The position numbers and the translations under genes are program-made. The notes below the pieces were generated by a model. That model did no database searches. It was given only the letters and a program-made list of their open reading frames with translations, and was not told the origin of the DNA. From IMG/VR virus record IMGVR_UViG_3300032257_000006, positions 1-64,000 of that record: a stretch of DNA of 64,000 bases. One strand, given 5' to 3'. Every line of letters starts with the position of its first letter. Positions within the stretch are counted from its first letter, which is position 1. The DNA comes from a virus (lineage: Duplodnaviria; Caudoviricetes). This document shows positions 1 through 64,000 of this stretch, one piece after another.

Positions 1-2574
1 AGGGTGCTTCCATAATGGGTACTTCGTGTGATACATACTGCAGCGAGTCATCGACTCTTTACATTCCTTGATCGCTAGTAAGGTCTCGTAACGCCAATCT
101 GTTTTAGGTACGTCATTAGCGAGGGCTGTATCGACAGCTAAACCATCAGTGCCTGGCGAACCTTCTAAGTTATACTTTTGACGGCCACTACCAAAGGTTA
201 CCTTAGAACGTAAGCGAGTCGGTAGCCCCATCATTGCGTACATAACCAACTGCATTTGCGATGCGCTGCCCATGTTCAGTTCAGTGCCGGTAGAAGTTAT
301 TGTACCTTCGCCCATGAACTGGCCGCAGAACTCGGACAACTTTTCATATTCCTCGCCTTCTCTGGCTTTCAGTTCAGGTAGAGCACCCATAAGTAACTCG
401 ATGAATTCTTTCTGTTGTGCAGTGAGTACTACTGGCTCAGCATCTATATCATCGAAGTCGTACGCATTGACTTCAGCTGCCCAACCAGAGATACGAGATT
501 TTGCGACTGACTCGATCGGCGTTGTAATCCCAATCGCTTCAACAACCACATTGAAGTTTTTAACAGTGGGAATAAACTTAGGCATCACAACGGTTTCTTT
601 ATACGGTATGTACTGAGATCCGGCACGCGCCTTTTCTCTGAACTTATTCATATCAGAAATAACTCTGTCTTCTACCCATTTTTCTTCGTCTGCAGCTACC
701 TGATCACCTTTCTCTACCAGCTTACCGAATGCCTTGGTAGCTTTTCGTCTAGCAAGTACGTGAGTATTCTGACCATCCGCAGCAATGTAACCCAGTGCGC
801 CGGCCTCGTTTCGTTCAGCGCAATTCTCTTCAAGTTGGCGTCTAACAAATGCCGTCTTTTCAATTATGATTTTCTTGTCGCGCTCATAGATCTCAGCCAA
901 CCTATCCCAGTCCATGTTGGTGCCGTTGATAAATGCATCCGTTAATGGATTCTGTACATAAGGCTCGTTCTCTTCGTAGAAATCCCATGTACCTTCCAGC
1001 ATCATGCGTAGTTTAAAGAACGAGTAAAGGTGAGCAGTGACGATACTGTCATCACAACCGTAGCTCACTACTTCATCAGCAGTACATTCGAACATTCCTA
1101 GGCGGTCCCCGACTACTTCAGCATACGTTTCCTGCGTGTAATTGAAGTTTTCTTTAGACAAAGACTTAAGACCAGATGATTCATTCTCGTCTACATAAGA
1201 AGACATGATAGCGGTATCATAAACAGGGTAATCGAGTACCGTGTTGAGTTGCAGTTTAGTCACAGCACCTTCGAATGCATTGTTATGTACTACGAATTTA
1301 GTATGTTCATGAGGCATATCGTCAAGTAGGTCTTGGATAACCGTCTTAGACAAGTTGTTGCTGTCTTTATGATTCACGGGAATATAGAAACAGTACTGAT
1401 TGTTTTCACCAAAGCAGAACGAAGCTCCTGCGATCTGCGAGGTCATGATGTCTACGTAGTTACCTTTTGCCGCCGCCTTATTTAACGTCTCGTAGTGAGC
1501 ATCCTGTGTCTCGTAGTCAAATCCTACGCACGGACTTTTAGCAAATGCTGCCAGTGCTTCATCTATGTCTCCGTCCTCTATGTTCTCAGAGTCGAGTAAC
1601 CAAACCTGAACACACAGCTCTTCATAGGCGCCAATTTTTTCTAAGGCGTTCATGCCAGTAAGAACTTTGGTAAGACGTTTTACGTCTGGGATACGGCGGA
1701 ACCAATCGATAGTCACCAGCTTCTTATCTTTCGTACCGGTACACAATTTAGGTTGAAGCTTTGCCAGTTCGTACTGTAGTGCCCAGTTATCTAGGTCGTT
1801 GATAATTATTTTAAGAGGCTGATTATCTGGGCAACATTCAAGTGCTTCATGAAGTGCGCTGAAGTCTCTAGTCTTGATACAGTTTTCAATCTCATCCATA
1901 CCATCGTAGCCAAATGCTTCAACCAGTTCAGTCCACTTCTTAGGGCCGAATCCTTTGATGCCGCCGTACTGGTCAGACGTGTCTCCGAGGAGTGACTTGC
2001 ATAAGGTTAGTTTGTTTGGTGGAACACCTTCAGCAGGGCCGCCAGAGAATTTGAACATGTCACCCATAAAAGCTTCAAGCTTCAACTGTACGATCACGTC
2101 TTCACTGCTAAGTGCAACTAAGTCACCGTCAGTTGTGTATACCATTTTCTTGCCAGGCAAGTTGTCACACCAGTAAGCGATCAGGTCATCAGCTTCGACG
2201 CCTTTAACACGACCCACTGTACAACCAATCGCTGCCCAGAAACCTTGCATCGCATTGTAAAATTTTGCTGACTGTTCTACCTTTACAGGGTCCGTGGTGC
2301 CTTTAGCAATCTCACGTTTCTTTTTGTAATCAGGATGAAGGGAACGTCTATACTCAATACCGCCGTCCATCGCTATTAATAAATTTGTAGGAGAGACTAT
2401 CTCTAGTGCTGCGTCCATATATCTTGTTAAGAAATTTCTAAATGCAAATTCTGCGGTGTTATATAACTCGCCGTCTTCGCCAATAATTCGTTCGGGATCT
2501 TTTCCCATGTTGAAGCAGTGATGCATAACTGCTCGTGCATCAAATATTACCCAAGGGCCTTCAGTGTTTGACAT
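1..2574 (-). CDS. PolA-like DNA polymerase, N-terminal part (5'-3' exonuclease + 3'-5' exonuclease); runs off the left edge
   Basis: Not in the ORF track; translated by hand from ATG 2574: MSNTEGPWVIFDARA...MDGGIEYRRSLHPDYK...GVEADDLIA...DGDL...LLGDTSDQYGGIKGFGPK (flap/5' exonuclease motifs), then GFDYET, VVHNNAFE, YGCDD (DnaQ-like exo I-III). Open to position 1. Confidence 0.9.
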   Translation of the reverse strand, partial: MSNTEGPWVIFDARAVMHHCFNMGKDPERIIGEDGELYNTAEFAFRNFLTRYMDAALEIVSPTNLLIAMDGGIEYRRSLHPDYKKKREIAKGTTDPVKVEQSAKFYNAMQGFWAAIGCTVGRVKGVEADDLIAYWCDNLPGKKMVYTTDGDLVALSSEDVIVQLKLEAFMGDMFKFSGGPAEGVPPNKLTLCKSLLGDTSDQYGGIKGFGPKKWTELVEAFGYDGMDEIENCIKTRDFSALHEALECCPDNQPLKIIINDLDNWALQYELAKLQPKLCTGTKDKKLVTIDWFRRIPDVKRLTKVLTGMNALEKIGAYEELCVQVWLLDSENIEDGDIDEALAAFAKSPCVGFDYETQDAHYETLNKAAAKGNYVDIMTSQIAGASFCFGENNQYCFYIPVNHKDSNNLSKTVIQDLLDDMPHEHTKFVVHNNAFEGAVTKLQLNTVLDYPVYDTAIMSSYVDENESSGLKSLSKENFNYTQETYAEVVGDRLGMFECTADEVVSYGCDDSIVTAHLYSFFKLRMMLEGTWDFYEENEPYVQNPLTDAFINGTNMDWDRLAEIYERDKKIIIEKTAFVRRQLEENCAERNEAGALGYIAADGQNTHVLARRKATKAFGKLVEKGDQVAADEEKWVEDRVISDMNKFREKARAGSQYIPYKETVVMPKFIPTVKNFNVVVEAIGITTPIESVAKSRISGWAAEVNAYDFDDIDAEPVVLTAQQKEFIELLMGALPELKAREGEEYEKLSEFCGQFMGEGTITSTGTELNMGSASQMQLVMYAMMGLPTRLRSKVTFGSGRQKYNLEGSPGTDGLAVDTALANDVPKTDWRYETLLAIKECKESMTRCSMYHTKYPLWKHP

Positions 2575-2603
2575 AACTAACTCCAGACTGTCATTAAATA
2601 CTT

Positions 2604-2636
2604 AAAAATAACAAAGGGGCTGCATTGCCCCTTTGT
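2604..2636 (-). terminator. Intrinsic terminator-like hairpin
   Basis: ACAAAGGGGC/GCCCCTTTGT 10-bp stem, 6-nt loop, followed on the minus strand by TATTTTT. Confidence 0.75.
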
Positions 2637-2653
2637 CAATTACTTACTCAGTG

Positions 2654-3466
2654 CTACGCAGGGCCACCGTACTTGAAGATCCAAGGATAGAAGTCACCAG
2701 AATCGTTAGTAATCTTAGCGCCAACCTGACACTTAGTAATTACTTCAGATGGTTTACCTTTGCCTGTGAACTTAAGCATCGCTAAGTGACCACTGAAACG
2801 CTGTACACCTGAAGGCGGAATTGACAACATAACCATCTCACCATCAAGTTCTTCAGAACCTTCTGCATCTACAAGCATTGCAGGTACTTCAAGGTACTTC
2901 TTGATTTCAAGTGAATCAACACCCCATTCAGCTTTAAGCATTGGGACTGTGTTGCCTTCCAATGTTGTACCAGAGTCAGCCTTCATTACATCGTAACTAA
3001 AGTTAACGCGCTTATCTTTAGACGTAGCGCCTGCTGGCTTAATTAAGTACTTAGCCTTACTCTGGGTAACTACTACATTAACTTCTTTACCCAGCGATAC
3101 ACCGCCGTTAGTTTCAAAGATACCTTCACTAGGTAACTTGATAGAAGGGAATGAGAAGAAGCCTAGCTCAACACCTTCAAAGCCGTCTTCAGCAGATTGT
3201 TCTGCAAAGTTACCGCCGCCTGGATGTGACGCTGCTACTTCAGTTGTTTTAGCTTCAGCTATTTCAGTAGAAGTAGTAGGTGCGGGTTGTTCGATAGTTT
3301 CTGCTGGTGCAGATGCTTCGATTGGGGCCGCTACTTCTGATACAACTTCAGCTTCGATTGCTTCGCTTTCTGCGGTTGGTGCAGGTTCGTTAGCAGGTTG
3401 TGTTTCTACAACTGATTCGTCGTCTGTTTTAACGTCAACAGGTTTTGATTTCTTTTGTAATGCCAT
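2654..3466 (-). CDS. Replication-module protein with an acidic Ala/Glu/Pro-rich N-terminus (possible ssDNA-binding protein)
   Basis: Start moved to ATG 3466 (MALQKK) behind a GGAGA RBS; lies between helicase and polymerase; function inferred from position only. Confidence 0.55.
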   Translation of the reverse strand: MALQKKSKPVDVKTDDESVVETQPANEPAPTAESEAIEAEVVSEVAAPIEASAPAETIEQPAPTTSTEIAEAKTTEVAASHPGGGNFAEQSAEDGFEGVELGFFSFPSIKLPSEGIFETNGGVSLGKEVNVVVTQSKAKYLIKPAGATSKDKRVNFSYDVMKADSGTTLEGNTVPMLKAEWGVDSLEIKKYLEVPAMLVDAEGSEELDGEMVMLSIPPSGVQRFSGHLAMLKFTGKGKPSEVITKCQVGAKITNDSGDFYPWIFKYGGPA

Positions 3467-3555
3467 TTTGATTCTCCAAAAATAAATAAATTCTAATTTC
3501 AATTTCAGTTCAAGTTTAACCATGGAGCTACTGCTCCACGAAAATGATACTACTA

Positions 3556-3783
3556 CTAAGTCTCTTTCATATCAACCTCCTCCGATAACTGTGGATCGCA
3601 TTCTATTTGACAGGCCAGTATCCTTAACTTTGCAGCTACTGCTGATACAGAATCTCTCCGGTTAAAACTCGCGGTATGTCGCGGCCCTTCTACAAAACTA
3701 ACTAGAAATTCGAAGTGCCGTCTCTCTTCTTGTACGTCGTTTAAGACAGCATCGACAAGTATGTTGTGAAGTCTATTAGGCAT
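3556..3783 (-). CDS. Hypothetical protein
   Basis: 75-aa ORF overlapping the upstream stop, in operon orientation. Confidence 0.65.
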   Translation of the reverse strand: MPNRLHNILVDAVLNDVQEERRHFEFLVSFVEGPRHTASFNRRDSVSAVAAKLRILACQIECDPQLSEEVDMKET

Positions 3784-4120
3784 CGCTTTTCTCCAAGCTG
3801 TTTACGTGATCCTCTAGTACCATACCTAAGTGATGCACAATACTGTTGGCTTCGCGGCCCGAACCATCTGGGATTATGTACTTTCCATTAGGGTCAAAAG
3901 TTTCGGACATGTCCGAAACAATATCTCTAATGTCGGCACCTAAACTAACCTGTCGTGAATAAGAAGTCATCAACGATGTCACCCACTGAAACGAGTTCAT
4001 TTCCTTACTGTTTACAAAGAAGGCTGTAGGGACAGCAGCGCCCAGTATTGTAAAGTAGATAGTCTGCTCGTCTTCTCCAGGTATTTTTATTTTGTACGTT
4101 CTACTTGGTAGTACTTCCAT
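3776..4120 (-). CDS. Stand-alone TSCPD/NrdJb-like domain protein
   Basis: Pattern LPSRTYKIK..E.TIYFTI...FFVNSK...SLMTSYSRQ...SIVHHLG resembles the C-terminal domain of class II ribonucleotide reductases. Confidence 0.6.
   Translation of the reverse strand: MEVLPSRTYKIKIPGEDEQTIYFTILGAAVPTAFFVNSKEMNSFQWVTSLMTSYSRQVSLGADIRDIVSDMSETFDPNGKYIIPDGSGREANSIVHHLGMVLEDHVNSLEKSDA
3901..3918. repeat. Palindrome copy 1 (inside a CDS)
   Basis: TTTCGGACATGTCCGAAA, perfect 18-bp palindrome. Confidence 0.85.
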
Positions 4121-4128
4121 TTCGGCTC

Positions 4129-5622
4129 CTAGTCAGGCTTCGCAATCATGTCACGAAGTAGTTCTTTATTGTCACGGTAAACTGTATTAGCTTCCTGTTC
4201 TTTGTGTAGCATCTGCTCCAAGATTTTTGTGTAACTAGTATCAATTACATCTAAGAAGTAAATATTTACTGTCTCATCTTGGCCAGCACGGTATACCCTG
4301 TCACTGCATTGCTGTACGTCACCTGGTACACCTGTTGGTTCAGCGAATAACACATTACTGCACACTCGTTGAAAATCCAACCCAGCCCCAGCAGATTTAG
4401 GATGCGCAATAAGCATGCGACAACTGGCATCTTTCTGGAACTTCGCCTTTTCTACATTGGCGTGCTTACAGTACTTACCGCCGTAAATTATCGCGGGGTT
4501 AAAATCACCGTACCTCTCATATAATTTTTCTATAGTAGAATTAAAGTGAGCAAATATTATGATCTTATTTGTCGGCGGGTTGACTGTATCGACAACCTCA
4601 TCGACAGCACTTACCCAAAGGTTTTCAATCTTTTTGTCATCAGTAAACTCCTCAGGTGTACTGACAATACGCATCAACTTCATACGAAGTGATGAATCAT
4701 TTATTGCGTCGATTATCTCCTCTTCAAGTTCTAAGATGCGCTCTCTCATCAAAGTGTCGTACAGCTTCTGGTGCTTAGGGTGTAACCACACTGGGATACG
4801 TGAGACCAGTTTAGCTGGCATGTCTAGCACTTCAGATTTAAGTACACGACGAGCTTGCAAGTACAGGCTATGATAAAGATGCTCATGGTTTTTGTAAGCC
4901 AGTATCTGCTCGTACTTTACATTAGGATTAAATACACAATGCAACATCGCAAAGTTATCCCATGAACTGTACCGACCTGGCGTAACTAATCTCACTAAAC
5001 CGTAAGCATCGCGCAAACCATTGTGAATAGGTGTGCCCGTCATAGGTAAGAAGTTAGACTCAGTTACATCGCGGCCCCCGATAAACGAGTTAACTACTGC
5101 GTGTATCTTAGAGTCAGGGTTCTTTAACGCCTGAGCTTCATCAGCAATCAGTACAGGATAATCAAACTTGAGATCTCTCCAGTGCTTTAAAAACATTTGA
5201 TATGACATTAACAGTAGGTCAGGCCAAGTATCGGTAGCCCTCCATTTAGCCAGTAAGTCACGTCGTTTCTTTGGTGTCTGATTAAATTTTTCTATTGTTA
5301 TAAAATTTTCAGCCCCTTGCAGGTTTGTCGCGAAGGTTTCACTGTACTGATTAACCAATATAGGCGGCATGATACCTACTACCTTATTGCCTAGGCCGTT
5401 TTGATAAGCAACATAAGCTTGCGATATGAGTGTCTTGCCTGTGCCTGTGTCATCGTATAGGCCGAACCTTTCCCAGTACGCTGCCTGCGATAGTCCGGTT
5501 ACTTGATGATGAAACGGGACTAGCGTGGGGTCATTATTGATGTTGATCAATACCTCGCTTGCCCATTCCGGTACGTCACCTATACCAGCTTCTTCAAAAT
5601 ACTTAGCTAGAGTCCAGCTCAT
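4129..5622 (-). CDS. SNF2-family (SF2) helicase
   Basis: DDTGTGKT (Walker A), LIADEAQ (motif II), MTGTP (III), IIFAHF (IV), SAGAGL (V), QCSDRVYRAGQ (VI). Confidence 0.9.
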   Translation of the reverse strand: MSWTLAKYFEEAGIGDVPEWASEVLININNDPTLVPFHHQVTGLSQAAYWERFGLYDDTGTGKTLISQAYVAYQNGLGNKVVGIMPPILVNQYSETFATNLQGAENFITIEKFNQTPKKRRDLLAKWRATDTWPDLLLMSYQMFLKHWRDLKFDYPVLIADEAQALKNPDSKIHAVVNSFIGGRDVTESNFLPMTGTPIHNGLRDAYGLVRLVTPGRYSSWDNFAMLHCVFNPNVKYEQILAYKNHEHLYHSLYLQARRVLKSEVLDMPAKLVSRIPVWLHPKHQKLYDTLMRERILELEEEIIDAINDSSLRMKLMRIVSTPEEFTDDKKIENLWVSAVDEVVDTVNPPTNKIIIFAHFNSTIEKLYERYGDFNPAIIYGGKYCKHANVEKAKFQKDASCRMLIAHPKSAGAGLDFQRVCSNVLFAEPTGVPGDVQQCSDRVYRAGQDETVNIYFLDVIDTSYTKILEQMLHKEQEANTVYRDNKELLRDMIAKPD

Positions 5623-8432
5623 ACGGTGGTTGCTTCTGATTGGAAATGACCGATGTCCAACCCTTTTTCTACCATCTTATCCATGTCTAAGACTTCCATC
5701 TCCCTAGCTTTAGAGAGTACTTCTGCTTTTTTACTTTCTAAGTAATAGCCTTCTTGATGCAGCAACGTCCTAAACTGGTTTACGTCAGATATAACCACAC
5801 GTTCTTGGAAAGATCTGGCATACCGTTTATACAATGCGTGCGCCATAATCAAATCAATGTACAGTTTACCTTCGGCCATGATGTAGTGCTTGCCACTTAC
5901 TATGTAAGTCTTACCGCTGCTACCGTCTTCCATACCTGCCATAAGATTAAATGCCTGCATAACTGCATCGACTTCTGTCTTACCTTTGTCTCTGCTGATA
6001 TGTTGTTCTTGCCCAGATAAGTGAGCCAGTACCGCGCCTTTAAGTTCGTTTATCTCTGCTGTCATATCCAGCTTAAGGCCTTCGAGTACTTCTTGGAAAA
6101 AATCCAATCCAGTCAGTACTACTCGGTAAGAATAATTTGAACGAGCTTCTATCTTTTTAGGGATAACATCTCGGTACTCTTTCATCTTCTTACTTGTCCA
6201 GTTCGGTAGCTTATCCAAACTAGCCCAGACCATTGCACGGGACAGTCTCCACAATTGTTTTCTGTTATCTAGTACAGTGTAGAAGTGGTCATCACAACCT
6301 ACTCTGGACTTAGTAGACATGCCGACTTGAACCATACGTTGTTTAAGTGCAGGCATCTCTGGAGACTGCTCAGACATGACAACAATTGGCCCTGATATTT
6401 TGTAGTCGATAACTCCAGCACCAGACCTGCCTTTACCGTCTGCTTTGGCTGCGCTTGTGACAGCACCTCTAGAGAAAGTCTGATTGTTCCATGCAGCTTT
6501 CATTACTTCGGCAAAATAATTGTAATTACTTTCTTTTATTTTAGATCTGTTGAACTCATCCAACAGTCTAGGGGCTGTTGTGGTCGATGCTGCGAAGTTA
6601 GCTACCGCCCAAGGTGTTGCACCTCCTAATGATATTGGAGAGTCTTCCATTATGTAATCGCAGCCTGACAAGCACGCAAATACACAAGCGGTTGTAGTCT
6701 TGCCTGACTCTGCATTGCCCCACAAATTTAAGATAGGAAACTGGTTCTCTACACTTTGTAGATGCACCTTTAAGTGACAAGCTGCATACCAGCCCAGTAT
6801 CTGTCCAACTATGTGCGGCTGATTTACTTTCAAAAGCGCCTGTATAGTTTCTTTAAATGCTGGGTCTTTCAGGTCTGGAAATTCTTGCTCCGAGATCCTT
6901 GGAGGTGCTGGTACTCTACCGTCTACGTAATGTGTATCACGTTCTTTTTGTGCAGTAACTGAGAATCCTGGCTCAACATAAACTAGCGTTGAAAGTTTCC
7001 CTACTGGATGTCTATGAATGCCAGCAGAAAATACTTGTTGGATTTCACCCATGTCAAATTCCTTAGTGAATAAATAGTGTTTAAGTCTCTGCACTTCTTG
7101 ATCTCCACCAAGAAATGCTAGATTTTTTATACCTCTAAGTTCTTTTATAAGTGAGCCTTTAGAGTCCCAAGCACTTTCCTCGATCTTGGCAGAGGCGATC
7201 TCTTTTCCTCCTACCATTATTCCTGCTTCGATACCGACACGTCGAGTCAGTTCAGTGTCTTGTGCTTTGGTGGTATAAAAATTTTCAGGCTTTATTGTGT
7301 AAGTAGTAATTCTTCGAGCACCATCTGCAGTTGCTACATAGTAACCATCTGCGCGTTCTGTGATACCGGCTAAATTGTCTTCGTCTACATCCTGTATGTC
7401 TTCCCCTTCTGCTGTCTGACATATTGGGCAACCTCCACAAGGACTTATTACAGAGAACAACGCACCTCTAGAAAACTTCCTACTACTAGACGTTGCAGCG
7501 TATCTAATCATACCTATCAGGTGTTCTACTCGATTACGTTCAGTCTTGTAGGTTCCTGATGTAACATTCTTAGCCATTTGCTCTACAATAGGCTGCCAAA
7601 AATTACGGTGCATTTTAGATCTAGCTACAAATATACCAAACTGCATAGCGGCTTGGTTAAAGTTTGATGTACCTTCGTTGGCACCTTCTTCAACCAGCTT
7701 CTGTATACAGCCTGGTAATGTCTCAGAGAACTGCGAAAGTAGCTCATCTGATACTTCAGATTCTATGTCCTGCTTTTGCTGCTTCTGTTTGAATATTACA
7801 CGCTTCTTACACAGCTCAAACAACACTGATAATTTTGTAGCTTCTTTACACGGCGTTAACTGCTCAATGTTACGAGCCTTGTCAGTGAGTCTTGTATATT
7901 CTTCTACTGTTAAGTTGTTCACCTCTTCAGGTAGTAGACCTACTTTAAATTTACCGTTGTCAGCTCGTTGTACATTTTCCTGTCGCCAGAGCCGTCCTTT
8001 CTTTCCAGAGTAGACAACCATATCGACACCATCTACAAACAGTTCGAGTGCCATTTCTTTGTAAATATAAGGCAGGTAACGTATTGCCCTACCACTGCTA
8101 AATACTTTCGAAGGTACAACTATATGAAAACCTTTCTTACCTGATGCCCAGACTAAAATATCTTGTCTGTCTACACCTTGGCCTTCTAGTTTTCCTATTA
8201 ATGTATGTAATGCTTCTATACTTTTATCGAGACGCTTGTCATAGTCAATGTCAAAGTATAGGCCGCCCTTATAAGTTATTTTATCTGGGTCACTATCGTC
8301 GTTAAAGTCATCCGATATAGCCAGTACACTAACCATCTGACACTGCTTGGCAATCAAAGCTTCTAGAGCTTCAGGTGTATCCAGAGTCATCTCCCAAGGA
8401 GATTGTTCTGCAATGCTGTAATATCTAAACAT
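5619..8432 (-). CDS. Primase-helicase (AEP-like primase N-terminus, C-terminal P-loop ATPase)
   Basis: YFDID and SGKKGFHI (AEP motifs I/II), CGGCPIC cluster, GNAESGKTT Walker A, LLDE Walker B. Confidence 0.8.
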   Translation of the reverse strand: MFRYYSIAEQSPWEMTLDTPEALEALIAKQCQMVSVLAISDDFNDDSDPDKITYKGGLYFDIDYDKRLDKSIEALHTLIGKLEGQGVDRQDILVWASGKKGFHIVVPSKVFSSGRAIRYLPYIYKEMALELFVDGVDMVVYSGKKGRLWRQENVQRADNGKFKVGLLPEEVNNLTVEEYTRLTDKARNIEQLTPCKEATKLSVLFELCKKRVIFKQKQQKQDIESEVSDELLSQFSETLPGCIQKLVEEGANEGTSNFNQAAMQFGIFVARSKMHRNFWQPIVEQMAKNVTSGTYKTERNRVEHLIGMIRYAATSSSRKFSRGALFSVISPCGGCPICQTAEGEDIQDVDEDNLAGITERADGYYVATADGARRITTYTIKPENFYTTKAQDTELTRRVGIEAGIMVGGKEIASAKIEESAWDSKGSLIKELRGIKNLAFLGGDQEVQRLKHYLFTKEFDMGEIQQVFSAGIHRHPVGKLSTLVYVEPGFSVTAQKERDTHYVDGRVPAPPRISEQEFPDLKDPAFKETIQALLKVNQPHIVGQILGWYAACHLKVHLQSVENQFPILNLWGNAESGKTTTACVFACLSGCDYIMEDSPISLGGATPWAVANFAASTTTAPRLLDEFNRSKIKESNYNYFAEVMKAAWNNQTFSRGAVTSAAKADGKGRSGAGVIDYKISGPIVVMSEQSPEMPALKQRMVQVGMSTKSRVGCDDHFYTVLDNRKQLWRLSRAMVWASLDKLPNWTSKKMKEYRDVIPKKIEARSNYSYRVVLTGLDFFQEVLEGLKLDMTAEINELKGAVLAHLSGQEQHISRDKGKTEVDAVMQAFNLMAGMEDGSSGKTYIVSGKHYIMAEGKLYIDLIMAHALYKRYARSFQERVVISDVNQFRTLLHQEGYYLESKKAEVLSKAREMEVLDMDKMVEKGLDIGHFQSEATTV

Positions 8433-8446
8433 TTACGCAACCTCCC

Positions 8447-8833
8447 CTAGCGGAATAAGTCTTTCTCTTTTGTACCATATCTCTTTTTCAGAGAACTTAA
8501 GGGGTGAACTCTTAAGTGTTCTGGGATTATGATTATAAATTCTGGTGACAATACTGGGTTTTGTTTATGTAAAGTTACTGGTATCGATAGCACCACCTTT
8601 ACTGTCCCACCATTGTTAGGTAACGTCACTAGATCTACTTCACCTAGATTACCTTCTACCTCTCTACCGCCTGGCGTACTCATTTTCCATTTTACATTTC
8701 CGTCTTTAAACTCAAATGTATCTAGCGAAAAAATAAACAGAGGTTCAACTGTACCTCCGTTAAATTTTGGATTGTTCATAACTACCATAGGCGCACCGTA
8801 CGGCAACGTCATCTTTACTTTGCGACTGCTCAT
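8447..8833 (-). CDS. Hypothetical protein
   Basis: 128-aa ORF in operon orientation. Confidence 0.7.
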   Translation of the reverse strand: MSSRKVKMTLPYGAPMVVMNNPKFNGGTVEPLFIFSLDTFEFKDGNVKWKMSTPGGREVEGNLGEVDLVTLPNNGGTVKVVLSIPVTLHKQNPVLSPEFIIIIPEHLRVHPLSSLKKRYGTKEKDLFR

Positions 8834-8844
8834 GTCAACGCCTA

Positions 8845-9156
8845 TTAAAAATTGTTACATTCAACTTCGGTAAGTTTTTTAATTACAACTCGATAAGTAC
8901 CTGACTCTCCAGCTCTAGCTTGGGTAGATTTACAGTTATAATCTTCTCTCCGAACAATGCCGCGTCTTGTGAGCATTTTTATAAAATTACCAATTACAGA
9001 TCCGCTGTATTCAAATACTAGTATTTCACCTACTGCTGCATCGTTGTACTGTTCAGTAAATTCATCGTAATCAAACTTTCTATCTGGAGACTCTACAAAT
9101 TCCTGCAGGGTTTCGTAATTCTCATTGTCTGGACTTATTCTTTCTATCATCACCAA
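8845..9156 (-). CDS. Hypothetical protein
   Basis: 103-aa ORF in operon orientation. Confidence 0.7.
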   Translation of the reverse strand: MVMIERISPDNENYETLQEFVESPDRKFDYDEFTEQYNDAAVGEILVFEYSGSVIGNFIKMLTRRGIVRREDYNCKSTQARAGESGTYRVVIKKLTEVECNNF

Positions 9157-9173
9157 TTCTCCTGAATTATTTT

Positions 9174-9854
9174 TTATATTAAACTTTCGTAAATGTCTTC
9201 ATCGTCAATCAAAGCTTCTTGCAATGTTAGGATCTCTTCTACATCACAGCCTAAGATTTCAGAGGCTTCCTTTACTGACAGCAGGTTTTGCTCGTACACA
9301 AACAACTGCTCCCCTCGCTTACCTTTCATTCGGTCTTTGTTACCTATATCTACATTGCCAGGCTCATACATTCCCTTAGGAAATAGGCGGTAAGGCATCC
9401 AATAACCGTTTTCTTTAGTCGCACCTAGCTCTACCATATGCTCGTAAAAATTTTCATAAGCAGAGTAAAGGTCTAGGTCAGTGCCTAGGCCGCCCCAGTC
9501 ATTACAAACTTTGTCTGGTGTGTGCACTAACATTCTTCTGAACTGATCTCGTAGACATTCATCCATATTAACCAGTATAGAGTCTTCACCTTCTGCTACG
9601 TCACACATAGGACCTAGGCAGCCTTTGTTTTGCGACTTACGTTTCTTTATCTCTGCGTAGCTGAGTGTGACGAGACCGCCACACTTGCACTCACAGTTGT
9701 ACATTAGGAAGTTTCCAGCGTGGTTTGTTTCTAAACTCTTTATAATCAACTTGCCCAGCACATCTCCGATGTCCATAGATACTCTGGAGACTCGCTTGCT
9801 CTTTCTAGCCGCTCTAGATTTCTGCAAGTTAACTATAAATTCTACTGTACTCAC
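9174..9854 (-). CDS. Degenerate HNH-family endonuclease-like protein with a C-terminal HTH-like tail
   Basis: YNCECKCG, KVCNDW, FYEHM, YRLFPKGMYEPGNV echo the phage HNH pattern C.CdCG / vC.eW / DRId..g.Y.P.N; C-terminal LLSVKEASEILGC. Confidence 0.5.
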   Translation of the reverse strand: MSTVEFIVNLQKSRAARKSKRVSRVSMDIGDVLGKLIIKSLETNHAGNFLMYNCECKCGGLVTLSYAEIKKRKSQNKGCLGPMCDVAEGEDSILVNMDECLRDQFRRMLVHTPDKVCNDWGGLGTDLDLYSAYENFYEHMVELGATKENGYWMPYRLFPKGMYEPGNVDIGNKDRMKGKRGEQLFVYEQNLLSVKEASEILGCDVEEILTLQEALIDDEDIYESLI

Positions 9855-10099
9855 TTTATCCCTCGTACTTTTAATATATCCGCTGCACGTATTTTAGCTA
9901 ACACCTCAGGATCTTCGACCTCTCGGGTATACCCTTTACCGCAAGCGACAATAGTATTCATAGTACATACAAAATTAAGATCTATATGTACGTACTTATA
10001 ATATTCTCGCGCTACGGCTAGCTCTTGGACTGTTACCAAGTTATCCGCTGCTGGTCTGGTACTGCTATCTTTTCCTACAAGTGTTAAAGTCATAAACAC
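9851..10099 (-). CDS. Hypothetical protein
   Basis: 82 aa, GGAGG RBS, overlaps the next gene. Confidence 0.7.
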   Translation of the reverse strand: MFMTLTLVGKDSSTRPAADNLVTVQELAVAREYYKYVHIDLNFVCTMNTIVACGKGYTREVEDPEVLAKIRAADILKVRGIK

Positions 10100-10141
10100 C
10101 TCCTATTAAAATATAGTCATTACAAATGACTGTCAATAAAT

Positions 10142-10468
10142 TTAACCTCGGGCTTTGCCGTGCACCAACTCTCTGGCCTCTTTAATTACGACCTCCTTAT
10201 CTACTAAGAACCTTCTAAGTAAGCTTATCAGGTCATTGTTTAGTTCAAGTACAGAATAGATACAACTGGCTGTAACCGTATCTTTTTCTTCTATAGATAC
10301 CGCGTGACCTATAAGCAGGTGCTTATGTGCATCGTACTCTGAACGGGCTAATTGTTTGCTTACGCCATATATCAAAGTCTCATCTATCTTAATAGATGAG
10401 GAGTAAGAGTTAGATACTGCCTCAAGTTTCTTCAGCGTTGTTATTAGCTGCATCCGTTGGTCTTTCAT
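10142..10468 (-). CDS. Hypothetical protein
   Basis: 108-aa ORF. Confidence 0.65.
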   Translation of the reverse strand: MKDQRMQLITTLKKLEAVSNSYSSSIKIDETLIYGVSKQLARSEYDAHKHLLIGHAVSIEEKDTVTASCIYSVLELNNDLISLLRRFLVDKEVVIKEARELVHGKARG

Positions 10469-10907
10469 CGTCTTTAGCCTTTGCGTTTAGGAATTTATTT
10501 ACATACTCACTTACTTTTCCTCGTAACATTTGAGCTTGTCCATATGCAATAGCTATAGAAGTTAAACCATTAACAAACTCAGCAATCTCATTATCTTTTG
10601 GCCTCTGAGCCTTAAGCTCTGCCTCATGCTTAGCATTCAGAACGTCCTCAGTAGCTCTAACAGCGCAATCATAAGCGACTACTGTTTGGTATTTAAGCTG
10701 TTCTTCATGCTTAGCGTTTAGCTCGTCTATGTGAGATTGTGGATAACAAGCAGTTGAGCCTTGGAAGCTAATTCTACTTGCTGCAATTAATCGCTTATCA
10801 GACTCTTGTACTTCTGCATAGAACACATCTGGCATATCTTTATTAACAATAGCTTCTGCTACTATTTCGCCTGTCTCATCATCCGCTGCAAATATCTTTT
10901 CCATCAC
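10422..10907 (-). CDS. Hypothetical protein, mosaic paralog family (KDMPDVFYAEV / LNAKHEAELKA)
   Basis: Shares peptide and DNA blocks with neighbouring genes. Confidence 0.7.
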   Translation of the reverse strand: MMEKIFAADDETGEIVAEAIVNKDMPDVFYAEVQESDKRLIAASRISFQGSTACYPQSHIDELNAKHEEQLKYQTVVAYDCAVRATEDVLNAKHEAELKAQRPKDNEIAEFVNGLTSIAIAYGQAQMLRGKVSEYVNKFLNAKAKDDERPTDAANNNAEET

Positions 10908-11227
10908 TCACCATCCTTAATGCGCTGCTTTACGTTGTTAATAACATCTAAATTAGCCTTAAAGGCTCCTTCAAGTCTTTTTGTAAATTCGGTATAGCCC
11001 ATAGAATTAAGAGCATCAATTATCATTCTTTGCTGTAAAGCTTGCTTACTCTCAACCTCATCCAACAACTCAAGTTTCTCACGCTGTACATCTGCTTTGT
11101 GTTTTATAAGCTGCTTACCTAAGTCATGCCAATTGTTTAAGTGGTTAACTATTGCCTGCTGGCTAAAAGGTGTGCCGTTGCAACCTATTTCACCACCAAT
11201 CATTAAATTATATTTATCACTCATCAC
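10904..11227 (-). CDS. Hypothetical protein
   Basis: 107 aa, ATGA-type overlaps on both sides. Confidence 0.7.
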   Translation of the reverse strand: MMSDKYNLMIGGEIGCNGTPFSQQAIVNHLNNWHDLGKQLIKHKADVQREKLELLDEVESKQALQQRMIIDALNSMGYTEFTKRLEGAFKANLDVINNVKQRIKDGE

Positions 11228-11739
11228 TCACCATCCTTTGCGTTTAGGGCAACTTTTGCAATGTCATATGTTGGGTCATCAGCCTTTATTTTAAAATGAG
11301 TTCTGCAACTAGCCTCTAATAAAAGCGTTTGTACTGCATTAGGGTGGCAACACATGGCACTAGTTATTTTAGCATCTAAGTAATCAACCTCTGATTGCTT
11401 GTAATTCAATTGCTCATCATGCTTTTCAATTAAATCATCATCGTTTACCTTTGCGTTTAGGATTGCTTTGTGGCATGGAATTGAATAACCCATATCTTGA
11501 CTTTTAACTATATGATGCTCTGCATAGATATTCCCACATTTATTAGCTAGAGCCTTAAGCTCTGCCTCATGCTTAGCGTTTAGCTCGTCTATGATTTCAT
11601 CTGCGCCAACTCGCGTTATCCATTCAGCCTGTAACTGATCAAACTCATCAGGAGTCAACGAGACTATTCCGTTAGATTTAACTACTTTGCGCATTTTACT
11701 AATCATGTTAATCCCATCTGGCATATCTTTATCACTCAT
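11224..11739 (-). CDS. Hypothetical protein, mosaic paralog family
   Basis: MSDKDMPD start, IDELNAKHEAELKA block. Confidence 0.7.
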   Translation of the reverse strand: MSDKDMPDGINMISKMRKVVKSNGIVSLTPDEFDQLQAEWITRVGADEIIDELNAKHEAELKALANKCGNIYAEHHIVKSQDMGYSIPCHKAILNAKVNDDDLIEKHDEQLNYKQSEVDYLDAKITSAMCCHPNAVQTLLLEASCRTHFKIKADDPTYDIAKVALNAKDGE

Positions 11740-11998
11740 CGTCTTTTACCTTTGCGCTTAGAAGTTCAAAAACTCTACCATAAGAGAAACTATCATCAAG
11801 TAGATCAAGGCATTCGTATATTGTTGCGCGCCTTATAGCCTTAAGCTCAGCCTCATGCTTACGTGTTAGCTCGTCTATGTGAGATTGTGAGTAGCACTTA
11901 GTAAGCCCATCGAAATTAGTCTTGTACCCTACAATATCAACGCCAAGTGAATTATCAACTTCAGCATAGAACACATCTGGCATATCTTTATTGGTCAT
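11732..11998 (-). CDS. Hypothetical protein, mosaic paralog family
   Basis: MTNKDMPDVFYAEV, CYSQSHIDELTRKHEAELKA. Confidence 0.7.
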   Translation of the reverse strand: MTNKDMPDVFYAEVDNSLGVDIVGYKTNFDGLTKCYSQSHIDELTRKHEAELKAIRRATIYECLDLLDDSFSYGRVFELLSAKVKDDE

Positions 11999-12170
11999 TG
12001 TTTAATCCTTTCGATAACAATTCACAAATCCATGATAAGTAAAAACAAATAATCGCGATCATGCCAAACACAAAACTATAGAATGCTTGAACTACATTAA
12101 AATCAGAAAAATAACCTATAACAATATTCAAAATCATTGCTATCAACCACAAGAATTTAACTTTCATCAC
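11988..12170 (-). CDS. Small two-TM membrane protein
   Basis: 60 aa with two hydrophobic stretches. Confidence 0.65.
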   Translation of the reverse strand: MMKVKFLWLIAMILNIVIGYFSDFNVVQAFYSFVFGMIAIICFYLSWICELLSKGLNNDQ

Positions 12171-12183
12171 TCACACCTCGCTC

Positions 12184-13572
12184 CTATGCTGGTTTAGGTA
12201 CCGCTGTTACACGGAGAATAATATCAGCGATCAGATTACCCATGCCTCGGGCACTGTTCCAGAGGCCTGACTGACCTAACAGCTGGTGAGCTGTAGTCGG
12301 TGCTACGCCTTTAACTAAGCTCTCCGGTACATCTTTCACTCTGCAGTGTTCTACAGGTGTCAGGAGACGCTCCTTGCTGTCCTCAGCACGTACTAAGAAT
12401 GGTTCAGTACTTCTGCGTTTATTGTAATGGCGTCCAATGGTGCCGCAGCTAGTTGCTTCCTCAGTTAATAATTGGCGATTAGCAAATCCCTTACCCGCCG
12501 CCTTGTCAGTTACAGCCTTGTCCTTTAGGTACTGGTTGTCAGACCACGACTTATCATCTGCTGGCACCGGCTCCAATAGTTCGCCCAGGTTGTTGTAAGT
12601 TCTGCCGTAAGTCGTTAGCTGTATGTCAGCAATATTAGCTAACGCATCGATGCCGTTAGATACTGCCAAGAACCAGTAACGCTTACGCTGCTCGAATGAT
12701 CCAGCCTGCTCATTGTCCAAGATGAACTCATGTATCGCATAGCCCATACGTTGTAGCTCTGCCTTTATCAGCATGTATGTGGCACTGCCTTGAGCCTCTA
12801 CCACGTTCTCACTGCTGATGATTGCAGGGTTTGTTGCCTTGATGGATGCCATTACTCCAAACACGGCTGTAGCGTCAGTAGGATGCTCTTCAGCTCTGCC
12901 AATTTTGTTCTTCGACTTACCAGCAATACTATGACCGGTACAAGGTAAACTGAACTGAAACACATCTACCGGAGCTAATAACTCAGGTTCCAATTCTTCT
13001 AGACTTGCTTCAAAAATTACAGTGTCGTCATCGATGGCGGTGTTGTTGTCCAAGGCTACTTGTAGGTAACTTCCATCACGATCTATGATCCACTCCAATG
13101 AAGACTCAAGGCCACCTTCAGCCATACCCTGTTTCATGGCTGCGGCAAACACCGCGGCCCCAGAACAGGCAGAACCTTCAGTTACTTTTCCGGCCTTACC
13201 ATTTTTCTTAAGACGATCTTCACGATCATTTAACTTTATGTCTTCGTGATGCATCTCAATAAGAATTGTACCATTCGTATTGAATGTAGCTTTTACTTTA
13301 CTGGCACCTTTGAATAGTTTTGTAACCGTTTCGTTACTGAAATCCAAAATTGGAATTTCCTTATCACCACGTTTACGTCCGGCCACCTTACGTTCGCCTT
13401 CTGGATCTAATCGAAGTAATATTTTCTTAGTCTCTTCATTGACCAGAACACTATAAGGCTGGTGACGTACAAACCCAATGTCCGCTAATTTTTTACCTTC
13501 AAGCCAAACACGTTTATGGCCACGGTGATCACCTAGTTTTGAATAGGTTACTTGTGCTGTTTTGTCGTTCAT
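12184..13572 (-). CDS. dcm: DNA (cytosine-5) methyltransferase with an N-terminal extension, SXT/IncC type
   Basis: ACSGAA (motif I, degenerate), SLPCTGHS (IV), SENV (VI), QRKRYW (VIII), RLLTPVEHCR (IX), LLGQS (X); N-terminal KLGDHRGHKRVWLEG. Confidence 0.9.
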   Translation of the reverse strand: MNDKTAQVTYSKLGDHRGHKRVWLEGKKLADIGFVRHQPYSVLVNEETKKILLRLDPEGERKVAGRKRGDKEIPILDFSNETVTKLFKGASKVKATFNTNGTILIEMHHEDIKLNDREDRLKKNGKAGKVTEGSACSGAAVFAAAMKQGMAEGGLESSLEWIIDRDGSYLQVALDNNTAIDDDTVIFEASLEELEPELLAPVDVFQFSLPCTGHSIAGKSKNKIGRAEEHPTDATAVFGVMASIKATNPAIISSENVVEAQGSATYMLIKAELQRMGYAIHEFILDNEQAGSFEQRKRYWFLAVSNGIDALANIADIQLTTYGRTYNNLGELLEPVPADDKSWSDNQYLKDKAVTDKAAGKGFANRQLLTEEATSCGTIGRHYNKRRSTEPFLVRAEDSKERLLTPVEHCRVKDVPESLVKGVAPTTAHQLLGQSGLWNSARGMGNLIADIILRVTAVPKPA

Positions 13573-13587
13573 GAAATTCTCCTGAAA

Positions 13588-13992
13588 TTACTTAGTAAAT
13601 TTTAACACCTTGTAAAAGTTATTAGACCACCTACCGTTACGTCTTAGGTTAGCATATACACTTTCCAATACTTCAGATCTCAACAAGTGTTCAAGAAAAT
13701 CTAATGTATCAAACTGTATTAACTCTTGAGAATCTATCGCAAAATATGCATACGCTCTATTCTCTAACGGCCTTTCGATAGCTTTGGCAAGATCTTTGTA
13801 GTCAACATGGTTCCCATAATAGTTGTCTAGCAGATCAGCAGTCTGCCAACTGGTTTGATATGTCCGTCTATTGTAGATAGACCATATATGCCTAGTACCG
13901 TTAACAAACGAACTGCCTCTATTAGTATTCGTCTCGTGAGTATACCCAAGTGACTCGGCTAACTTTACTTCACCCTCGTCTGCATATGGCAT
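13588..13992 (-). CDS. Hypothetical protein
   Basis: 134 aa, GGAG RBS. Confidence 0.7.
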   Translation of the reverse strand: MPYADEGEVKLAESLGYTHETNTNRGSSFVNGTRHIWSIYNRRTYQTSWQTADLLDNYYGNHVDYKDLAKAIERPLENRAYAYFAIDSQELIQFDTLDFLEHLLRSEVLESVYANLRRNGRWSNNFYKVLKFTK

Positions 13993-14009
13993 TTTAAATT
14001 CTCCTTAAA

Positions 14010-14384
14010 TTACGCAGCTTTATAAGGCCTTCCTAGTGATCTTTCTTCAAGGAAAAACTCTGCTGTACTGTATTGTCGTTTCATCTTATAGAAAGTCTGC
14101 TCAAATGAAAGACCTCTAAGAATCCACCGATAAAATATTGCTTTGAATCTATCCAATGTCGGAGGTATAGCGTACCTCTGAGATGTATACATTCTTAGCA
14201 ATTTCACTTCAGCTTTTTTAGTTGATCGCCGGTTCACTGTTAGGCGAGCCATCCTTCTCAACTCTTCCAGCTTCATATTTGAATACTTGTCCCTGTACTT
14301 TGGCACAACTAAATTATCTAACTCGTAGGTAGATAACGTAGCTAGGTCAACCAAAGTATAGGGGACTTTGTATCGCTTACTCAT
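14010..14384 (-). CDS. Hypothetical basic protein
   Basis: 124 aa, Arg/Lys-rich, GGAG RBS after palindrome copy 2. Confidence 0.7.
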   Translation of the reverse strand: MSKRYKVPYTLVDLATLSTYELDNLVVPKYRDKYSNMKLEELRRMARLTVNRRSTKKAEVKLLRMYTSQRYAIPPTLDRFKAIFYRWILRGLSFEQTFYKMKRQYSTAEFFLEERSLGRPYKAA

Positions 14385-14405
14385 GATCTAAGTACTCCTA
14401 AAATA

Positions 14406-14421
14406 TTCGGACAAGTCCGAA
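14406..14421. repeat. Palindrome copy 2
   Basis: TTCGGACAAGTCCGAA. Confidence 0.9.
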
Positions 14422-14423
14422 AG

Positions 14424-15149
14424 TTATTTACGAATAACAATCATCATAGTAGCAATGTTTGTTCCACTGGACTTAAACATACCTGCTGGCAGCTCTTCAA
14501 TTTCGGCCTCTACTTCTAACAACCAAGCGCGAAATGCTACCTGCTTTTTCTGATTACCTTGTGACCAAGACTTGCTAGCTAATGACACCATTATACCTCC
14601 GTCAGCTAGGTGCTGGTACATCTTGCGGATATGGTCTACGTCCTGATTTTTGGTGAACGGAGGGTTCGCAATAATCCTATCGAACTCGCGATTAAGCATA
14701 CACTCGCCGTTCATAAAATCATCTTCAAATACTTGGCCGATGTCCATCTTACGCAATGCCTTAACTCGTTCAGGTTCTAGCTCAACCATTGTGATCAATG
14801 CATCAGTACCTGCATACTCTTTGACCAGTGCAGCTTCACCTGCTGACGGCTCTAACAATCTGCACAGTGGTTGCATATTAAGTTTACGTTGCATACGTTC
14901 TACTACAGATTCAGGTGTCGCAAAGAACTGGTACTTCTTTTTGTCATCTATCTTTTCGCCACCTACCAGACGTGCAAGTACTTCTCCGGCGTCACCTTTA
15001 AACGTGAAGCCGCACTTAGAATATTTACCACCTGCTTTTGTCAGAGTTCGTTTAACTTCTGCATAGTTTTCAATTGCAGTGTCTGGAAGGTTTAAGCGAT
15101 TGCCGTCAACAATCATAAGTTTTAGTGATTCAATTAATTTTTCATTCAT
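14424..15149 (-). CDS. Class I SAM-dependent amino (N6A/N4C-type) methyltransferase
   Basis: LLEPSAGEAAL (SAM binding) and IIANPPF (catalytic); start moved to ATG 15149 to avoid overlap with the upstream gene. Confidence 0.8.
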   Translation of the reverse strand: MNEKLIESLKLMIVDGNRLNLPDTAIENYAEVKRTLTKAGGKYSKCGFTFKGDAGEVLARLVGGEKIDDKKKYQFFATPESVVERMQRKLNMQPLCRLLEPSAGEAALVKEYAGTDALITMVELEPERVKALRKMDIGQVFEDDFMNGECMLNREFDRIIANPPFTKNQDVDHIRKMYQHLADGGIMVSLASKSWSQGNQKKQVAFRAWLLEVEAEIEELPAGMFKSSGTNIATMMIVIRK

Positions 15150-15153
15150 GGTT

Positions 15154-15447
15154 TTATACTCTATCGTAATATTTTTGTTTGCGACCATCGCCTGCGTATT
15201 CAAATTCCGCATTGCTTCTGATCTCGTCGTGTTCTTCTTCGGAGTGAACTCCGAACAAGGTGTAGTGAGTAGGGCCTGAGTTTTTCACTGTACGCAGTTC
15301 CCTGAGTAGTGGAAAATACTCTTCTCTATTTACTGTTAGTGTTGCCAGTCTCATCAGCCAGTCGCCTTCTCTAAAATAAACACGCATGACAACTTCTTTG
15401 AAAGTCTCATCAGCTATTTTAGAGTGTACTTCTAGTCCAGTTAACAT
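15154..15447 (-). CDS. Hypothetical protein
   Basis: 97 aa, AGGAGG RBS. Confidence 0.7.
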   Translation of the reverse strand: MLTGLEVHSKIADETFKEVVMRVYFREGDWLMRLATLTVNREEYFPLLRELRTVKNSGPTHYTLFGVHSEEEHDEIRSNAEFEYAGDGRKQKYYDRV

Positions 15448-15455
15448 GCGGCCTC

Positions 15456-16013
15456 CTAATAAGTAAAGTTAAGGTCTTTATCTATGTTACGTACCAGCCA
15501 TCTGATCTTTTTATGTAGTTCGTTTATACCTTCATCGTTAACAATGGTGTCAGAAATAAACGCATCACTTATTCCGTTCTCGCTACTGTGGCCAGACTTG
15601 CTAATCTTTTCCATTCCTGGCCGGACTATTTTGAATACCATACCGCCTCGCTGCAGAATCATCTTGGCTTCGTTGTCGAAGCGAACATCAGTGAAAACTG
15701 TATTCTTTGACGTAGCTGCAATTCTCTGTTGCGCTCTTAATACCCACAACTCTGGGTGAACTATATCGCGGCCCCATTCAGTACCTAAGGTCTGCAATAG
15801 TTCACGGTAGGTTAAGTCTATGCCGTCTGGTCGATAACCTGCTCGCTTACCTAACTCCACAGCTTCTACAGTAGTTCCAAACATTGCAGCCAGTGCTTGG
15901 TACATTGGCATTGCGAATTTGTCTACTACAAATCCTTCGTTTACTACTAGGCAATTTCCTGCCTCATCTTTTCCGCAGCCTGCGTCACCATGTAATCCAA
16001 TTAGTTTATTCAT
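15456..16013 (-). CDS. Deoxynucleoside monophosphate kinase (T4 gp1-like)
   Basis: GLHGDAGCGKD P-loop, RELLQTLGTEWGR, DVRFDNEA, HSSENG. Confidence 0.9.
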   Translation of the reverse strand: MNKLIGLHGDAGCGKDEAGNCLVVNEGFVVDKFAMPMYQALAAMFGTTVEAVELGKRAGYRPDGIDLTYRELLQTLGTEWGRDIVHPELWVLRAQQRIAATSKNTVFTDVRFDNEAKMILQRGGMVFKIVRPGMEKISKSGHSSENGISDAFISDTIVNDEGINELHKKIRWLVRNIDKDLNFTY

Positions 16014-16024
16014 TGTCTTTACCT

Positions 16025-16315
16025 TTAATTAAAAAATTTAGCGTTTGAGTATTTAGCGATTACCTGACGCTTAGCGTCAGACCTATTCTTGGCTCTGAAG
16101 AATGCATACAACTCATTCTCTGGGTCATCTGTAGTGTAGGCACAGTACAGAGTGTCACCGCAGCCCCAGTAAGCTCCTCCAGAATCGTACGCTCCGTCAG
16201 AGGACATTCGAACCTGCACTAAGTGAACTGTTTCAGTTACCTTGTCAGGCCAGTGACAGTTTCGTCCTATTGGCGCACCTCTAGAACAATTTACTTCCGG
16301 TAAATCAATAGCCAT
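16025..16315 (-). CDS. Hypothetical protein (GAPIGR / YDSGGAYWG pattern)
   Basis: 96 aa, GGAGG RBS. Confidence 0.7.
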   Translation of the reverse strand: MAIDLPEVNCSRGAPIGRNCHWPDKVTETVHLVQVRMSSDGAYDSGGAYWGCGDTLYCAYTTDDPENELYAFFRAKNRSDAKRQVIAKYSNAKFFN

Positions 16316-16316
16316 A

Positions 16317-16442
16317 TCAAAACCCTCCAGTAAAAGTTATTACTACAAAGCCGTCAGTAACTGCAGCCTCAAACATCAGACCTTGTTTCACTAGCTCGTG
16401 AAGTGTCTCACCTAGCATGTCTATCGGTATTGTCAATTTCAT
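16317..16442 (-). CDS. Small hypothetical protein (41 aa)
   Basis: Hand-translated MKLTIPIDMLGETLHELVKQGLMFEAAVTDGFVVITFTGGF; fills the gap with an ATGA overlap. Confidence 0.6.
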   Translation of the reverse strand: MKLTIPIDMLGETLHELVKQGLMFEAAVTDGFVVITFTGGF

Positions 16443-16813
16443 GTTTCATTTCCTATTTGTTCTAAGTTTACTAGTACACCAAATCGATAGAACGTTAAGT
16501 CGTAAAACTCTACTCGATCACCTGCCAGCAGCGAGTCGGTTTGAAATACCATCTCACAATCTGTATCAGAAAGATCCTGAGAAAATTTATAACCATCTTT
16601 AGTTACAATTGAATAGCTAAAAATTACCCCAGTCATAGTTGCGAAACCAGACGCTTTATAGCGGTTAAATCCTAAACTGAAGATACTTAATTTAGCTAGC
16701 GTCTCGTTTTTTCGGTTTCTTAGATAGAGATGGGCATCTGATTTTTGCTTCTTAGGTTTACGTGAGAACAACTTATTACAAAATCTCTTTGCCGAGGCTG
16801 TCAGGTTTTTCAT
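16439..16813 (-). CDS. Hypothetical protein
   Basis: 124-aa ORF. Confidence 0.65.
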   Translation of the reverse strand: MKNLTASAKRFCNKLFSRKPKKQKSDAHLYLRNRKNETLAKLSIFSLGFNRYKASGFATMTGVIFSYSIVTKDGYKFSQDLSDTDCEMVFQTDSLLAGDRVEFYDLTFYRFGVLVNLEQIGNET

Positions 16814-17532
16814 ATCAGCAAACCTGAGTCTAATTTATTGAACTCGTTTATCTTCCAGTTGGTGCCGTGGACAGTGATGGCGATATCTTTCTTAGTGCCA
16901 TCGCATAACTTGCACATCTTGCAGGTCATATCAGCGTTCTTTTCAGCTGCACAGATTGTTTCTTTAACAACTGTCTCTTCACCTGTTTTCTTTATTCTGA
17001 AAGTTTTCCAGCCTTTAGCGTTAGCCGCTAATTTGTCTTGTAAATTATCAACCGATGCCATGCAATAATTTTGCAGTTCTTGGTCGCAATATTTCCAAGC
17101 GTGGGTATAGCCAGTATTGTTACGAGCGCCTTCAGATAACTGTTGCCACACCGTTAGAGGTACAGCTGCCGGATCTCCATAACTACCGAAACGCACAACC
17201 TGGTCTTTGCATAATTCGTTAAGGTTCTCAGCTACCTTCATGTCTCGGCGATTGTAAGCATGCCACACCGCTGTTGGTGCTTGGTGTACTAAGACATAAC
17301 AGGTCTTACCTCTAAGCTCACAGGTGCCGCAGATAGATTCATCAGCGCCTGTCTTTAATGCTTCGTTTGGTGCCATATCCTTACGTAGAATATACGTCTG
17401 AATAATCGGCCCAGTCTTTCTATTAGCACTAGGGCGCTTGAATCCAGTAGCCAGCACAATGATCGGTGACCCGTCTAACAATGACGGCCCGTCGTATACA
17501 AGGTACATACTATCTTTAACTTTTTTAGTCAT
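16810..17532 (-). CDS. Cys-rich putative metal/Fe-S protein
   Basis: CGTCELRGKTCYV, RFGSYGDPAA, GYTHAW, CKMCKLC; start moved to ATG 17532 after the AGGAG RBS. Confidence 0.6.
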   Translation of the reverse strand: MTKKVKDSMYLVYDGPSLLDGSPIIVLATGFKRPSANRKTGPIIQTYILRKDMAPNEALKTGADESICGTCELRGKTCYVLVHQAPTAVWHAYNRRDMKVAENLNELCKDQVVRFGSYGDPAAVPLTVWQQLSEGARNNTGYTHAWKYCDQELQNYCMASVDNLQDKLAANAKGWKTFRIKKTGEETVVKETICAAEKNADMTCKMCKLCDGTKKDIAITVHGTNWKINEFNKLDSGLLI

Positions 17533-17550
17533 GAAAATTCTCCTGAAATG

Positions 17551-17566
17551 TTCGGACATGTCCGAA
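17551..17566. repeat. Palindrome copy 3
   Basis: TTCGGACATGTCCGAA. Confidence 0.9.
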
Positions 17567-17568
17567 AG

Positions 17569-17829
17569 TTACTTTGCAACTAATTTGTACTGATTGTGTC
17601 TTGTGTTGTAGGTGTAAATCAGTTTCGATTTGTCACTAAAGACACAGGTATATTTTACGCATTTTCCGCGGTCTGTATACAGGCTCTTAATTTCCTTAGG
17701 CGTCTCATTTACGGTGTCTGAAAAGTCTAACCGTTTACCCCACTTTGTGGTTCCGTAGCCGTCTTTCATAGACAGTTGAACACAATCTGCGGCTAGTATT
17801 GCTTTTCGTAACTCTGCTGCTTTAGTCAT
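17569..17829 (-). CDS. Hypothetical protein
   Basis: 86 aa, GGAG RBS. Confidence 0.7.
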   Translation of the reverse strand: MTKAAELRKAILAADCVQLSMKDGYGTTKWGKRLDFSDTVNETPKEIKSLYTDRGKCVKYTCVFSDKSKLIYTYNTRHNQYKLVAK

Positions 17830-17844
17830 TCTAAATTCTCCAAA

Positions 17845-18111
17845 TTAAATACAATGTCGTTCTCTAAGTTCTTCTTCGGTGTACTCTCCTTTATAGTAGT
17901 TACACCATTTACATCCCCGTTGGTGAGGAAAATACCAACCATCGCATGTACATTTTACCCGTCTCGCATACTCTCTCCTCTCTTTTTCTACACAGTGTAA
18001 ATTAGCACCGCATGCTTTACATTTAGGCTCCTTTACATATAGGTGTTTAGCCTTATTTAAAGTAACCCGCATCCTACATTTTTTACTATTGCACCTATAC
18101 CGGTTAGGCAT
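17845..18111 (-). CDS. Zn-finger-like Cys-rich protein
   Basis: CNSKKC, CKAC, CTCDGWYFPHQRGCKWC. Confidence 0.7.
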   Translation of the reverse strand: MPNRYRCNSKKCRMRVTLNKAKHLYVKEPKCKACGANLHCVEKERREYARRVKCTCDGWYFPHQRGCKWCNYYKGEYTEEELRERHCI

Positions 18112-18112
18112 A

Positions 18113-18583
18113 TTAGCTCCAAGTATTTAACGGGGCACATACTCCAAACATTTCGTACTCGTGATTTACATTCAAACTAGTATCAACACCTAAACTGAAC
18201 AATAAATAATGAATCATCTCATGCTCAAGGATTGTAGTACGTTCAAGTCGTAAGATTTCAGCGAGTTCTACTACAATGATCCTGTCGTACTCGTAAGTGA
18301 CGCCAGCCGCAGTACCTCTATTAAGGTCTTCAACTACTACAATGTGTGGGCCTTTACTTACTGACAAACCGGTGCAAGCTTGTACTCTATCCCAAGCATT
18401 TACAAACCAGCTTATATCTAACTGCTCTTCGGTGTGAAATTTTACAGTAATGCCTGTCCGAGCATCTCCTATGTCATAGTCACCGCTAGTAAATCCAGAA
18501 CCGTAGTCACCATTAATATCGCAACCGGAAAGCGCCACTGACGCTAGTATAAAAAATCCTACTAATAAGATTGTCTGTTTCAT
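18113..18583 (-). CDS. Lipoprotein with an HExxH zincin motif
   Basis: Signal peptide MKQTILLVGFFILASVALSG-C (lipobox); ILEHEMIHYLL. Confidence 0.7.
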   Translation of the reverse strand: MKQTILLVGFFILASVALSGCDINGDYGSGFTSGDYDIGDARTGITVKFHTEEQLDISWFVNAWDRVQACTGLSVSKGPHIVVVEDLNRGTAAGVTYEYDRIIVVELAEILRLERTTILEHEMIHYLLFSLGVDTSLNVNHEYEMFGVCAPLNTWS

Positions 18584-18783
18584 TACTCTTCCTCTGTTAG
18601 CTCTACACTTAATAATTTAGCCAGTCTCTCTACTGCGTCAATACTTGAGTTTACTGAATGATTATCAGGCACCCAATCCCCATCACCTAATAAATTAAAA
18701 TCAGTCCTTAGGTTTGACAGTAGTTCAGTAATTTCCTGCCGGCTCTCTTTGTCGTACCTATGTACGTTAGTTGCCAGTGCCAT
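18583..18783 (-). CDS. Hypothetical protein
   Basis: 66-aa ORF. Confidence 0.65.
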   Translation of the reverse strand: MALATNVHRYDKESRQEITELLSNLRTDFNLLGDGDWVPDNHSVNSSIDAVERLAKLLSVELTEEE

Positions 18784-19117
18784 TTTCTGTATCCTCTTGC
18801 ATGCTATGCATTATACCGTCCACTGAATCCCAACCTTGTAAATAACGTTTTACGTAGTCGGTACTTTTACCTTCTTTGATAAGTGCAAGTTTTGCTAACT
18901 CTCGCTTATCTTTATTTTCTACGCCATACAAAACCAGACCGTCTAAAATTCCGGCCAGATAGTCTGTGACCATGTCGTCAGTTATCTTTCTCTTTGCCCC
19001 TGTAATTGCCTTAGCTACAAGATCAACTTCAGCTCCCCACAACGACCAACTAAAATCAATCTGCATGTCATCGTTAACTATTAGACTTGGGTGTCTAGTA
19101 TTTTCATGAGCCATCAT
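18767..19117 (-). CDS. Hypothetical protein
   Basis: 116 aa, GGAGG RBS. Confidence 0.7.
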   Translation of the reverse strand: MMAHENTRHPSLIVNDDMQIDFSWSLWGAEVDLVAKAITGAKRKITDDMVTDYLAGILDGLVLYGVENKDKRELAKLALIKEGKSTDYVKRYLQGWDSVDGIMHSMQEDTENGTGN

Positions 19118-19130
19118 AATGTCCTCCAGA

Positions 19131-19358
19131 TTAGTTTAAGTCATCCATATAATTTAAGTTGTCTGACCTTCTTATATGTACACCCCAAGTATTTATATAA
19201 ATAAACTCCCAACCGTCTGGGAGAGTATAGTTACCAGAATGGTCGTAGTTGTAACCTTTGTACGGCCACTTATCTCCGTAACCATTCTTCAACCGTCTTT
19301 GGGATTGCTCGCATTGAGCTTCTGTAAGTTCGATAGTTTCACCCATCATCATCTCCAC
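19131..19358 (-). CDS. Hypothetical protein
   Basis: About 72-75 aa; exact start uncertain. Confidence 0.65.
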   Translation of the reverse strand: MEMMMGETIELTEAQCEQSQRRLKNGYGDKWPYKGYNYDHSGNYTLPDGWEFIYINTWGVHIRRSDNLNYMDDLN

Positions 19359-19446
19359 AATTAAACATAATTAATACAGTCACTACTACACCTACAGTAA
19401 GGCAGCAGAACACCATTATTCCCATTACAAATTGAACCTCTGTCAT
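19339..19446 (-). CDS. Small single-TM peptide (35 aa)
   Basis: Hand-translated MTEVQFVMGIMVFCCLTVGVVVTVLIMFNCGDDDG; ATGA overlap with the upstream gene. Confidence 0.55.
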   Translation of the reverse strand: MTEVQFVMGIMVFCCLTVGVVVTVLIMFNCGDDDG

Positions 19447-19748
19447 ACTCGTATAGGCTCTTCGAACACATACTCAATAGCAGACTGACGGAAACCATAA
19501 ACAACCTCTTCATGATGTACTGACTTGAAGTACTCTACGTAACCATCTTCACGCATTGCCATATGCTCATCGTAACCAAGGTTACGTTCAATCTCTTCCA
19601 ACTGGTCACGATTTACATTAGATAAAAAGCGTGCCCGAGTTATCTCAGTTCGTTTATCTATGAGATCGACAAGGCCGCCCTCTACATGTACATCGTCTGG
19701 GTTCCAATTAACACAGTCGCTGTAAAAATCTAATCGTTTATTTGGCAT
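19443..19748 (-). CDS. Hypothetical protein
   Basis: 101 aa, AGGAG RBS after palindrome copy 4. Confidence 0.7.
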   Translation of the reverse strand: MPNKRLDFYSDCVNWNPDDVHVEGGLVDLIDKRTEITRARFLSNVNRDQLEEIERNLGYDEHMAMREDGYVEYFKSVHHEEVVYGFRQSAIEYVFEEPIRV

Positions 19749-19766
19749 CTAAGTTCTCCTGAAATG

Positions 19767-19782
19767 TTCGGACATGTCCGAA
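19767..19782. repeat. Palindrome copy 4
   Basis: TTCGGACATGTCCGAA. Confidence 0.9.
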
Positions 19783-19792
19783 AGTTAATTAG

Positions 19793-19910
19793 AGCTGAGA
19801 GCTGGACTCGAACCAACGACCTCCACCTTAATAGGGTGGCGCTCTTCCCGTAGTGAGATACAGTCTTAGCAACAGTCTCACCTATTACCTCGCCTCTGAG
19901 CTATCCCAGC
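19793..19910 (-). tRNA. Atypical tRNA-like RNA: anticodon ATT, ~45-nt insertion in the D-loop, no encoded CCA
   Basis: Acceptor GCTGGGA/TCTCAGC; TA; D-stem GCTC/GAGC with a 53-nt loop; anticodon arm CCACC-CTATTAA-GGTGG; variable AGGTC; T-arm GTTGG-TTCGAGT-CCAGC. Confidence 0.75.
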
Positions 19911-19927
19911 TCTAATTAACCTTATAT

Positions 19928-20035
19928 TACTACTCTTATACAAGAACACTCTTTGAGATTATACCCCTCCCAAGGGGAACCTGCCTCGTTTTACAGAGTG
20001 GGAATACAGGTGAGTGCTCTTATATAAAAATAGTA
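19928..20035 (-). ncRNA. Structured RNA closed by a 24-bp stem
   Basis: 20035-20012 pairs with 19951-19928 without gaps, including 4 G-U pairs valid only on the minus strand; inner stems ACCTG/CAGGT and CCCCT/AGGGG. Confidence 0.6.
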
Positions 20036-20038
20036 GAA

Positions 20039-20073
20039 GTGGGAAGGATCATCACCACAATAGATCCTCCCAC
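20039..20073. other. 11-bp hairpin
   Basis: GTGGGA(A)GGATC / GATCCTCCCAC. Confidence 0.55.
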
Positions 20074-20157
20074 CAAGCTATGACTGGTGTGATTTGGGCA
20101 CCGCCCATTACGTAACTACATTGTCCTATCCTCCAGTTAAGGTTTAGTATTTAAAAA

Positions 20158-20481
20158 TTACAGTGCTTGATTAGTTAGTCTAGCATACTCAATTGCGTTT
20201 TCGGTTTCACCTGTATCCACAAACTCTTTGAGAGCAAGTTTAGGCATGTTACGCGGGCCACGAGGCCGGCCCCTGTTGTGTGCAGAAAATATTCTTTCCT
20301 TCTTACATTGGTCTATAAGATTATGCAGCCGCTCAACAGATGGTATCAGTTTATAAGTAATTTTTAAGGCTCCAGGAAGTTTTATATATACCCAGTCACC
20401 TTCATGATTTCCACTTTCAATAGCATCGATGGCGAGCAGTACTCGTAGCTCGAACTCTTGAAATAATTGTTTAGCTGACAC
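20158..20481 (-). CDS. Hypothetical protein
   Basis: GTG start behind TAAGGAGG, which overlaps palindrome copy 5. Confidence 0.7.
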   Translation of the reverse strand: MSAKQLFQEFELRVLLAIDAIESGNHEGDWVYIKLPGALKITYKLIPSVERLHNLIDQCKKERIFSAHNRGRPRGPRNMPKLALKEFVDTGETENAIEYARLTNQAL

Positions 20482-20490
20482 AATTCCTCC

Positions 20491-20506
20491 TTAGGACTTG
20501 TCCGAA
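20491..20506. repeat. Palindrome copy 5
   Basis: TTAGGACTTGTCCGAA. Confidence 0.9.
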
Positions 20507-20509
20507 AGT

Positions 20510-21082
20510 TTAAATGTTACAGGTTTGTACTGCTGACTTAGCCTTAATATATGCTGAATATTTTTCATCATACGCATACTTCGCTTTTACATGGTCAGTC
20601 AGTTCTTTAATTCGTTTCTTGTCCTTAAGGATAGTACCCATAGAACTTAGTGGCCCCTTTATTCCTTTTTGGTATTCGAACAAGTTACTGGGGTAGGTGT
20701 AGGTAAGCGTATCTTTAGTACTCGCACTTTCTTTTGCGAGTGTAAGTACACCCCATTTATTTTCACCATTATTACCTGTAGTTACACCTTCAGGCGGTAC
20801 TGGTACAGGGTTTTTACTGTAGATGGCTTTTGCTTCGAAGAACTTCTCAATTTTAGTCTTGTGCTCTAGTAGAAACTCTTCCAGCAACTCTACAGCGTAG
20901 CTAATCTCGGCGGCTGATGGGTTTGTTTTGCCAAATCGTATACCAGATATTGCAAACAAAGGTTGGCCGCATGGCCCTACTATCTCCATATATTTCTTAT
21001 CTTCCTGAACTCGTACATGGTAATCACCGAGTCGGTTGTTATTCAATAAGGATTGACATGCTTTACGTAACATTAAACTCAT
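20510..21082 (-). CDS. Hypothetical protein
   Basis: 190-aa ORF. Confidence 0.75.
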   Translation of the reverse strand: MSLMLRKACQSLLNNNRLGDYHVRVQEDKKYMEIVGPCGQPLFAISGIRFGKTNPSAAEISYAVELLEEFLLEHKTKIEKFFEAKAIYSKNPVPVPPEGVTTGNNGENKWGVLTLAKESASTKDTLTYTYPSNLFEYQKGIKGPLSSMGTILKDKKRIKELTDHVKAKYAYDEKYSAYIKAKSAVQTCNI

Positions 21083-21113
21083 AATAATTCTCGCTTTTAA
21101 TTTTCAATTTAGT

Positions 21114-21332
21114 TTATAAAATAAGTGCAGGGTAGTTCATGTGATGATCAGGTACATCTATATGTACAATGAACTGTGTACAGCCTTCTACAAGGTCGGG
21201 AAGTTTGCCATTAAATCTCAGCTCCCTTACCTCTTCGAAGATCTCGTAAATTTGCTCCTTTTCTGTTTCGTATGAGCCAGTAGAATAGAACTTACCGGTA
21301 GTTGGTTTGAAATAATTAAGATTTACTTTCAC
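21114..21332 (-). CDS. Hypothetical protein
   Basis: 72 aa, GTG start, AGGAG RBS. Confidence 0.7.
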   Translation of the reverse strand: MKVNLNYFKPTTGKFYSTGSYETEKEQIYEIFEEVRELRFNGKLPDLVEGCTQFIVHIDVPDHHMNYPALIL

Positions 21333-21341
21333 AATTTTCTC

Positions 21342-22136
21342 CTAAAGTAATCCACGTTCGGCAAAAGATACGACTTCATCTCCTACTATAAAATGATCTA
21401 ACACCCGCATATCTAAGAAGCTAAGTGCCTCCTTAAGTCGTTCAGTGATGCGTTGATCTGCGCTACTTGGCTCAGTATTGCCTGAGGGGTGATTGTGTAC
21501 AAAAATCACTGCCGCTGCATTGACCTTCAATGCAGACTTAACTACTTCACGAGGGTATACACTAGCACCGTCTATAGTGCCTCTGAACATGTCCTCTACC
21601 TCAAGTACACGGTGACGTTGGTCGAGCCATATGCATGAGAACACTTCGTGCTCAAGCTTTCTGTATTTTACCTTTAGGAATTGGCGCATAGCTTCTGGAG
21701 AGTCCATAACCTCTCCGTTTCTAACTTTAGTTTCCAGTATCCGAGCTGCCGCATCTAGGATGTCTTCTTCCAGCCAGTGTTCTATGATAGGTGTCTCTAC
21801 AGGAAACGCTTCACTGAAGCCTGCAATTTTAGCTGGGTTCTTCTTATAACTATCACTTACTACGGTGTTCCACAAGTAAACCTCGGCGTCATCCAACTTA
21901 GCAAATGCCTCTTCAGTGTTTTCAAATATTACATTGAATGTCCCACCGTTTACGTCAATGTAAATAAAATACTCCTTCTGGTTTCCGTAAGTGTAGCCAC
22001 AGATACTGGCAAAGTAGTCAGCTAAATCTACGTCTATACTGTCTTCCCACTTTCGTTCACCTATAAATTCCAAGTAGGTCATTTTACTTGGCACTTTGTA
22101 CTCAACTTCTTCTTCTGAATTTACTTTGTTAGTCAT
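21342..22136 (-). CDS. radC: RadC-like JAB domain protein with an extra ~115-aa N-terminal domain
   Basis: EHEVF, GTIDGASVYPREVVK, HNHPSGNTEPSSAD, LDHFIVG. Confidence 0.9.
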   Translation of the reverse strand: MTNKVNSEEEVEYKVPSKMTYLEFIGERKWEDSIDVDLADYFASICGYTYGNQKEYFIYIDVNGGTFNVIFENTEEAFAKLDDAEVYLWNTVVSDSYKKNPAKIAGFSEAFPVETPIIEHWLEEDILDAAARILETKVRNGEVMDSPEAMRQFLKVKYRKLEHEVFSCIWLDQRHRVLEVEDMFRGTIDGASVYPREVVKSALKVNAAAVIFVHNHPSGNTEPSSADQRITERLKEALSFLDMRVLDHFIVGDEVVSFAERGLL

Positions 22137-22140
22137 AATC

Positions 22141-22515
22141 TTATCGTCCTGAGTTACCTACGTTAGTTACTGCCTCTGCAAAATTTTCTAAACTCTCCAA
22201 AGCCTCTACTGGTGCGAATCTATTCTGTCCACCAGAGTAATCCTTACGGCCGTTACACGATCTGAACAATATCTCGCTGCCACTTCCTGCCAGTGGTTCG
22301 GATACTTGCACATACACCTTTTCAGTGTGTAACGTGACCTCACCAGATACGGCAATGCCGCCCTTATTAACGCTCAGGTCATACTGCCACTTGTCCAACC
22401 CCATCGCCTTAGCTAGGTTACGTAACGCCTTTTTACATTCAACATGAAACGTAGCTTTGTTCCTTTCGTTGTAGCAAATTTGCGACTTCATTATTAACGA
22501 TAATTTTTTACTCAT
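22141..22515 (-). CDS. Hypothetical protein (NKGGIAVSGEVTLH pattern)
   Basis: Start moved to ATG 22515 after the AGGAG RBS and palindrome copy 6. Confidence 0.7.
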   Translation of the reverse strand: MSKKLSLIMKSQICYNERNKATFHVECKKALRNLAKAMGLDKWQYDLSVNKGGIAVSGEVTLHTEKVYVQVSEPLAGSGSEILFRSCNGRKDYSGGQNRFAPVEALESLENFAEAVTNVGNSGR

Positions 22516-22535
22516 TTTAAAATTCTCCTGAAATA

Positions 22536-22551
22536 TTCGGACATGTCCGAG
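22536..22551. repeat. Palindrome copy 6
   Basis: TTCGGACATGTCCGAG. Confidence 0.9.
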
Positions 22552-22552
22552 A

Positions 22553-22585
22553 ATAAAAGGGCAGTACCTCAAGGGCTAGGTACTA
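22553..22585 (-). terminator. Terminator-like hairpin downstream of the ACCA-ended RNA
   Basis: TAGTACCT/AGGTACTG stem, 8-nt loop, then CCCTTTTATT. Confidence 0.55.
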
Positions 22586-22592
22586 CCAAACA

Positions 22593-22741
22593 TGGTGGCG
22601 GTTGCTGGGCTCGGCCTTTGTTATCCAGCGTTAGGTTGCTTGAGCGTTTTCGATTGGTTGTACATAAGACTCTGTAAAGTCTCATACACATAATCTACTT
22701 GCTCGTTGCACCATCAAGAGCAGCTTACAGGCTGCACCACC
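22593..22741 (-). ncRNA. ~149-nt tRNA/tmRNA-like RNA with kissing loops and a 3' ACCA
   Basis: 5' GGTGGT pairs with ACCGCC followed by ACCA; hairpin loops CTGTAA (22730-22725) and TTACAG (22677-22672) are exact complements; no coding ORF with its own start. Confidence 0.65.
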
Positions 22742-22747
22742 ATAAAC

Positions 22748-23338
22748 TTAACTTTTGTAAAGGAAGTGAGTTCCGCCGTCATAGGCTTCCCAATAGTATC
22801 CACGCTCTTCTACAAATTTATTTAATTGGTTGTGTACCATCATGGTATACATAGTTTCGTCTGGGTCTGTCTCCCACGCATCATTACTAAATGCTTGCAT
22901 ACCCTCGATGTAGCTACCTTCGCCAGACCACACAAGTCTCCTTTGGCTATTATCAAACTCACCGCCGTCCTTAAACCAACAGCCTGGAAACGCTAATTTT
23001 AGTTCGCCCAAGATTTTCTTCTTCTCTTCCATAAAGTCTTGTTCAATAAGTCCGTCAGCTTCTACCATTTGCTCAGAGCTAACAGCTGGAACTATAAAAT
23101 CAACTGGCGTCATTCTTAATGTCATTGTGTTACTAACTTGTGTACTTTCGCACAGTTCAATAATTTCCTTAAGCGTTTCTATGTAGGTAGAAGCGTCTTC
23201 AAAATTATCTCTATACTCAGGGTCGTTAGTTAGCATAAATTCTACTGCCGTAATTTTACGGCTTTCAATTTTCTTATCTAGTCTAAGTTTAATCGTTGTC
23301 AGTAACTTAGTCTTGTAAGCTGTCTCTTGGCTACTCAT
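22748..23338 (-). CDS. Hypothetical protein
   Basis: 196 aa; RBS overlaps palindrome copy 7. Confidence 0.75.
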   Translation of the reverse strand: MSSQETAYKTKLLTTIKLRLDKKIESRKITAVEFMLTNDPEYRDNFEDASTYIETLKEIIELCESTQVSNTMTLRMTPVDFIVPAVSSEQMVEADGLIEQDFMEEKKKILGELKLAFPGCWFKDGGEFDNSQRRLVWSGEGSYIEGMQAFSNDAWETDPDETMYTMMVHNQLNKFVEERGYYWEAYDGGTHFLYKS

Positions 23339-23349
23339 GATATTTTCCT

Positions 23350-23365
23350 TTCGGACATGTCCGAA
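23350..23365. repeat. Palindrome copy 7
   Basis: TTCGGACATGTCCGAA. Confidence 0.9.
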
Positions 23366-23367
23366 TG

Positions 23368-23571
23368 TTATTGGCCGATAATATCGAAACTAGTACTGGC
23401 CATTTTAATTTGCACATCAAATCCCAGATCTTTAATTTTACGCAGCTGGTCACGACTTAATGTTTTTGTTCCTGCTAACTGACAAAAACTTTTAGCATTG
23501 TCATCTACAGGGTAGGCAAGTTCTTTGCCGTATTGTTGCTTTACTTCAATTGTAACAGTTGGTTTAATCAT
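23368..23571 (-). CDS. Hypothetical protein
   Basis: 67-aa ORF. Confidence 0.7.
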   Translation of the reverse strand: MIKPTVTIEVKQQYGKELAYPVDDNAKSFCQLAGTKTLSRDQLRKIKDLGFDVQIKMASTSFDIIGQ

Positions 23572-23774
23572 GTCATTATTCCTAAGTCTCTAGGCGTTGC
23601 CAGTCTAGCTGACGCCATCTTATATTTTTTACCATACTGATTTTCTAGTGCACCTTTCTCTGCACCTTCTTTAGTTTTGGATGCGACAATTTTAGTGCCG
23701 CCTCCGATACGTACCACCCACTTTTTAACTTTGCGAGTGCTCCAATATTCTTCTGCATTAAATTCTTCACTCAT
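23568..23774 (-). CDS. Hypothetical protein
   Basis: Start moved to ATG 23774 (MSEEF) behind GAGG. Confidence 0.6.
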   Translation of the reverse strand: MSEEFNAEEYWSTRKVKKWVVRIGGGTKIVASKTKEGAEKGALENQYGKKYKMASARLATPRDLGIMT

Positions 23775-23829
23775 CAGGTTTTTCCACCTCTGTGATACAG
23801 GTCTACAGAGTACTATACATAGCTGCACC

Positions 23830-24162
23830 TTAGACCATTTTATTAAACGCAACACCGTGATAGTACCTTTGCTTTTTCTGCTTCTTACTACGTGAATAAC
23901 AATCAGCAACCATCTCCCAGTACTTGTCTTCTTTCCACTGGTGAACAGAGTAATAACCTTTATCAGCTAGTGTATAACCTAGGCTGCACAGGTCATTTAA
24001 TCTGTCTTCTTGCATCGATGCTCTATGCCTGGCTAATTGGTAGTGATACCCTGCATCATGTTCAAACGCTGCATCTTCTCCAGCCGTTTCTGTGTCTGTA
24101 AAATTACAGATACGTTCAGCTCTTGTGCCGTCTTCCTGTTCATAAATAATTTTAAATTTCAC
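23830..24162 (-). CDS. Hypothetical protein
   Basis: 110 aa, GTG start, AGGAGG RBS. Confidence 0.65.
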   Translation of the reverse strand: MKFKIIYEQEDGTRAERICNFTDTETAGEDAAFEHDAGYHYQLARHRASMQEDRLNDLCSLGYTLADKGYYSVHQWKEDKYWEMVADCYSRSKKQKKQRYYHGVAFNKMV

Positions 24163-24322
24163 GCCGCCTCCTAATAGCTTCTTGCGCAGATTCTCTACGC
24201 TCTCTAGTCATTACTTTATGTTCGAGACTAACAACATACATAATGTGAGTATTACATTTATGTTTGCTGTCTTCCAACATGAACATAGCATGAAGTATAG
24301 TCATTACTCTTTCAGGGTTCAC
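24152..24322 (-). CDS. Hypothetical protein (56 aa)
   Basis: Start moved to GTG 24322 behind AAAGGAG, after palindrome copy 8. Confidence 0.55.
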   Translation of the reverse strand: MNPERVMTILHAMFMLEDSKHKCNTHIMYVVSLEHKVMTRERRESAQEAIRRRREI

Positions 24323-24338
24323 GTCGTCTCCTTTAGCT

Positions 24339-24354
24339 TTCGGACATGTCCTAA
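24339..24354. repeat. Palindrome copy 8
   Basis: TTCGGACATGTCCTAA. Confidence 0.9.
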
Positions 24355-24575
24355 AGTCCCAAAACCTTTCTAGCTTTCTCATCCGACATTATATGGTCGT
24401 ACATACTGTTACACATACGTTGTCTCAAGTTGCCGCACTTAGGCTCGCTATCAACATCATAGCCATTCATTAATAAATAAAACTCAGCCAACGCGGCCTC
24501 AGTCTTAAGCGTAATAGTGACAGGTTGAAACTCTTTAGCCTGTTCTACTCTAAAATCTAAATATGTGTCAGCCAT
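24351..24575 (-). CDS. Hypothetical protein
   Basis: 74 aa; its TAG stop lies inside palindrome copy 8. Confidence 0.7.
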   Translation of the reverse strand: MADTYLDFRVEQAKEFQPVTITLKTEAALAEFYLLMNGYDVDSEPKCGNLRQRMCNSMYDHIMSDEKARKVLGL

Positions 24576-25194
24576 CTTTTCTTACTCCAGTTAGTGTATA
24601 AAGATCTGTGAACGTTTCTTCACAGTTGTTACAAAATACTTCTTGTGTGCCGATGCCAGTATCGCCGTTAAAACTACCAGCAATATCTAGCGCATTACTT
24701 TTGCAGAATGGGCAGCGGTTGCCGCCGTTGGTTACGTACTCATCCTTCATACTTTTAGTAAATACATGCTTAGCCGGTTCAATAATTTCATCCGGCTTAT
24801 ATACTTTAAGCAGTACACTAAAAATAACCTCACCATAAGGTTCAGCCATTCTCAACGCGGCTCTGTTCTTGGCCGCCATACCTTTAAGTAAATTCCTGGC
24901 CAGCTCTATATCTTTAGTAACTGAAATGCCTTGCGCTAACTCTTTCATCGCAGCTGTATCACTGTCACGCACTATCTTTTTCATAGCGTCATTTATACCG
25001 TCTCTATGTTCAGCAACACCAGCGCTAATTTTAGCGTCTACTTTATCACTCGCTCTACTCGTACAAGCTTGGCAACGTGTAACTCCGTGCTGTATACACT
25101 TAGCAGGGCCTATCTCGAATAAAAATAGTTTATTTATTTCCTTCTGCATCGGTGTGTCATACAGTTCTGGATCAATATAATTATATTCAGCCAT
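24568..25194 (-). CDS. Hypothetical protein with a C-terminal Zn ribbon
   Basis: CPFC...CNNC; also CIQH..RCQAC. Confidence 0.7.
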   Translation of the reverse strand: MAEYNYIDPELYDTPMQKEINKLFLFEIGPAKCIQHGVTRCQACTSRASDKVDAKISAGVAEHRDGINDAMKKIVRDSDTAAMKELAQGISVTKDIELARNLLKGMAAKNRAALRMAEPYGEVIFSVLLKVYKPDEIIEPAKHVFTKSMKDEYVTNGGNRCPFCKSNALDIAGSFNGDTGIGTQEVFCNNCEETFTDLYTLTGVRKDG

Positions 25195-25213
25195 TTTAAT
25201 TTGCTCCTTAGTT

Positions 25214-25229
25214 TTCGGACTTGTCCGAA
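25214..25229. repeat. Palindrome copy 9
   Basis: TTCGGACTTGTCCGAA. Confidence 0.9.
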
Positions 25230-25232
25230 TAT

Positions 25233-25751
25233 TTAATCAGGCTCACCTACAAAGTTAGCTAGAGCCAGTTCTAATGTTTCATACCTGCATTTTTGTGGTT
25301 GACGATCAAACGAACCACCGTAACTATAAGGCCAAGCGATATGGCCTTCCCAACTTAGCAGAGCCAGTACATTGTTTGGTGAATATGAAATGGTTAAGTT
25401 CTTGTCTTCTGTATTTTTTAAGCAGACGTAATAGTCTTTGTGGTGAGTTACTGTCCATTCACCTGCGGCCCCAGTTAACTTGTCACCTACTTTAAGTGCG
25501 TCTGAGTCTTCAGGTTCCATCGGTTCAATATCTTTCATCCAGCAACAATAAAAGCACGTAGTATCACCAGACCATGTATGACCTTCTTTCAGTCTGAACA
25601 TCTTACGTCCAGATTCGTGCTTTGGTTTTTCTTTCACTACTCTAGAATTCATACCTTTATTAAAAAATTCTTCGTAGCCTACATAAACACCAACACCGTG
25701 CGGTAATTTATAAGGCCGGCCCAGTTCAAGGTCAGTATATTTTATTGTCAT
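25233..25751 (-). CDS. Hypothetical protein
   Basis: Start moved to ATG 25751 after GGAG and palindrome copy 10. Confidence 0.7.
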   Translation of the reverse strand: MTIKYTDLELGRPYKLPHGVGVYVGYEEFFNKGMNSRVVKEKPKHESGRKMFRLKEGHTWSGDTTCFYCCWMKDIEPMEPEDSDALKVGDKLTGAAGEWTVTHHKDYYVCLKNTEDKNLTISYSPNNVLALLSWEGHIAWPYSYGGSFDRQPQKCRYETLELALANFVGEPD

Positions 25752-25766
25752 GATCGCTCCTATACT

Positions 25767-25782
25767 TTCGGACAAGTCCTAA
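25767..25782. repeat. Palindrome copy 10
   Basis: TTCGGACAAGTCCTAA. Confidence 0.9.
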
Positions 25783-26282
25783 AGATTTTCATACCAATCC
25801 ATGTATGTAGACTTAAGCTCCGCATCGTTATGCAAATTTTCAACCATCTCCTCTACATTCTCACAGAGATACATGATACGGATAGCGGCCCCAGTTGGTG
25901 TATTGTCAGTACGCTCCCAATCAACACCAAACAGAAAAGAAAATTGTGCGTCCGTTAAAGCAAATGTATCTTCACAATATTGAAACCAAAAGAACACTGC
26001 CATATCCTTACTCATATGATCTTTAGTAAATTCCAATCCTTTAACAAATGGCGCATGCCCTAAAGCACAACCAATAGTCCCACAATTATCTAATGATCTA
26101 AACGGCACCCCCTCCAACAAACGTCCATCAGGTTTCCTAGTTATCTGACCGTAATCAGTTGCAGCATCAACTTCATGCGCAGCATCAACTTCATGCGCTC
26201 TATATTCACGCATATCAAATTCTTCTTGTGTTACGTTGTGCATTAAATGTTGTGCTAATAATAATAAATTTTCTTTAATCAT
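25779..26282 (-). CDS. Hypothetical protein (CGTIGCALGH pattern)
   Basis: 167 aa; TAG stop inside palindrome copy 10; 18-bp tandem duplication at 26161-26198. Confidence 0.75.
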   Translation of the reverse strand: MIKENLLLLAQHLMHNVTQEEFDMREYRAHEVDAAHEVDAATDYGQITRKPDGRLLEGVPFRSLDNCGTIGCALGHAPFVKGLEFTKDHMSKDMAVFFWFQYCEDTFALTDAQFSFLFGVDWERTDNTPTGAAIRIMYLCENVEEMVENLHNDAELKSTYMDWYENL

Positions 26283-26587
26283 GATGGCTCCTTTATACTT
26301 TCAATCATCTCATTGCACTGCTCACCAATAGACTGGATAAGTTTAGCTTTAAGTAAGTTTATCTTTTCAATATTGGCCAGCTTTACATCATCTTCGTAAT
26401 AAATTTTTGCGTCTAGTTGCAAACTGTCACAGTCAACGCCGCGCATATCTGGTTCAAGTCTGAACTTACAGTCGCCTTCAAACTGAGCTGTCTGAAGACT
26501 AGTAAACTTTACTTTGCCCGTCGGTACAGGTGCGAAGATAGTACATTTGTCATAGTCATCTAAGTGGTTGCATTTTGTTTGGCTCAT
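26279..26587 (-). CDS. Hypothetical protein
   Basis: Start moved to ATG 26587 behind AAAGGA overlapping palindrome copy 11. Confidence 0.65.
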   Translation of the reverse strand: MSQTKCNHLDDYDKCTIFAPVPTGKVKFTSLQTAQFEGDCKFRLEPDMRGVDCDSLQLDAKIYYEDDVKLANIEKINLLKAKLIQSIGEQCNEMIESIKEPS

Positions 26588-26597
26588 AATTTTTCCT

Positions 26598-26613
26598 TTA
26601 GGACTTGTCCGAA
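26598..26613. repeat. Palindrome copy 11
   Basis: TTAGGACTTGTCCGAA. Confidence 0.9.
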
Positions 26614-26625
26614 ACTGTATTCCAG

Positions 26626-26814
26626 TTACATCCACATAACATCTGCATAAGCATTTCTATTAGCCGATACAGCATGTGAAAAGATTCGTTGTTTACAATG
26701 GTTAATAAGTTTAGTTACTTTATCTTGGTCACACTCTGGATAATCAAAAATAGTTGACCGCAACTTGCGCACCAATCGTTCAAGTTCTTTAGTTCTTTCA
26801 GGTGTTAAATTCAT
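26626..26814 (-). CDS. Hypothetical protein
   Basis: 62-aa ORF. Confidence 0.65.
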   Translation of the reverse strand: MNLTPERTKELERLVRKLRSTIFDYPECDQDKVTKLINHCKQRIFSHAVSANRNAYADVMWM

Positions 26815-26822
26815 AAGGTCTC

Positions 26823-27485
26823 CAGTGTAATAAGTGAATCTGTTTTAAATGTAAACAAACAGATTTAGTTATCACACTGAAAGTAAGTACTAGCTGCCAG
26901 TGTACCTAACATCATTTGTAATGCGCTGAGCTTAGCTCCTTTGCGTTGTTACAAGTGTTAGCCAGTGACTGACCCTTACTTTCAATGTAGTCACTCCTCA
27001 GACCTTTTCGGTCTAACCATAAATTACCTGCGTTGCATTATCATGTCTTACGTGCTGCACATTAAGCCAATGGGTTCCAAGTCAGTTAGTTTGCTCAGGT
27101 GTTAGTCCTATCTAGAGCCGTTGTATTATTTGAACAGCTCTCGGACATGTCCGAAAAAACTCTAACCAGTTACCGCTTATATACTCAGGGTCTTACAGTT
27201 GGTTACGAATCGCGGGTAGCAATTCATATATAGTAACCAATCAAGCCAGCACTGCTTGCAACGATCACACTCTGTGATCCGTACAGTTCTCTACAGTAAT
27301 TTGTCGAGTGAGGTCTCGGCTTGTCAGGCCGAGCACCATTTAATCTAGTTGTTAATTAGCACGTCTCTAGGACTTGCACCGGCTTGGGGCCGCTGCCGCG
27401 TTTACTCATCACCTGTACAATCTGTGATGCCTTTAGTAAGGGTCAGTTAACATATACGTTAACAACCTGGCCCTTAGTGAAAGCT
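26823..27485 (-). ncRNA. Large hairpin-dense non-coding region, candidate structured ncRNA(s)
   Basis: No ORF of 60 aa or more; at least 8 hairpins, several with minus-strand G-U pairs; 13-bp perfect long-range complement 26968-26980 / 27435-27447. Confidence 0.5.
27140..27155. repeat. Palindrome copy 12
   Basis: CTCGGACATGTCCGAA. Confidence 0.9.
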
Positions 27486-27545
27486 TCACTCAAATACAAT
27501 GCTGATGACCATCAAGGCCAGTTCAACCCAAATTAGCTCTAACAT
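27486..27545 (-). CDS. 19-aa hydrophobic peptide
   Basis: MLELIWVELALMVISIVFE behind GGAG, after palindrome copy 13. Confidence 0.45.
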   Translation of the reverse strand: MLELIWVELALMVISIVFE

Positions 27546-27576
27546 GTCGTTCTCCATAAATGCTTCTAAAATATCT

Positions 27577-27592
27577 CTCGGACAAGTCCGAA
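27577..27592. repeat. Palindrome copy 13
   Basis: CTCGGACAAGTCCGAA. Confidence 0.9.
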
Positions 27593-27642
27593 AGTTGCGT
27601 TATATCAATTAGCTATTACTAATTGAGGTAGATCAAAAAATA

Positions 27643-27831
27643 TTACAGCCTTATTAGTCCCATCAATAACAGTGTCATAATTACCGCTATGGACAGTACT
27701 AATAATAGTCGCTCTCCTAAGTATCTGAGTGAGCCACCTAAAGTACCATATTTAATACCTTCAACTATCCACTCAACTATTTTATAAATTGCAACAACTG
27801 CCAGTATAAATCCTAGTCCAGTCAAAAACAT
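27643..27831 (-). CDS. Small two-TM membrane protein
   Basis: 62 aa, two hydrophobic helices. Confidence 0.6.
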   Translation of the reverse strand: MFLTGLGFILAVVAIYKIVEWIVEGIKYGTLGGSLRYLGERLLLVLSIAVIMTLLLMGLIRL

Positions 27832-27838
27832 ATAATTC

Positions 27839-27928
27839 CTACCCTATCCACCAAACCACTGCGCTTGATACAACCAGTACTACTGTAAGCGCCACTATCA
27901 GCCTTGCTATTATCTGATCTTTATTCAT
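27839..27928 (-). CDS. 29-aa single-TM peptide
   Basis: MNKDQIIARLIVALTVVLVVSSAVVWWIG behind AAGGAGG. Confidence 0.6.
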   Translation of the reverse strand: MNKDQIIARLIVALTVVLVVSSAVVWWIG

Positions 27929-27940
27929 GACGCGGCCTCC

Positions 27941-28096
27941 TTAAGGTCTAAAGTAAGCCATTACACAAAGTACAGCTACTGCACCTAATATAATGGTCAT
28001 GTCTATTCTAAATGCCCTACGTATGCGCTGATCTTCTAGCTGTGCATCGTAGTAGCGGTAGTCTTTCTTAATCATCTGGCCGTTACGGTTAGTCAT
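27941..28096 (-). CDS. 51-aa C-terminal-TM protein, first gene after promoter P-left1
   Basis: MTNRNGQMIKKDYRYYDAQLEDQRIRRAFRIDMTIILGAVAVLCVMAYFRP behind GAGG. Confidence 0.6.
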   Translation of the reverse strand: MTNRNGQMIKKDYRYYDAQLEDQRIRRAFRIDMTIILGAVAVLCVMAYFRP

Positions 28097-28118
28097 CTCA
28101 TTTACCTCTGTCTTTAGT

Positions 28119-28134
28119 TTAGGACAAGTCCGAA
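28119..28134. repeat. Palindrome copy 14
   Basis: TTAGGACAAGTCCGAA. Confidence 0.9.
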
Positions 28135-28175
28135 AGTTTTACTGCTTCGGACGCTTTCCTCCATTTCTAGGTACC

Positions 28176-28204
28176 ATTATACACCTATTATTAGGATATG
28201 TCAA
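28176..28204 (-). promoter_or_regulatory. Consensus sigma70 promoter (P-left1) driving the early arm
   Basis: TTGACA-N17-TATAAT, a perfect match. Confidence 0.9.
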
Positions 28205-28211
28205 TACCTCA

Positions 28212-28660
28212 GTATTAGAGTATTGGAGTATTAAGGTTTGAATGTGTTTGTACAGTTTTTGTGTTTTTGAGTGGTTTGTATAGTCAGGTCGTCACCTTAA
28301 AATATTAGCGTATTAGAGTATTTAGGCTTATTTTATTTGATATGCATGAGGTGTGCCAGAATTCTGTTTACACGTTTCCGTTCATCTCTTTTATTGATGG
28401 TGATGACTAACGGTAACGTGTCCTCTTTTTGGTTTAATATGTCCGCGATAATATTAGAGTATCTATGTATGCCCTGTTTTTTAGGTGGCGGTGGTATTTT
28501 AGGTTTTGTGTGGCGTCCTTATAGTATCGGTGATTGTGTGAGGTGTACCTGTGTGGCGGTTTCAACGCGGCCCCCGTATTTTTGAGGGTTCGTTTTCCTC
28601 CTTTACATTAAAAAACGTTTTTCAAAAAACACCTAGTCTCAGACAAATAATATTAGAGTA
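28212..28660 (+). repeat. TATTRGMGTA direct repeats (iteron-like)
   Basis: Copies at 28213, 28221, 28303, 28311, 28452, 28651; an inverted copy at 30216-30225. Confidence 0.65.
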
Positions 28661-29219
28661 ACCCTATATTACACAGTAATTTTTTAAAGAAGCCGAAAAA
28701 GAAGACCCTATGTCGCTAAAAAGTTGTTTGTCAGAACGCGGGGGCTTGTTCCGAAATTTAGCTGATTTGGAAGTCTACCCCCCTTCACCTAGGGCGAGCT
28801 AAATGCCCAATGTAGGATACACCCTTACTTATATATAATAATAAAAAAAATAATTTAATATTATATATATAGACATGCTGCGCATGCTGTGAGAACTGTA
28901 GATAGCCCTGAAAGCCCGCCACAGCAGCCTCTCAGCCCTCTGGGGCCGCGTCCTTACTTACAACCCATTGTGCTAACTGTTTGATTTACTTAGATATTTA
29001 AAATGGCGAGATCTGCCAGACTGGGGCCGCGGCCCTAATTTTATTCACGGCCAGGTTTTGCTCAGGGATTTTAATCTTACGGTTACACTGGGGCGGCGAT
29101 GTGGAAGTGAACGCGGCCCTAATAAAAGTTAAAAAGGATTTTTCCTTAGGGGATTTCCAATTAACCATTATTAAAAAATATATATAGGGCGGCGGCGAAA
29201 ATCACAAAATCCAGACGTC

Positions 29220-29253
29220 AAAAAGCCCGCTTTAAAAAGCAGGCTTTATTTTC
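29220..29253. terminator. Bidirectional terminator-like hairpin
   Basis: AAAAGCCCGCT...AGCAGGCTTT flanked by A and T runs. Confidence 0.55.
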
Positions 29254-29261
29254 GTTTTATT

Positions 29262-29277
29262 TTCGGATAAGTCCGAA
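29262..29277. repeat. Palindrome copy 15
   Basis: TTCGGATAAGTCCGAA. Confidence 0.85.
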
Positions 29278-29467
29278 AGTTTAGACTTCTGAAAATTCCT
29301 TCAATTGTACAGGGGCGGGCAAATTCTGATTAGCCATACTGGCAACAAGGGCGGCGAGTGCCTCGTGTTTTCCAGCGCCGCTAGAATAAAAAACTTGTGT
29401 ATGCTTTGAGAATTTAAAAACGATTTTAAATAACTTCATATCTTGCACCTTGAATTAGTCAGTAGAT

Positions 29468-29488
29468 AGGGGCGGCATTGCCGCCCCT
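29468..29488. other. 10-bp perfect inverted repeat just after the solo gene
   Basis: AGGGGCGGCA-T-TGCCGCCCCT; no U-tract. Confidence 0.6.
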
Positions 29489-29496
29489 GTTGTGGT

Positions 29497-30129
29497 TTAC
29501 GCCGCTTTTGTGCGTTGCTTAGCTACCGCATCAACCGCACTAGCTAAAACCGCTTGTAAGCTCTTAAGCTCAGCCATTGCACCTACTGTTTCAAGGTCTG
29601 CTATTAAGGCACTGATTTTGTCGAATGTTTGAGCCGTATCCATTAGGCCTGATTCAGAAGCCGCCGCCGGTGCCGTTTCATCAGCCGGAGCCGCCGCCGG
29701 TGCCATTGCGCCGAACTCAAGTAAACCGTCTTTTAGGGTCGCTTTGATATCCACAAGAGCATAGGCTCTAACAACGGCTTTGCGTGCCGCGTCCCAGTTT
29801 TTACATTCTGCTTTGCTTTTCTCGCTGTTGTACTGAGTAGAGATAGCCGCTTTTAGTTCTTTGCCTGTAAGCTTGCCCGCTTTTGTTAACGCCGTAGTGA
29901 TTTTATTTTTTAACGCCTTATTCGTTTTGTCATTAGTTACGCGGTGCGCCTCTTTTTCATTATAAAACTCTGTGATTATGCCTTGCACGCTTTGAACGTC
30001 GTCGGCCTGAATAAATGCATTTAGACCAGTCGCTATCTTTACGCCGTTCTTAACACTTGAGCGGATAGCCGTAACGATTGCTTTTTGTTCAGTTGATAGA
30101 GTAGCGATAGTTGTATTTTGAGTAGTCAT
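29497..30129 (-). CDS. Solo Ala/Lys-rich helical protein with its own promoter
   Basis: Start moved to ATG 30129 (MTTQNTT); 210 aa; AT/GCT/AAA codon style differs from the other genes. Confidence 0.75.
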   Translation of the reverse strand: MTTQNTTIATLSTEQKAIVTAIRSSVKNGVKIATGLNAFIQADDVQSVQGIITEFYNEKEAHRVTNDKTNKALKNKITTALTKAGKLTGKELKAAISTQYNSEKSKAECKNWDAARKAVVRAYALVDIKATLKDGLLEFGAMAPAAAPADETAPAAASESGLMDTAQTFDKISALIADLETVGAMAELKSLQAVLASAVDAVAKQRTKAA

Positions 30130-30187
30130 GATATATAAGCCTTTTATAATATGGGGGTAGCAGATTTGCGCCTCTTCCATGTGTCTA

Positions 30188-30215
30188 ATAATACGCCTAT
30201 TAATTAATAATGCAA
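30188..30215 (-). promoter_or_regulatory. sigma70-like promoter (P-left2)
   Basis: TTGCAT-N16-TATTAT; flanks (GTATTG...TAATAGG.GTAT) resemble P-left1. Confidence 0.6.
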
Positions 30216-30275
30216 TACTCCAATAGTAAAATAATTAAATATTTTTAAATTAGTTTAACTTTATTTATTCTGACT

Positions 30276-30291
30276 TTCGGATAAGTCCGAA
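30276..30291. repeat. Palindrome copy 16
   Basis: TTCGGATAAGTCCGAA. Confidence 0.85.
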
Positions 30292-30511
30292 AGAATAAAC
30301 GGGAGCGGGGACGGGGACGGCGGACGCGGTGCGGACGTGGTGCGGTGTGCTGGTGTGGGCAGGAAGTATGCCAAGTTTTATATATACGATAAAAGGTAGA
30401 AGAAAATAAAAAGGCGTGCCCCGTACTACCTTTTTTAAGCGCGACAGCCTGGAAAATCCTTATATAGTGCTTGTGTGAAAAATTTTTAAAATTTGAGAAT
30501 TTAGGCCCGCG

Positions 30512-30540
30512 TTGACAAACAAACCCCACAAGACTAAATT
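30512..30540 (+). promoter_or_regulatory. sigma70-like promoter for the rightward arm
   Basis: TTGACA-N17-TAAATT, about 100 bp before the first plus-strand gene. Confidence 0.65.
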
Positions 30541-30645
30541 ACCACCTACCAGTTTTGGATTTCTCTTAACTACTAGGCCGGCGGTTACCTACGGACAGCC
30601 GACCTGAGAGAGATCCACTTTTAATTAAGCCAAAAGGCCTTAGCA

Positions 30646-31080
30646 ATGCTTAAAGATTACGTACTCGCAGTTCTTATGTTGCCGTCTGATACCCCCATTA
30701 TTTTGGTACCGGTACTGGGCCTGATAATCTTATTTATCTACTTCGCAGCTGCAATAGAGATCAGAAAAGCCGCGGTTAAACGCTTCGGTAAAAACAGCCT
30801 GATCACCAAAGCCATTGTGTATACCGTCGGAGGCCGCTTTCTCTGGCAAGATGTAGTCGCAAACTACGTATGCTTTGCACCTCTCGTATTGAGCTGGCCG
30901 AACCGCCACAAAGAAGGTCGGACGATAACCAGCCACATAAACAACATACTCGAAAGAAACATACTGGATATCCAGAGAGGCACATTGTCAGGGTTCAATA
31001 AATGGCGGGTGACTTTCTGCCTGTTCTTAGGCAAGCAACTAAACAAAGTAGACCCAGACCACATAAGCGTACTGAGTTAA
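30646..31080 (+). CDS. Hypothetical membrane protein
   Basis: 144 aa with a hydrophobic N-terminus; first gene of the rightward arm. Confidence 0.7.
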   Translation: MLKDYVLAVLMLPSDTPIILVPVLGLIILFIYFAAAIEIRKAAVKRFGKNSLITKAIVYTVGGRFLWQDVVANYVCFAPLVLSWPNRHKEGRTITSHINNILERNILDIQRGTLSGFNKWRVTFCLFLGKQLNKVDPDHISVLS

Positions 31081-31090
31081 GATCAAAAAT

Positions 31091-31657
31091 ATGGCACTAG
31101 CAAAAAAGAAAACACCACTGGAAGAAGTTGCGGAGGTTATCCCGACTACACCAGAACCCTCATCGTCTATGCATGCGTTCGAGGAAGAGCTGAATGAATC
31201 TAAGGCAGACGATTTCGCCCCATTCTCCGTGTCGGCCCTAGGGCTCGCATTTAACACGGTTGTCGATGCCATTAAGCGTGACGCCATCCCTAATTACGAA
31301 CTTGTAAAGATCCTTGATGTATTACCGGTACAGGAAAGCACACAGGAATTCGATGCAGAGTTTGACCTGGCGGAAGAGATCTCCGGCCAGCTACGTACAC
31401 TGAAAACAATCAAGAACAGCATCTTCTCAACCGATGGCCGGATCAAAGAAGGAAGCTCTGTAAAAGAGGCTAAGGACTTTATGGCCTCTAGCTCTCAACT
31501 GTTGCAGATGTTACAGAAAGCGAAGGCTGAGCTAATCAACATTGACCGCATGCAAGCCATTGAAGAAGCAACTATCGAAACGCTACGAGATCTGGACGAG
31601 AACATAATAGAAGAGTTTGGTAGAATCCTGAAAGAGAAACTGGACAGGATACGGTAA
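31091..31657 (+). CDS. Putative terminase small subunit
   Basis: 188-aa helical acidic protein upstream of the large terminase; positional inference. Confidence 0.45.
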   Translation: MALAKKKTPLEEVAEVIPTTPEPSSSMHAFEEELNESKADDFAPFSVSALGLAFNTVVDAIKRDAIPNYELVKILDVLPVQESTQEFDAEFDLAEEISGQLRTLKTIKNSIFSTDGRIKEGSSVKEAKDFMASSSQLLQMLQKAKAELINIDRMQAIEEATIETLRDLDENIIEEFGRILKEKLDRIR

Positions 31658-31911
31658 TGTTTGCCAAATTGTATGACACCAAAGCTGGTCAAGTACTGGT
31701 TAAATCTGATATGAACGATGAAGGCGGCCCAGAAGTGAGGTTCTATTTCCAGCCGCCTGACCTAGGGATTTGTTCGGTTGCCTATACATTCGAAGACACT
31801 AAAGAGGGCTGGGATAAGCGAGATAAATTTTTATTTGATGTAAACCCATTGCAAGCAGAGGCCATTGCGGCTGATAAGATAAATGAAGTAATGAATATTG
31901 TAGGCGACTAG
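31657..31911 (+). CDS. Hypothetical protein
   Basis: 84 aa, TAATG overlap. Confidence 0.7.
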   Translation: MFAKLYDTKAGQVLVKSDMNDEGGPEVRFYFQPPDLGICSVAYTFEDTKEGWDKRDKFLFDVNPLQAEAIAADKINEVMNIVGD

Positions 31912-31973
31912 TGGTATATAAGCTAGGTTTATGATTTACTGCCAGCCATAAGAAAAGACTTGGAACGCAGTAG

Positions 31974-32603
31974 ATGGATTCAAAGACTTGTAGTAATTGC
32001 AATATTACCAAGCCACTGAAACAATACGACAGACGAGCCGCCAGCTCCGATGGCCTCATGACTAGATGCAAGTCATGCGTAAGCGGATACAAAGTAGAAT
32101 ACCGGAAGACAAAACGCGGGCTAGCGATTGCGACCTACGGTAGGCAGAGGAAGAAATCGAAAGATCGAGGACATTCGCCGCCAGGTTATACCAAGGAAGA
32201 GTTCATGGATTGGATGCACAATCATCCAAAATTTGAACAGCTGTACAATGACTGGGCCGGCGACGGGTTTTCCAAAGACTTAGTGCCGTCAGTAGACCGG
32301 ATCGATGATGAAGATCATTATCATTTCGATAATATTCAGTTGATGACATGGAGAGAAAATAACGCGAAGGCCAATGCTAGTAGATTGGCTGGCAGGATAA
32401 CCAAACAAACAAGAGCGGTCATAAAAATGACGCCCGAGTTGGAGCCGATTGAGATATATCCATCCGTGAGTCTAGCGGCCAGAGAGAATGGCGTTACGCG
32501 AGCAGGGGTTATCAGAGGTTGCAGGGCAAAGCTCAATAAACACGACGAACCAGCGCAATATGCGGGGTTTGTCTGGAGATACGTAGATGATTCCACAGGC
32601 TGA
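31974..32603 (+). CDS. HNH homing-type endonuclease with a NUMOD1-like C-terminus
   Basis: CSNC...CKSC, PSVDRIDDEDHYHFDNIQLMTWREN, IYPSVSLAARENG. Confidence 0.8.
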   Translation: MDSKTCSNCNITKPLKQYDRRAASSDGLMTRCKSCVSGYKVEYRKTKRGLAIATYGRQRKKSKDRGHSPPGYTKEEFMDWMHNHPKFEQLYNDWAGDGFSKDLVPSVDRIDDEDHYHFDNIQLMTWRENNAKANASRLAGRITKQTRAVIKMTPELEPIEIYPSVSLAARENGVTRAGVIRGCRAKLNKHDEPAQYAGFVWRYVDDSTG

Positions 32604-34314
32604 GTCGTTCTTTGACCGCATAACCAACGCACTGGACAAGTCTAATTCACTGAGAGGACTGTCAGATTGGATCTGCAAGCACACTCGGCTAGAAGGTAAG
32701 AACTTTTCGTTCAAGCACCATGAGTACCAGCCGGACATCATAGATGACCCACATTCACGTAAAAACATCAAAAAGTGTTCACAAGTAGGCCTATCTGAAC
32801 TTTCAGTGCGCCTTACGTTAGGTTTTCTGGGCGTTTCACGCAGTAAACGTGCGATATACACGCTGCCCACGTCACGTTTTGCAAGTAAATTTTCTAAGGA
32901 TCGCTTCGATCCGGTGATTGAGGAGTCAGATTTTCTCTCATCATTGCGTGTACGTTCGGCTGATTCAGCTGAAATGAAGCGTCTCGGGTCGTGTACTTTG
33001 TACATGAACGGTACGTATGGCCAAGGATCTGCGATCTCTGTCCCAGCGCACATGCTTGTTCACGATGAGATAGATTTTTCAGACGCTGCAGTCATCGCAA
33101 CCTATCAATCGCGTCTACGACACGCAGAGGAAGATGAATATGGCTTCAAAGGCATCACGTATAGATTTTCAACGCCTACGGTTAAGGGATTTGGAATATC
33201 AGCGGCGTTTGAGCGCTCAACTAAAAAGTATTACCTTGTCAAATGCTCCGCCTGTTCCGACTGGTCTGCGCCTGATTTTTTCCGCGATGTTGTCTTGCCT
33301 GGTTATGATGGTGACCTGTCAACTTTTTCTAACGTCGACGCCAACAATCCAAATTACAAACTCGATAAAGCCTACCTATCGTGTCCGAAGTGTGGACACG
33401 ATCTCAGCCAAGACTTACTAGATCCTGCCCGCCGTGAATGGGTGGCAATGAACCCGAGTGCACGCGAAGGTGGCTGGCAGGTCAACCCGTTTGACGTACC
33501 GGTTTACAACAGCATACCTAGCCTACTGTTACAGGCGGGCGATTATAAACGCATAGGAGACTGGTGGAATTTTACCTTAGGACAAGAGTATGAAGACGCT
33601 GACAATACTTTTCTCTCGGATCCGTTTGAAAAAGGCCGCGTGTCTACGTGGACTATCCCAGAAGTAGGCGCTAATGGTACATTTGCTGGACTGGACGTAG
33701 GTAAAGTATCTCACCTCATAATCGGTAAAGAGATGAACGGTAAGCCCGAGATCATCTACGCTGAGAAGATTAAGATGACCAGTGATAAAGCTTTGGCTGA
33801 GTCAGTAAAGGAACGCATGGACCAATATGGTGTAGGTCTCCTGGTCATTGACGCTATGCCCGACTTCACCACGGCATTGACACTGATTGGCATGAGCCGG
33901 CCCAAGCAGGTATTTGCTAACTATTACCAACAGACGGCGCCTAAGAATAAGCTCACGAACTTTGTGATCAAGGAAGAAGAGTCGGTTATCTCTTCATACA
34001 AGACCGGTGTGTTTGATGAGTTCTGTAAGATGCACAACAGCTATCAGATAGCGTGGCCGAAGCATCCTGAGATTGAAGAAGTTGGCCGGCATATGAAAAA
34101 TTTGAAGAAAATTATGAATAGCCAGGCATCTAATTTGGAAGAAGCGCAGGGTATATGGATAGCCACAGGTGAAGATCACTATGGTCACGCCGCAAACTAC
34201 GCTATGATTGCGTATGAATTGATGGATCAAATTATTGGTGGTGGCGGTTTCTCTATGCCACCCATGGTGTCGTCTATCAAAATGCGTGACAAGCCTAAAG
34301 AAATTAAACATTAA
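32587..34314 (+). CDS. terL: Terminase large subunit, lambda GpA-like
   Basis: IKKCSQVGLSE (Walker A variant), VHDEID (Walker B), FSTPT (coupling motif), CSAC..CPKC Zn motif, GLDVG nuclease, DHYGHA. Confidence 0.9.
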   Translation: MIPQAESFFDRITNALDKSNSLRGLSDWICKHTRLEGKNFSFKHHEYQPDIIDDPHSRKNIKKCSQVGLSELSVRLTLGFLGVSRSKRAIYTLPTSRFASKFSKDRFDPVIEESDFLSSLRVRSADSAEMKRLGSCTLYMNGTYGQGSAISVPAHMLVHDEIDFSDAAVIATYQSRLRHAEEDEYGFKGITYRFSTPTVKGFGISAAFERSTKKYYLVKCSACSDWSAPDFFRDVVLPGYDGDLSTFSNVDANNPNYKLDKAYLSCPKCGHDLSQDLLDPARREWVAMNPSAREGGWQVNPFDVPVYNSIPSLLLQAGDYKRIGDWWNFTLGQEYEDADNTFLSDPFEKGRVSTWTIPEVGANGTFAGLDVGKVSHLIIGKEMNGKPEIIYAEKIKMTSDKALAESVKERMDQYGVGLLVIDAMPDFTTALTLIGMSRPKQVFANYYQQTAPKNKLTNFVIKEEESVISSYKTGVFDEFCKMHNSYQIAWPKHPEIEEVGRHMKNLKKIMNSQASNLEEAQGIWIATGEDHYGHAANYAMIAYELMDQIIGGGGFSMPPMVSSIKMRDKPKEIKH

Positions 34315-34331
34315 CTAAGTGGAGCTATCAA

Positions 34332-34517
34332 ATGCAGCTAAAACCCAGCGTAAATGTAGACCCAAGTAAAGTTAAAAAATCAGGTGACACCATGACCGGC
34401 AGTTTGTCAGGGATAGCTCCAACTCAAGATGCGCACCTAGTTAGGAAAGACTATACCGATTCCCTAGCCGCAGCTACTGTAGAAGTAGCTAAGCGGTACT
34501 CATTAGCCTTAGGGTAG
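34332..34517 (+). CDS. Small virion-associated protein with a KKSGDTMTG fibre-type repeat
   Basis: KxGDTMTG is a motif typical of phage fibre repeats. Confidence 0.55.
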   Translation: MQLKPSVNVDPSKVKKSGDTMTGSLSGIAPTQDAHLVRKDYTDSLAAATVEVAKRYSLALG

Positions 34518-34521
34518 TACT

Positions 34522-34863
34522 ATGCCAATGTTAGAAAAACAATTAGGACAAGGTAGGTTTAATAATACTTCTAACCTTAATGTTGTTTATACAGTACCGC
34601 CACTAACAACTGCCGGTATTACTGCAGTTCATATGTGCAACACCACAAATTCCGATGTGACAGTTAGGCTAATGTATCCACCATCTGGCGGCATAGCTGA
34701 TGAAACTACTGCAATACTGTGGGACTTTACGATCCCTGCAAATGATTACCATTCATTCAGCCCAGCCAAGCCGCACTATATAGAAGCAGGAGGCGGAGTT
34801 GTTTTTCAGAACAGCGTAGCTAATGCGATAACAGTAACAGCTAGTGGGGTTGAATTAACATAA
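34522..34863 (+). CDS. Putative virion protein (beta-rich)
   Basis: 113 aa, VYTVP...CNTTNSDVTVRL. Confidence 0.6.
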   Translation: MPMLEKQLGQGRFNNTSNLNVVYTVPPLTTAGITAVHMCNTTNSDVTVRLMYPPSGGIADETTAILWDFTIPANDYHSFSPAKPHYIEAGGGVVFQNSVANAITVTASGVELT

Positions 34864-35219
34864 TGGTTATTGAGCGAGAAGGTAGAAAATTTTATGTCAG
34901 TGATGCAGCCACAAGCTTAGACGAAAATGGTGTATGGCAAGGTATCAGTGCAGCTAGTCTAATCCCATACACACTCTATGAGCGATATGGCGTTACTGCT
35001 ACGTTTCAAATGCTGGTTGATGAAATTGCAGAGCTTCAAATTAAAGTAGACGAAGATAAAGCTGAGATAGACAGAGTTGCTACTAAGTTTAGAAGTGAAG
35101 CAGACTCGGATGTAAAAGACGCGCTTGAGGCCAAGTTAGAAAAGATGGCCGATGACTCCATGCCAGTGCTTATGGAACACTCTGAATTGAAGTCAATATA
35201 TAAAGAGTTGACTGCGTAA
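34863..35219 (+). CDS. Hypothetical protein
   Basis: 118-aa ORF. Confidence 0.7.
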   Translation: MVIEREGRKFYVSDAATSLDENGVWQGISAASLIPYTLYERYGVTATFQMLVDEIAELQIKVDEDKAEIDRVATKFRSEADSDVKDALEAKLEKMADDSMPVLMEHSELKSIYKELTA

Positions 35220-37372
35220 TGGCCGTTACATATGGCGCAAGTATAGAACTACAAAGAGCGTATAAGTATGTTGCGTTAACTGACACCTACACTTTACTTG
35301 GTGGAATTAATGCTACAGAAAATATAGATTACTTTCCTGACTCTGGTGTAGCAGTTGGCGATGCTATAATGTTTGGGAGCCAATCAAATAGTTGTAGGCA
35401 ATTCTATCAACTTAATTTTAATATACTAACGCCAATATCCGCAGTTGGCTTTGATGGCGTTTGGGAATACGCAAGGCGCGATGGTGGGAACTACACTACA
35501 CCAACGTGGCATACTCTAGAAAATGTTTATGACGGTACAAACAAGTTTCAAAATGCTGGAAATATGGCTGTATCTTTCAAAGTGCCTAGAGATTGGGAGA
35601 ACTACATTTACCCAAACGCTTCGACAATCTACTATGCTTTCTGGGTACGCTTTAGAGTAACTGCAATAACATCTATAACAGAGGGAGGGAAACAGGGCTC
35701 CGTGCCTATAACCTGTATGCACCACTGTTTGACTATTACGTCTGCATATACATTAGATACTTTATATGCGGCACTGAACTCAACTGTATACAATATTGCA
35801 AGTGGGTTCAGTACTGCATTAGATCCACTACCACTAGCACCACAAAGAGAAATGCGGGCCGGTGACAATAAAACGCTAGGTGGCGACTCTAAAAATATAT
35901 ATATATTTACTTATGCTCAAACTATGGCAACGGCCACAGTTAGGATTACTGGACTAGACTTAGATGGTAATGTGATAACTGAAGATGTAGTCCTAGTTCT
36001 ACCCACAGGGACAAAATCCTATTTGACAAAAGTTTATGCAGATATAACAACAGTACAACTCGTTACATGGTCAGCGGCAGGAATGGTTCTCTGGATACTC
36101 GAGCAAAAAGGTTCTTACCTTATGTATAAGCAGGGGCGGCAATATATGATTGACGCTAATCTACAATCAACATCAATTGGCGCACTCTCAGATACAAGCA
36201 AGCAATTATATTTTAATAGTGGTTACGGCATATTTGATTTTGTAGGACTTATGACTTTTGGAGAGGTTACAGCAGGTGGACGTGGCTATAATGGCGTAGA
36301 TATTTTACATGAGTCTATAAACAATTCTATAGTAACTGCTGGAAGTTGGGGCAAACAAGACAGCGCATTTATGGGTTCGACTTGCCGCGTTGCACTAGGA
36401 GGAGCTAGTTCTCATGGGTATTGGCAACCTCCTGGGCTAGGGTCAAGAATAAAACTTAATGACTTCTACTCAGAAGGAAATAGACAAAATAATTGGGCAT
36501 ATAAAGATACTATAGCAGTTAATACAAGGCACTATAAGCAGCATGGTGAACCTTATTTTTCAATACTAGATGGTCTAACCAACTACGGCCCTGGGATAGG
36601 TTGGAGGGCATCATCTCACTCAGGACATATACTTCATCGCTGTGACTTCAGTGGTGTTGAAGATGCAACAGTTAACCCGTGGCAACCAGTAGGTGATGGA
36701 TGGCATTGTAAGCTAGTAGATTCTAAATGGGGAACAGCCAAGTCAGAGCCTTATCAAATAGCATGGAGACACGCATCAGTAGAAACAAACCACCATGTAG
36801 ATAGAACTATTTCAGCAGAGATAAGGGTAACTGATCCGCATGGGACTCCACTCGACTTTGCACATGTAGTAATCACCAATGTGTTTGGCGATGTGGTGCT
36901 AGATGCGATATCAAATGTAGATGGCTATGTAGGCATGGATGGAGGCATTGCTACGAGTGGTACTACTACTTCACTAGTAGATACTTCTAAGTCTTGGCTT
37001 GTTGACCTTAACAGACCAGATTTAGATGAATGGTGGAAGCGTGAGATATTAATCACTGGCGGTACTGGTGCAGGCCAACGAAGAATTTGTCAGTACAACC
37101 ACTCATCTACAAATCAAAAGCCTCACATTGATTTTGAAACTGCGCCGGATAACACCAGTAGATACATAATAGTGCCGTACATCGACATTGTTATATACTC
37201 ACCGATTACTTATGAAACAGGCTACACGATTGGAAACGCCGATCCTCAAGGGCCGTTTAAGTTCAAAGTAACTTGCTCGGGCTATGAGACATTTGAAGAA
37301 ACATTAGATATTGGCGATGGGGCTATGATAAAAGATATACCAATGAAGCCACGAAGACAGCCTAACAGGTAA
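35219..37372 (+). CDS. Large beta-rich putative virion accessory/fibre protein
   Basis: 717 aa rich in T/G/Y/W; SGTTTSLVD...ITGGTGAGQRRI motif; C-terminal carboxypeptidase-regulatory-like Ig pattern. Confidence 0.6.
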   Translation: MAVTYGASIELQRAYKYVALTDTYTLLGGINATENIDYFPDSGVAVGDAIMFGSQSNSCRQFYQLNFNILTPISAVGFDGVWEYARRDGGNYTTPTWHTLENVYDGTNKFQNAGNMAVSFKVPRDWENYIYPNASTIYYAFWVRFRVTAITSITEGGKQGSVPITCMHHCLTITSAYTLDTLYAALNSTVYNIASGFSTALDPLPLAPQREMRAGDNKTLGGDSKNIYIFTYAQTMATATVRITGLDLDGNVITEDVVLVLPTGTKSYLTKVYADITTVQLVTWSAAGMVLWILEQKGSYLMYKQGRQYMIDANLQSTSIGALSDTSKQLYFNSGYGIFDFVGLMTFGEVTAGGRGYNGVDILHESINNSIVTAGSWGKQDSAFMGSTCRVALGGASSHGYWQPPGLGSRIKLNDFYSEGNRQNNWAYKDTIAVNTRHYKQHGEPYFSILDGLTNYGPGIGWRASSHSGHILHRCDFSGVEDATVNPWQPVGDGWHCKLVDSKWGTAKSEPYQIAWRHASVETNHHVDRTISAEIRVTDPHGTPLDFAHVVITNVFGDVVLDAISNVDGYVGMDGGIATSGTTTSLVDTSKSWLVDLNRPDLDEWWKREILITGGTGAGQRRICQYNHSSTNQKPHIDFETAPDNTSRYIIVPYIDIVIYSPITYETGYTIGNADPQGPFKFKVTCSGYETFEETLDIGDGAMIKDIPMKPRRQPNR

Positions 37373-37376
37373 CCCA

Positions 37377-38090
37377 ATGACTACACAGATACAACTCAAC
37401 GATACAGAAAAGCTACTGGTCACTGCAATAGATGCAGACGGTAACTTTTTAACTGGACTGTCAGATGTGCTGCTAACAATAAAAAGAAAATCAGATGGAG
37501 CCTATTTAGACTTTAGTGACAACACATTCAAGACTTTAGGACTTGTTAATGTATCTGTAGTTATGGCTGAAACAGATGTCGCATTATTTCCAGGCAGTTA
37601 CTTTTATGACTTTGATACTACCGGACTACCAGTAGATACTTATTTTATGCGAGCTACTTCAGTCACAGCTGCCAATATGCCGCAAGAAGGAGATTTGCAG
37701 GTAGTTAATCTAAATCTACAGTTAGCTGACATCAGTACGGTAGTAGACAATAACAACACTACAGTAACGCAGGCAGTAGCAGACATTTCAATTGTAGATT
37801 CTAAGCTAGACGCTACTTCTGCAGATGTAACAACCGTAATAGCACAAGGCGTTTCAACTGATACAAAGGTAAGCGCTATTGCAACTGATGTAGACAGTGT
37901 AGCTTTACAAGTAGCTGCAGTAGAGTCAGAAGTCGATGGCACAAAAATCCAAATAGATGAACTACACAAACTTCAAGGCCTTGATACAGTAAGTCCACTC
38001 ACTGTGACACCTACATCCAGAACGGCGGGTACAATAGCCCAGACGATCACTGGAGACGGAGAAACTACAAGCACGGTAACTAGAACATGA
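37377..38090 (+). CDS. Putative virion protein (Ig-like + coiled coil)
   Basis: 237 aa; heptad-like V/D/T-rich middle. Confidence 0.6.
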   Translation: MTTQIQLNDTEKLLVTAIDADGNFLTGLSDVLLTIKRKSDGAYLDFSDNTFKTLGLVNVSVVMAETDVALFPGSYFYDFDTTGLPVDTYFMRATSVTAANMPQEGDLQVVNLNLQLADISTVVDNNNTTVTQAVADISIVDSKLDATSADVTTVIAQGVSTDTKVSAIATDVDSVALQVAAVESEVDGTKIQIDELHKLQGLDTVSPLTVTPTSRTAGTIAQTITGDGETTSTVTRT

Positions 38091-38260
38091 TCTCCCCTAT
38101 AGCTGTAGTAACTGAAGGCCTTATAAATAGATCACCGCTGGCGATGACAACCAACGGATTTTTAGGTACCGGAGAGATAGTAATAAAAATAATCAACAAG
38201 ACAGTAATTAGATATACTGTCTGCCTAATGAAAGTATTTAGGAAGACCGTTGAAAGTTAG
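38087..38260 (+). CDS. Small hypothetical protein (57 aa)
   Basis: Hand-translated MISPIAVVTEGLINRSPLAMTTNGFLG..., ATGA overlap. Confidence 0.6.
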   Translation: MISPIAVVTEGLINRSPLAMTTNGFLGTGEIVIKIINKTVIRYTVCLMKVFRKTVES

Positions 38261-38408
38261 AACATTTGCATTTACTACACCACTGATGAAAGAATTGTCT
38301 GTGGCCAAGGCTCGAGTAAAAGAGATTGCGATACCTGCAGTTGCTGCCATGGAATTAAAGGCAGAGACCCTTATAACCAAACAAATAGTACATGAGGTTA
38401 AGATATGA
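38250..38408 (+). CDS. Small hypothetical protein (52 aa, TTG start)
   Basis: MKVRTFAFTTPLMKEL..., fills the gap, ATGA overlap downstream. Confidence 0.5.
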   Translation: MKVRTFAFTTPLMKELSVAKARVKEIAIPAVAAMELKAETLITKQIVHEVKI

Positions 38409-38710
38409 CGTGCACTGCATTTGTCGGCCAGACACTACGGGTAGAATTTACGGTAGTTGATCAGGATAATGCGATAGTAGACCTGTCAACAGCAGATACT
38501 ATTTCGCTTATATTTAAGAAGCCTAACGGCAGCAAAGATACTAAAGTAGCCAGCATGGTAACGGACGGCACTGACGGCAAGATGGAATATACAACAGCTG
38601 TAACTGATCTGGATGCTGCAGGCTTATGGAAGATACAAGGCCTTGTGACCGAAGCAGGCGGCGTGTACCCGACATGCATAGAAGAACTGCAAGTAGCTGC
38701 CAGAGTATAG
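38405..38710 (+). CDS. BppU-N-terminal-like beta-sandwich protein
   Basis: VGQTLRVEFTV...VDLSTA...FKKPNG...DGKMEY...DLDAAGLWKIQ. Confidence 0.65.
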   Translation: MTCTAFVGQTLRVEFTVVDQDNAIVDLSTADTISLIFKKPNGSKDTKVASMVTDGTDGKMEYTTAVTDLDAAGLWKIQGLVTEAGGVYPTCIEELQVAARV

Positions 38711-38738
38711 AAAACATTGCAATAACTCTTTTAACGAG

Positions 38739-38773
38739 GTTAAATAGGCCCAACCATCAAAGGCCTATTTAAC
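38739..38773. other. 12-bp inverted repeat upstream of the portal gene
   Basis: GTTAAATAGGCC-N11-GGCCTATTTAAC. Confidence 0.6.
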
Positions 38774-38794
38774 TGATGAATTATAGAATCCATA

Positions 38795-40255
38795 ATGATT
38801 AGTTTTACTAATAAGCAAGTAGTACTGCCAAGAACCTTAGCTGGTAAGACAAAATCTCGTCCGGCTTATGCCTCTGTTGGTAAAGGCGACACGGTAATAA
38901 ACCCGAACGATACATATCGTCAAGTATCTATTCAGGAACTACGTAACCGCAATCAGTTAATCCCAGCCCTTAGACAGCTTAGCCAGGAAGATGGGAATTT
39001 TTCTTCAGCTATATTCAATATGGTTCAGGTAGCGAACTCAGGCTACAAGATAAAAGCTTATACCACCGGCACAAATGAATACAGCCAAGACGGCGTTGAC
39101 GCAGCTACATCAGTCATGGCCACCATCGATACACTCTACGACTACACCAAAAAATACCGAGACAAACAAACAGTAAATGCGGTTATCGAGACGTTGCTCC
39201 GAGAAACTGCACTTACGTCAGGTTGTGGCTTAGAGCTTATTTTGGACCAAGCACGTCTACCTGACAAACTTCAGCCAGTTAACTACGGTACGATCGAGTG
39301 GGTATCTGATGGCTTTGGTGGACGTTATCCTCAGCAGAAAAACCCCGAAGGCGGCGATCCAATCGACTTGAACATCTCTACGTTCTGGGTCGGAGAACTG
39401 CACAAAGAAGCTGACAGCGCTTACGCGGTACCGATGATGAAAGCTGCGATGAACATGATCTATTACTATGACGAGTTCATTGAAGAGATGCGCCGTACGG
39501 TACGTAAGTCTGGCCATGGCAGATTGGTAGTGTCGTTAAACGCTGAGAAGGTTAGAGACTCTGCAGCAGCAGATGTAAAAAGTGATCCAGCAAAACTAAG
39601 CGCGTACATGAACGCGGTCAAGGCTGACGTCGAGTCATCTCTATCTAATTTAGAGCCCGAAGATTCTGTAGTTTCTTATGATTCTGCTGAGTTTGATACG
39701 CACAACCCTGTAGGCTCCAAGTCAGACTACGCACCGATGATGAAGACATTGGCAGGTATGACTGCTACCAGTATGAAGACACATCCATCAGTTATCGGCA
39801 TGCGTATGGAAGGAAGCCAAAGCCTTTCAAATACAGAATCACTGGTCTACCTTAAGGTAGCAAAATCCATCCAAGGACCGCCACAAGATGTGCTGAGCAG
39901 GGCGCTAACTTTGGCTGTACGCTTGCTTGGGCAGGATGTTTACGTTAAATTTGAATTTAATGATATAAACTTACGCCCTGAGGACGAGTTGGAAGCATTC
40001 AAGACAATGAAACAGACCAATGTTCTCAACCTACTGTCACTAGGCATGATTACAGACGCACAAGCCTACAGTGACCTAGGACTGCCTTTCAACAGAGACG
40101 CTCCAGAGTTGAGCGGTACAGGATTCTACGACTCAGGGGCTAGCGGCGGAGCCGGTAACGAAGACGATGCACCTACACCAAACGATGATCCTATGGGTCG
40201 ATCTTTACAACCTGATAACAAAGCACCCAGAAAAGGCGGCGGAAAAAGTCAATGA
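38795..40255 (+). CDS. Portal protein
   Basis: 486 aa directly before the head protease; size and position typical; acidic low-complexity C-terminus. Confidence 0.75.
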   Translation: MISFTNKQVVLPRTLAGKTKSRPAYASVGKGDTVINPNDTYRQVSIQELRNRNQLIPALRQLSQEDGNFSSAIFNMVQVANSGYKIKAYTTGTNEYSQDGVDAATSVMATIDTLYDYTKKYRDKQTVNAVIETLLRETALTSGCGLELILDQARLPDKLQPVNYGTIEWVSDGFGGRYPQQKNPEGGDPIDLNISTFWVGELHKEADSAYAVPMMKAAMNMIYYYDEFIEEMRRTVRKSGHGRLVVSLNAEKVRDSAAADVKSDPAKLSAYMNAVKADVESSLSNLEPEDSVVSYDSAEFDTHNPVGSKSDYAPMMKTLAGMTATSMKTHPSVIGMRMEGSQSLSNTESLVYLKVAKSIQGPPQDVLSRALTLAVRLLGQDVYVKFEFNDINLRPEDELEAFKTMKQTNVLNLLSLGMITDAQAYSDLGLPFNRDAPELSGTGFYDSGASGGAGNEDDAPTPNDDPMGRSLQPDNKAPRKGGGKSQ

Positions 40256-41931
40256 GCATATTCACTAATAAATTTTGGTTAGGTGACCTTAACAGCTTTG
40301 AAACTATCTTAAAGATGGAAGAGGCTGTTCAGGCAAGAGTCGCTAAGTCACTAGAGACAGGTGAGAAGTTTGACCTGTATGCTGGCTACGAATCAGAAGA
40401 TGACGAAGAGCGTGAGTACCAAGTTTCAAACGGTATCGCTATCATCCCTGTAGTAGGCGATCTGGTAACCAAAGAAACGTGGATCACTCGTATGTTTGGC
40501 ATGCCGTCATATGACGGCATTAAGCGCATGCTGAATGACGCTGCAGCCGACGAATCTGTAACTAGAATTGTTATGGACTTCAATACGCCAGGCGGTTCAT
40601 CTGAAGGCATCGATGAAGTAGGTTTACTTATCGGTGACATAGACGACAACATTAAGCCGGTACATGGCTATACATCTGGATCTGCGAACTCTGCAGGTTA
40701 CTGGCTGATCTCATCATGTCGTGATGTTACGTGTACGAAGATGGCAAGACTAGGTTCTATTGGTGTGGTAACTATCCACCAAGAAATATCTAAAATGCTT
40801 AAGGAACGTGGTATCGAAGTTACAGTGTTCCGTGACGGCGAACACAAAGCTAAACCAAATATGTATGAGAAGCTAGATGAAGATACGCGCAACCGCGTAG
40901 AAGCTAGCCTCAAAATTTTAGGCAACTTCTTCTTAGATCACGTAGCAGCTCAGCGTGGATTTAGTCGTGAAACAGTTCGCGCAGATGTTGGCGAAGGTCG
41001 TGTATTCTTCGGTGAAGAAGCCGTAGAGATCGGCCTTGCAGACCGCATCATGTTCTTTGATGATTTTCTTAAGAAACTTTCTCTGCTAGACTCTATTGAC
41101 GTTGATCAGAACAACATGTCCAGAATGGTCAGTTTTACTTCAGGAGACGCACCTAGTGTACAGCTTAATGTCTCAGGAGCAATTACATCACATATGATGG
41201 ACAGTGTAGTTATACCGGCCATAGAGGCTAGTTTGAACGGCACGGATGTAATTGCATCCGGTCACGATTTACCAACCGAGGATATTGATATGTCAGCAGC
41301 TAATGCTAAAGATAAGCCCAGCAATACTGCTGGCAAAAAGATCCAAACTGCCAACGGCGAGCTAACGCTCGAGCAAGCGCAAGCTTCAGTAGAGTTAGGC
41401 ACGTTGGAATTGACCGATGAATTGAAACTGGCTATGGCAGCAGTTCAAGAACCTGAAAGTGCAGTCGACGAAGATGCGGCTGACATCGGTACAGATACGG
41501 AATTAAATACAGAAGAAGACAGTGCTGATCTTTCTTCTGAGACACCAGCAGACACCAAAGGAGGTGATCCGGTAGTTCTTCACATTCAAGGTCAATTGAA
41601 TGATCAAATCTCAGCTAACGCAACACAAGCGATTGAGTTAGAGACGGTTAAGGCCAAGTTGTCCAGCCAGGACGACACCGTAAAAGCCCTATCTGCAATC
41701 GCCATGAACTCTTGTCAAAAGATGAACATCGCCATGGGTGGAGCACAGATTGATCTGTCATCTATGGATACGGCAACACTGCTTGCTCATCACAACACAT
41801 TGTCAGAGCAGTTCACTAAAGCATTCAATGTTGGCGGCGTAGCCGCTGTTGAAACGACTAAAGAACATGCAGAGGATCGACCTGAACAAATGGTTGCACC
41901 TTTGAACACCGTATCATTTACTACTAAATAA
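40252..41931 (+). CDS. S49 (SppA/ClpP-class) prohead protease with a scaffold-like C-terminus
   Basis: IVMDFNTPGG, ANSAGYWL, GSIGVV, GEHKAKPN, GLADRI; acidic C-terminal third. Confidence 0.9.
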   Translation: MSIFTNKFWLGDLNSFETILKMEEAVQARVAKSLETGEKFDLYAGYESEDDEEREYQVSNGIAIIPVVGDLVTKETWITRMFGMPSYDGIKRMLNDAAADESVTRIVMDFNTPGGSSEGIDEVGLLIGDIDDNIKPVHGYTSGSANSAGYWLISSCRDVTCTKMARLGSIGVVTIHQEISKMLKERGIEVTVFRDGEHKAKPNMYEKLDEDTRNRVEASLKILGNFFLDHVAAQRGFSRETVRADVGEGRVFFGEEAVEIGLADRIMFFDDFLKKLSLLDSIDVDQNNMSRMVSFTSGDAPSVQLNVSGAITSHMMDSVVIPAIEASLNGTDVIASGHDLPTEDIDMSAANAKDKPSNTAGKKIQTANGELTLEQAQASVELGTLELTDELKLAMAAVQEPESAVDEDAADIGTDTELNTEEDSADLSSETPADTKGGDPVVLHIQGQLNDQISANATQAIELETVKAKLSSQDDTVKALSAIAMNSCQKMNIAMGGAQIDLSSMDTATLLAHHNTLSEQFTKAFNVGGVAAVETTKEHAEDRPEQMVAPLNTVSFTTK

Positions 41932-41946
41932 TCGAGGGCATATAAA

Positions 41947-42390
41947 ATGCAATTCAAATTCGGAGAATTAACTCAGGAAAGTCCTGATATCGTATCTGCA
42001 GCTCTAGGCGTTTCTGCAGGCACTAAATTAACAGCTAACGATCTTGGCAAAGCGGTTAAGCTTGCTGGTGATGACAACTACGTGTTGTGTGCTAACGGTG
42101 ACGACATCGCTGGTACTGTAGCTTCAATCAACCCAGATACTGTAAACGATGGTTTTGCTTTCGGTTCGGTTAATAAAGATGGTCGTCGTATCGCAACTGT
42201 TGATGCAGCTGAGGTAGATGCATTAGTTGTTGGCGAGACAGTAGTTGCTGGTACTCAGACAGCTATCGACACAGCTGGTGGCCTTGTTGCTACAGCAGGC
42301 GCTGGTGCACTTATTAAGTGGCAAGTAATCAGCATCCTTACAGGTACTGGCGTAGCCGGTGATACTGTTTTAATCGAACGTGTTAAGTAA
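41947..42390 (+). CDS. Head decoration / capsid cement protein
   Basis: 147 aa, Gly/Ala-rich, between protease and capsid. Confidence 0.65.
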   Translation: MQFKFGELTQESPDIVSAALGVSAGTKLTANDLGKAVKLAGDDNYVLCANGDDIAGTVASINPDTVNDGFAFGSVNKDGRRIATVDAAEVDALVVGETVVAGTQTAIDTAGGLVATAGAGALIKWQVISILTGTGVAGDTVLIERVK

Positions 42391-42426
42391 TAGCGTTTAA
42401 AATCTAATACCTCTTAGGGGAAAACA

Positions 42427-43620
42427 ATGAACGAAAACGAAGGTAAATTTTCTTTTGTAGGCAAAGATGGTAAGCGCACAGAAGCTACGCTTAGCACTCA
42501 CGACTACAAAGCAGCAGCCGACAAAGGCATCTCATTATCACAGCACCTACAACAGACTCATGGTATGAACACTGATGTAGAGAAGAACGGTACTGTTCTT
42601 CAGCAGATGATGGCCTCTTCTGGCATGTTCTTAAACTCTGACAACATGACTGGCCTTAAGCCGCCAAGCATGAAGGACGTACTTGAAGGTTCTGTAGACT
42701 TCAATATGGGTGCTATCACTCGTCCTGAAGACAACCAAGGTGCAGGCGCTCGCTTGTTATTCCCTGAAGTTGTTATGCAGGTTATTGAGTCTGAGCTACG
42801 TACAGACTACGGTGACTTCCTAGGTACTTGGAACAACATGATTGCACAGACGCAGACTATCTCGGGTCCTAAGTTTGAGCAGCCAATTGTTAACATCAAG
42901 GCACCTGAAGGTTCACGTAATCAACCTGTTGCACAGCTAGCTGAGCCAGGCGTAATGGTTGGTATCACAACCTCTGATGTTTCTCGTCGTATTTCTACTA
43001 AAGCTATCGGCTTAACGATTTCTGATGAAGCACTTCAGGCAACTACGCTTGACCTAGTTAATTTGATTGTTGGTGCTCAAGCTCGTCAAGAGCGTGTATC
43101 AGTAGTTGAAGGTGACATCTCTGCAATGATCGACGGTGATGTAGATCGTAACGAAACTGCATTAGGTTCAGTACTAGGTTCATCTTTTGATGCCGCTGCT
43201 ACTGGCGGTGTAATGACTCACAAAGCGTGGATCAAGTACTTACGTGCTAACTACCGCAAGATGACTATCGATTATATCCTAGCGGACATCGATACAGCTC
43301 TAGCGATTGAAGGTCGTACTGGTAAGCCAACTCGTGACGTTGTTGATGACAGCGGTAGTGAATTCAGCATGGCATTCAGTATCGAGAACCTAGGCATCAA
43401 AGCACCTAAGATCTTGCTAGTTGATACAGCTATCATCGGTGCAAACACTGTTGTTGGTATCGATAGCCGCGCAGCAGTTCGCCGTGTAATCAATGCATCT
43501 GCATCTTACTCAGCAATTGAGCAGTTCGTTCTACGTAAAGCACAGTCAATGCGCTTTGACTATGGCGAAATGTCTCACAAGCTTTATGGTGATGCATGGT
43601 CTAAGATGACATTCGCTTAA
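42427..43620 (+). CDS. Major capsid protein
   Basis: 397 aa, strongly biased codons, followed by a terminator; positional. Confidence 0.8.
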   Translation: MNENEGKFSFVGKDGKRTEATLSTHDYKAAADKGISLSQHLQQTHGMNTDVEKNGTVLQQMMASSGMFLNSDNMTGLKPPSMKDVLEGSVDFNMGAITRPEDNQGAGARLLFPEVVMQVIESELRTDYGDFLGTWNNMIAQTQTISGPKFEQPIVNIKAPEGSRNQPVAQLAEPGVMVGITTSDVSRRISTKAIGLTISDEALQATTLDLVNLIVGAQARQERVSVVEGDISAMIDGDVDRNETALGSVLGSSFDAAATGGVMTHKAWIKYLRANYRKMTIDYILADIDTALAIEGRTGKPTRDVVDDSGSEFSMAFSIENLGIKAPKILLVDTAIIGANTVVGIDSRAAVRRVINASASYSAIEQFVLRKAQSMRFDYGEMSHKLYGDAWSKMTFA

Positions 43621-43637
43621 TCGCAAATGTTTGATTG

Positions 43638-43668
43638 ATAAAGCCGGAGGCTGTCTCCGGCTTTATTT
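43638..43668 (+). terminator. Intrinsic terminator after the capsid gene
   Basis: ATAAAGCCGGAG-GCTGT-CTCCGGCTTTAT then TT. Confidence 0.8.
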
Positions 43669-43687
43669 AAGTTACTGGAGAACTGAA

Positions 43688-44014
43688 ATGGGAAGTCCCA
43701 AGAATTCAAAAACAGCTAATACTAATAAAGTCGTAGCTGGGAAAGCAACAGCAGAAGGCACCGAAGGTAAGACCAAAACTGCTGTATCAGAAGAAGTAAA
43801 AGCGGAAACTAAAAAGATATTAGATGGTTACGCACAGGCTATCGAAGACTCGCAAATAGAAGGCGTTGTTACGCTCTTGAACATATGCGGTTACCCTAAG
43901 AACGACACTGAAAGCTCTATCACATTCAAGCCAAATGTACCGGTCAAAGGCGTCGAAATGAATGCATGGATGCGCGCACAAGTTAAAGCACGTATCTTAG
44001 CTGTAGTGAAGTAA
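43688..44014 (+). CDS. Hypothetical head-associated protein
   Basis: Start moved to ATG 43688 behind GGAG. Confidence 0.7.
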   Translation: MGSPKNSKTANTNKVVAGKATAEGTEGKTKTAVSEEVKAETKKILDGYAQAIEDSQIEGVVTLLNICGYPKNDTESSITFKPNVPVKGVEMNAWMRAQVKARILAVVK

Positions 44015-44015
44015 C

Positions 44016-44501
44016 ATGTCAGAAACTATACTAGGCACTGTGACCAGTACTGATCAAGTCAGATCTCTTTTAGGTATAACTGAAAGAGATCTTGGTGATG
44101 ATAAATTTGACCCTGTTCAGGTTGAGTTAGAGTTGTCTGTATATTTAGCAGAGAAAAGCATAGACTATGTTGCTATCACTGCTGCCGGAGAGGCTGGATC
44201 GCCTTCCGCCACTGAGACGACTCAGTACAATTATTTAAAGTTACTCTGCATGTACTATGCAGCAGTGCTTTTAGTCCCAAGACTCCGTTTAGCCGCTGTC
44301 CAGAAGGTTGGGGACGGCGACAATACAATGGAGCGCTTCTTAAATCCTAAATTTGAAACAACTGAAGAGACTTACAAATCTAAAGTTGCCACATACCTGA
44401 CAGCGCTTACCGACGAAGTCAGCGATACGACTACACAAACAGACGTACCTTCGTTATTTTCTGGTGTGGCACCGGCTTATGATCCCGTGACCGGAGGCTA
44501 G
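44016..44501 (+). CDS. Putative head-tail adaptor
   Basis: 161 aa, positional. Confidence 0.55.
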   Translation: MSETILGTVTSTDQVRSLLGITERDLGDDKFDPVQVELELSVYLAEKSIDYVAITAAGEAGSPSATETTQYNYLKLLCMYYAAVLLVPRLRLAAVQKVGDGDNTMERFLNPKFETTEETYKSKVATYLTALTDEVSDTTTQTDVPSLFSGVAPAYDPVTGG

Positions 44502-44504
44502 TCA

Positions 44505-45404
44505 GTGGAATTACGCCAAGCAGCTCACTACTTCGAGAAAGAAAAATTTTCCGTTTACGTACGCGAGAACGATGACTGGGATTTAGAAGAGATCGAAGGC
44601 CGGTTTTTACCTGTAGACAGATTCTTATCTAACTTCAGCAGACCATTGCACAGACGTATGTTTGTATGTGATGTTGATACTGTTATCCCACCATCAGGTA
44701 CGGTACGTTCTGAAGCCACTGGCGAGGTCTATGTGATTGGCCAAGGTCGCTTTGATGCATACAATAACAACCCTTACCAAGCAATGTACATGGCACATCT
44801 GGTTACCGGTGCTGCCGGCGGACTAGCTACCGTTACTCGGAGAGAAACTGAAGGCCCTGCCACAGATCCTGGCTATTTGGTAGAGACCGTACTCGGTAAG
44901 TACTACGTAGATCTAGAATTTAAATCGTCTACCAATGATACCGGCACCGTACAACAAACTATCGGCCAATACTTTTTGATGTGCCCGCCAGAGTGTCCGC
45001 TAGATAAGTGGGACAGCATTCACCTGAACGGCAGAGATTACGTAGTAGAGACTTCATACTTCGACTCTGGTATGCGCTTTGCTAAGGTAGAAAATACAAA
45101 CGATAACCGCGTAGATCTTCAATACCTGAAGACTACCGGCTTTTCGTATGACAGCGATCTTGGAGAGTCGGTTGACACTACTCAGTCGTACAATGTCTCC
45201 GGAACAGTTCACGACTATACCAAAACCTCTGTTGATTCTGACCGCGGATCAGAGAATGTATTCAAGGTCGTTATCGCAGCTAATCATATTGGATTTAACC
45301 CGACACCTAGAGAGTCTGTAATAGTGGACGGCGTGACACATATCATACTCAAGGTTACTCGAGACCCGCTAACTAAAGAATGGACATTGGTATGCCAGAC
45401 ATAA
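44505..45404 (+). CDS. Putative head closure/neck protein
   Basis: 299 aa, beta-rich, positional. Confidence 0.5.
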   Translation: MELRQAAHYFEKEKFSVYVRENDDWDLEEIEGRFLPVDRFLSNFSRPLHRRMFVCDVDTVIPPSGTVRSEATGEVYVIGQGRFDAYNNNPYQAMYMAHLVTGAAGGLATVTRRETEGPATDPGYLVETVLGKYYVDLEFKSSTNDTGTVQQTIGQYFLMCPPECPLDKWDSIHLNGRDYVVETSYFDSGMRFAKVENTNDNRVDLQYLKTTGFSYDSDLGESVDTTQSYNVSGTVHDYTKTSVDSDRGSENVFKVVIAANHIGFNPTPRESVIVDGVTHIILKVTRDPLTKEWTLVCQT

Positions 45405-45943
45405 AATCTATAGCAGGCAGAGCTGGTGTCGACAGATCTAACCGGAACACGAACAGCGAACTAGAAAGAATGAAGCGCAAATTGCTAGGCCTACCTGACA
45501 TAGCACTAAAGGCTGTAATTCGCGGCGTCTACCCGACCATTGTTAGGGAGACTGTCCAAGACTCTGGTAAAGCAGCCTATAACTGGTGGATAGGAGAAGG
45601 CAAAGCTTCGATGAACCGGTTTTATGTAGGAGACAGTGTTGGGCCGATAGGGTTTGCAGGAGAGAAGAGATCTAAAGGCGGGCCACGTCACAAACCTGTT
45701 AACGTAAGCACAGTAAGTCCAGAGGTAATTGTAGGCCTTAAGATTTCTTACATGGAAAAAGTGCTAGAGACCACTAGTTTTGACAGACTGGGCGGGGCCA
45801 CTATATACAACAAGACACCTGTCAAAAATGCGGATACCTTTAAAGGTACTTACGAGGGCAATGCGCAGATACGGTTGGCAGTAGCTAAAGCTATGGTAAA
45901 TGCTCAAGGCGCTATGGATATGGCTATGCGGGAGTTCAACTAG
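45380..45943 (+). CDS. Putative neck/tail completion protein
   Basis: 187 aa, basic; QDSGKAAYNW pattern. Confidence 0.55.
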   Translation: MDIGMPDIKSIAGRAGVDRSNRNTNSELERMKRKLLGLPDIALKAVIRGVYPTIVRETVQDSGKAAYNWWIGEGKASMNRFYVGDSVGPIGFAGEKRSKGGPRHKPVNVSTVSPEVIVGLKISYMEKVLETTSFDRLGGATIYNKTPVKNADTFKGTYEGNAQIRLAVAKAMVNAQGAMDMAMREFN

Positions 45944-46363
45944 ATGGCTAGCAGAGGCGAAGTAGCAGACGCTATAGAGAAATACTTAGAAGCTAACTGG
46001 TCTGCAACCAAAATAAGCTTCGAGAATATTGACGAGAAAAATCCGGACGACCCTACAAAACTACTGTCAGAAGGAAAGGACCCGTACATATTTTCAGCCA
46101 CACAGTTTGGTGACTCTAATGCCGCTGAGATAGGCCGCACGTTCAGAAGAACGCACGGCGTATTGTATATGGAAGTTAGAATACCAGATGGCAAGGGCAC
46201 CAGGTTGGGACATAATTATATATCCCAACTGCAATCGCTTATAGAGTACCAAGACATAGGCGATGCAAGAATGCGAGGCTCATCCTCAAGTGATGGCTTT
46301 TCTAGTGGGGGTTGGTATATACTCCCTCTATCTTTTAAATTCAGATATGACCGACAGGAGTAA
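45944..46363 (+). CDS. Putative tail terminator
   Basis: 139 aa before the tail tube; FRRTHGVLYMEVRIPDGKG. Confidence 0.6.
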   Translation: MASRGEVADAIEKYLEANWSATKISFENIDEKNPDDPTKLLSEGKDPYIFSATQFGDSNAAEIGRTFRRTHGVLYMEVRIPDGKGTRLGHNYISQLQSLIEYQDIGDARMRGSSSSDGFSSGGWYILPLSFKFRYDRQE

Positions 46364-46366
46364 GCT

Positions 46367-47551
46367 ATGCCTATAGCAGACAGTTCAAGAACTTCACTTG
46401 CGTACACTTTAGAGCCTCCTACAGGTCTTGACGGTAGCGAAGTATTCAAATTACTACGTACCACAGGTAACACGCTCAATGGTACGATCAACTCTGCACC
46501 GACAGACGAAATTCGTTCTGATCGTCAGATCTCAGGATCATCACATACTTCTGGTTCTGCCGGCGGTGATGTAAACACACAATTAAGCTACGGTGAATAT
46601 GATGACTTCTTAGAAGCATTACTAGAATCATCAGGCTGGACAAACTTCACAGCAACAGCTACAGATTTTGTACTTGCTACAAAAACTATCACGCTTAGCA
46701 CAACTGCTGGTCTGATCCCAGAGCAAGCAATCCGTATCGACTCTTCAACATCTAACAACGGTATCTTTACTATCGCAACTGTAGTTGATGGTACAAACAT
46801 CACTGTAGTAGAAGCACTTGTTGACGAAGCTACGGCAACTGCTAATGTGGTATCTCAGATGATCTCTAACGAGACAACTGCTCGTATCTTTGCATTGGAG
46901 ACAGCTTTCCAAGACGTTGGCGAATTCGTTCTTTATGAAGGACAGCGCGTAGGCTCTCTTAAATTTGCGTTAGGTAACTCGCAAATTAGTGGCGGCTTCA
47001 GCTTCATGGGCACAGGCCATACAGCTTCTGGTGCATCTGTTAGTTCTGGCGGTATCGGTGCCTATACACCTTCATTGTCTAACGACGTACTTAACGGCGC
47101 TTCAGGCATCTCTAATGTTGCCATGGAAAAAGTTAATGTTGACGGGTCTCATGATGCGGCAGAGACAGCGATCTTCGAATCACTAGACGTGACTATCGAT
47201 AACGCACTACGTGAACAGCCAGGTCTAGGTAGCTTGTACCCAGTAGGCATTGGCCGTGGTCGTTTCTCTGCTGACTTATCTGCCAACTTGTACTTCGAAA
47301 GTCGTGCAGTTTATGAAAAATTTGTAGCCAACGATGTAATGACAGTTCGCTTTATCTTAAGTGACAATGCACTAGACGCCGCTGCAGGTAATTCTTACCT
47401 GTTTAGTTTTCCTGGCTGCCGTATTCAATCGTATTCAGCTAACCCAGAGTCTGCTGATTCTGATGTTATGGCTAAAGTAGCATTCAAGGGTGTTATTGAC
47501 CCGTACTTGACGCAGAAGACCTGTATCATTACACGGTTCCCAACACCTTAG
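46367..47551 (+). CDS. Major tail tube protein
   Basis: MPIADSSRTSLAY...EIRSDRQ...AGGDVNTQLSYGEYDDFLEALL; 394 aa. Confidence 0.8.
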   Translation: MPIADSSRTSLAYTLEPPTGLDGSEVFKLLRTTGNTLNGTINSAPTDEIRSDRQISGSSHTSGSAGGDVNTQLSYGEYDDFLEALLESSGWTNFTATATDFVLATKTITLSTTAGLIPEQAIRIDSSTSNNGIFTIATVVDGTNITVVEALVDEATATANVVSQMISNETTARIFALETAFQDVGEFVLYEGQRVGSLKFALGNSQISGGFSFMGTGHTASGASVSSGGIGAYTPSLSNDVLNGASGISNVAMEKVNVDGSHDAAETAIFESLDVTIDNALREQPGLGSLYPVGIGRGRFSADLSANLYFESRAVYEKFVANDVMTVRFILSDNALDAAAGNSYLFSFPGCRIQSYSANPESADSDVMAKVAFKGVIDPYLTQKTCIITRFPTP

Positions 47552-47558
47552 ACCGAGT

Positions 47559-47618
47559 AAGAGAGCTGGATCGGGGGCACCTTAAATCCTCTCCAGTGCG
47601 GGAAATTCCAGCTCTCTT
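47559..47618 (+). other. 12-bp stem enclosing 36 nt between the tail tube and chaperone genes
   Basis: AAGAGAGCTGGA / TCCAGCTCTCTT. Confidence 0.6.
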
Positions 47619-47702
47619 CTTATTAACCGTAAGCACTGTACTACTGGGGTAGAAAGTTCAAGAGTTCTTTTTACTTCGTGTTATTCAACATGGAGAAAAC
47701 CA

Positions 47703-48128
47703 ATGTCCGAAAATAAAAGTTTTGACCTATCGTCATTAGCACCTGTCCAAAGCATGGCTGAAGAAGGTGTGTGGATCGAGTTCTTTGGCGACTCACGCCT
47801 TAAGATCGCGCAGGCACAAAACCCTAAGCACCAAGCATTCTTGAGCAACCAGTATAAGATCCACCGCCGTAAGATTGATCTCGAGAACAAAGCAGCTGAC
47901 GATTTGTCAGAAGAGATTACCTTGCAAGGCATGGCTAAGTTCTTACTGATGGATTGGGAGAACATCACTATCGATGGTGTCCAGAATACGCCTTATTCTC
48001 CAGAGATCGGCGTCAAGGCAATGATCGCAGTTCCCGTCTTACGCAAGGAAGTGGAAGAGCAGTCTCGTCGTCTTCAAAATTTTCAGGAAGCTGAGAATGT
48101 TGAGGACGCCGACAATGTAAAGACGTAA
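47703..48128 (+). CDS. Tail assembly chaperone (gpG-like)
   Basis: 141 aa after the tail tube; LLMDWENITIDG. Confidence 0.75.
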   Translation: MSENKSFDLSSLAPVQSMAEEGVWIEFFGDSRLKIAQAQNPKHQAFLSNQYKIHRRKIDLENKAADDLSEEITLQGMAKFLLMDWENITIDGVQNTPYSPEIGVKAMIAVPVLRKEVEEQSRRLQNFQEAENVEDADNVKT

Positions 48129-48457
48129 TCGCCTGGCAGTTAAGATGGGGAAGCCCAGAGCGACAGTCCACTCTATCTAGAATGAGTGAGAAAACGGGGC
48201 GACTACCGGAAGCCTTGCTAAGGAAGCCAGAACTAAAGCGTTGGAATGTTAAGTATATCTCAGCATTCCAAGCTTTATCCCCTTCTCGTAGTCATTCAGA
48301 ATCCCCGCACCCTTTGAAATTTTCTGATATTATTACCTACGGAAAGCTTACAGGTATTTTAAACGATGCCGATCTGCTATTCTTCTACCAAATGGTTAGA
48401 CTGTGCGATGAACAGTATTTGATATACCATCAAGAGAATAGCAAAACTGAAGGTTAG
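48104..48457 (+). CDS. Tail assembly chaperone extension (gpT-like), -1 frame
   Basis: The -1 frame is open 48104-48457 and overlaps the end of gpG; VIAWQLRWG... Confidence 0.65.
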   Translation, partial: GRRQCKDVIAWQLRWGSPERQSTLSRMSEKTGRLPEALLRKPELKRWNVKYISAFQALSPSRSHSESPHPLKFSDIITYGKLTGILNDADLLFFYQMVRLCDEQYLIYHQENSKTEG

Positions 48458-48467
48458 GGGTTATTAC

Positions 48468-51400
48468 ATGGCATTTGACATAAATATTGACACCAGCAAA
48501 GCGCTGGGGAAAATTAAAACGGTAAATGCCAGCCTAGATGTAATGGCTGCAAAGATAGTAAAGCTAAACACCAAGGGCCTCGCTCTTGGTGCTGTCGGCC
48601 AAAAAGCAGCTGCTTTGAAAGGGTCAGCCGGTACCGGCAGTGTTGCCCTTCAAGATCTCTCACGTTCAATGTCACAACTCAAAGCCATGTCTTACACTAC
48701 CAATGAAGGTATTACAGGTGTAAGCAAGCAGATAAGTACGTTCGGTGCGCAGACAGCTAAGTCAGGTAAAAATCTGAAACAGTTCAGACAGAACATGAAC
48801 CACACAGCCAAAGAAGCTGCAGCTTTGCGTGCAGGTATGTATGCGACAGGCACTCACTTCGGCGCATTCACTGCACAGACAATTTTGGCAGCCACTGCAA
48901 CCTATATGCTAGTTAGAGCATTTGTGGCTGTAGTTCAGACAGGTGCTGAGTTCGAACAGAGCATGGCTAGAGCTAACGCGGTAATGGGCAACACCGGTAT
49001 GGGAGAAGCAGCTGAACGAGCTGCAACCTTAGAACAGGAAGTCCGTAGACTGGGCGAGTCCACTGTATTTACAGTGAACGAAGTGGCCGGAGGTCTGGTG
49101 TTCTTGGGTATGGCTGGTCTAAATACAGCAGAAGCAACCAAGGCCTTAGAACCTGTACTTAACATAGCCTCTATCGGCATGATCGAAATGGCTCGAGCCG
49201 CGGATATAGCTACCAACATAATGCTTGGCTTTGACAAAGGTGCGAAAGACTTAGTAGATATTGTCGACATAATGGCCGTAGCTATTACTAGCAGTAACAT
49301 GGATATGGAACAATTAGGAAACTCATTGTCCTATGTCGCACCGGTTGCCACGGCTACTAACAACAGCCTTAAAGATACGGTAGCTACATTAGAGTTATTC
49401 CACAATGTAGGTATCAAGTCTAGCCGTGCAGGTACTTCTCTACGCAGAGCCATGATCAATCTAAGTAAGCCAACAGAGAAAGTAAGCGCTGTACTTACTA
49501 GGTTAGGTGTTACGTTGTTTGATCAGCAAAACAAGATGAAACCACTTGTAAATATAATGCGTCAGTTCGTTAAAGCACAAGCGTCTGTGTCAGATATTAC
49601 AACCATATTCGGGGCCAGAGCCGCTCCAGCATTGTTAAAATTCTACAGCGACTTGCAGAAGGAAGTGGATGGTGGCACATCTTCGTTCCAGAAGTTCAGG
49701 AACGAGCTGGATGCAGCCGAAGGCCAAGCAGATAAAATACGCGATGGTATAGAGGACACTTTAGCAGCAGACTGGAAGAAGTTAATATCTGCCATGAGCG
49801 AATTGTCTCTACAGATATTCAAGGATATAGTGCCAGGACTACGCTCCATGGTAGCTGGAGTTACTGAGTTTGTAAGAGCTATGAACGGAGAAGCTATAGT
49901 AGAATTTGCTAAAGGAATAGCAGCACTTATAACTACCGTATATTTGCTAGAACCTGTAGTGATAGGTGCCATAGCGCTGTTCTCGAAAATGGCAGCCGGT
50001 GCAACTATTGCCAGTGTTGCAGTTAAAGGCTTAGCAGCTTCGGCTGCATTCCTTGCAGGACCTGTAGGTATAGCGATCCTTGCTGTAGGTGCGTTGGCCT
50101 ATGCAGCAAGTCAGTACAAATCTACGGTAGGCAAAGCTACGGATGCGTCAGAGATGCATGCAAGGAAACTTGCGGAAGAAGCTGATGCAGCTGATAAGCT
50201 AAAAAAACTAAAAGAACAGTTAAACGAACTAGGTCGAGAAGATCTGCTTATACGTGCAGCTGCTTACGCAAGTCAGAACGAGAACGCGAGTAAGGCAGAG
50301 GCACTGGCCTTGAGGACTCAAGTAGCGTCACAGAGCCGTTTGGTAGAACTAGCAAGACAGCGGTCTCAAATATCTAAAGACATGGTAAGCGGTAACCTGT
50401 CTTCAGATGAAGGCACTGCTCAGATGTCTAGAAACAGATTCCTTACTGACATGACTGCCAAGCAGTTAGCCATAGCAACAGGCGAGCTCAATGTAATTAG
50501 AGAAGGCCTAGCACCTGCAAAAGAAAAAGCTAAGATAGCCAAGGATGCGTTGGATCTCTCCAACGCGCAAGTAAAGGCCACAGCTGAAGAAGTTGCTCTT
50601 ATACGTCAGAAGGCGCGTATGACCGAAGATGCTAGCGGGTCTACTACCATCGCCAAATCTAAAGAACGTGCAGAGTTATTGTCACGCGAGATAGATATGC
50701 AGAAGGCATTAGGGAACATAAACAGCGTAGAGCAGTCAGCAGCTAAAGCCTCTATATACGCTAACGAACTTAAGTTTGTAAACGGCGAATTGGATACTAT
50801 TATAGCGCACCAAGAGAACATCGTAGCACTTGCAAAATCTAATGCCTTTGACACTGAAGGGCTAGGCACAGCAGACGCTCAAAGGCTAACTAAAAAATAC
50901 ACGGAAGAGAGAGAAGCTTTAGAGAAATTGCAAAGACAGAAGATAAATTTTGAAAGAGGTACTAGCAAGAACATTGGTGCTGAAGAAGGTAAGACGTTAG
51001 CTCTAGGCGCATCAGTAGATGACAGCCTTAAGAGTGTGTGGCAGAAAGAAAAAGAAAGTTACGCTGTTAGACTTTCAGCCCTTAGAAAGTTCCATAAGGA
51101 GAAAGACATTGTAGGGAAAGAAGCCTCGTTCGCTGAAGCCGAGCTTACGCTGAAGTCAGGCGCCGCACAGGTTGCAAACGCTGCGCAGTATGTAGGCCAA
51201 TTGGTCGGTATGGCAGCGCAAGCATCTCAGCGCAAGTATGACATCTCAAGAAAAGAAGCGGAGAAGAGTTACGAATTGTGGCAGACAGCCAATGATCGTC
51301 AGAAAGAATTTAGAGATGCAGCTAACAATGCGCAGACAGCCGGAGATGCGCAGTACTACAACAACATAGCCAATCAGTACAAGGCCTACGCTTCTCAATA

Positions 51401-51869
51401 CAAGAAACAGTTTGAAGAGCGTGACGCAATTGCTCGTAAGAATTTTGAGAGCAACAAGCGCATGCAGATTGCACAGACCAGAATAAATACTATTGCCGGT
51501 GCGGCGATGGTACTTTCGCAGCTTGGTTACTGGGGCATCCCAATTGCAGCTGGGATGGTTAAGCTAGGACAGGACATGGTGTCTGACATCAAGTCCCAGC
51601 AATACCAAAGCCCAGGCGGTGGGTCTTCACAGTTCGGCGGCTTGCCATCCGCTGTAGACAATACTAGCAGCTCAAATATATCTGACGCACCTAGAAGTGA
51701 TGGTACTAGCAACGCGCTGAATATCTATATAGAAGGCGCGATCACAGAAGATATGATAAATGATGTAGTTATACCTGCAATTCAAGACGGTATAAATGAA
51801 AGAGATATTGTACTTATAAGCGGGACAGGTGCAGACTCGGCTCAGTTATCTCAAGTTAAAGGGTTGTAG
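48468..51869 (+). CDS. Tape measure protein
   Basis: 1133 aa, Ala-rich helical; FEQSMARANAV...LGESTVFT..EVA.GL.FLGMAG core. Confidence 0.9.
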   Translation: MAFDINIDTSKALGKIKTVNASLDVMAAKIVKLNTKGLALGAVGQKAAALKGSAGTGSVALQDLSRSMSQLKAMSYTTNEGITGVSKQISTFGAQTAKSGKNLKQFRQNMNHTAKEAAALRAGMYATGTHFGAFTAQTILAATATYMLVRAFVAVVQTGAEFEQSMARANAVMGNTGMGEAAERAATLEQEVRRLGESTVFTVNEVAGGLVFLGMAGLNTAEATKALEPVLNIASIGMIEMARAADIATNIMLGFDKGAKDLVDIVDIMAVAITSSNMDMEQLGNSLSYVAPVATATNNSLKDTVATLELFHNVGIKSSRAGTSLRRAMINLSKPTEKVSAVLTRLGVTLFDQQNKMKPLVNIMRQFVKAQASVSDITTIFGARAAPALLKFYSDLQKEVDGGTSSFQKFRNELDAAEGQADKIRDGIEDTLAADWKKLISAMSELSLQIFKDIVPGLRSMVAGVTEFVRAMNGEAIVEFAKGIAALITTVYLLEPVVIGAIALFSKMAAGATIASVAVKGLAASAAFLAGPVGIAILAVGALAYAASQYKSTVGKATDASEMHARKLAEEADAADKLKKLKEQLNELGREDLLIRAAAYASQNENASKAEALALRTQVASQSRLVELARQRSQISKDMVSGNLSSDEGTAQMSRNRFLTDMTAKQLAIATGELNVIREGLAPAKEKAKIAKDALDLSNAQVKATAEEVALIRQKARMTEDASGSTTIAKSKERAELLSREIDMQKALGNINSVEQSAAKASIYANELKFVNGELDTIIAHQENIVALAKSNAFDTEGLGTADAQRLTKKYTEEREALEKLQRQKINFERGTSKNIGAEEGKTLALGASVDDSLKSVWQKEKESYAVRLSALRKFHKEKDIVGKEASFAEAELTLKSGAAQVANAAQYVGQLVGMAAQASQRKYDISRKEAEKSYELWQTANDRQKEFRDAANNAQTAGDAQYYNNIANQYKAYASQYKKQFEERDAIARKNFESNKRMQIAQTRINTIAGAAMVLSQLGYWGIPIAAGMVKLGQDMVSDIKSQQYQSPGGGSSQFGGLPSAVDNTSSSNISDAPRSDGTSNALNIYIEGAITEDMINDVVIPAIQDGINERDIVLISGTGADSAQLSQVKGL

Positions 51870-51871
51870 AA

Positions 51872-52267
51872 ATGCCAGCAAATATACGCTATACCGCCAA
51901 GACGTCTAATAGATTGAGAGCAGGAGTTACCGCAGGTACTGTGCAAATATTGTCAGCTACTTTAACTGTCTCTGACTTATCTTTTGTAACCGATAAGAAG
52001 GCAAGATTTGCGTATGACGGGTCTCCAGAAGTTATAGTTAATGGCGAGCATGATGCTCAGAAAATTACTATTAACTATTTAGACGCGACCGATATACTTC
52101 AGGCCAGAGAGTGGTACAAGTCTGTCAGCGATGGTACACAGTTCGAATTGGATTTAGATGGTACGGACACTTACGCAAACGCTATGTTGACTTCATCCAG
52201 CTATAACGAAAGCCGCATAGGCGATACCTTGGAATACTCGATTAGTTTCGAAATACGGTGGTTATAA
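51872..52267 (+). CDS. Putative distal tail protein
   Basis: 131 aa after the tape measure gene; positional. Confidence 0.55.
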   Translation: MPANIRYTAKTSNRLRAGVTAGTVQILSATLTVSDLSFVTDKKARFAYDGSPEVIVNGEHDAQKITINYLDATDILQAREWYKSVSDGTQFELDLDGTDTYANAMLTSSSYNESRIGDTLEYSISFEIRWL

Positions 52268-55200
52268 ATGAAGGAAGTAAACGGCTTATATGCCTCTCAC
52301 CTAGACGAGCCAGTAAAGCACCCTAGAGTAACCATAGCTATCTCATTTGATTCAGCTGATACAGATATAGTATATGTGACTAGTCATGAAGACGGCATAG
52401 GCCCAGCCGGCGAATTGGTGATCCAAGGTGTCATTGAGAAAAATTCTTTATCCAACCAAACTCAAAAAATTGACGTACAGACAGCTACTAGTACCATCGG
52501 TAAACTGTCGTTTAATTTAGTTGATAGAGGAGGTCAAATATCTGACCTTCTAGGCGACAAAGAATTACTAGGGTTCGGGCTACGTTACAAACAAGTTGCC
52601 GTCTACTCTGGATATAAGAACGACCCATGGGAAGCTTACGAGCTAGACACCACTGGAATAGTGGAGAATATAGACCAGGAAGAAAAGCTGTTCAAATTCT
52701 CAGCTACCGATGTGCATAGACTTGCCAGAACTAAAATATTTTCGGTAACGACTCAGTATTTACGAGCCGGCATAGCCGCCAATCAAAAAACTTGTCAGCT
52801 AACAGCCACCAACTTTACGGCGATAGTAAACACGATAACACTAACTGCAGGTACGTACACCGGTTTGGATTTAGTGCCAGGTTCTACTATAGATGTAACT
52901 GGGTCAGTATCAAATAATGGCGCGTTTACTATAGCCGAAGTAATCTCAGAAACTGAGATAAAAGTAAACGAACCACTGGTTACTGAAGCTGTAGTGGCTA
53001 CAGTTGATCACGTATTCCGTATATTGCTTACAGGAAGTGACCTGACAAACTATCAAGGGGTAGAACATGACGCTGAGTATGATGCATGGCCCAACGACAC
53101 TGTAGCATTGGTCACCATAGACGGTGAAATATTCTTACATGACGGCCCTGTAAATGATCCGAATTTTGGTTATTGTTTAGAAGTTAGAGAGAATGGCCGA
53201 GGCGTGCTCAATACAGCAACTAAGTCACATAACTATGACTCAGGAGCAAAAGCCGAGGCTCAGCCGGAAGTTAAAGAAGTAGTGTATCTAGAAGGCGCTG
53301 CACCTAAGCTGGCACTGGCCCTATTAACGGGAACACTGTATGGCCAGACAGGATCATTGCCAGACAACTGGAACTGCGGGGTACCTCCTAAATTTGTACG
53401 TACCTCTGAGTTTGTAAATATTGGTGTAGATTTATGGGACCCTGCTACAGACAAAGGTAGAAAGCTCCAGTTCATTACTACCAAGGAAGTATCTGGGAAA
53501 GACTTTATAGAGAAGCAGATAATGCTGTGGCTTGGCACAGTCATGATTATCCATGCTGACGGGTCATTAGGACTTAAGAAAATACCGGCAATGAACAGCC
53601 AGACCGGCTTCACTGCAGTGCTTGATGATTCTGTCAGTTACAAGCGCGACGTATTGAAGCGCCCTATGGCTAAGTTACTAAATAATGTAGCTATAAATTG
53701 GGGCAAGATTGCACTAAAAGATGAGTATACCAAGACAAGTCAACTGGTCGATGCTACTAGCATAGCTGTGCATGGGTTAAATGCACCGAAGACATTTAAT
53801 TTTGAAGGTGTGCGTCTTGGCGTACATACTGATGAGAATATAAGAGATTACTTAAGAGTTTGGAGAGACCTGTACTCGTCACCGCCTTACGAATTGACTG
53901 TAACCGTAATGCACAAGATGCTTAGGGTAGAAGTCGGAGACTCCGTAAGAGTAGTAATGCCGAACCATGTTGACGTCATAAAGAAAACACCTTTTGACAG
54001 AGTTATGATGGTCACATCTGCTGCGTACAATTCAATAAACGGAGATGTGAGACTAAGCCTTATAGGTCCAAGCAGCTCACCAACACCGTTAGCCGCTGTA
54101 AGTGCGTCAGCTAAGTTAGGTGCTGGCTACTATTCGCCAGGTGGAGCAGCCAGAGAATTAGGTGCAGCAGTAGTCGCTGGCGGAGGGACAATAGTTGGAG
54201 GCGTGATTACAGGAAATTGTATACTTGCCGGTGACGACAGTATGAACGCATTAAGCTCTGTCTTTTATTACAACGGTGATTTAGAGATAGGGTCTGGTGT
54301 AGTTGTAAGTCTATTTAATAATGTAAACTTTAGGATAGACGGGAACTTTACTGTCAATGGTAATATAAATTCATTAGGGTCACCCAATCTAGGCGGCCTC
54401 TATGATGGATCTACTCACCCAATTACCGGTGTGGCAGGCAGTACCATAACCTCATCTGAACCTCTGGATAGCATAAATATAGGGGATCTGGTTACAGCGA
54501 ATATCACAAATTACTACCAGACTGGAGAGCCTCCAGTTGGCCGGTATTTCTTAGTAGCCGATAAGCCTACAGCCAATTCTATAACAGTAACCTTCCCTGA
54601 CGGAGGCAGTGTAGAAGCGAGCGCCTCTATCCTTTACAGAGTAGAGCCTTACTATACCCCTGCCAATATACAATCGGACGTCATAGGTGATTCTGCCTTT
54701 GGTACCAATATAGGATTAGCTGGAGCCAGTTTAACTGTATTTAGCAACTCTACAATGCGTGTGGCAAGTTCGGGATACGGTAGGACTGAATCTGAATCTG
54801 GTGGCATAGGTGACTTCTCCAGACATTTAAGCATAGTAAATGAAGGTTCAGAAATCGTAGGCCTACCTGACAAGTTCACAGGTACCGGAGGTACTGGAGG
54901 GTATCCGGTAACCTCGTATATAAGTGGTGATTACTATGCCACTCACAATAAAATACTGGCCTCAGGCGGCAGAGGCGGGGCTGGCGGAGCGGGGTTACTG
55001 GTCGTCTGTAAAGGCTCTAGCTTTGGCGTCAATTCAAATATAGACCTAAGCGGAGAAACAGGTTTAGTACCTGACGTTTACACAGCGTCAAACTATTCTT
55101 TATCTATATCAGTTAATATATATGCTGGAGCTGGGAGAGGAGGAAACCCAGGCGCACTTTATATTATGCATGACGGAGACTACACCACTCCCTCACTGGA

Positions 55201-57715
55201 ATTGTATGTCACATCGCAACAAGGCTCCTCACCATCTTTAGGGACAGGTGTAAACTCCACTTCGCCGGTCCCTATGGTAAACGGGGCCAGTTACAGAAGT
55301 CTTGATAGACCTTATTGGGACACCTATATTTACACCAGTGAAGATGCTCAGTTCCAGTACATCCCTGCAAGCGAGGTACCGGTAGGTGAACCTGTAGAGA
55401 TAGCCGAACGAGCTGCCAGCCTAGGATTAGTAGAAGTATTAAATACACCTAAATCTGCCGAAGGTAATTTATCTAGTATAGAGGTTACAGTAACGGCCCC
55501 TTCAGATACTGCCTATGATTATGCAAATGTCTACTATAGAAAGGCCGGCGAAACACAATGGTCTTTCTTAGCACCTGCAGCTGGAGCTGCAGTAGAAGTG
55601 GTTCAGGTAGTTGTAAGTGACGGGTTGACTTGGGAATACCAAGCCAGAGCCGTGTCACAGTTAGGTGTAGAAGACCAAGACGGTATAGTTGCAAGTATTA
55701 CAGTTACTGACATAGTGACAGCCCCTCCAGCTGATCCAGTATTGCCAATAGCATTGCCGTTAGATACACCAGGCAATTTAGCGTTACTTGGCGGCGGTGC
55801 TGAGTTCACCGGAAAGTCTTGTCACATTACTTGGGGCTACAATGCGGCTAACGATACAACACCGCAGCACTTCCTGCATTATCAGGTAGAGGTATACAAT
55901 GCGTTTGGCGGGGACACACTCCAACGCACATTGTTTACAATCAATCCGTGGCTAGAATATACGGAACAAATGGCGACTGAGGATGGTGGCCCGTACCGTG
56001 AACTTAGATTCGATATAACATCTATTGCTAGACAAGGCCATACCGGTGCGACGGCAACAGCTACGTTTACTAACCCTCAAGCGGGAGCTCCAGCCGCGGC
56101 TACACTACGAGGCGTATTGTCAGCTATCCAATTAGATATTACATTGCCTGTAGAGAGTGATCTGGCCGGTATTCTGGTATATATAAGCAATACGCCAGGA
56201 TTTACAGCGGACGCTAATACGTTGGTGTTTGATGGACAATCTACTTCACTGTATCTAACACAATGGGCTTCTGGAGGCGTGCTGGCTGATGTAGCAGCAG
56301 GGACTACTTACTACGTACGGTACGGGCTTTATGATTCGTTCGACAAGACAGGGGTTACACTATCGGCAGAGCAGTCGGTTGTCCCAGCTGCCATATCAGG
56401 CGCTGTAGATGCTAATGACATTACCGGCTTAGGTGAGTGGGCTACTAGAATCACCGATGTAGATGCTGCGTTTATTGCAGCCAATATGCTAGCCGACGCT
56501 ATAACCTCAACGCAGATAGCATCGATTGTTGCAGGTAAGATCGCTACCGGTACATTGTCATCTACCATGACTGTAAGTGGGTTGATTACTACTGCAGCCT
56601 CTGGCTGGCGTGTAGAGATGGGGCCGGTAATAGACGGTGGTACGTATGTACTTAGATATCACGATGGTTTGGGCGATACTCGATTCTCTATCGATCAGCT
56701 AGGTAATGTCGTTGTAAACGGCTCGATCACTGTCACCAACCCAGGCGATGTACGGACTACCTTGAATGTAGCTGACGGGTCTACTGCTGGCGCTACTTGG
56801 GGCGTAGATATTGGCGGCTCAAACTTACCAGCCAACAATGCTGACGTAACCCAGACATCACTTATAGCCGGTACCACGATAACTGGCGGAGGTATAACAC
56901 TTAGTGGCGGTGGCGCTATAAATGCAGGTAAGCTAACTGCAGCATCTACCACTAAAGGGTTCTGGCTTGGTTGGGACGGTGTAGCCAACTACGACTTTCA
57001 TATAGGTGACGCTAATAACTACCTTAGATGGGATGGCTCAGCAAATTCATTGTCAATACGAGGTTCTCTTATAGCCTCAAGCTTAGCTACTTCGACCACT
57101 GGAAGACGTACTGAAATAAATGTGGCATCCTCTAATGAGATACAGTTTTACGATGATCTCGGGGCAGGCGTAGTATTGGCAGCTACTGTAGGCCTTGACT
57201 TCTACGATGGAGATCATGCAATAATAACTGCCGGTAATCTATTGGCAGGTACAGCCACTGTAGGGGTACGCGGGGTAACAGGGTCTGGTACAGGTGTACT
57301 TGGAAGGGCAAGTTCTGGTGCAGGGGTACAAGGATTTTCTTATACTGGCTATGCCGTAGCTGGAGAAGGTGGAGGCGTTACAGGGGCTGGCGTATATGGA
57401 CAGAACACTGACGGGCCTGGCGTAAAAGGACATTGTCTAGGCACTAAGAATGGCGGATACTTCTCAAGTGTCAGCGGCCACGGACTGTATGGGTTCTCAC
57501 TAGCAGCAGATAAGTTTGCAGTAGTAGGCCAAGCTGCAGACGGTTACGGAGGGTACTTCGATGCAGGCACTGGCCCTGCTCAGATAGTCCTCTTGCCTTC
57601 AACCTCGTCAGCTACTCCAGTTCATGTCGCCCTAAAAGGGTCGCTTTGGATGACATCTTTAGGTTGGGTATATTCAAACACTAACGGTTCGACAGCTTGG
57701 ACAAGAATAGGATAA
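52268..57715 (+). CDS. Tail tip / central fibre protein (gpJ-like, FN3-like repeats)
   Basis: 1815 aa; YANVYYRK..W...TWEYQARAVSQLG FN3 pattern; IASIVAGKIATG repeats; Gly-rich C-terminus. Confidence 0.8.
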   Translation: MKEVNGLYASHLDEPVKHPRVTIAISFDSADTDIVYVTSHEDGIGPAGELVIQGVIEKNSLSNQTQKIDVQTATSTIGKLSFNLVDRGGQISDLLGDKELLGFGLRYKQVAVYSGYKNDPWEAYELDTTGIVENIDQEEKLFKFSATDVHRLARTKIFSVTTQYLRAGIAANQKTCQLTATNFTAIVNTITLTAGTYTGLDLVPGSTIDVTGSVSNNGAFTIAEVISETEIKVNEPLVTEAVVATVDHVFRILLTGSDLTNYQGVEHDAEYDAWPNDTVALVTIDGEIFLHDGPVNDPNFGYCLEVRENGRGVLNTATKSHNYDSGAKAEAQPEVKEVVYLEGAAPKLALALLTGTLYGQTGSLPDNWNCGVPPKFVRTSEFVNIGVDLWDPATDKGRKLQFITTKEVSGKDFIEKQIMLWLGTVMIIHADGSLGLKKIPAMNSQTGFTAVLDDSVSYKRDVLKRPMAKLLNNVAINWGKIALKDEYTKTSQLVDATSIAVHGLNAPKTFNFEGVRLGVHTDENIRDYLRVWRDLYSSPPYELTVTVMHKMLRVEVGDSVRVVMPNHVDVIKKTPFDRVMMVTSAAYNSINGDVRLSLIGPSSSPTPLAAVSASAKLGAGYYSPGGAARELGAAVVAGGGTIVGGVITGNCILAGDDSMNALSSVFYYNGDLEIGSGVVVSLFNNVNFRIDGNFTVNGNINSLGSPNLGGLYDGSTHPITGVAGSTITSSEPLDSINIGDLVTANITNYYQTGEPPVGRYFLVADKPTANSITVTFPDGGSVEASASILYRVEPYYTPANIQSDVIGDSAFGTNIGLAGASLTVFSNSTMRVASSGYGRTESESGGIGDFSRHLSIVNEGSEIVGLPDKFTGTGGTGGYPVTSYISGDYYATHNKILASGGRGGAGGAGLLVVCKGSSFGVNSNIDLSGETGLVPDVYTASNYSLSISVNIYAGAGRGGNPGALYIMHDGDYTTPSLELYVTSQQGSSPSLGTGVNSTSPVPMVNGASYRSLDRPYWDTYIYTSEDAQFQYIPASEVPVGEPVEIAERAASLGLVEVLNTPKSAEGNLSSIEVTVTAPSDTAYDYANVYYRKAGETQWSFLAPAAGAAVEVVQVVVSDGLTWEYQARAVSQLGVEDQDGIVASITVTDIVTAPPADPVLPIALPLDTPGNLALLGGGAEFTGKSCHITWGYNAANDTTPQHFLHYQVEVYNAFGGDTLQRTLFTINPWLEYTEQMATEDGGPYRELRFDITSIARQGHTGATATATFTNPQAGAPAAATLRGVLSAIQLDITLPVESDLAGILVYISNTPGFTADANTLVFDGQSTSLYLTQWASGGVLADVAAGTTYYVRYGLYDSFDKTGVTLSAEQSVVPAAISGAVDANDITGLGEWATRITDVDAAFIAANMLADAITSTQIASIVAGKIATGTLSSTMTVSGLITTAASGWRVEMGPVIDGGTYVLRYHDGLGDTRFSIDQLGNVVVNGSITVTNPGDVRTTLNVADGSTAGATWGVDIGGSNLPANNADVTQTSLIAGTTITGGGITLSGGGAINAGKLTAASTTKGFWLGWDGVANYDFHIGDANNYLRWDGSANSLSIRGSLIASSLATSTTGRRTEINVASSNEIQFYDDLGAGVVLAATVGLDFYDGDHAIITAGNLLAGTATVGVRGVTGSGTGVLGRASSGAGVQGFSYTGYAVAGEGGGVTGAGVYGQNTDGPGVKGHCLGTKNGGYFSSVSGHGLYGFSLAADKFAVVGQAADGYGGYFDAGTGPAQIVLLPSTSSATPVHVALKGSLWMTSLGWVYSNTNGSTAWTRIG

Positions 57716-57719
57716 TATT

Positions 57720-57989
57720 ATGGCACTTGAAGATAACGTAGTAGACGATATACGCGGAGGCACATACCAAAACGCATATCACAAGTTGGCGCAAGTTGCG
57801 TGGTCTGACATAAATAAACAGGTAATCGCCACGTTTTCAGTATTCGCTACACCGACAGCTGAAGCAGAAGGGAAAGAAGTAGTGTCGTCCATACAGGTGG
57901 ATGTGACTGACTTATTCCCAGACATCCAAAAGAAAATTTACGAGAAGGCAAAACTAGATCCCGCATTCAACGACCCGAAAGACGTTTAA
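57720..57989 (+). CDS. Small tail-associated protein
   Basis: 89 aa after the tail tip gene. Confidence 0.65.
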   Translation: MALEDNVVDDIRGGTYQNAYHKLAQVAWSDINKQVIATFSVFATPTAEAEGKEVVSSIQVDVTDLFPDIQKKIYEKAKLDPAFNDPKDV

Positions 57990-58011
57990 GACAAAAGCAC
58001 TGGAGAAACAC

Positions 58012-58212
58012 ATGCAACAGCAAGACCTTAAAAACCAAGTAGAACAAGAAGCAGCCGGACTAACACTCAAGCTGTACAACATAAAGCAAGAAGAAAAGGC
58101 TATCGAGGAGCGACTTAAAGAGTTGTCTATAATGTCGCAGACGCTCGGTAAGATAGAACCCAAGAAGACAGAAGGCAAGTTTGTCGAAGATCCTGGCACT
58201 GGTCCTGGCTAA
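58012..58212 (+). CDS. Small coiled-coil protein
   Basis: 66 aa, GGAG RBS. Confidence 0.65.
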   Translation: MQQQDLKNQVEQEAAGLTLKLYNIKQEEKAIEERLKELSIMSQTLGKIEPKKTEGKFVEDPGTGPG

Positions 58213-58277
58213 AGATAATAGTTAGCAATTTTTTCACACACATGGCAGAATACTGCTGAACAACACTGGAGAATGTT

Positions 58278-58451
58278 ATGAAGGGCACTTCACAACCAAA
58301 GACACAACTATTTGGACTTGTTAGAGATAAAGACGGCAAGCCAAAAATTGATGACCTAGACAATATCCCGAAACCTATTTGGGACATGTTAACTCGAGAA
58401 GAGCAAGAGGAAATATCCCATGGCCGTAACTCACACAGCAGCAATTCGTAA
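58278..58451 (+). CDS. Small hypothetical protein (57 aa)
   Basis: Hand-translated MKGTSQPKTQLFGLVRDKDGKPKIDD... behind GGAG. Confidence 0.6.
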   Translation: MKGTSQPKTQLFGLVRDKDGKPKIDDLDNIPKPIWDMLTREEQEEISHGRNSHSSNS

Positions 58452-58782
58452 CACACTAGCTAACGCTATCCTGACAGCTATCGGTGCTTCAGGTGTCTTA
58501 TCATTTGAGACAACTGGCGGAGCGGGTGTGGTAGCAACACTACCGTTGGCGGTAACAGCAGGTACTGTGTCTGGTGCAGTGCTTACGTTCAACCCAATCG
58601 ATTCAGATACGAACGCAGCTGGCGGGACTATAGCTGAGTTCGCTATCCAAACATCAGCACTGACTGATATATTCCGTGGCGATGTTAGTACATCTGGCGC
58701 AGATATCAATCTATCAAGCTTAGTTATCGCACCCAGCGATACAGTAGCTGTGACTTCTCTTACTTATACAGCCCCTGTATAG
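58420..58782 (+). CDS. Putative fibre/filament subunit or adaptor
   Basis: 120 aa, A/T/G/S-rich, GAGG RBS, biased codons. Confidence 0.6.
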   Translation: MAVTHTAAIRNTLANAILTAIGASGVLSFETTGGAGVVATLPLAVTAGTVSGAVLTFNPIDSDTNAAGGTIAEFAIQTSALTDIFRGDVSTSGADINLSSLVIAPSDTVAVTSLTYTAPV

Positions 58783-58789
58783 TCAAGAC

Positions 58790-58817
58790 AGACTTGCAGC
58801 GTTGCTGCAAGTCTTTC
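58790..58817 (+). terminator. Terminator-like hairpin
   Basis: AGACTTGCAGC-GTT-GCTGCAAGTCT followed by TTC. Confidence 0.55.
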
Positions 58818-58853
58818 ACCAATTGTAAAGTAGCAATTATGTAAGGAAGATCA

Positions 58854-60779
58854 GTGGCAGAAGTAAGATATATAGATCCTGATGCAACGGGTGGCACTGG
58901 TTCAGGCTTGGATTGGGCAAATGCCTATACTTCAATGTCTGCTTGGAATGCTGCCGAAGCTAAAGATCTAGTTACTGCTGTTGATACTCATACGGTTTAC
59001 TGTCGTTCAAGTGCAGGTACTGCTGACACTCAACGTGTAGCAATACTTACCTCAAGTGGTTGGGTTACATCTGCTACCAATAGAATCACAATAATTGGCG
59101 ATGCTACAGGCGGTGTTTGGGATGATACAAAATACCGCATACAGCACACTGCTAATGGCAACTATCAAGACACGATCAGAATCAATTTAGAGGGCGTATC
59201 GCTTCTAAATCTTCAAGTCGGTATTCACACTGAAGCTAATACATTTGCTACACCAATAAAGCTATTAATTGCAACTGGTGGTGCAGCGGCTATAAACATT
59301 GATAAATGTATACTTGCTCCAACCAATGGTGTTGGTGGTACTACTTATGGACTTTATGGTGACGGTGCAGCAAAACCTCTTACTGGGTATGTGAGGGTAA
59401 ATGACACTATAACTTACGGTTATACTCAATACGGCATGATTGTATACAGTAATGGCGCAACAATTGATTACGTTAACTGTGTGGCAATTGCCGGTACAAA
59501 TACAACTGCAACAGGCTTTGGGTCAAACACATCTGTATACAATGCCGTCAACTGTATATCTCAAAACAATGTAACCGCTGACTTTGCAACTACCCTTGTT
59601 GGCGCATCTTGCACAAATAACTTATCTGAAGACACTACGGCAACCACTATTGGTACAGCTGGTGTTGCCTCAACTGTACTCACATTTAGAGATGCCGCAG
59701 CTAATGACTATCACTTAGCCGCCACAGATACCGCAGCTATTGGTGCTGGTGTTGGCCCGACCACAAATACAGATGTCCCAACTACGGATATTGATGGAGA
59801 TGTGAGATCAGGTACAACCACTGATATAGGTTTTGATCTATATACCGCTCTTGCTATAGCAATGTCTAGCCCAACGTTTGATCTAGCAAAAGACACAGTT
59901 AATCAAGTGTACAGAACTGACGTATCTGGGCAGTCTCGTTACTTACTGGTTGAGAATTTTGTAGCTAATGGTGGCATTACTTTACTAGGATCGACAACCA
60001 CCAATTCATCCGGCGCTGCATTTATACGTGAGACTGATAAGGTCTGGATAATCCATAATGGCACAGCCTATATTGATGAGTACGAATCATCAGACCTGCT
60101 TACGCCTATACGACAAATTGATCTAACTACTACACTTTATGATACAGAAGGTATTTGTTGGATGGGATATAACTCAACTGATGATGCTTATGAATTCGCT
60201 ACATGTTCTGAAAATGGTGGAGTTTATATAGTAGAAATAGTTCAAATCACTTTGGCACAACTTGTAAGTGCATCACCATTTTCAGTTGGAGCTATACAAA
60301 CCCTTACAATTGCACCTGCTGGCACAAACACAAACTCAGGTGCTGAAGGTTTAGCATACGATAGATATAACAATGTGTTTTATGTAGTAGGCGAAGGAGA
60401 AGAAACGTCTACCTCAAGAAAATTCTACAGGTTTGTTAGACCAACTAACCGAGTAACTGATTACACTTATACAGATGCAGAACTTACAGTTACTGAACCA
60501 TTTGACCCAGAGGTTACTTTACCTGCATACAATGCATTATGGGTTTCTGGTGCAGTGTTTGACTTATCAGATGTATTTTTTCACGAAGGTACAGGAACAG
60601 TACTGATTACATCACATCAAGGTGATATGGTAATCCAAGTCGATCCATCAGATGGTACAGTATTATCAGAGTTCTCAATAGCGGGACTTCAATGGGAAGG
60701 AATAACAATGGTAGGCGATAGATGCATACTTATAGAGGAACCTAGAAGCTTCCAACTACTTGATTACGTGGCCCCATAA
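58854..60779 (+). CDS. Virion protein: beta-helix-like N-terminus + YjiK/SdiA-regulated-like beta-propeller
   Basis: DTEGICW, TNSGAEGLAYD, DLSDVFFHEGTGTVLITSHQG, QWEGITM...EEP follow the YjiK repeat pattern. Confidence 0.7.
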   Translation: MAEVRYIDPDATGGTGSGLDWANAYTSMSAWNAAEAKDLVTAVDTHTVYCRSSAGTADTQRVAILTSSGWVTSATNRITIIGDATGGVWDDTKYRIQHTANGNYQDTIRINLEGVSLLNLQVGIHTEANTFATPIKLLIATGGAAAINIDKCILAPTNGVGGTTYGLYGDGAAKPLTGYVRVNDTITYGYTQYGMIVYSNGATIDYVNCVAIAGTNTTATGFGSNTSVYNAVNCISQNNVTADFATTLVGASCTNNLSEDTTATTIGTAGVASTVLTFRDAAANDYHLAATDTAAIGAGVGPTTNTDVPTTDIDGDVRSGTTTDIGFDLYTALAIAMSSPTFDLAKDTVNQVYRTDVSGQSRYLLVENFVANGGITLLGSTTTNSSGAAFIRETDKVWIIHNGTAYIDEYESSDLLTPIRQIDLTTTLYDTEGICWMGYNSTDDAYEFATCSENGGVYIVEIVQITLAQLVSASPFSVGAIQTLTIAPAGTNTNSGAEGLAYDRYNNVFYVVGEGEETSTSRKFYRFVRPTNRVTDYTYTDAELTVTEPFDPEVTLPAYNALWVSGAVFDLSDVFFHEGTGTVLITSHQGDMVIQVDPSDGTVLSEFSIAGLQWEGITMVGDRCILIEEPRSFQLLDYVAP

Positions 60780-63700
60780 TGCCTGCTCAGTTTATAAGTG
60801 GTGAACAAGTAACAGGTAGTGCGTATGTTGTACCAGCAGGCACAGACCGCCAGATGTTATACATGGTTACCGGCGAGAACAGTGGTTTTGCCAGTGTACT
60901 AACCAATGTAACTTATGGTGGTCAGGCGATGACCCCTATAATTTCTGATGTCATTGATGGTAATCAACTTTGGGTTCACGTCTTCATGTTAAATGAAGCC
61001 GGTATAGTCGCAGCGACTGACACTAGCTTTATTGAGACTTGGAGTTCAGGTACCGTAACGGACACAACATTTGCTTGTACCCTTTCTGGCGTACACCAAG
61101 GTGCTCCGATAAATGCACAGTCACTAACCACCCACCTATCAAACGACCCTGTAAAACCAACCGTATCAGTCGGTGATAATGGATTACTGTTTGAGTTAGT
61201 CGGCTCTGGCGGAACCGTAACCAACTGGACGTGGACTAATTTTATAGAAAGAGTTCGCGATGCTAACTCTGGAAAAGACTTTGCGATAGCTACTCAAGAA
61301 GTTGTTACTAGTGGTCTAATACAGACAGAATTTGATGACGGTATTATTGCTAGGTCATACCTAGCGGCAATTGCATTTAATGAGGCGAATCTAAATCCAT
61401 ACGTAACAAATTTTGTTGGAGCAGGGTCAGGTGCAGATAGTATATATCTAGGCGAACTAGGTTTACTATCAGGTGCGAACTTTGAAGGGACTCGAAATTC
61501 TGGCGTTGTAATACTTAGCCCTACAACCGACATCAATGATGTAAACGCCTACACCGTAACGACATACTCAGGTTGGACAGATGGCAGTATATTCTTCATG
61601 CCATCAGCAGACGCTAATTTAAAAATAGGAACACTGTATGCGTTTGTAAGAAATAACAGTGGGTTAGAAAGTGCTGCTTTACCTATTACGTTGCTGCCAA
61701 AACAGCTTAAAGCATCTAATACTATACAAAGCATTAGTCCACTTGGTATATATAAAGATATAACTGGTATAGAGCTTGGTGCTGATATTGTAGAGTACGA
61801 TACAGTATCTTCAGGCGGTGGAACTGTTACCGTATTGTTGTCTGGTATTGCAGAGATAGCTTATAGCAGCACTGTACCTGACTCAGATACATTCGGTTTC
61901 AGAATATTTGACGACTCACTATATGAATATACTGCAATCAGTACTGCAACTGTACAGAACGCTGACAAGACAGGCTCAGGTACTATTGCGGCTCAAGATG
62001 CTATATCTTCAGGTTCCGGCGAAAGATCAGTTACAGGCTCAGGTACTATTGCGGCTCAAGATGCTATCTCTTCGGGTTCCGGCGAAAGATCCGTTACAGG
62101 TTCAGGCGCAGTTACAGCAGAAGACAGCACAGTTATTGGCCAAGCAGGTCTCGGCCCACACATAGCCGCATCAAACGGCAGTCCGCCTGCTGTATTTTTT
62201 GAAGAAGAGTTCATATTCTGGACGCTGATATACACTACATACAGCATAAACGATGGAACTCCTAGTATTGATTTTATAGGTAGTGATCTACCTGCCGGAT
62301 TAAATAATACCCAAGTCTCTAACAATATAGCAGCATGGCAAGGTACACCATCTCAAGGAAGTTCAGGGGATTATACTTATAAATCAACAATGACCACTGA
62401 ATACGGTGTAGTCAGTAATGAGTTCACCGTACAGGTAAGAAAACGCGTTACAGGCACAGGCGTTGTTGCAGCAGACGAGTCTACAGTTTATGGGTCTGGT
62501 ACGCTTACCGTAACTGGACCAGGTACAGCCGAAGCTCAAGAATCTAATGTAGCAGGCGCAGGTTTTATTGCACACACTGGTTCAGGTTCAGCAGATTCTC
62601 AGCCATCAATCGTAGATGGCGCATCTGTAAGTGAATATACCTATACTGCTGACAATACAAATTACACTGCAATAGTTGCAGGTGCTACTTCTAGTGAAGT
62701 AGTTGGTTTAGAAGCTGGTATATATACTGGTGGTTTAGCTGTACCTAGTGGCGTAACTGTTAAGGCAATAGATGGTTTAGGTAGCGTTTATTTCACGCAA
62801 GGCTCAGTCGGAATATCAGGCAGTAACGGCATAATACTTTTAGAAAATACTGGATCAACTGTAGATGGAATTATAGCGCATACACCAACAGACGATAATT
62901 CACACGGTATTATGATTACTGGTGATGGCAATTCACTTTTAAATTGTATTGGATACAACGGTGGAAATGCTGTACATAAAATACCATGCTTTGTTAGTGG
63001 TAATAATAATTTAGTTGAAGATTCAGGATTCTTCGGTGTAGGTCGTTACTCATTCCAAATATTTACAGCAACAGGGAATACAATTAGACGCGTTATAGCT
63101 AGATGGGATTCTACAGTTATAAATAATCTAACCCAACCAAATGCTACGTTTTCTAATTACAATGCAAATAGCACTACGTGGGAAAATTGTGTTGCAATAG
63201 ACTACAACGCTACACCGGATGAAATGAATTATGGTGGTTGCTTCTACTCACCACACAACCAAGGCGTTTGGCCTATTGGTAACAGGGACAATGGTTGGTA
63301 TGGTTGTATAGTTGCGCACCACGATAGAACTAATGACGCACTACCATTGGGTGAGAACAACCAAGGGTTTAGATCTGATACAACCAACCCAACAAATTTA
63401 TGTGTGGATAATGTTGTTAGAGATTTTTATGTACGTGATACTTTGCGTGACATTCAAATATATCCATATACACAATATGAATTTACAGATGTTACAAGAG
63501 TAGATGTCGATAACATAACCGCCGATGGTACATTTGGTGATGGTGGCCGCTCTAGTATGACGGCTGGGTCTGGTGCAGATATTGACGTCCAATATATAGA
63601 TGGCGTAAAAACTGCTACACCACTATGGCCGTTCAAAAATGAAGACATAATAAAAGCAGAAATGCTAAACATTGCTGACGGCAATCGTGGATGGGCTGCA

Positions 63701-64000
63701 TCTAATGACACCTTAGAAGAATATGTAAAGGGAACTGGCTCAACCATTTCTAGTGGATCAGGTTCAGCCGACTCTCAGACAGCTGATGTATCTGGCGCAG
63801 GTCTGCGCCTGGTCACTGGTTCAGGTTCAGCAGATTCGGCACCGGCTAATGCAGTTGGTTCAGGTGATTCAGGGGGCGTATCTACAGGCGACGGCGCTCC
63901 AAGTGCACAAACAGCTGCTGCTTCAGGTACAGGCCTACGACTCGTTACTGGTTCGGGTACCTCAGATTCAGAAAATGCATCTGCTTCAGGTACCGGTGAG
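60779..64000 (+). CDS. Very long modular tail fibre/adhesin; runs off the right edge
   Basis: Not in the ORF track; open from ATG 60779 to the window end (more than 1070 aa); 21-aa TGSG repeats, LPAGL...WQGTP Ig-like motif, beta-helix-like region. Confidence 0.85.
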   Translation, partial: MPAQFISGEQVTGSAYVVPAGTDRQMLYMVTGENSGFASVLTNVTYGGQAMTPIISDVIDGNQLWVHVFMLNEAGIVAATDTSFIETWSSGTVTDTTFACTLSGVHQGAPINAQSLTTHLSNDPVKPTVSVGDNGLLFELVGSGGTVTNWTWTNFIERVRDANSGKDFAIATQEVVTSGLIQTEFDDGIIARSYLAAIAFNEANLNPYVTNFVGAGSGADSIYLGELGLLSGANFEGTRNSGVVILSPTTDINDVNAYTVTTYSGWTDGSIFFMPSADANLKIGTLYAFVRNNSGLESAALPITLLPKQLKASNTIQSISPLGIYKDITGIELGADIVEYDTVSSGGGTVTVLLSGIAEIAYSSTVPDSDTFGFRIFDDSLYEYTAISTATVQNADKTGSGTIAAQDAISSGSGERSVTGSGTIAAQDAISSGSGERSVTGSGAVTAEDSTVIGQAGLGPHIAASNGSPPAVFFEEEFIFWTLIYTTYSINDGTPSIDFIGSDLPAGLNNTQVSNNIAAWQGTPSQGSSGDYTYKSTMTTEYGVVSNEFTVQVRKRVTGTGVVAADESTVYGSGTLTVTGPGTAEAQESNVAGAGFIAHTGSGSADSQPSIVDGASVSEYTYTADNTNYTAIVAGATSSEVVGLEAGIYTGGLAVPSGVTVKAIDGLGSVYFTQGSVGISGSNGIILLENTGSTVDGIIAHTPTDDNSHGIMITGDGNSLLNCIGYNGGNAVHKIPCFVSGNNNLVEDSGFFGVGRYSFQIFTATGNTIRRVIARWDSTVINNLTQPNATFSNYNANSTTWENCVAIDYNATPDEMNYGGCFYSPHNQGVWPIGNRDNGWYGCIVAHHDRTNDALPLGENNQGFRSDTTNPTNLCVDNVVRDFYVRDTLRDIQIYPYTQYEFTDVTRVDVDNITADGTFGDGGRSSMTAGSGADIDVQYIDGVKTATPLWPFKNEDIIKAEMLNIADGNRGWAASNDTLEEYVKGTGSTISSGSGSADSQTADVSGAGLRLVTGSGSADSAPANAVGSGDSGGVSTGDGAPSAQTAAASGTGLRLVTGSGTSDSENASASGTGE
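61970..62106 (+). repeat. 63-bp tandem repeat in the fibre gene
   Basis: Two near-identical units encoding TGSGTIAAQDAISSGSGERSV plus a partial third. Confidence 0.9.

Follow-up and report, generated by a model that had tools for sequence, protein, structure and literature searches.

In the early region of an uncultured tailed phage, the gap that separates two genes contains a structured RNA element, which is best read as a new family of phage non-coding RNA with two known members. It is rather probable that the element is a genuine, selected and cis-encoded structured RNA of an undescribed family, that its two members reside in related uncultured tailed phages and that it folds into a four-way junction, for which we infer a contact between two complementary loops and a tRNA-like half. 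The second member was identified in IMGVR_UViG_3300032212_000003 (hereafter G001), a phage of 75.6 kb that carries direct terminal repeats and whose terminase is 81% identical to that of the phage described here. The G001 copy is located between homologues of the same two flanking genes, which are likewise followed by RadC.

The window, i.e. the whole stretch of DNA that was analysed, represents the initial 64 kb of an IMG/VR virus record that is 78,952 bp long and ~95% complete. Up to ~31 kb, the minus strand carries genes for a DNA polymerase I-like protein, a helicase, a primase, methyltransferases, a dNMP kinase and RadC, and the plus strand past ~31 kb carries the terminase, portal, capsid and tail genes. 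The closest cultured relatives are Vibrio phages, the terminases of which are 37–39% identical, and the sole public sequencing run containing sequences of this phage is its source DNA metagenome, obtained from a microbial mat. The conserved RNA element (minus strand, 22590–22747, corresponding to 158 positions of the covariance model R1) lies in a 232-nt gap between a 196-aa ORF (22748–23338) and a 124-aa ORF (22141–22515), both on the minus strand. The stop codon of the upstream gene precedes the element by 5 nt, and this spacing is the same in both phages. The upstream protein contains a C-terminal domain of 90 aa that is conserved in G001 and in three other metagenomic proteins, and structure comparison of this domain yielded no match. 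The downstream gene, which is followed by a gene for a RadC-like JAB protein, encodes a member of a 57-member family with no assigned function. The fold of this protein was predicted with confidence (pLDDT 88) but is without an evident structural relative: no Foldseek match reached E ≤0.001, the top Z score with VIA-align was 6.4, and PsiB was matched with a Z score of 5.7 and an rmsd of 3.6 Å over 108 residues. These matches of the predicted structure, including that to PsiB, appear to represent no more than a common arrangement, and the flanking proteins give no functional lead for the RNA element.

In the window copy, all parts of which are encoded by the minus strand, the closing stem P1 consists of a 5′ strand, (A)UGGUGGUG at 22735–22744 (7/7 identical in G001), and a 3′ strand, ACCGCCACC at 22594–22602, which is also invariant; the next base, A at 22593, is C in G001. 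The first internal hairpin, P2 (22720–22735), has the sequence GCAGC-CUGUAA-GCUGC. Its loop is invariant, and its stem is replaced by GAGGU/GCCUC in G001 through two double changes and one change from C-G to U-G. The junction J2/3, (U/C)CUUGAU at 22713–22719, forms no pairs in the model. It is followed by the long arm P3–P5 (22634–22712), in which P3 is formed by GGUGC/GCAACC in the window and by GUUUUG/CAAAAC in G001, and the internal helices of which are poorly conserved. The apical hairpin of this arm contains an invariant 10-mer, CUUUACAGAG, that holds the capping loop UUACAG at 22672–22677. The last hairpin, P6 (22604–22629), comprises the stem GCUGG/CCAGC and a 16-nt loop, AUAACAAAGGCCGAGC. 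Directly 3′ of the element is an intrinsic-terminator-like hairpin with a U run (minus strand, 22560–22587), and this is followed by a copy of a 14-bp, strand-neutral palindrome, TCGGACATGTCCGA (22537–22550), which precedes the ribosome-binding site (RBS) of many early genes.

The preliminary description of this region, made from the sequence alone, had the structure largely right. The GGUGGUG start at 22741 and the ACCA at 22596–22593 are read directly in the sequence, and both the hairpin with the CUGUAA loop and the long hairpin capped by UUACAG are present, as are the GCUGG/CCAGC hairpin, the terminator-like hairpin and the palindrome. The reading frame from GUA to UAA at 22663–22631, which encodes VQPIENAQAT followed by a stop codon and had been likened to a tmRNA tag, also exists as a sequence. 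The end of the molecule needs to be described differently. P1 can form in two registers. In register A, the 5′ strand GGUGGUG pairs with ACCGCC and leaves ACCA free; in the window, this register comprises six pairs and a G-A mismatch, followed by A and then by CCA, and the G001 copy ends in ACCC. In register B, GGUGGU pairs with GCCACC so that the CC is base-paired, and the flanking AU/AU extends the helix to 9 bp. Register B is the minimum free energy (MFE) structure, whether the flanks are included or the sequence is trimmed to 149 nt. It makes up 63% of the ensemble for the window copy and 93% for that of G001, compared with 37 and 6%, respectively, for register A. In G001, the 3′ end reads ...ACCGCCACCC; AAUUUCAGGAGAAC and then the start codon come immediately after it, and the RBS of the downstream gene is located 5 nt after the element. 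Therefore, the terminal A of the ‘CCA’ varies between the two phages, and the window carries an insertion at this junction that consists of the terminator and the palindrome, both absent from the G001 junction. The previously proposed encoded free ACCA end thus stands as a sequence of the window copy but is neither supported as a free end nor conserved. The absence of a G3-U70 pair was noted correctly, the 3:70 pair being U-G in register A and U-A in register B.

These features bear directly on the idea that the element is a minimal tmRNA-like RNA for ribosome rescue. Like tmRNA (ssrA), the window copy has a closing stem that resembles an acceptor stem and carries ACCA, and it contains an open frame that UAA terminates. 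The tag stretch, however, had been assumed to be single-stranded but is mostly paired in the MFE structure, where it supplies 3′ strands to the long hairpin, to P4 and to P3, and the frame is not conserved, with VQPIENAQAT-stop in the window corresponding to CMMRVENM-stop in G001. At 150 nt, the element has half the minimal size of a tmRNA and lacks pseudoknots, the G3-U70 pair and a canonical T loop, and the tmRNA mode of ARAGORN and the Rfam search were negative. This model is already contradicted by the comparative data, and the probability left to it is negligible.

The minus strand of 22590–22747 (158 nt) folds at −52.3 kcal/mol with a z score of −4.13, and none of 200 shuffled sequences was as good. 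The plus strand of the same stretch has a z score of −1.98, an asymmetry that is attributable to G-U pairs in several helices. The G001 copy is less clear-cut when folded by itself: its own MFE structure lacks P2, its z score is only −1.81, and the consensus fold lies ~1.8 kcal/mol above its MFE. RNAalifold, applied to the window and G001 copies, independently recovered P1, P2, P5 and P6. The topology of the element in the resulting model is a four-way junction of P1, P2, the long arm P3–P5 and P6. P6 directly adjoins P1 on its 3′ strand in register A and is otherwise set off by a short spacer, and P1 and P6 can therefore form a 12-bp coaxial stack that corresponds to the ‘top half’ of a tRNA.

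Between the window and G001, 97 of 149 positions of the element (65%) are identical, which does not exceed the identity of the flanking genes (60–66%, with 41–49% at third codon positions). Conservation within the element is mosaic. P1 (14/14), the CUGUAA loop (6/6), the UUACAG loop (6/6) and the stem of P6 (10/10) are unchanged, the P6 loop (13/16) and the CUUGAU junction (6/7) are nearly so, and the last 43 columns, forming the 3′ block, contain 40 identities; the stems of P2, P3 and P5 show about 50% identity, and the long arm shows 41%, values near those of the third codon positions in the flanking genes. On the 3′ side, sequence conservation stops where P1 ends. Each of the 27 modelled pairs is a standard pair in both phages, and in 6 of them both partners differ between the phages. 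As a control, sliding the 3′ partners by 1–3 columns lowered pairing to 29–63% and the number of double changes to 0–2. The observed pairing and covariation values were reached in 8 of 500 shuffles, which is to be read as thin statistics because only two sequences are compared; P1, P6 and both loops, being invariant, contribute no information on pairing. The length of the long arm is nearly kept (a difference of 2 nt) despite near-saturated divergence. Because compensatory pairs are kept, conservation is mosaic and the arm length is held despite divergence, we conclude that a structure in the minus-strand RNA appears to be under selection, with the reservation that two sequences provide thin statistics.

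The same data argue against a function at the DNA or protein level. In duplex DNA, the two loops amount to a 6-bp inverted repeat (CTGTAA...TTACAG), as might be expected of a protein-binding site, an origin or a promoter, and the 3′ block could be read as a short coding stretch, LD(N/K)KGR(A/G)QQPPP, in both phages, with the G001 frame running into the downstream gene. The element misleads gene callers, an ORF having been called in G001 from inside the element into the next gene. However, compensatory changes occur in three helices, and the G-U pairs work on one strand only. No promoter-like site was found on the minus strand inside the element. As for coding, the frame in the window is closed by a stop codon and separated from the next gene by the terminator, no RBS is present, and a 2-nt indel upstream breaks the frame. 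For the downstream protein, the N-terminal extensions of 18 homologues, the longer or closest ones, were read for the peptide LDxKGRxQQPPP as a sign of a hidden copy, and none contained it; the mini-ORFs inside the element show only non-synonymous changes or loss of frame between the two phages. Compensation, strand asymmetry, the frame-breaking indel and the exclusively non-synonymous changes in the mini-ORFs thus disfavour both a DNA site and a coding stretch, which we regard as highly improbable.

The loops CUGUAA of P2 and UUACAG of the long arm are exactly complementary, as had been pointed out in the preliminary description, and both are invariant in G001 although the stems beneath them have changed with compensation. 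Two hairpin loops that match each other perfectly over 6 nt or more arose in 8 of 3000 dinucleotide shuffles, and the predicted energy of the loop–loop duplex ranges from −4.1 to −6.5 kcal/mol. Six-nucleotide loops can make fully paired kissing helices, e.g. TAR-TAR*. In the covariation check that had been proposed, complementarity proved to be conserved, but the invariance of both loops means that covariation offers no proof of their pairing. Based on the complementarity and the model, the two loops probably pair with each other. On the sense strand of the early arm, CTGTAA and TTACAG occur 16 and 11 times, respectively, against 9.4 expected, and are not clearly enriched. A candidate target in trans, the 9-nt complement CUCUGUAAA at 19990, was rejected, as the element in which it resides has no conserved counterpart in G001.

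Two perfectly complementary and invariant 6-nt loops in one RNA also recall the pRNA of the phi29 family, phage RNAs of ~120–170 nt with two mutually complementary loops, the self-association of which has been reviewed (PMC4201828). If the loops of the present element paired between molecules in the same manner, dimers or rings would be formed, and the long rigid arm of the modelled fold might sterically ease such an intermolecular contact. In phi29, however, the pRNA sits on the packaging motor, whereas the element is encoded among early genes, with the genes for terminase and portal ~10 kb away; the large terminase of the phage is of the usual kind, no phi29-type features were seen, and the pRNA model of Rfam gave no match. 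The lengths of P4 + P3 + P2 and of P4b + P5 would also fit an intramolecular contact. Self-assembly of the pRNA type is consequently considered very unlikely.

The covariance model R1 scored 180 bits on the window copy and 178 bits on the G001 copy, values that are not independent because R1 was built from these two sequences. No third copy was detected by blastn against 50,697 phage records or by IUPAC pattern scans of IMG/VR, JGI metagenomes and 185,579 species genomes. The pattern matches in IMG/VR (63 from one scan and both of those other than G001 from another) and in Sphingobacterium and Cellvibrio MAGs were all rejected by R1. A metagenome match (L031) was also negative with R1, and its ORFs, judged from their translations, look like a gypsy-type retrotransposon polyprotein, so that this match was ascribed to chance. 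R1 detected no element in SHOU24 and 264E42.1, the Vibrio phages with terminases of 37–39% identity, nor in 25 contigs containing homologues of either flanking gene, in which the intergenic gaps are short. Homologues of each flanking gene are present in many further phage-like contigs that lack the element, which is therefore not tied to either gene.

This distribution also bears on a possible role as a cis-acting mRNA element, either as a stabiliser in the 3′-UTR of the upstream gene or as a leader or processive antiterminator, similar to put of HK022, that would allow transcription to pass the terminator at 22560–22587 and enter the next genes. The position of the element would suit such a role: it starts 5 nt past the upstream stop codon in both phages, it directly precedes an intrinsic terminator in the window, where no sigma-70-like promoter was seen ahead of the downstream gene, and in G001 it ends 5 nt from the downstream RBS. 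Nevertheless, the terminator is absent from G001, and control of a terminator is therefore not a conserved feature; the transcript context differs between the two phages, given the terminator and palindrome of the window and the close RBS of G001. The RBS is sequestered by no conserved pairing, the many contigs carrying either flanking gene lack the element, and the riboswitch and leader models of Rfam were negative. A cis-acting role is thus unlikely.

The element fits no recognised RNA family, in agreement with the preliminary description. ARAGORN found neither a tRNA nor a tmRNA in default, -ps, -ps80, intron or mitochondrial modes, and Rfam 15 gave zero matches at E ≤10 in 22400–22900, including the models for tRNA, tmRNA, pRNA, T-box, Y RNA, 6S, ribozymes and riboswitches. 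These negative results, together with the lack of conservation of the frame and the CCA, lead us to reject the tmRNA-like model and strict membership in the tRNA and pRNA families. A T-box leader was dismissed since Rfam gave no match and the terminator is present in the window only. A hammerhead-like reading of CUUGAUG...CGAAAA was also discarded, because the core does not fit and the ribozyme models of Rfam were negative.

Similarity to tRNA was nonetheless detected in parts of the element. When R1 was applied to an 8-kb T4 locus and a 651-nt Escherichia coli locus, the top full-length matches were weak scores to tRNA-Thr (11.4 bits) and tRNA-Gly (7.4 bits), respectively. In these alignments, the acceptor stem was matched by P1, the T arm by P6 (with CGA opposite the CGA of the T loop) and CCA by CCA. 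The phage itself encodes an aberrant tRNA-like gene at 19784–19920, which contains a ~50-nt insertion and is also conserved in G001; with the tRNA model of Rfam, it reaches 27.7 bits, just below the 29-bit threshold. The T arm of this gene ends in CGAGUCCAGC, compared with CGAGCCCAGC in P6, and the two have CGAG-N-CCAGC in common. A tRNA ancestry of the element is plausible, though unproven. The element has, however, no D arm, an anticodon-like loop of 6 nt and a 16-nt P6 loop without U54 and U55.

The element also resembles tRNA-Tyr, as the earlier comparison of P2 with a tRNA-Tyr anticodon arm had indicated. E. coli tyrU, which may not be the tRNA of the host, reads GGUGGGG...GCAGA-CUGUAAA-UCUGC...CCCCACC-A-CCA, and the element resembles it in the 5′ GGUGG, in the CUGUAA loop (CUGUAAA in tyrU), in the 3′ CCGCC-A-CCA of the window copy and in the T-arm-like hairpin adjoining the 3′ acceptor strand. 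The element could accordingly be a mimic or decoy derived from a class II tRNA-Tyr gene that has lost its D arm, with P2 as the old anticodon arm, P3–P5 as an overgrown variable arm and P6 as the T arm with a 9-nt insertion; its arm order is that of a class II tRNA minus the D arm. Its target might be an anticodon nuclease, TyrRS or a modification enzyme, or host tRNA-Tyr might be bound through UUUACAG. Several features do not agree with such an origin. The loop contains 6 nt rather than 7, an arm of 80 nt takes the place of the variable arm, the ‘T loop’ contains 16 nt, and the stem sequence of P2 is not conserved. In an L-shaped tRNA, the anticodon loop is ~75 Å from the acceptor stem; the anticodon-like hairpin of the element is beside this stem, in the place of the D arm. 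In addition, G001 carries ACCC, the favoured register leaves the CC paired, ARAGORN and the tRNA model of Rfam were negative, and no tRNA-related enzyme was found (Pfam and PHROGs) among the 36 early-arm ORFs scanned. A derivation from tRNA-Tyr with such a function hence does not appear likely. In a more specific form, the Tyr-codon loop UUACAG of the variable arm would pair with the anticodon-like CUGUAA of the same D-arm-less molecule, which would be made early as a decoy for a host factor, e.g. a defence anticodon nuclease, or as a trap for tRNA-Tyr; we consider this form quite improbable.

For the preferred reading, i.e. a new family of structured phage RNA, the following scheme may be proposed. 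The element would be transcribed together with the minus-strand early operon and fold autonomously into a four-way junction. P2 would be stacked on P3, and the long arm would bend at a large internal loop, so that P4 + P3 + P2 (~14 bp) and P4b + P5 (~18 bp) could bring the two loops together. Their 6-bp pairing would tie P2 to the tip of the folded-back arm and produce a compact particle. P1 stacked on P6 would imitate the acceptor/T-arm half of a tRNA, in that the stack measures 12 bp, positions −1 and +1 are U and G, respectively, and ACC lies on the 3′ side. RNase P and 3′-end enzymes excise tRNAs and some phage small RNAs, and the tRNA-like half implies that the element could likewise be excised by tRNA-end enzymes such as RNase P. 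Such excision from the polycistronic early transcript may yield a stable small RNA, which might act, as a mimic or decoy, on a factor that recognises the anticodon loop of tRNA-Tyr or have a purely structural or processing role. If the loops make an intramolecular contact, the element would be a new small fold amenable to structural analysis. If the resemblance to tRNA-Tyr is functional, it would represent a counter-measure or mimic at the RNA level in the conflict between phage and host over tRNAs.

To our knowledge, non-tRNA phage non-coding RNAs are few and mostly without known function, and species 1 and 2 RNAs of T4 are still unexplained. These two RNAs (rnaC, 139 nt; rnaD, 119 nt) are, like the element, phage-encoded non-tRNA species in the size range of stable RNAs (120–140 nt). 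The 5′ and 3′ ends of rnaC pair with one another and a T-arm-type hairpin is located beside the 3′ strand, as in the element. In contrast, rnaC has a canonical GGUUCGAAUCC T arm where P6 has a 16-nt loop, and both T4 RNAs are encoded inside a tRNA gene cluster, whereas the element is encoded among early genes; we know of no complementary loop pair in either. R1 run with filters off on the rnaC/rnaD region of T4 (L036:2909–3172) gave no match above noise, the best overlap being at 2912–2939, the 3′ end of rnaC (1.9 bits, E = 9.6). The C4 antisense RNA of P1 and P7 is a small structured RNA that is processed by RNase P inside a phage polycistronic transcript. The Rfam library, which we take to include the C4 family, gave no match, indicating no sequence relation, and no complementary target of the element was identified in the downstream mRNA, in contrast to C4; by analogy, both RNAs may share a tRNA-like end that RNase P could recognise. 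To these known systems, the element adds a compact and apparently selected phage RNA that unites a putative tRNA-like acceptor/T-arm half with an invariant pair of complementary loops.

The early arm of the phage, in which the genes lie on the minus strand up to approximately 31 kb, contains a 14-bp palindrome, TCGGACATGTCCGA, that is present at 16 sites in the window with two or fewer mismatches, compared with 0.07 expected. These sites extend from 3903 to 30290 (e.g. 17552, 19768, 22537, 23351, and 27141); all 16 copies reside in the early arm, and the centre varies among AT, AA, and TT. Most copies occur in a common setting, in which a stop codon is followed by (A)ACTT, the palindrome, A.ATTTCAGGAGAA, and a start codon. 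The same module is present many times in the related 75.6-kb phage (IMGVR_UViG_3300032212_000003). A processing site, an operator, and a translational-control hairpin are candidate roles of the palindrome.

On the 3' side of the RNA element, a 10-bp intrinsic terminator-like hairpin with a U run is located at 22560–22587 (minus strand), midway through the early operon. The next gene has no sigma-70-like promoter ahead of it, and expression of the genes beyond the hairpin would require read-through, antitermination, or a non-sigma-70 promoter. In the related phage, an ORF starting from a GTG inside the element (positions 1119–1550 of its locus L005, minus strand) continues in frame into the downstream gene, the product of which is 143 aa long from this GTG versus 120 aa from an RBS-preceded ATG. 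Automatic gene callers could place an ORF annotation over the RNA element.

Two other structured regions were identified in the early arm. An aberrant tRNA-like gene at 19784–19920 (minus strand) scored 27.7 bits with the Rfam tRNA model (threshold, 29) over the span from the D arm to the T arm. It has a canonical T arm (GGUUCGAGUCC), the anticodon loop CUAUUAA, and, near the D arm, an insertion of ~50 nt with its own hairpin. ARAGORN did not call this gene in default mode, only in intron or mitochondrial modes; the related phage retains it with 74% conservation. At 19928–20036 (minus strand), a helix of ~24 bp is predicted to surround a branched domain, and the 161-nt stretch containing it has a folding energy of −63.7 kcal/mol (z, −5.8). 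This structure is preceded by a terminator-like hairpin at ~20039–20075 and shows no detectable conservation in the related phage. The 9-nt sequence CUCUGUAAA in one of its loops is complementary to the invariant UUUACAGAG of the RNA element, which is probably a chance match.

The protein encoded upstream of the element ends in a conserved 90-aa domain (22748–23020 in the window and L005:1651–1932 in the related phage, both minus strand) with the motif FPDCWFK...VWSGEGS...RGYYWE.Y..GT.FLY and no match to a known family or fold. The domain occurs as a stand-alone protein of 90–93 aa in the related phage and two other contig families, and carries an added N-terminal extension in the window protein, where this region is predicted with low confidence to be helical. 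P0061 (147 aa) likewise has an N-terminal extension to the domain.

The 124-aa protein encoded downstream (22141–22515, minus strand) belongs to a metagenomic family of at least 57 members found in phage-like contigs, with invariant residues including K20, N50, G58, E59, Y68, R85, D92, G95, and N98. A gene for a RadC-like JAB protein directly follows in both phages, and in one other contig (L022) a RadC gene lies ~1 kb upstream of the family member. The protein had no match in Pfam or PHROG, and its confident AF2 model (pLDDT, 88) has no clear structural relative; its weak resemblance to PsiB, a conjugation factor (Z, 5.7), may reflect no more than a common arrangement.

Follow-up and report, generated by a model that had tools for sequence, protein, structure and literature searches.

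A Hairpin-Dense Interval between Two Early Genes

The window analyzed here is a 64,000-nt stretch from an uncultured phage of 79 kb, in which hairpin-dense DNA sits between two putative early genes. An earlier note had treated about 800 nt of this DNA as one non-coding interval; this held for positions 26819-27484, which form the conserved core described below, but not for 27486-27640, the 5′ ~155 nt of the proposed interval, which fall outside the conserved RNA and contain a palindrome, a hairpin specific to this phage and a micro-ORF. The main features of the locus are:

26819..27484, minus strand: structured RNA module (the core), 666 nt with ~20 helices; 68% identity to the relative with unrelated flanks; 140 consensus pairs, 28 of them compensatory; alifold z of about -10 against column shuffles
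27139..27156, unstranded: early-arm palindrome TTTCGGACATGTCC, the copy within the RNA core, invariant in the relative
27486..27557, minus strand: hydrophobic micro-ORF of 23 aa, outside the RNA, weakly similar to the beginning of the 35-aa ORF that the relative has in this position
27576..27593, unstranded: early-arm palindrome, the junction copy, upstream of the micro-ORF
27605-27626: phage-specific hairpin, absent from the relative
28176..28204, minus strand: predicted sigma-70 promoter, TTGACA-17-TATAAT, 12/12 to consensus

The core has one other known lineage of carriers, a 75.6-kb IMG/VR phage (G001, the phage studied here being G000), to which we refer as the relative; its copy (L007:1462-2108) is 68% identical to the core over 543 columns. 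The ORFs directly upstream and downstream of the core give no BLASTP alignment whatever between the two phages, and judged from these two sequences the core moves as a unit between unrelated neighbor genes. Its borders are equally sharp in both: the 5′ start lies 2-5 nt from the stop codon of the upstream ORF, and the 3′ end is a conserved UGGAGA placed 5-9 nt ahead of the next start codon, with conservation stopping at GGAGA. In this phage the ATG of the next gene is at 26814, and UGGAGA is its predicted ribosome-binding site. The GC content of the region (0.38-0.41) is close to the genome mean, and CsrA-type GGA motifs, counted by eye only, occur at about the expected number, with no enrichment. 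The protein encoded at 25233-25775 is a conserved neighbor of the element.

Some 17 palindrome hairpins punctuate the early arm, and the core takes the position that is held between other early genes by a junction of stop codon, palindrome and ribosome-binding site. The predicted promoter, the surroundings of which are 81% identical in the relative, lies ~0.7 kb upstream of the core with three or four ORFs between, and would drive an early operon that includes the RNA. We found no promoter or terminator belonging to the core itself.

The Core Does Not Evolve as a Coding Sequence

No minus-strand ORF of at least 30 aa is present within the stretch, and the plus strand holds short ORFs of 30-50 aa; every frame carries 10-21 stops in both genomes. 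Substitutions are spread over the codon positions as 79/74/71 in the core compared with 159/79/476 in the primase gene, so that codon periodicity is lacking, and 13 of the 15 internal indels have lengths not divisible by three. By these sequence-based measures the core is non-coding.

Evidence for a Conserved Fold

The minus strand of 26815-27500 has a minimum free energy (MFE) of -212.4 kcal/mol, far beyond chance when compared with 100 dinucleotide-preserving shuffles (-177.8 ± 5.5; z = -6.3; a separate run of 20 shuffles gave z = -4.75), and the homologous stretch of the relative has a minus-strand z of -4.6. RNAalifold, applied to the two-genome alignment, places 140 common pairs, of which 28 are changed on both sides and none is broken; as there are two lineages only, each helix is supported by few substitutions. 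The consensus fold has an energy of -127.8 kcal/mol, compared with -62.9 ± 6.4 for 100 column-shuffled alignments, and the count of 28 compensatory pairs compares with 13.5 ± 3.6 in column-shuffled alignments and falls to 0-2 when the 3′ partners are slid by 1-3 columns. Three ungapped helices of at least 6 bp carry at least three compensatory pairs each, a number reached in 0/200 shuffles (null mean 0.15 per shuffle). A non-circular test, in which the MFE fold of one genome is scored on the other, gave 20 compensatory pairs against 10.3 ± 2.9 in substitution-shuffled controls, and 57 broken pairs against 77 ± 5.

The separate MFE folds of the two genomes have 47 pairs in common, all in local hairpins, so the long-range helices depend on the consensus fold and its covariation. 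Three hairpins (P2, P10, and P10a) are misaligned by MAFFT yet fold in both genomes from differing sequences; local refinement of the alignment raises the totals to 154 pairs, 39 of them compensatory, at -150.9 kcal/mol, values that serve the structural model only and stand outside the statistics.

That the RNA is read from the minus strand is supported to a moderate, not decisive, degree, because the plus strand folds well too (z = -5.3 and -5.8). The alifold energy favors the minus strand (-127.8 vs. -105.1), as do the pairs stacked on the strand-neutral core, with 10 minus-only (12 G-U cells) against 6 plus-only, the latter corresponding to 9 cells with A-C in the minus-strand reading. All neighboring genes are on the minus strand, and the 12/12 sigma-70 promoter points toward the core.

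From 5′ to 3′ the layout consists of four hairpins, a central domain of ~320 nt, a 3′ domain of 105 nt and a long terminal hairpin:

27429..27484, minus strand: P1/P1a, 5′ hairpin; 2 compensatory and 3 one-sided changes, P1a having 2 compensatory changes and 2 from G-C to G-U
27407..27429, minus strand: P2 hairpin; CAUCAC/GUGAUG here, CAUCGGC/GCUGAUG in the relative; left out of the alifold count owing to the MAFFT misalignment
27376..27396, minus strand: P3 hairpin, followed by the invariant block GUGCAAGUCC at 27370-27379
27312..27337, minus strand: P4 hairpin with a 7-nt loop; CGGC/GCCG becomes CGGU/ACCG, and the basal U-A becomes C-G
26991..27311, minus strand: central domain, closed by the four stacked long-range helices P5, P6, P8, and P9
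27306-27311 with 26991-26996, minus strand: P5, invariant
27283-27297 with 27016-27031, minus strand: P6, 3 compensatory pairs
27257-27262 with 27032-27037, minus strand: P8, 3 compensatory pairs
27247-27252 with 27052-27057, minus strand: P9, invariant
27263..27279, minus strand: P7 hairpin, GAUCACA/UGUGAUC here, GGCCGCG/CGUGGCC in the relative; 3 compensatory and 1 wobble change in 7 pairs
27199..27240, minus strand: P10/P10a, two-tier hairpin with conserved loop YACCC; folded separately in each genome, ~9 compensatory pairs by hand
27105..27146, minus strand: P12 hairpin, formed by the invariant block UAGAUAGGACUAAC and the 3′ half of the palindrome; 3 compensatory pairs
27000..27014, minus strand: small boxB-like hairpin, AGACC-GAAAA-GGUCU; stem kept in the relative, loop not
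26879..26983, minus strand: 3′ domain, P14-P18; compensatory changes in 5/7 pairs of P14, in 3 of P16 and 1 of P15
26822..26880, minus strand: P19, long 3′-terminal hairpin, the basal pairing of which takes up UGG of the conserved UGGAGA (predicted ribosome-binding site)

P5 and P9 are without covariation support, their sequence being invariant, and the stems of P10/P10a differ wholly in sequence between the two phages. P1/P1a is longer in this phage than in the relative by an inner GUUAAC hairpin, and the loop of P12 holds an invariant AAAUAAUA. Between the variable helices lie long invariant blocks of 12-18 nt (18 nt at 27296-27313; 14 nt at 27101-27114 and at 26984-26997), an arrangement typical of functional RNAs.

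All ten hairpins that had been listed from the sequence of this phage are present, and 8/10 are kept in the relative; those lost are 26963-26994 and 27605-27626. The long-range pairing proposed to form a switch or a large tertiary fold fared differently. Its two arms are:

26968..26980, unstranded: 13-nt inverted repeat, arm 1; exact here, not conserved in the relative
27435..27447, unstranded: 13-nt inverted repeat, arm 2; exact here, not conserved in the relative

The arms are indeed 100% complementary over 13 nt, but the duplex is worth -22.8 kcal/mol here, and the homologous segments in the relative reach -5.9 kcal/mol, which argues against the proposed fold. Both local helices that would compete with this pairing, by contrast, covary (P14 at 5/7 pairs, P1a as listed above): the 3′ strand of P1/P1a (27437-27446) falls inside one arm, and the 5′ strands of P14 (26975-26983) and P15 (26969-26973) cover the other.

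Searches for Known Families and Further Homologs

Rfam 15 at gathering score gave no match in the whole window to ROOL, GOLLD, OLE, HEARO, raiA or any other family, and ARAGORN predicted 0 tRNA or tmRNA genes there. With relaxed filters and E-values of up to 10, both genomes returned only far-subthreshold microRNA and snoRNA noise, which differed between them. By these model searches the core belongs neither to ROOL or GOLLD nor to another Rfam family. The inference of the earlier note, a large and structured ncRNA of ROOL/GOLLD size, agrees well with the 666-nt extent, the ~20 helices including long-range ones, and the compensatory changes. The core shows the hallmarks of a "large ornate RNA": more than 500 nt, non-coding, with many covarying helices and long conserved unpaired blocks. 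A conserved self-complementary loop, looked for by eye in the core, was not found.

No match to the region was obtained by blastn against 50,697 phage records. A protein search with the two conserved neighbors recovered nothing beyond the relative and an ENA contig (75,583 b) nearly identical to it (99.6% at the amino acid level). A search for related loci through neighbor proteins yielded only a spurious 16-residue match in an unrelated 73.7-kb phage, which has only terminase in common with this one; pattern scans with the invariant blocks over viral, metagenome and genome contigs produced, apart from the relative and its source contig, matches that blastn identified as chance. Among the matches listed for sequencing runs carrying the region there was one DNA run, from a microbial-mat metagenome that probably is the sample of origin, and no RNA run. 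Among cultured phages the nearest are Vibrio phage SHOU24 and similar phages, whose primase shows 31% identity; the first 24 kb of SHOU24 contain no gene-free gap comparable to the core.

A Proposed Large RNA of an Undescribed Family

The account that we favor is that the core is an autonomous, highly structured large RNA of an undescribed family, situated in an immediate-early operon and working as an RNA itself, a proposal to which we give about as much belief as doubt. In our best reading it falls in the size class of ROOL, GOLLD, and OLE and outside all three families. The RNA would be made within the early polycistronic transcript, and may act in its own right by means of the long unpaired blocks and the palindrome-type element of the core, all of them invariant; at an early stage of infection it could serve as scaffold or decoy for a partner, either a protein or an RNA, by analogy with OLE, ROOL, and GOLLD. 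These are large ornate RNAs thought to act in a scaffold- or decoy-like manner.

The three known families measure about 580 (ROOL), 800 (GOLLD), and 600 nt (OLE), and have been seen by cryo-EM as homo-oligomeric assemblies made of RNA only (PMC12286853; for OLE, PMC9723947). The core resembles them in size class, in its many helices set among highly conserved unpaired blocks, in being non-coding, and in a function that cannot be deduced from sequence; GOLLD and ROOL, furthermore, are found in the DNA of phages or prophages as well. It differs in matching none of their Rfam models, in being embedded between early-operon ORFs rather than forming a separate gene, and in being known from two lineages only. 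A second comparison is offered by the T4 stable RNAs species 1 and 2, tRNA-like RNAs of 120-140 nt that belong to a tRNA cluster and are processed from a polycistronic early transcript. Like them, the core is structured and non-coding and is predicted to be co-transcribed with other genes early in infection, but it is five times larger and has a long-range domain closure.

A more specific version, which we consider unlikely, has the RNA cut from the immediate-early transcript to become either a free-standing scaffold or decoy that times the early program, or an RNA-only multimer like ROOL and GOLLD. As a decoy, it would present palindrome-type GGAC/GUCC helices (one full copy and two invariant half-site-like blocks in the core), and might capture a factor that reads the ~17 early-arm palindrome hairpins, thereby timing early gene expression. 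Either variant, if true, would make this a hitherto undescribed class of large functional RNA, carried by a lytic-type phage.

To our knowledge, few structured RNAs with a conserved fold exceed 500 nt, and each class described so far has proved either important in its mechanism or unexpected in its structure, as with rRNA, RNase P, introns, OLE, ROOL, and GOLLD. The core lies in what would be the first-expressed DNA of the phage, behind a perfect host-type promoter, and is kept while the surrounding protein genes are swapped, which speaks for a task in host take-over beyond those performed by proteins. It is short enough for in vitro transcription, probing and cryo-EM, and the promoter should work in Escherichia coli.

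Alternative Explanations

The alternative that survives best is a purely cis-acting structured spacer between cistrons of the early polycistronic mRNA, which would set mRNA stability or processing, block exonucleases, uncouple the translation of the tiny upstream ORFs from that of the genes downstream, and gate the next ribosome-binding site by its terminal hairpin. It accords with the lack of a promoter or terminator of the core's own, with its abutting the upstream stop codon and ending at the ribosome-binding site of the next gene in both phages, with the pairing of UGG of that site in P19, and with its replacement of the usual stop-palindrome-RBS junction of early genes. A fold of 666 nt with ~20 helices, long-range closure and invariant unpaired blocks of 14-18 nt, however, goes far beyond the needs of stability or gating, and the RNA is conserved even though the downstream gene differs between the phages. 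We regard such a spacer as possible, if on the improbable side.

A link to a replication origin, in the form of a structured pre-primer or R-loop transcript (in the style of ColE1 RNA II or of the promoter-dependent origins of T4 and T7) or of a DNA origin, seems unlikely. ColE1 RNA II is a transcript of 555 nt whose hybrid persists at the origin, where RNase H cuts it for priming by Pol I. The core is close to it in size, is located just downstream of the strongest promoter and near both the divergence of transcription and the turn in cumulative GC skew (27-28 kb), and among the phage proteins are a Pol I-type polymerase with 5′-3′ exonuclease and a large primase. Against this, neither an AT-rich unwinding element nor an iteron array is present, and the GC content is 0.38-0.41; the skew turn coincides with the change in gene orientation and is explained without an origin; and compensatory changes in ~20 helices, together with G-U wobbles, fit a folded RNA and not a DNA site.

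The earlier note had also raised a cis antitermination leader (of the nut boxB-boxA, put-like or rrn-like type), for which our data leave very little room. Downstream of a strong early promoter, this phage does have a 5-bp stem with a GAAAA pentaloop at 27000-27014, as in the boxB of the lambda nut site bound by N, where a GNRA-like pentaloop (GAAAA or GAAGA) tops a 5-bp stem, and a weak boxA-like 12-mer with 2 mismatches at 27349-27360. The resemblance to boxB extends to the stem, which is retained in the relative as AGAC-UCAG-GUCU with 4 bp, but not to the loop, GAAAA being absent there; the hairpin, moreover, is one small helix of a 666-nt fold. The boxA-like sequence is not adjacent to it, and such sequences (GCUCUUUAACAA-like, at most 2 mismatches) are at chance level, with 5 found and 8.5 expected in 64 kb, although the consensus used may not be that of the host. 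No Rfam antiterminator family was detected in either genome, known antiterminator RNAs are 10 times smaller, and the three or four intervening ORFs separate the element from the promoter.

A self-splicing intron, another known ribozyme, or a divergent tRNA, tmRNA or RNase P-type RNA missed by the models is similarly hard to credit. The size would suit an ORF-less group I or II intron, and we take GAGUGACUACA to bear a loose resemblance to the group I R element; neither genome, however, gave an Rfam match at E-values of up to 10, ARAGORN gave nothing, and the flanks are complete, unrelated small ORFs rather than two halves of one gene.

The last reading, a run of micro-ORFs or decayed genes with incidental hairpins, draws on the plus-strand ORFs of 30-50 aa and the real-looking 23-aa ORF adjoining the core, and is ruled out, within the limits of two genomes, by the coding tests given above and by the strong conservation of structure. 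That adjoining ORF (27486-27557) matches the 35-aa ORF of the relative at 8/21 residues (E 0.009 in a single comparison).

Location in the Early Region

The source of the window is a tailed phage, whose full IMG/VR virus record comprises 78,952 b, of which the window is the first 64 kb. Genes occupy the minus strand from position 1 to ~28.1 kb, and structural genes the plus strand from ~31 kb onward. Pfam and PHROGs identified a Pol I-type polymerase, an SNF2 helicase, a large primase, two methylases, a dNMP kinase, and RadC, as well as terminase, portal, and capsid. Among cultured phages, Vibrio phage SHOU24 and its like come closest; their primase shares only 31% identity. The element is located in the immediate-early transcription unit: Downstream of a perfect promoter follow ORFs of 51, 29, and 62 aa, a junction palindrome, a 23-aa micro-ORF, and then the element. 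The promoter-proximal region, 81% identical to the relative G001 described below, is the best-conserved noncoding DNA nearby, and the promoter itself suggests, as judged from its sequence, a host whose promoters resemble those of E. coli and whose ribosome-binding sites read AGGAG. All four tiny ORFs resemble single-pass membrane peptides.

Features of the element and the region upstream, in window coordinates (P1-P19, helices of the consensus fold, 5' to 3' on the minus strand)
28176-28204, minus (leftward): sigma-70 promoter, TTGACA-17-TATAAT, 12/12 consensus match
27643-28096, minus: three tiny hydrophobic ORFs (51, 29, and 62 aa), the first encoded after the early promoter
27486-27557, minus: 23-aa hydrophobic micro-ORF, weakly similar to an ORF at the same place in G001
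27484-27429, minus: P1/P1a, 5' hairpin
27429-27407, minus: P2, hairpin
27396-27376, minus: P3, hairpin
Between P3 and P4, minus: A/U-rich linker, with invariant GUGCAAGUCC and AAAUGG
27337-27312, minus: P4, hairpin
27311-26991, minus: central domain, closed by P5, P6, P8, and P9, joining segments separated by 200-320 nt
27156-27139, within the central domain: copy of the early-arm palindrome, invariant in G001
26983-26879, minus: P14-P18, 3' domain
26880-26822, minus: P19, terminal hairpin

Conservation as a Unit

The element is structurally conserved and modular. The sole relative found, IMGVR_UViG_3300032212_000003 (G001; 75,632 b, with terminal repeats), is syntenic with the phage studied here (G000), with 65-75% nucleotide identity in conserved genes and a primase 82% identical. 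Its homologous ORF-free stretch (L007:1462-2108) matches window 26864-27379 at 68% identity in blastn and is alignable across 26819-27484. BLASTP of the ORFs directly flanking the element on both sides gave zero alignments between the two genomes; the element has therefore been kept as a unit while its neighbors were swapped. Invariant blocks of 6-18 nt alternate with variable segments, which form hairpins in both genomes despite differing sequences.

Neither pattern scans of the viral, metagenome, and genome collections nor two protein searches turned up another lineage; ENA holds a third genome, nearly identical to G001. The RNA family is real, though thinly sampled, with two lineages. It would escape the published structured-RNA survey of IMG/VR (PMC10690425), in which at least three loci were required and the motifs ranged from 29 to 151 nt. 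Within ~1 kb, the two phages have a single protein gene in common (25233-25775, minus strand), with a product 74% identical to its G001 counterpart over half its length; it gave no lead from Pfam, PHROG, or Atlas, and might be a partner of the RNA. In G001 the RNA sits ~3.3 kb short of the record's right end, and its region may enter the cell among the first DNA.

Coding Potential and Folding Strength

No minus-strand ORF of at least 30 aa is present in the element stretch. Between G000 and G001, substitutions are spread evenly over codon positions (79/74/71), unlike those in the primase (159/79/476) and the methylase (82/40/237); of the 15 internal indels, 13 have lengths not divisible by three, and every frame in both genomes contains 10-21 stops. 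These counts bear out the claim of the earlier note that the element is noncoding, and, within the reach of sequence evidence, rule against the run of micro-ORFs that it named as a refutation, leaving that alternative scarcely credible. Rfam gave no match at the gathering score or at E up to 10, nor did ARAGORN in the window; the element lies outside every catalogued family, and a missed ribozyme or intron is very improbable.

A folding energy no better than dinucleotide shuffles had also been named as a refutation, and the minus strand of 26815-27500 folds well beyond them (MFE -212.4 kcal/mol vs. -177.8 +/- 5.5 in 100 shuffles, z = -6.3). The ten hairpins described were all found at their places in G000; two of them, 26963-26994 and 27605-27626, are specific to that genome.

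Covariation and Consensus Structure

RNAalifold of the two minus-strand sequences predicts 140 pairs at -127.8 kcal/mol, 28 of them changed on both sides, 16 one-sided and wobble-compatible, and none broken. In 100 column-shuffled alignments the energy was -62.9 +/- 6.4 kcal/mol and compensatory pairs numbered 13.5 +/- 3.6 (z ~ -10 and ~ +4, respectively), and sliding the 3' partners by 1-3 columns reduced compensatory pairs to 0-2. Three ungapped helices of at least 6 bp have at least three compensatory pairs (P14, 5/7; P7, 3/7; P8, 3/6), whereas shuffles had a mean of 0.15 and reached three in 0/200. In a noncircular check, the MFE fold of one genome was scored on the other, with controls shuffling substitutions among like columns; either genome gave more compensatory and fewer broken pairs than the controls. 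Hairpins misaligned by MAFFT (P2 and the two-tier P10/P10a, whose loop YACCC is conserved) yielded ~10 more compensated pairs by hand, and local re-alignment raised the model to 154 pairs, 39 compensatory.

With three compensatory pairs in each of P6 and P8, one large fold is favored over several small RNAs in series; P5 and P9, being sequence-invariant, offer no covariation test. The central domain also contains P7, P10/P10a, P12, and a small hairpin (27014-27000). The conserved 666-nt fold thus agrees with the earlier proposal of a large structured noncoding RNA. The RNA spans 26819-27484, compared with the proposed 26823-27640, whose first ~155 nt (minus-strand sense) lie outside it and comprise the junction palindrome and the 23-aa hydrophobic ORF.

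The P12 loop has a candidate tertiary pairing with the junction that follows GGAGUGACUACAUU (columns 377-381 with 527-531 of the two-genome alignment; window ~27133-27129 with 26985-26981). It reads UUCAA/UUGAA in G000 and CAAAA/UUUUG in G001, with 3/5 pairs compensatory, and may be chance, given the search space.

Placement of the RNA on the minus strand has moderate support, because the plus strand alone folds almost as well. Consensus energy (-127.8 vs. -105.1 kcal/mol for plus) and pairs stacked on the strand-neutral core (10 minus-only, with 12 G-U cells, vs. 6 plus-only) favor minus, with which every gene for 28 kb and the consensus promoter agree.

Long-Range Pairing and Antitermination

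The 13-nt inverted repeat noted earlier is exactly complementary, and had been taken to suggest a switch or a large tertiary fold. The pairing is worth -22.8 kcal/mol in G000 and -5.9 for the homologous G001 segments, and its arms sit in P1a and in P14/P15, helices that all covary; we therefore take the repeat to be a coincidence specific to this lineage. In G000 the P14/P15 5' strand resembles that of P1a. The duplex could compete with P1 in G000 alone, and is not maintained by evolution. The boxB-like pentaloop did not hold up either: G001 has another loop in place of GAAAA, and boxA-like words occur at chance level. An antiterminator, left without support by these results, is thus most unlikely.

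Possible Function

Our preferred reading, to which we give an even chance, is that the element acts in its own right as an RNA, as has been proposed for OLE, ROOL, and GOLLD (PMC12286853, PMC9723947), with which it is classed as a large ornate phage/bacterial RNA. This reading draws on how large the fold is, on unpaired blocks that are long and invariant, and on the element's independence of the genes around it. The main rival, doubtful in our judgment, is a purely cis role within the mRNA: The module, lacking a promoter and a terminator of its own, extends from a stop codon into the ribosome-binding site of the next gene. The UGG of the conserved UGGAGA, the Shine-Dalgarno of that gene, is paired in the base of P19, and sequence conservation ends exactly there. 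An origin-linked pre-primer seems improbable.

At 27125-27153 (minus strand), the palindrome half CGGACA and the invariant P12-loop AAUAAU lie 17 nt apart (18 in G001) and score 9/12 as a promoter, so that a second transcription start inside the RNA is conceivable from sequence.

The Early-Arm Palindrome

The early-arm palindrome, TTTCGGAC-WW-GTCCGAAA, stands just before AUAUUUUAGGAGAAUU-ATG junctions at 17 sites between 3901 and 30292 of the window, twice more in the full record (70153 and 75179), and at about 20 sites in G001. In G001 the center is either 2 or 3 nt long, depending on the copy (GGACATTGTCC, GGACCGTGTCC), a variation more easily reconciled with an RNA hairpin than with a rigid dimeric DNA operator. 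The position adjoining GGAC/GTCC varies without compensation (C.U, A.G, C.C). The core of the element contains one full palindrome and two invariant half-site-like blocks, which can pair mutually or with the palindrome in two nested ways. Speculatively, the RNA might present palindrome-type helices to a factor that reads the ~17 junction palindromes.
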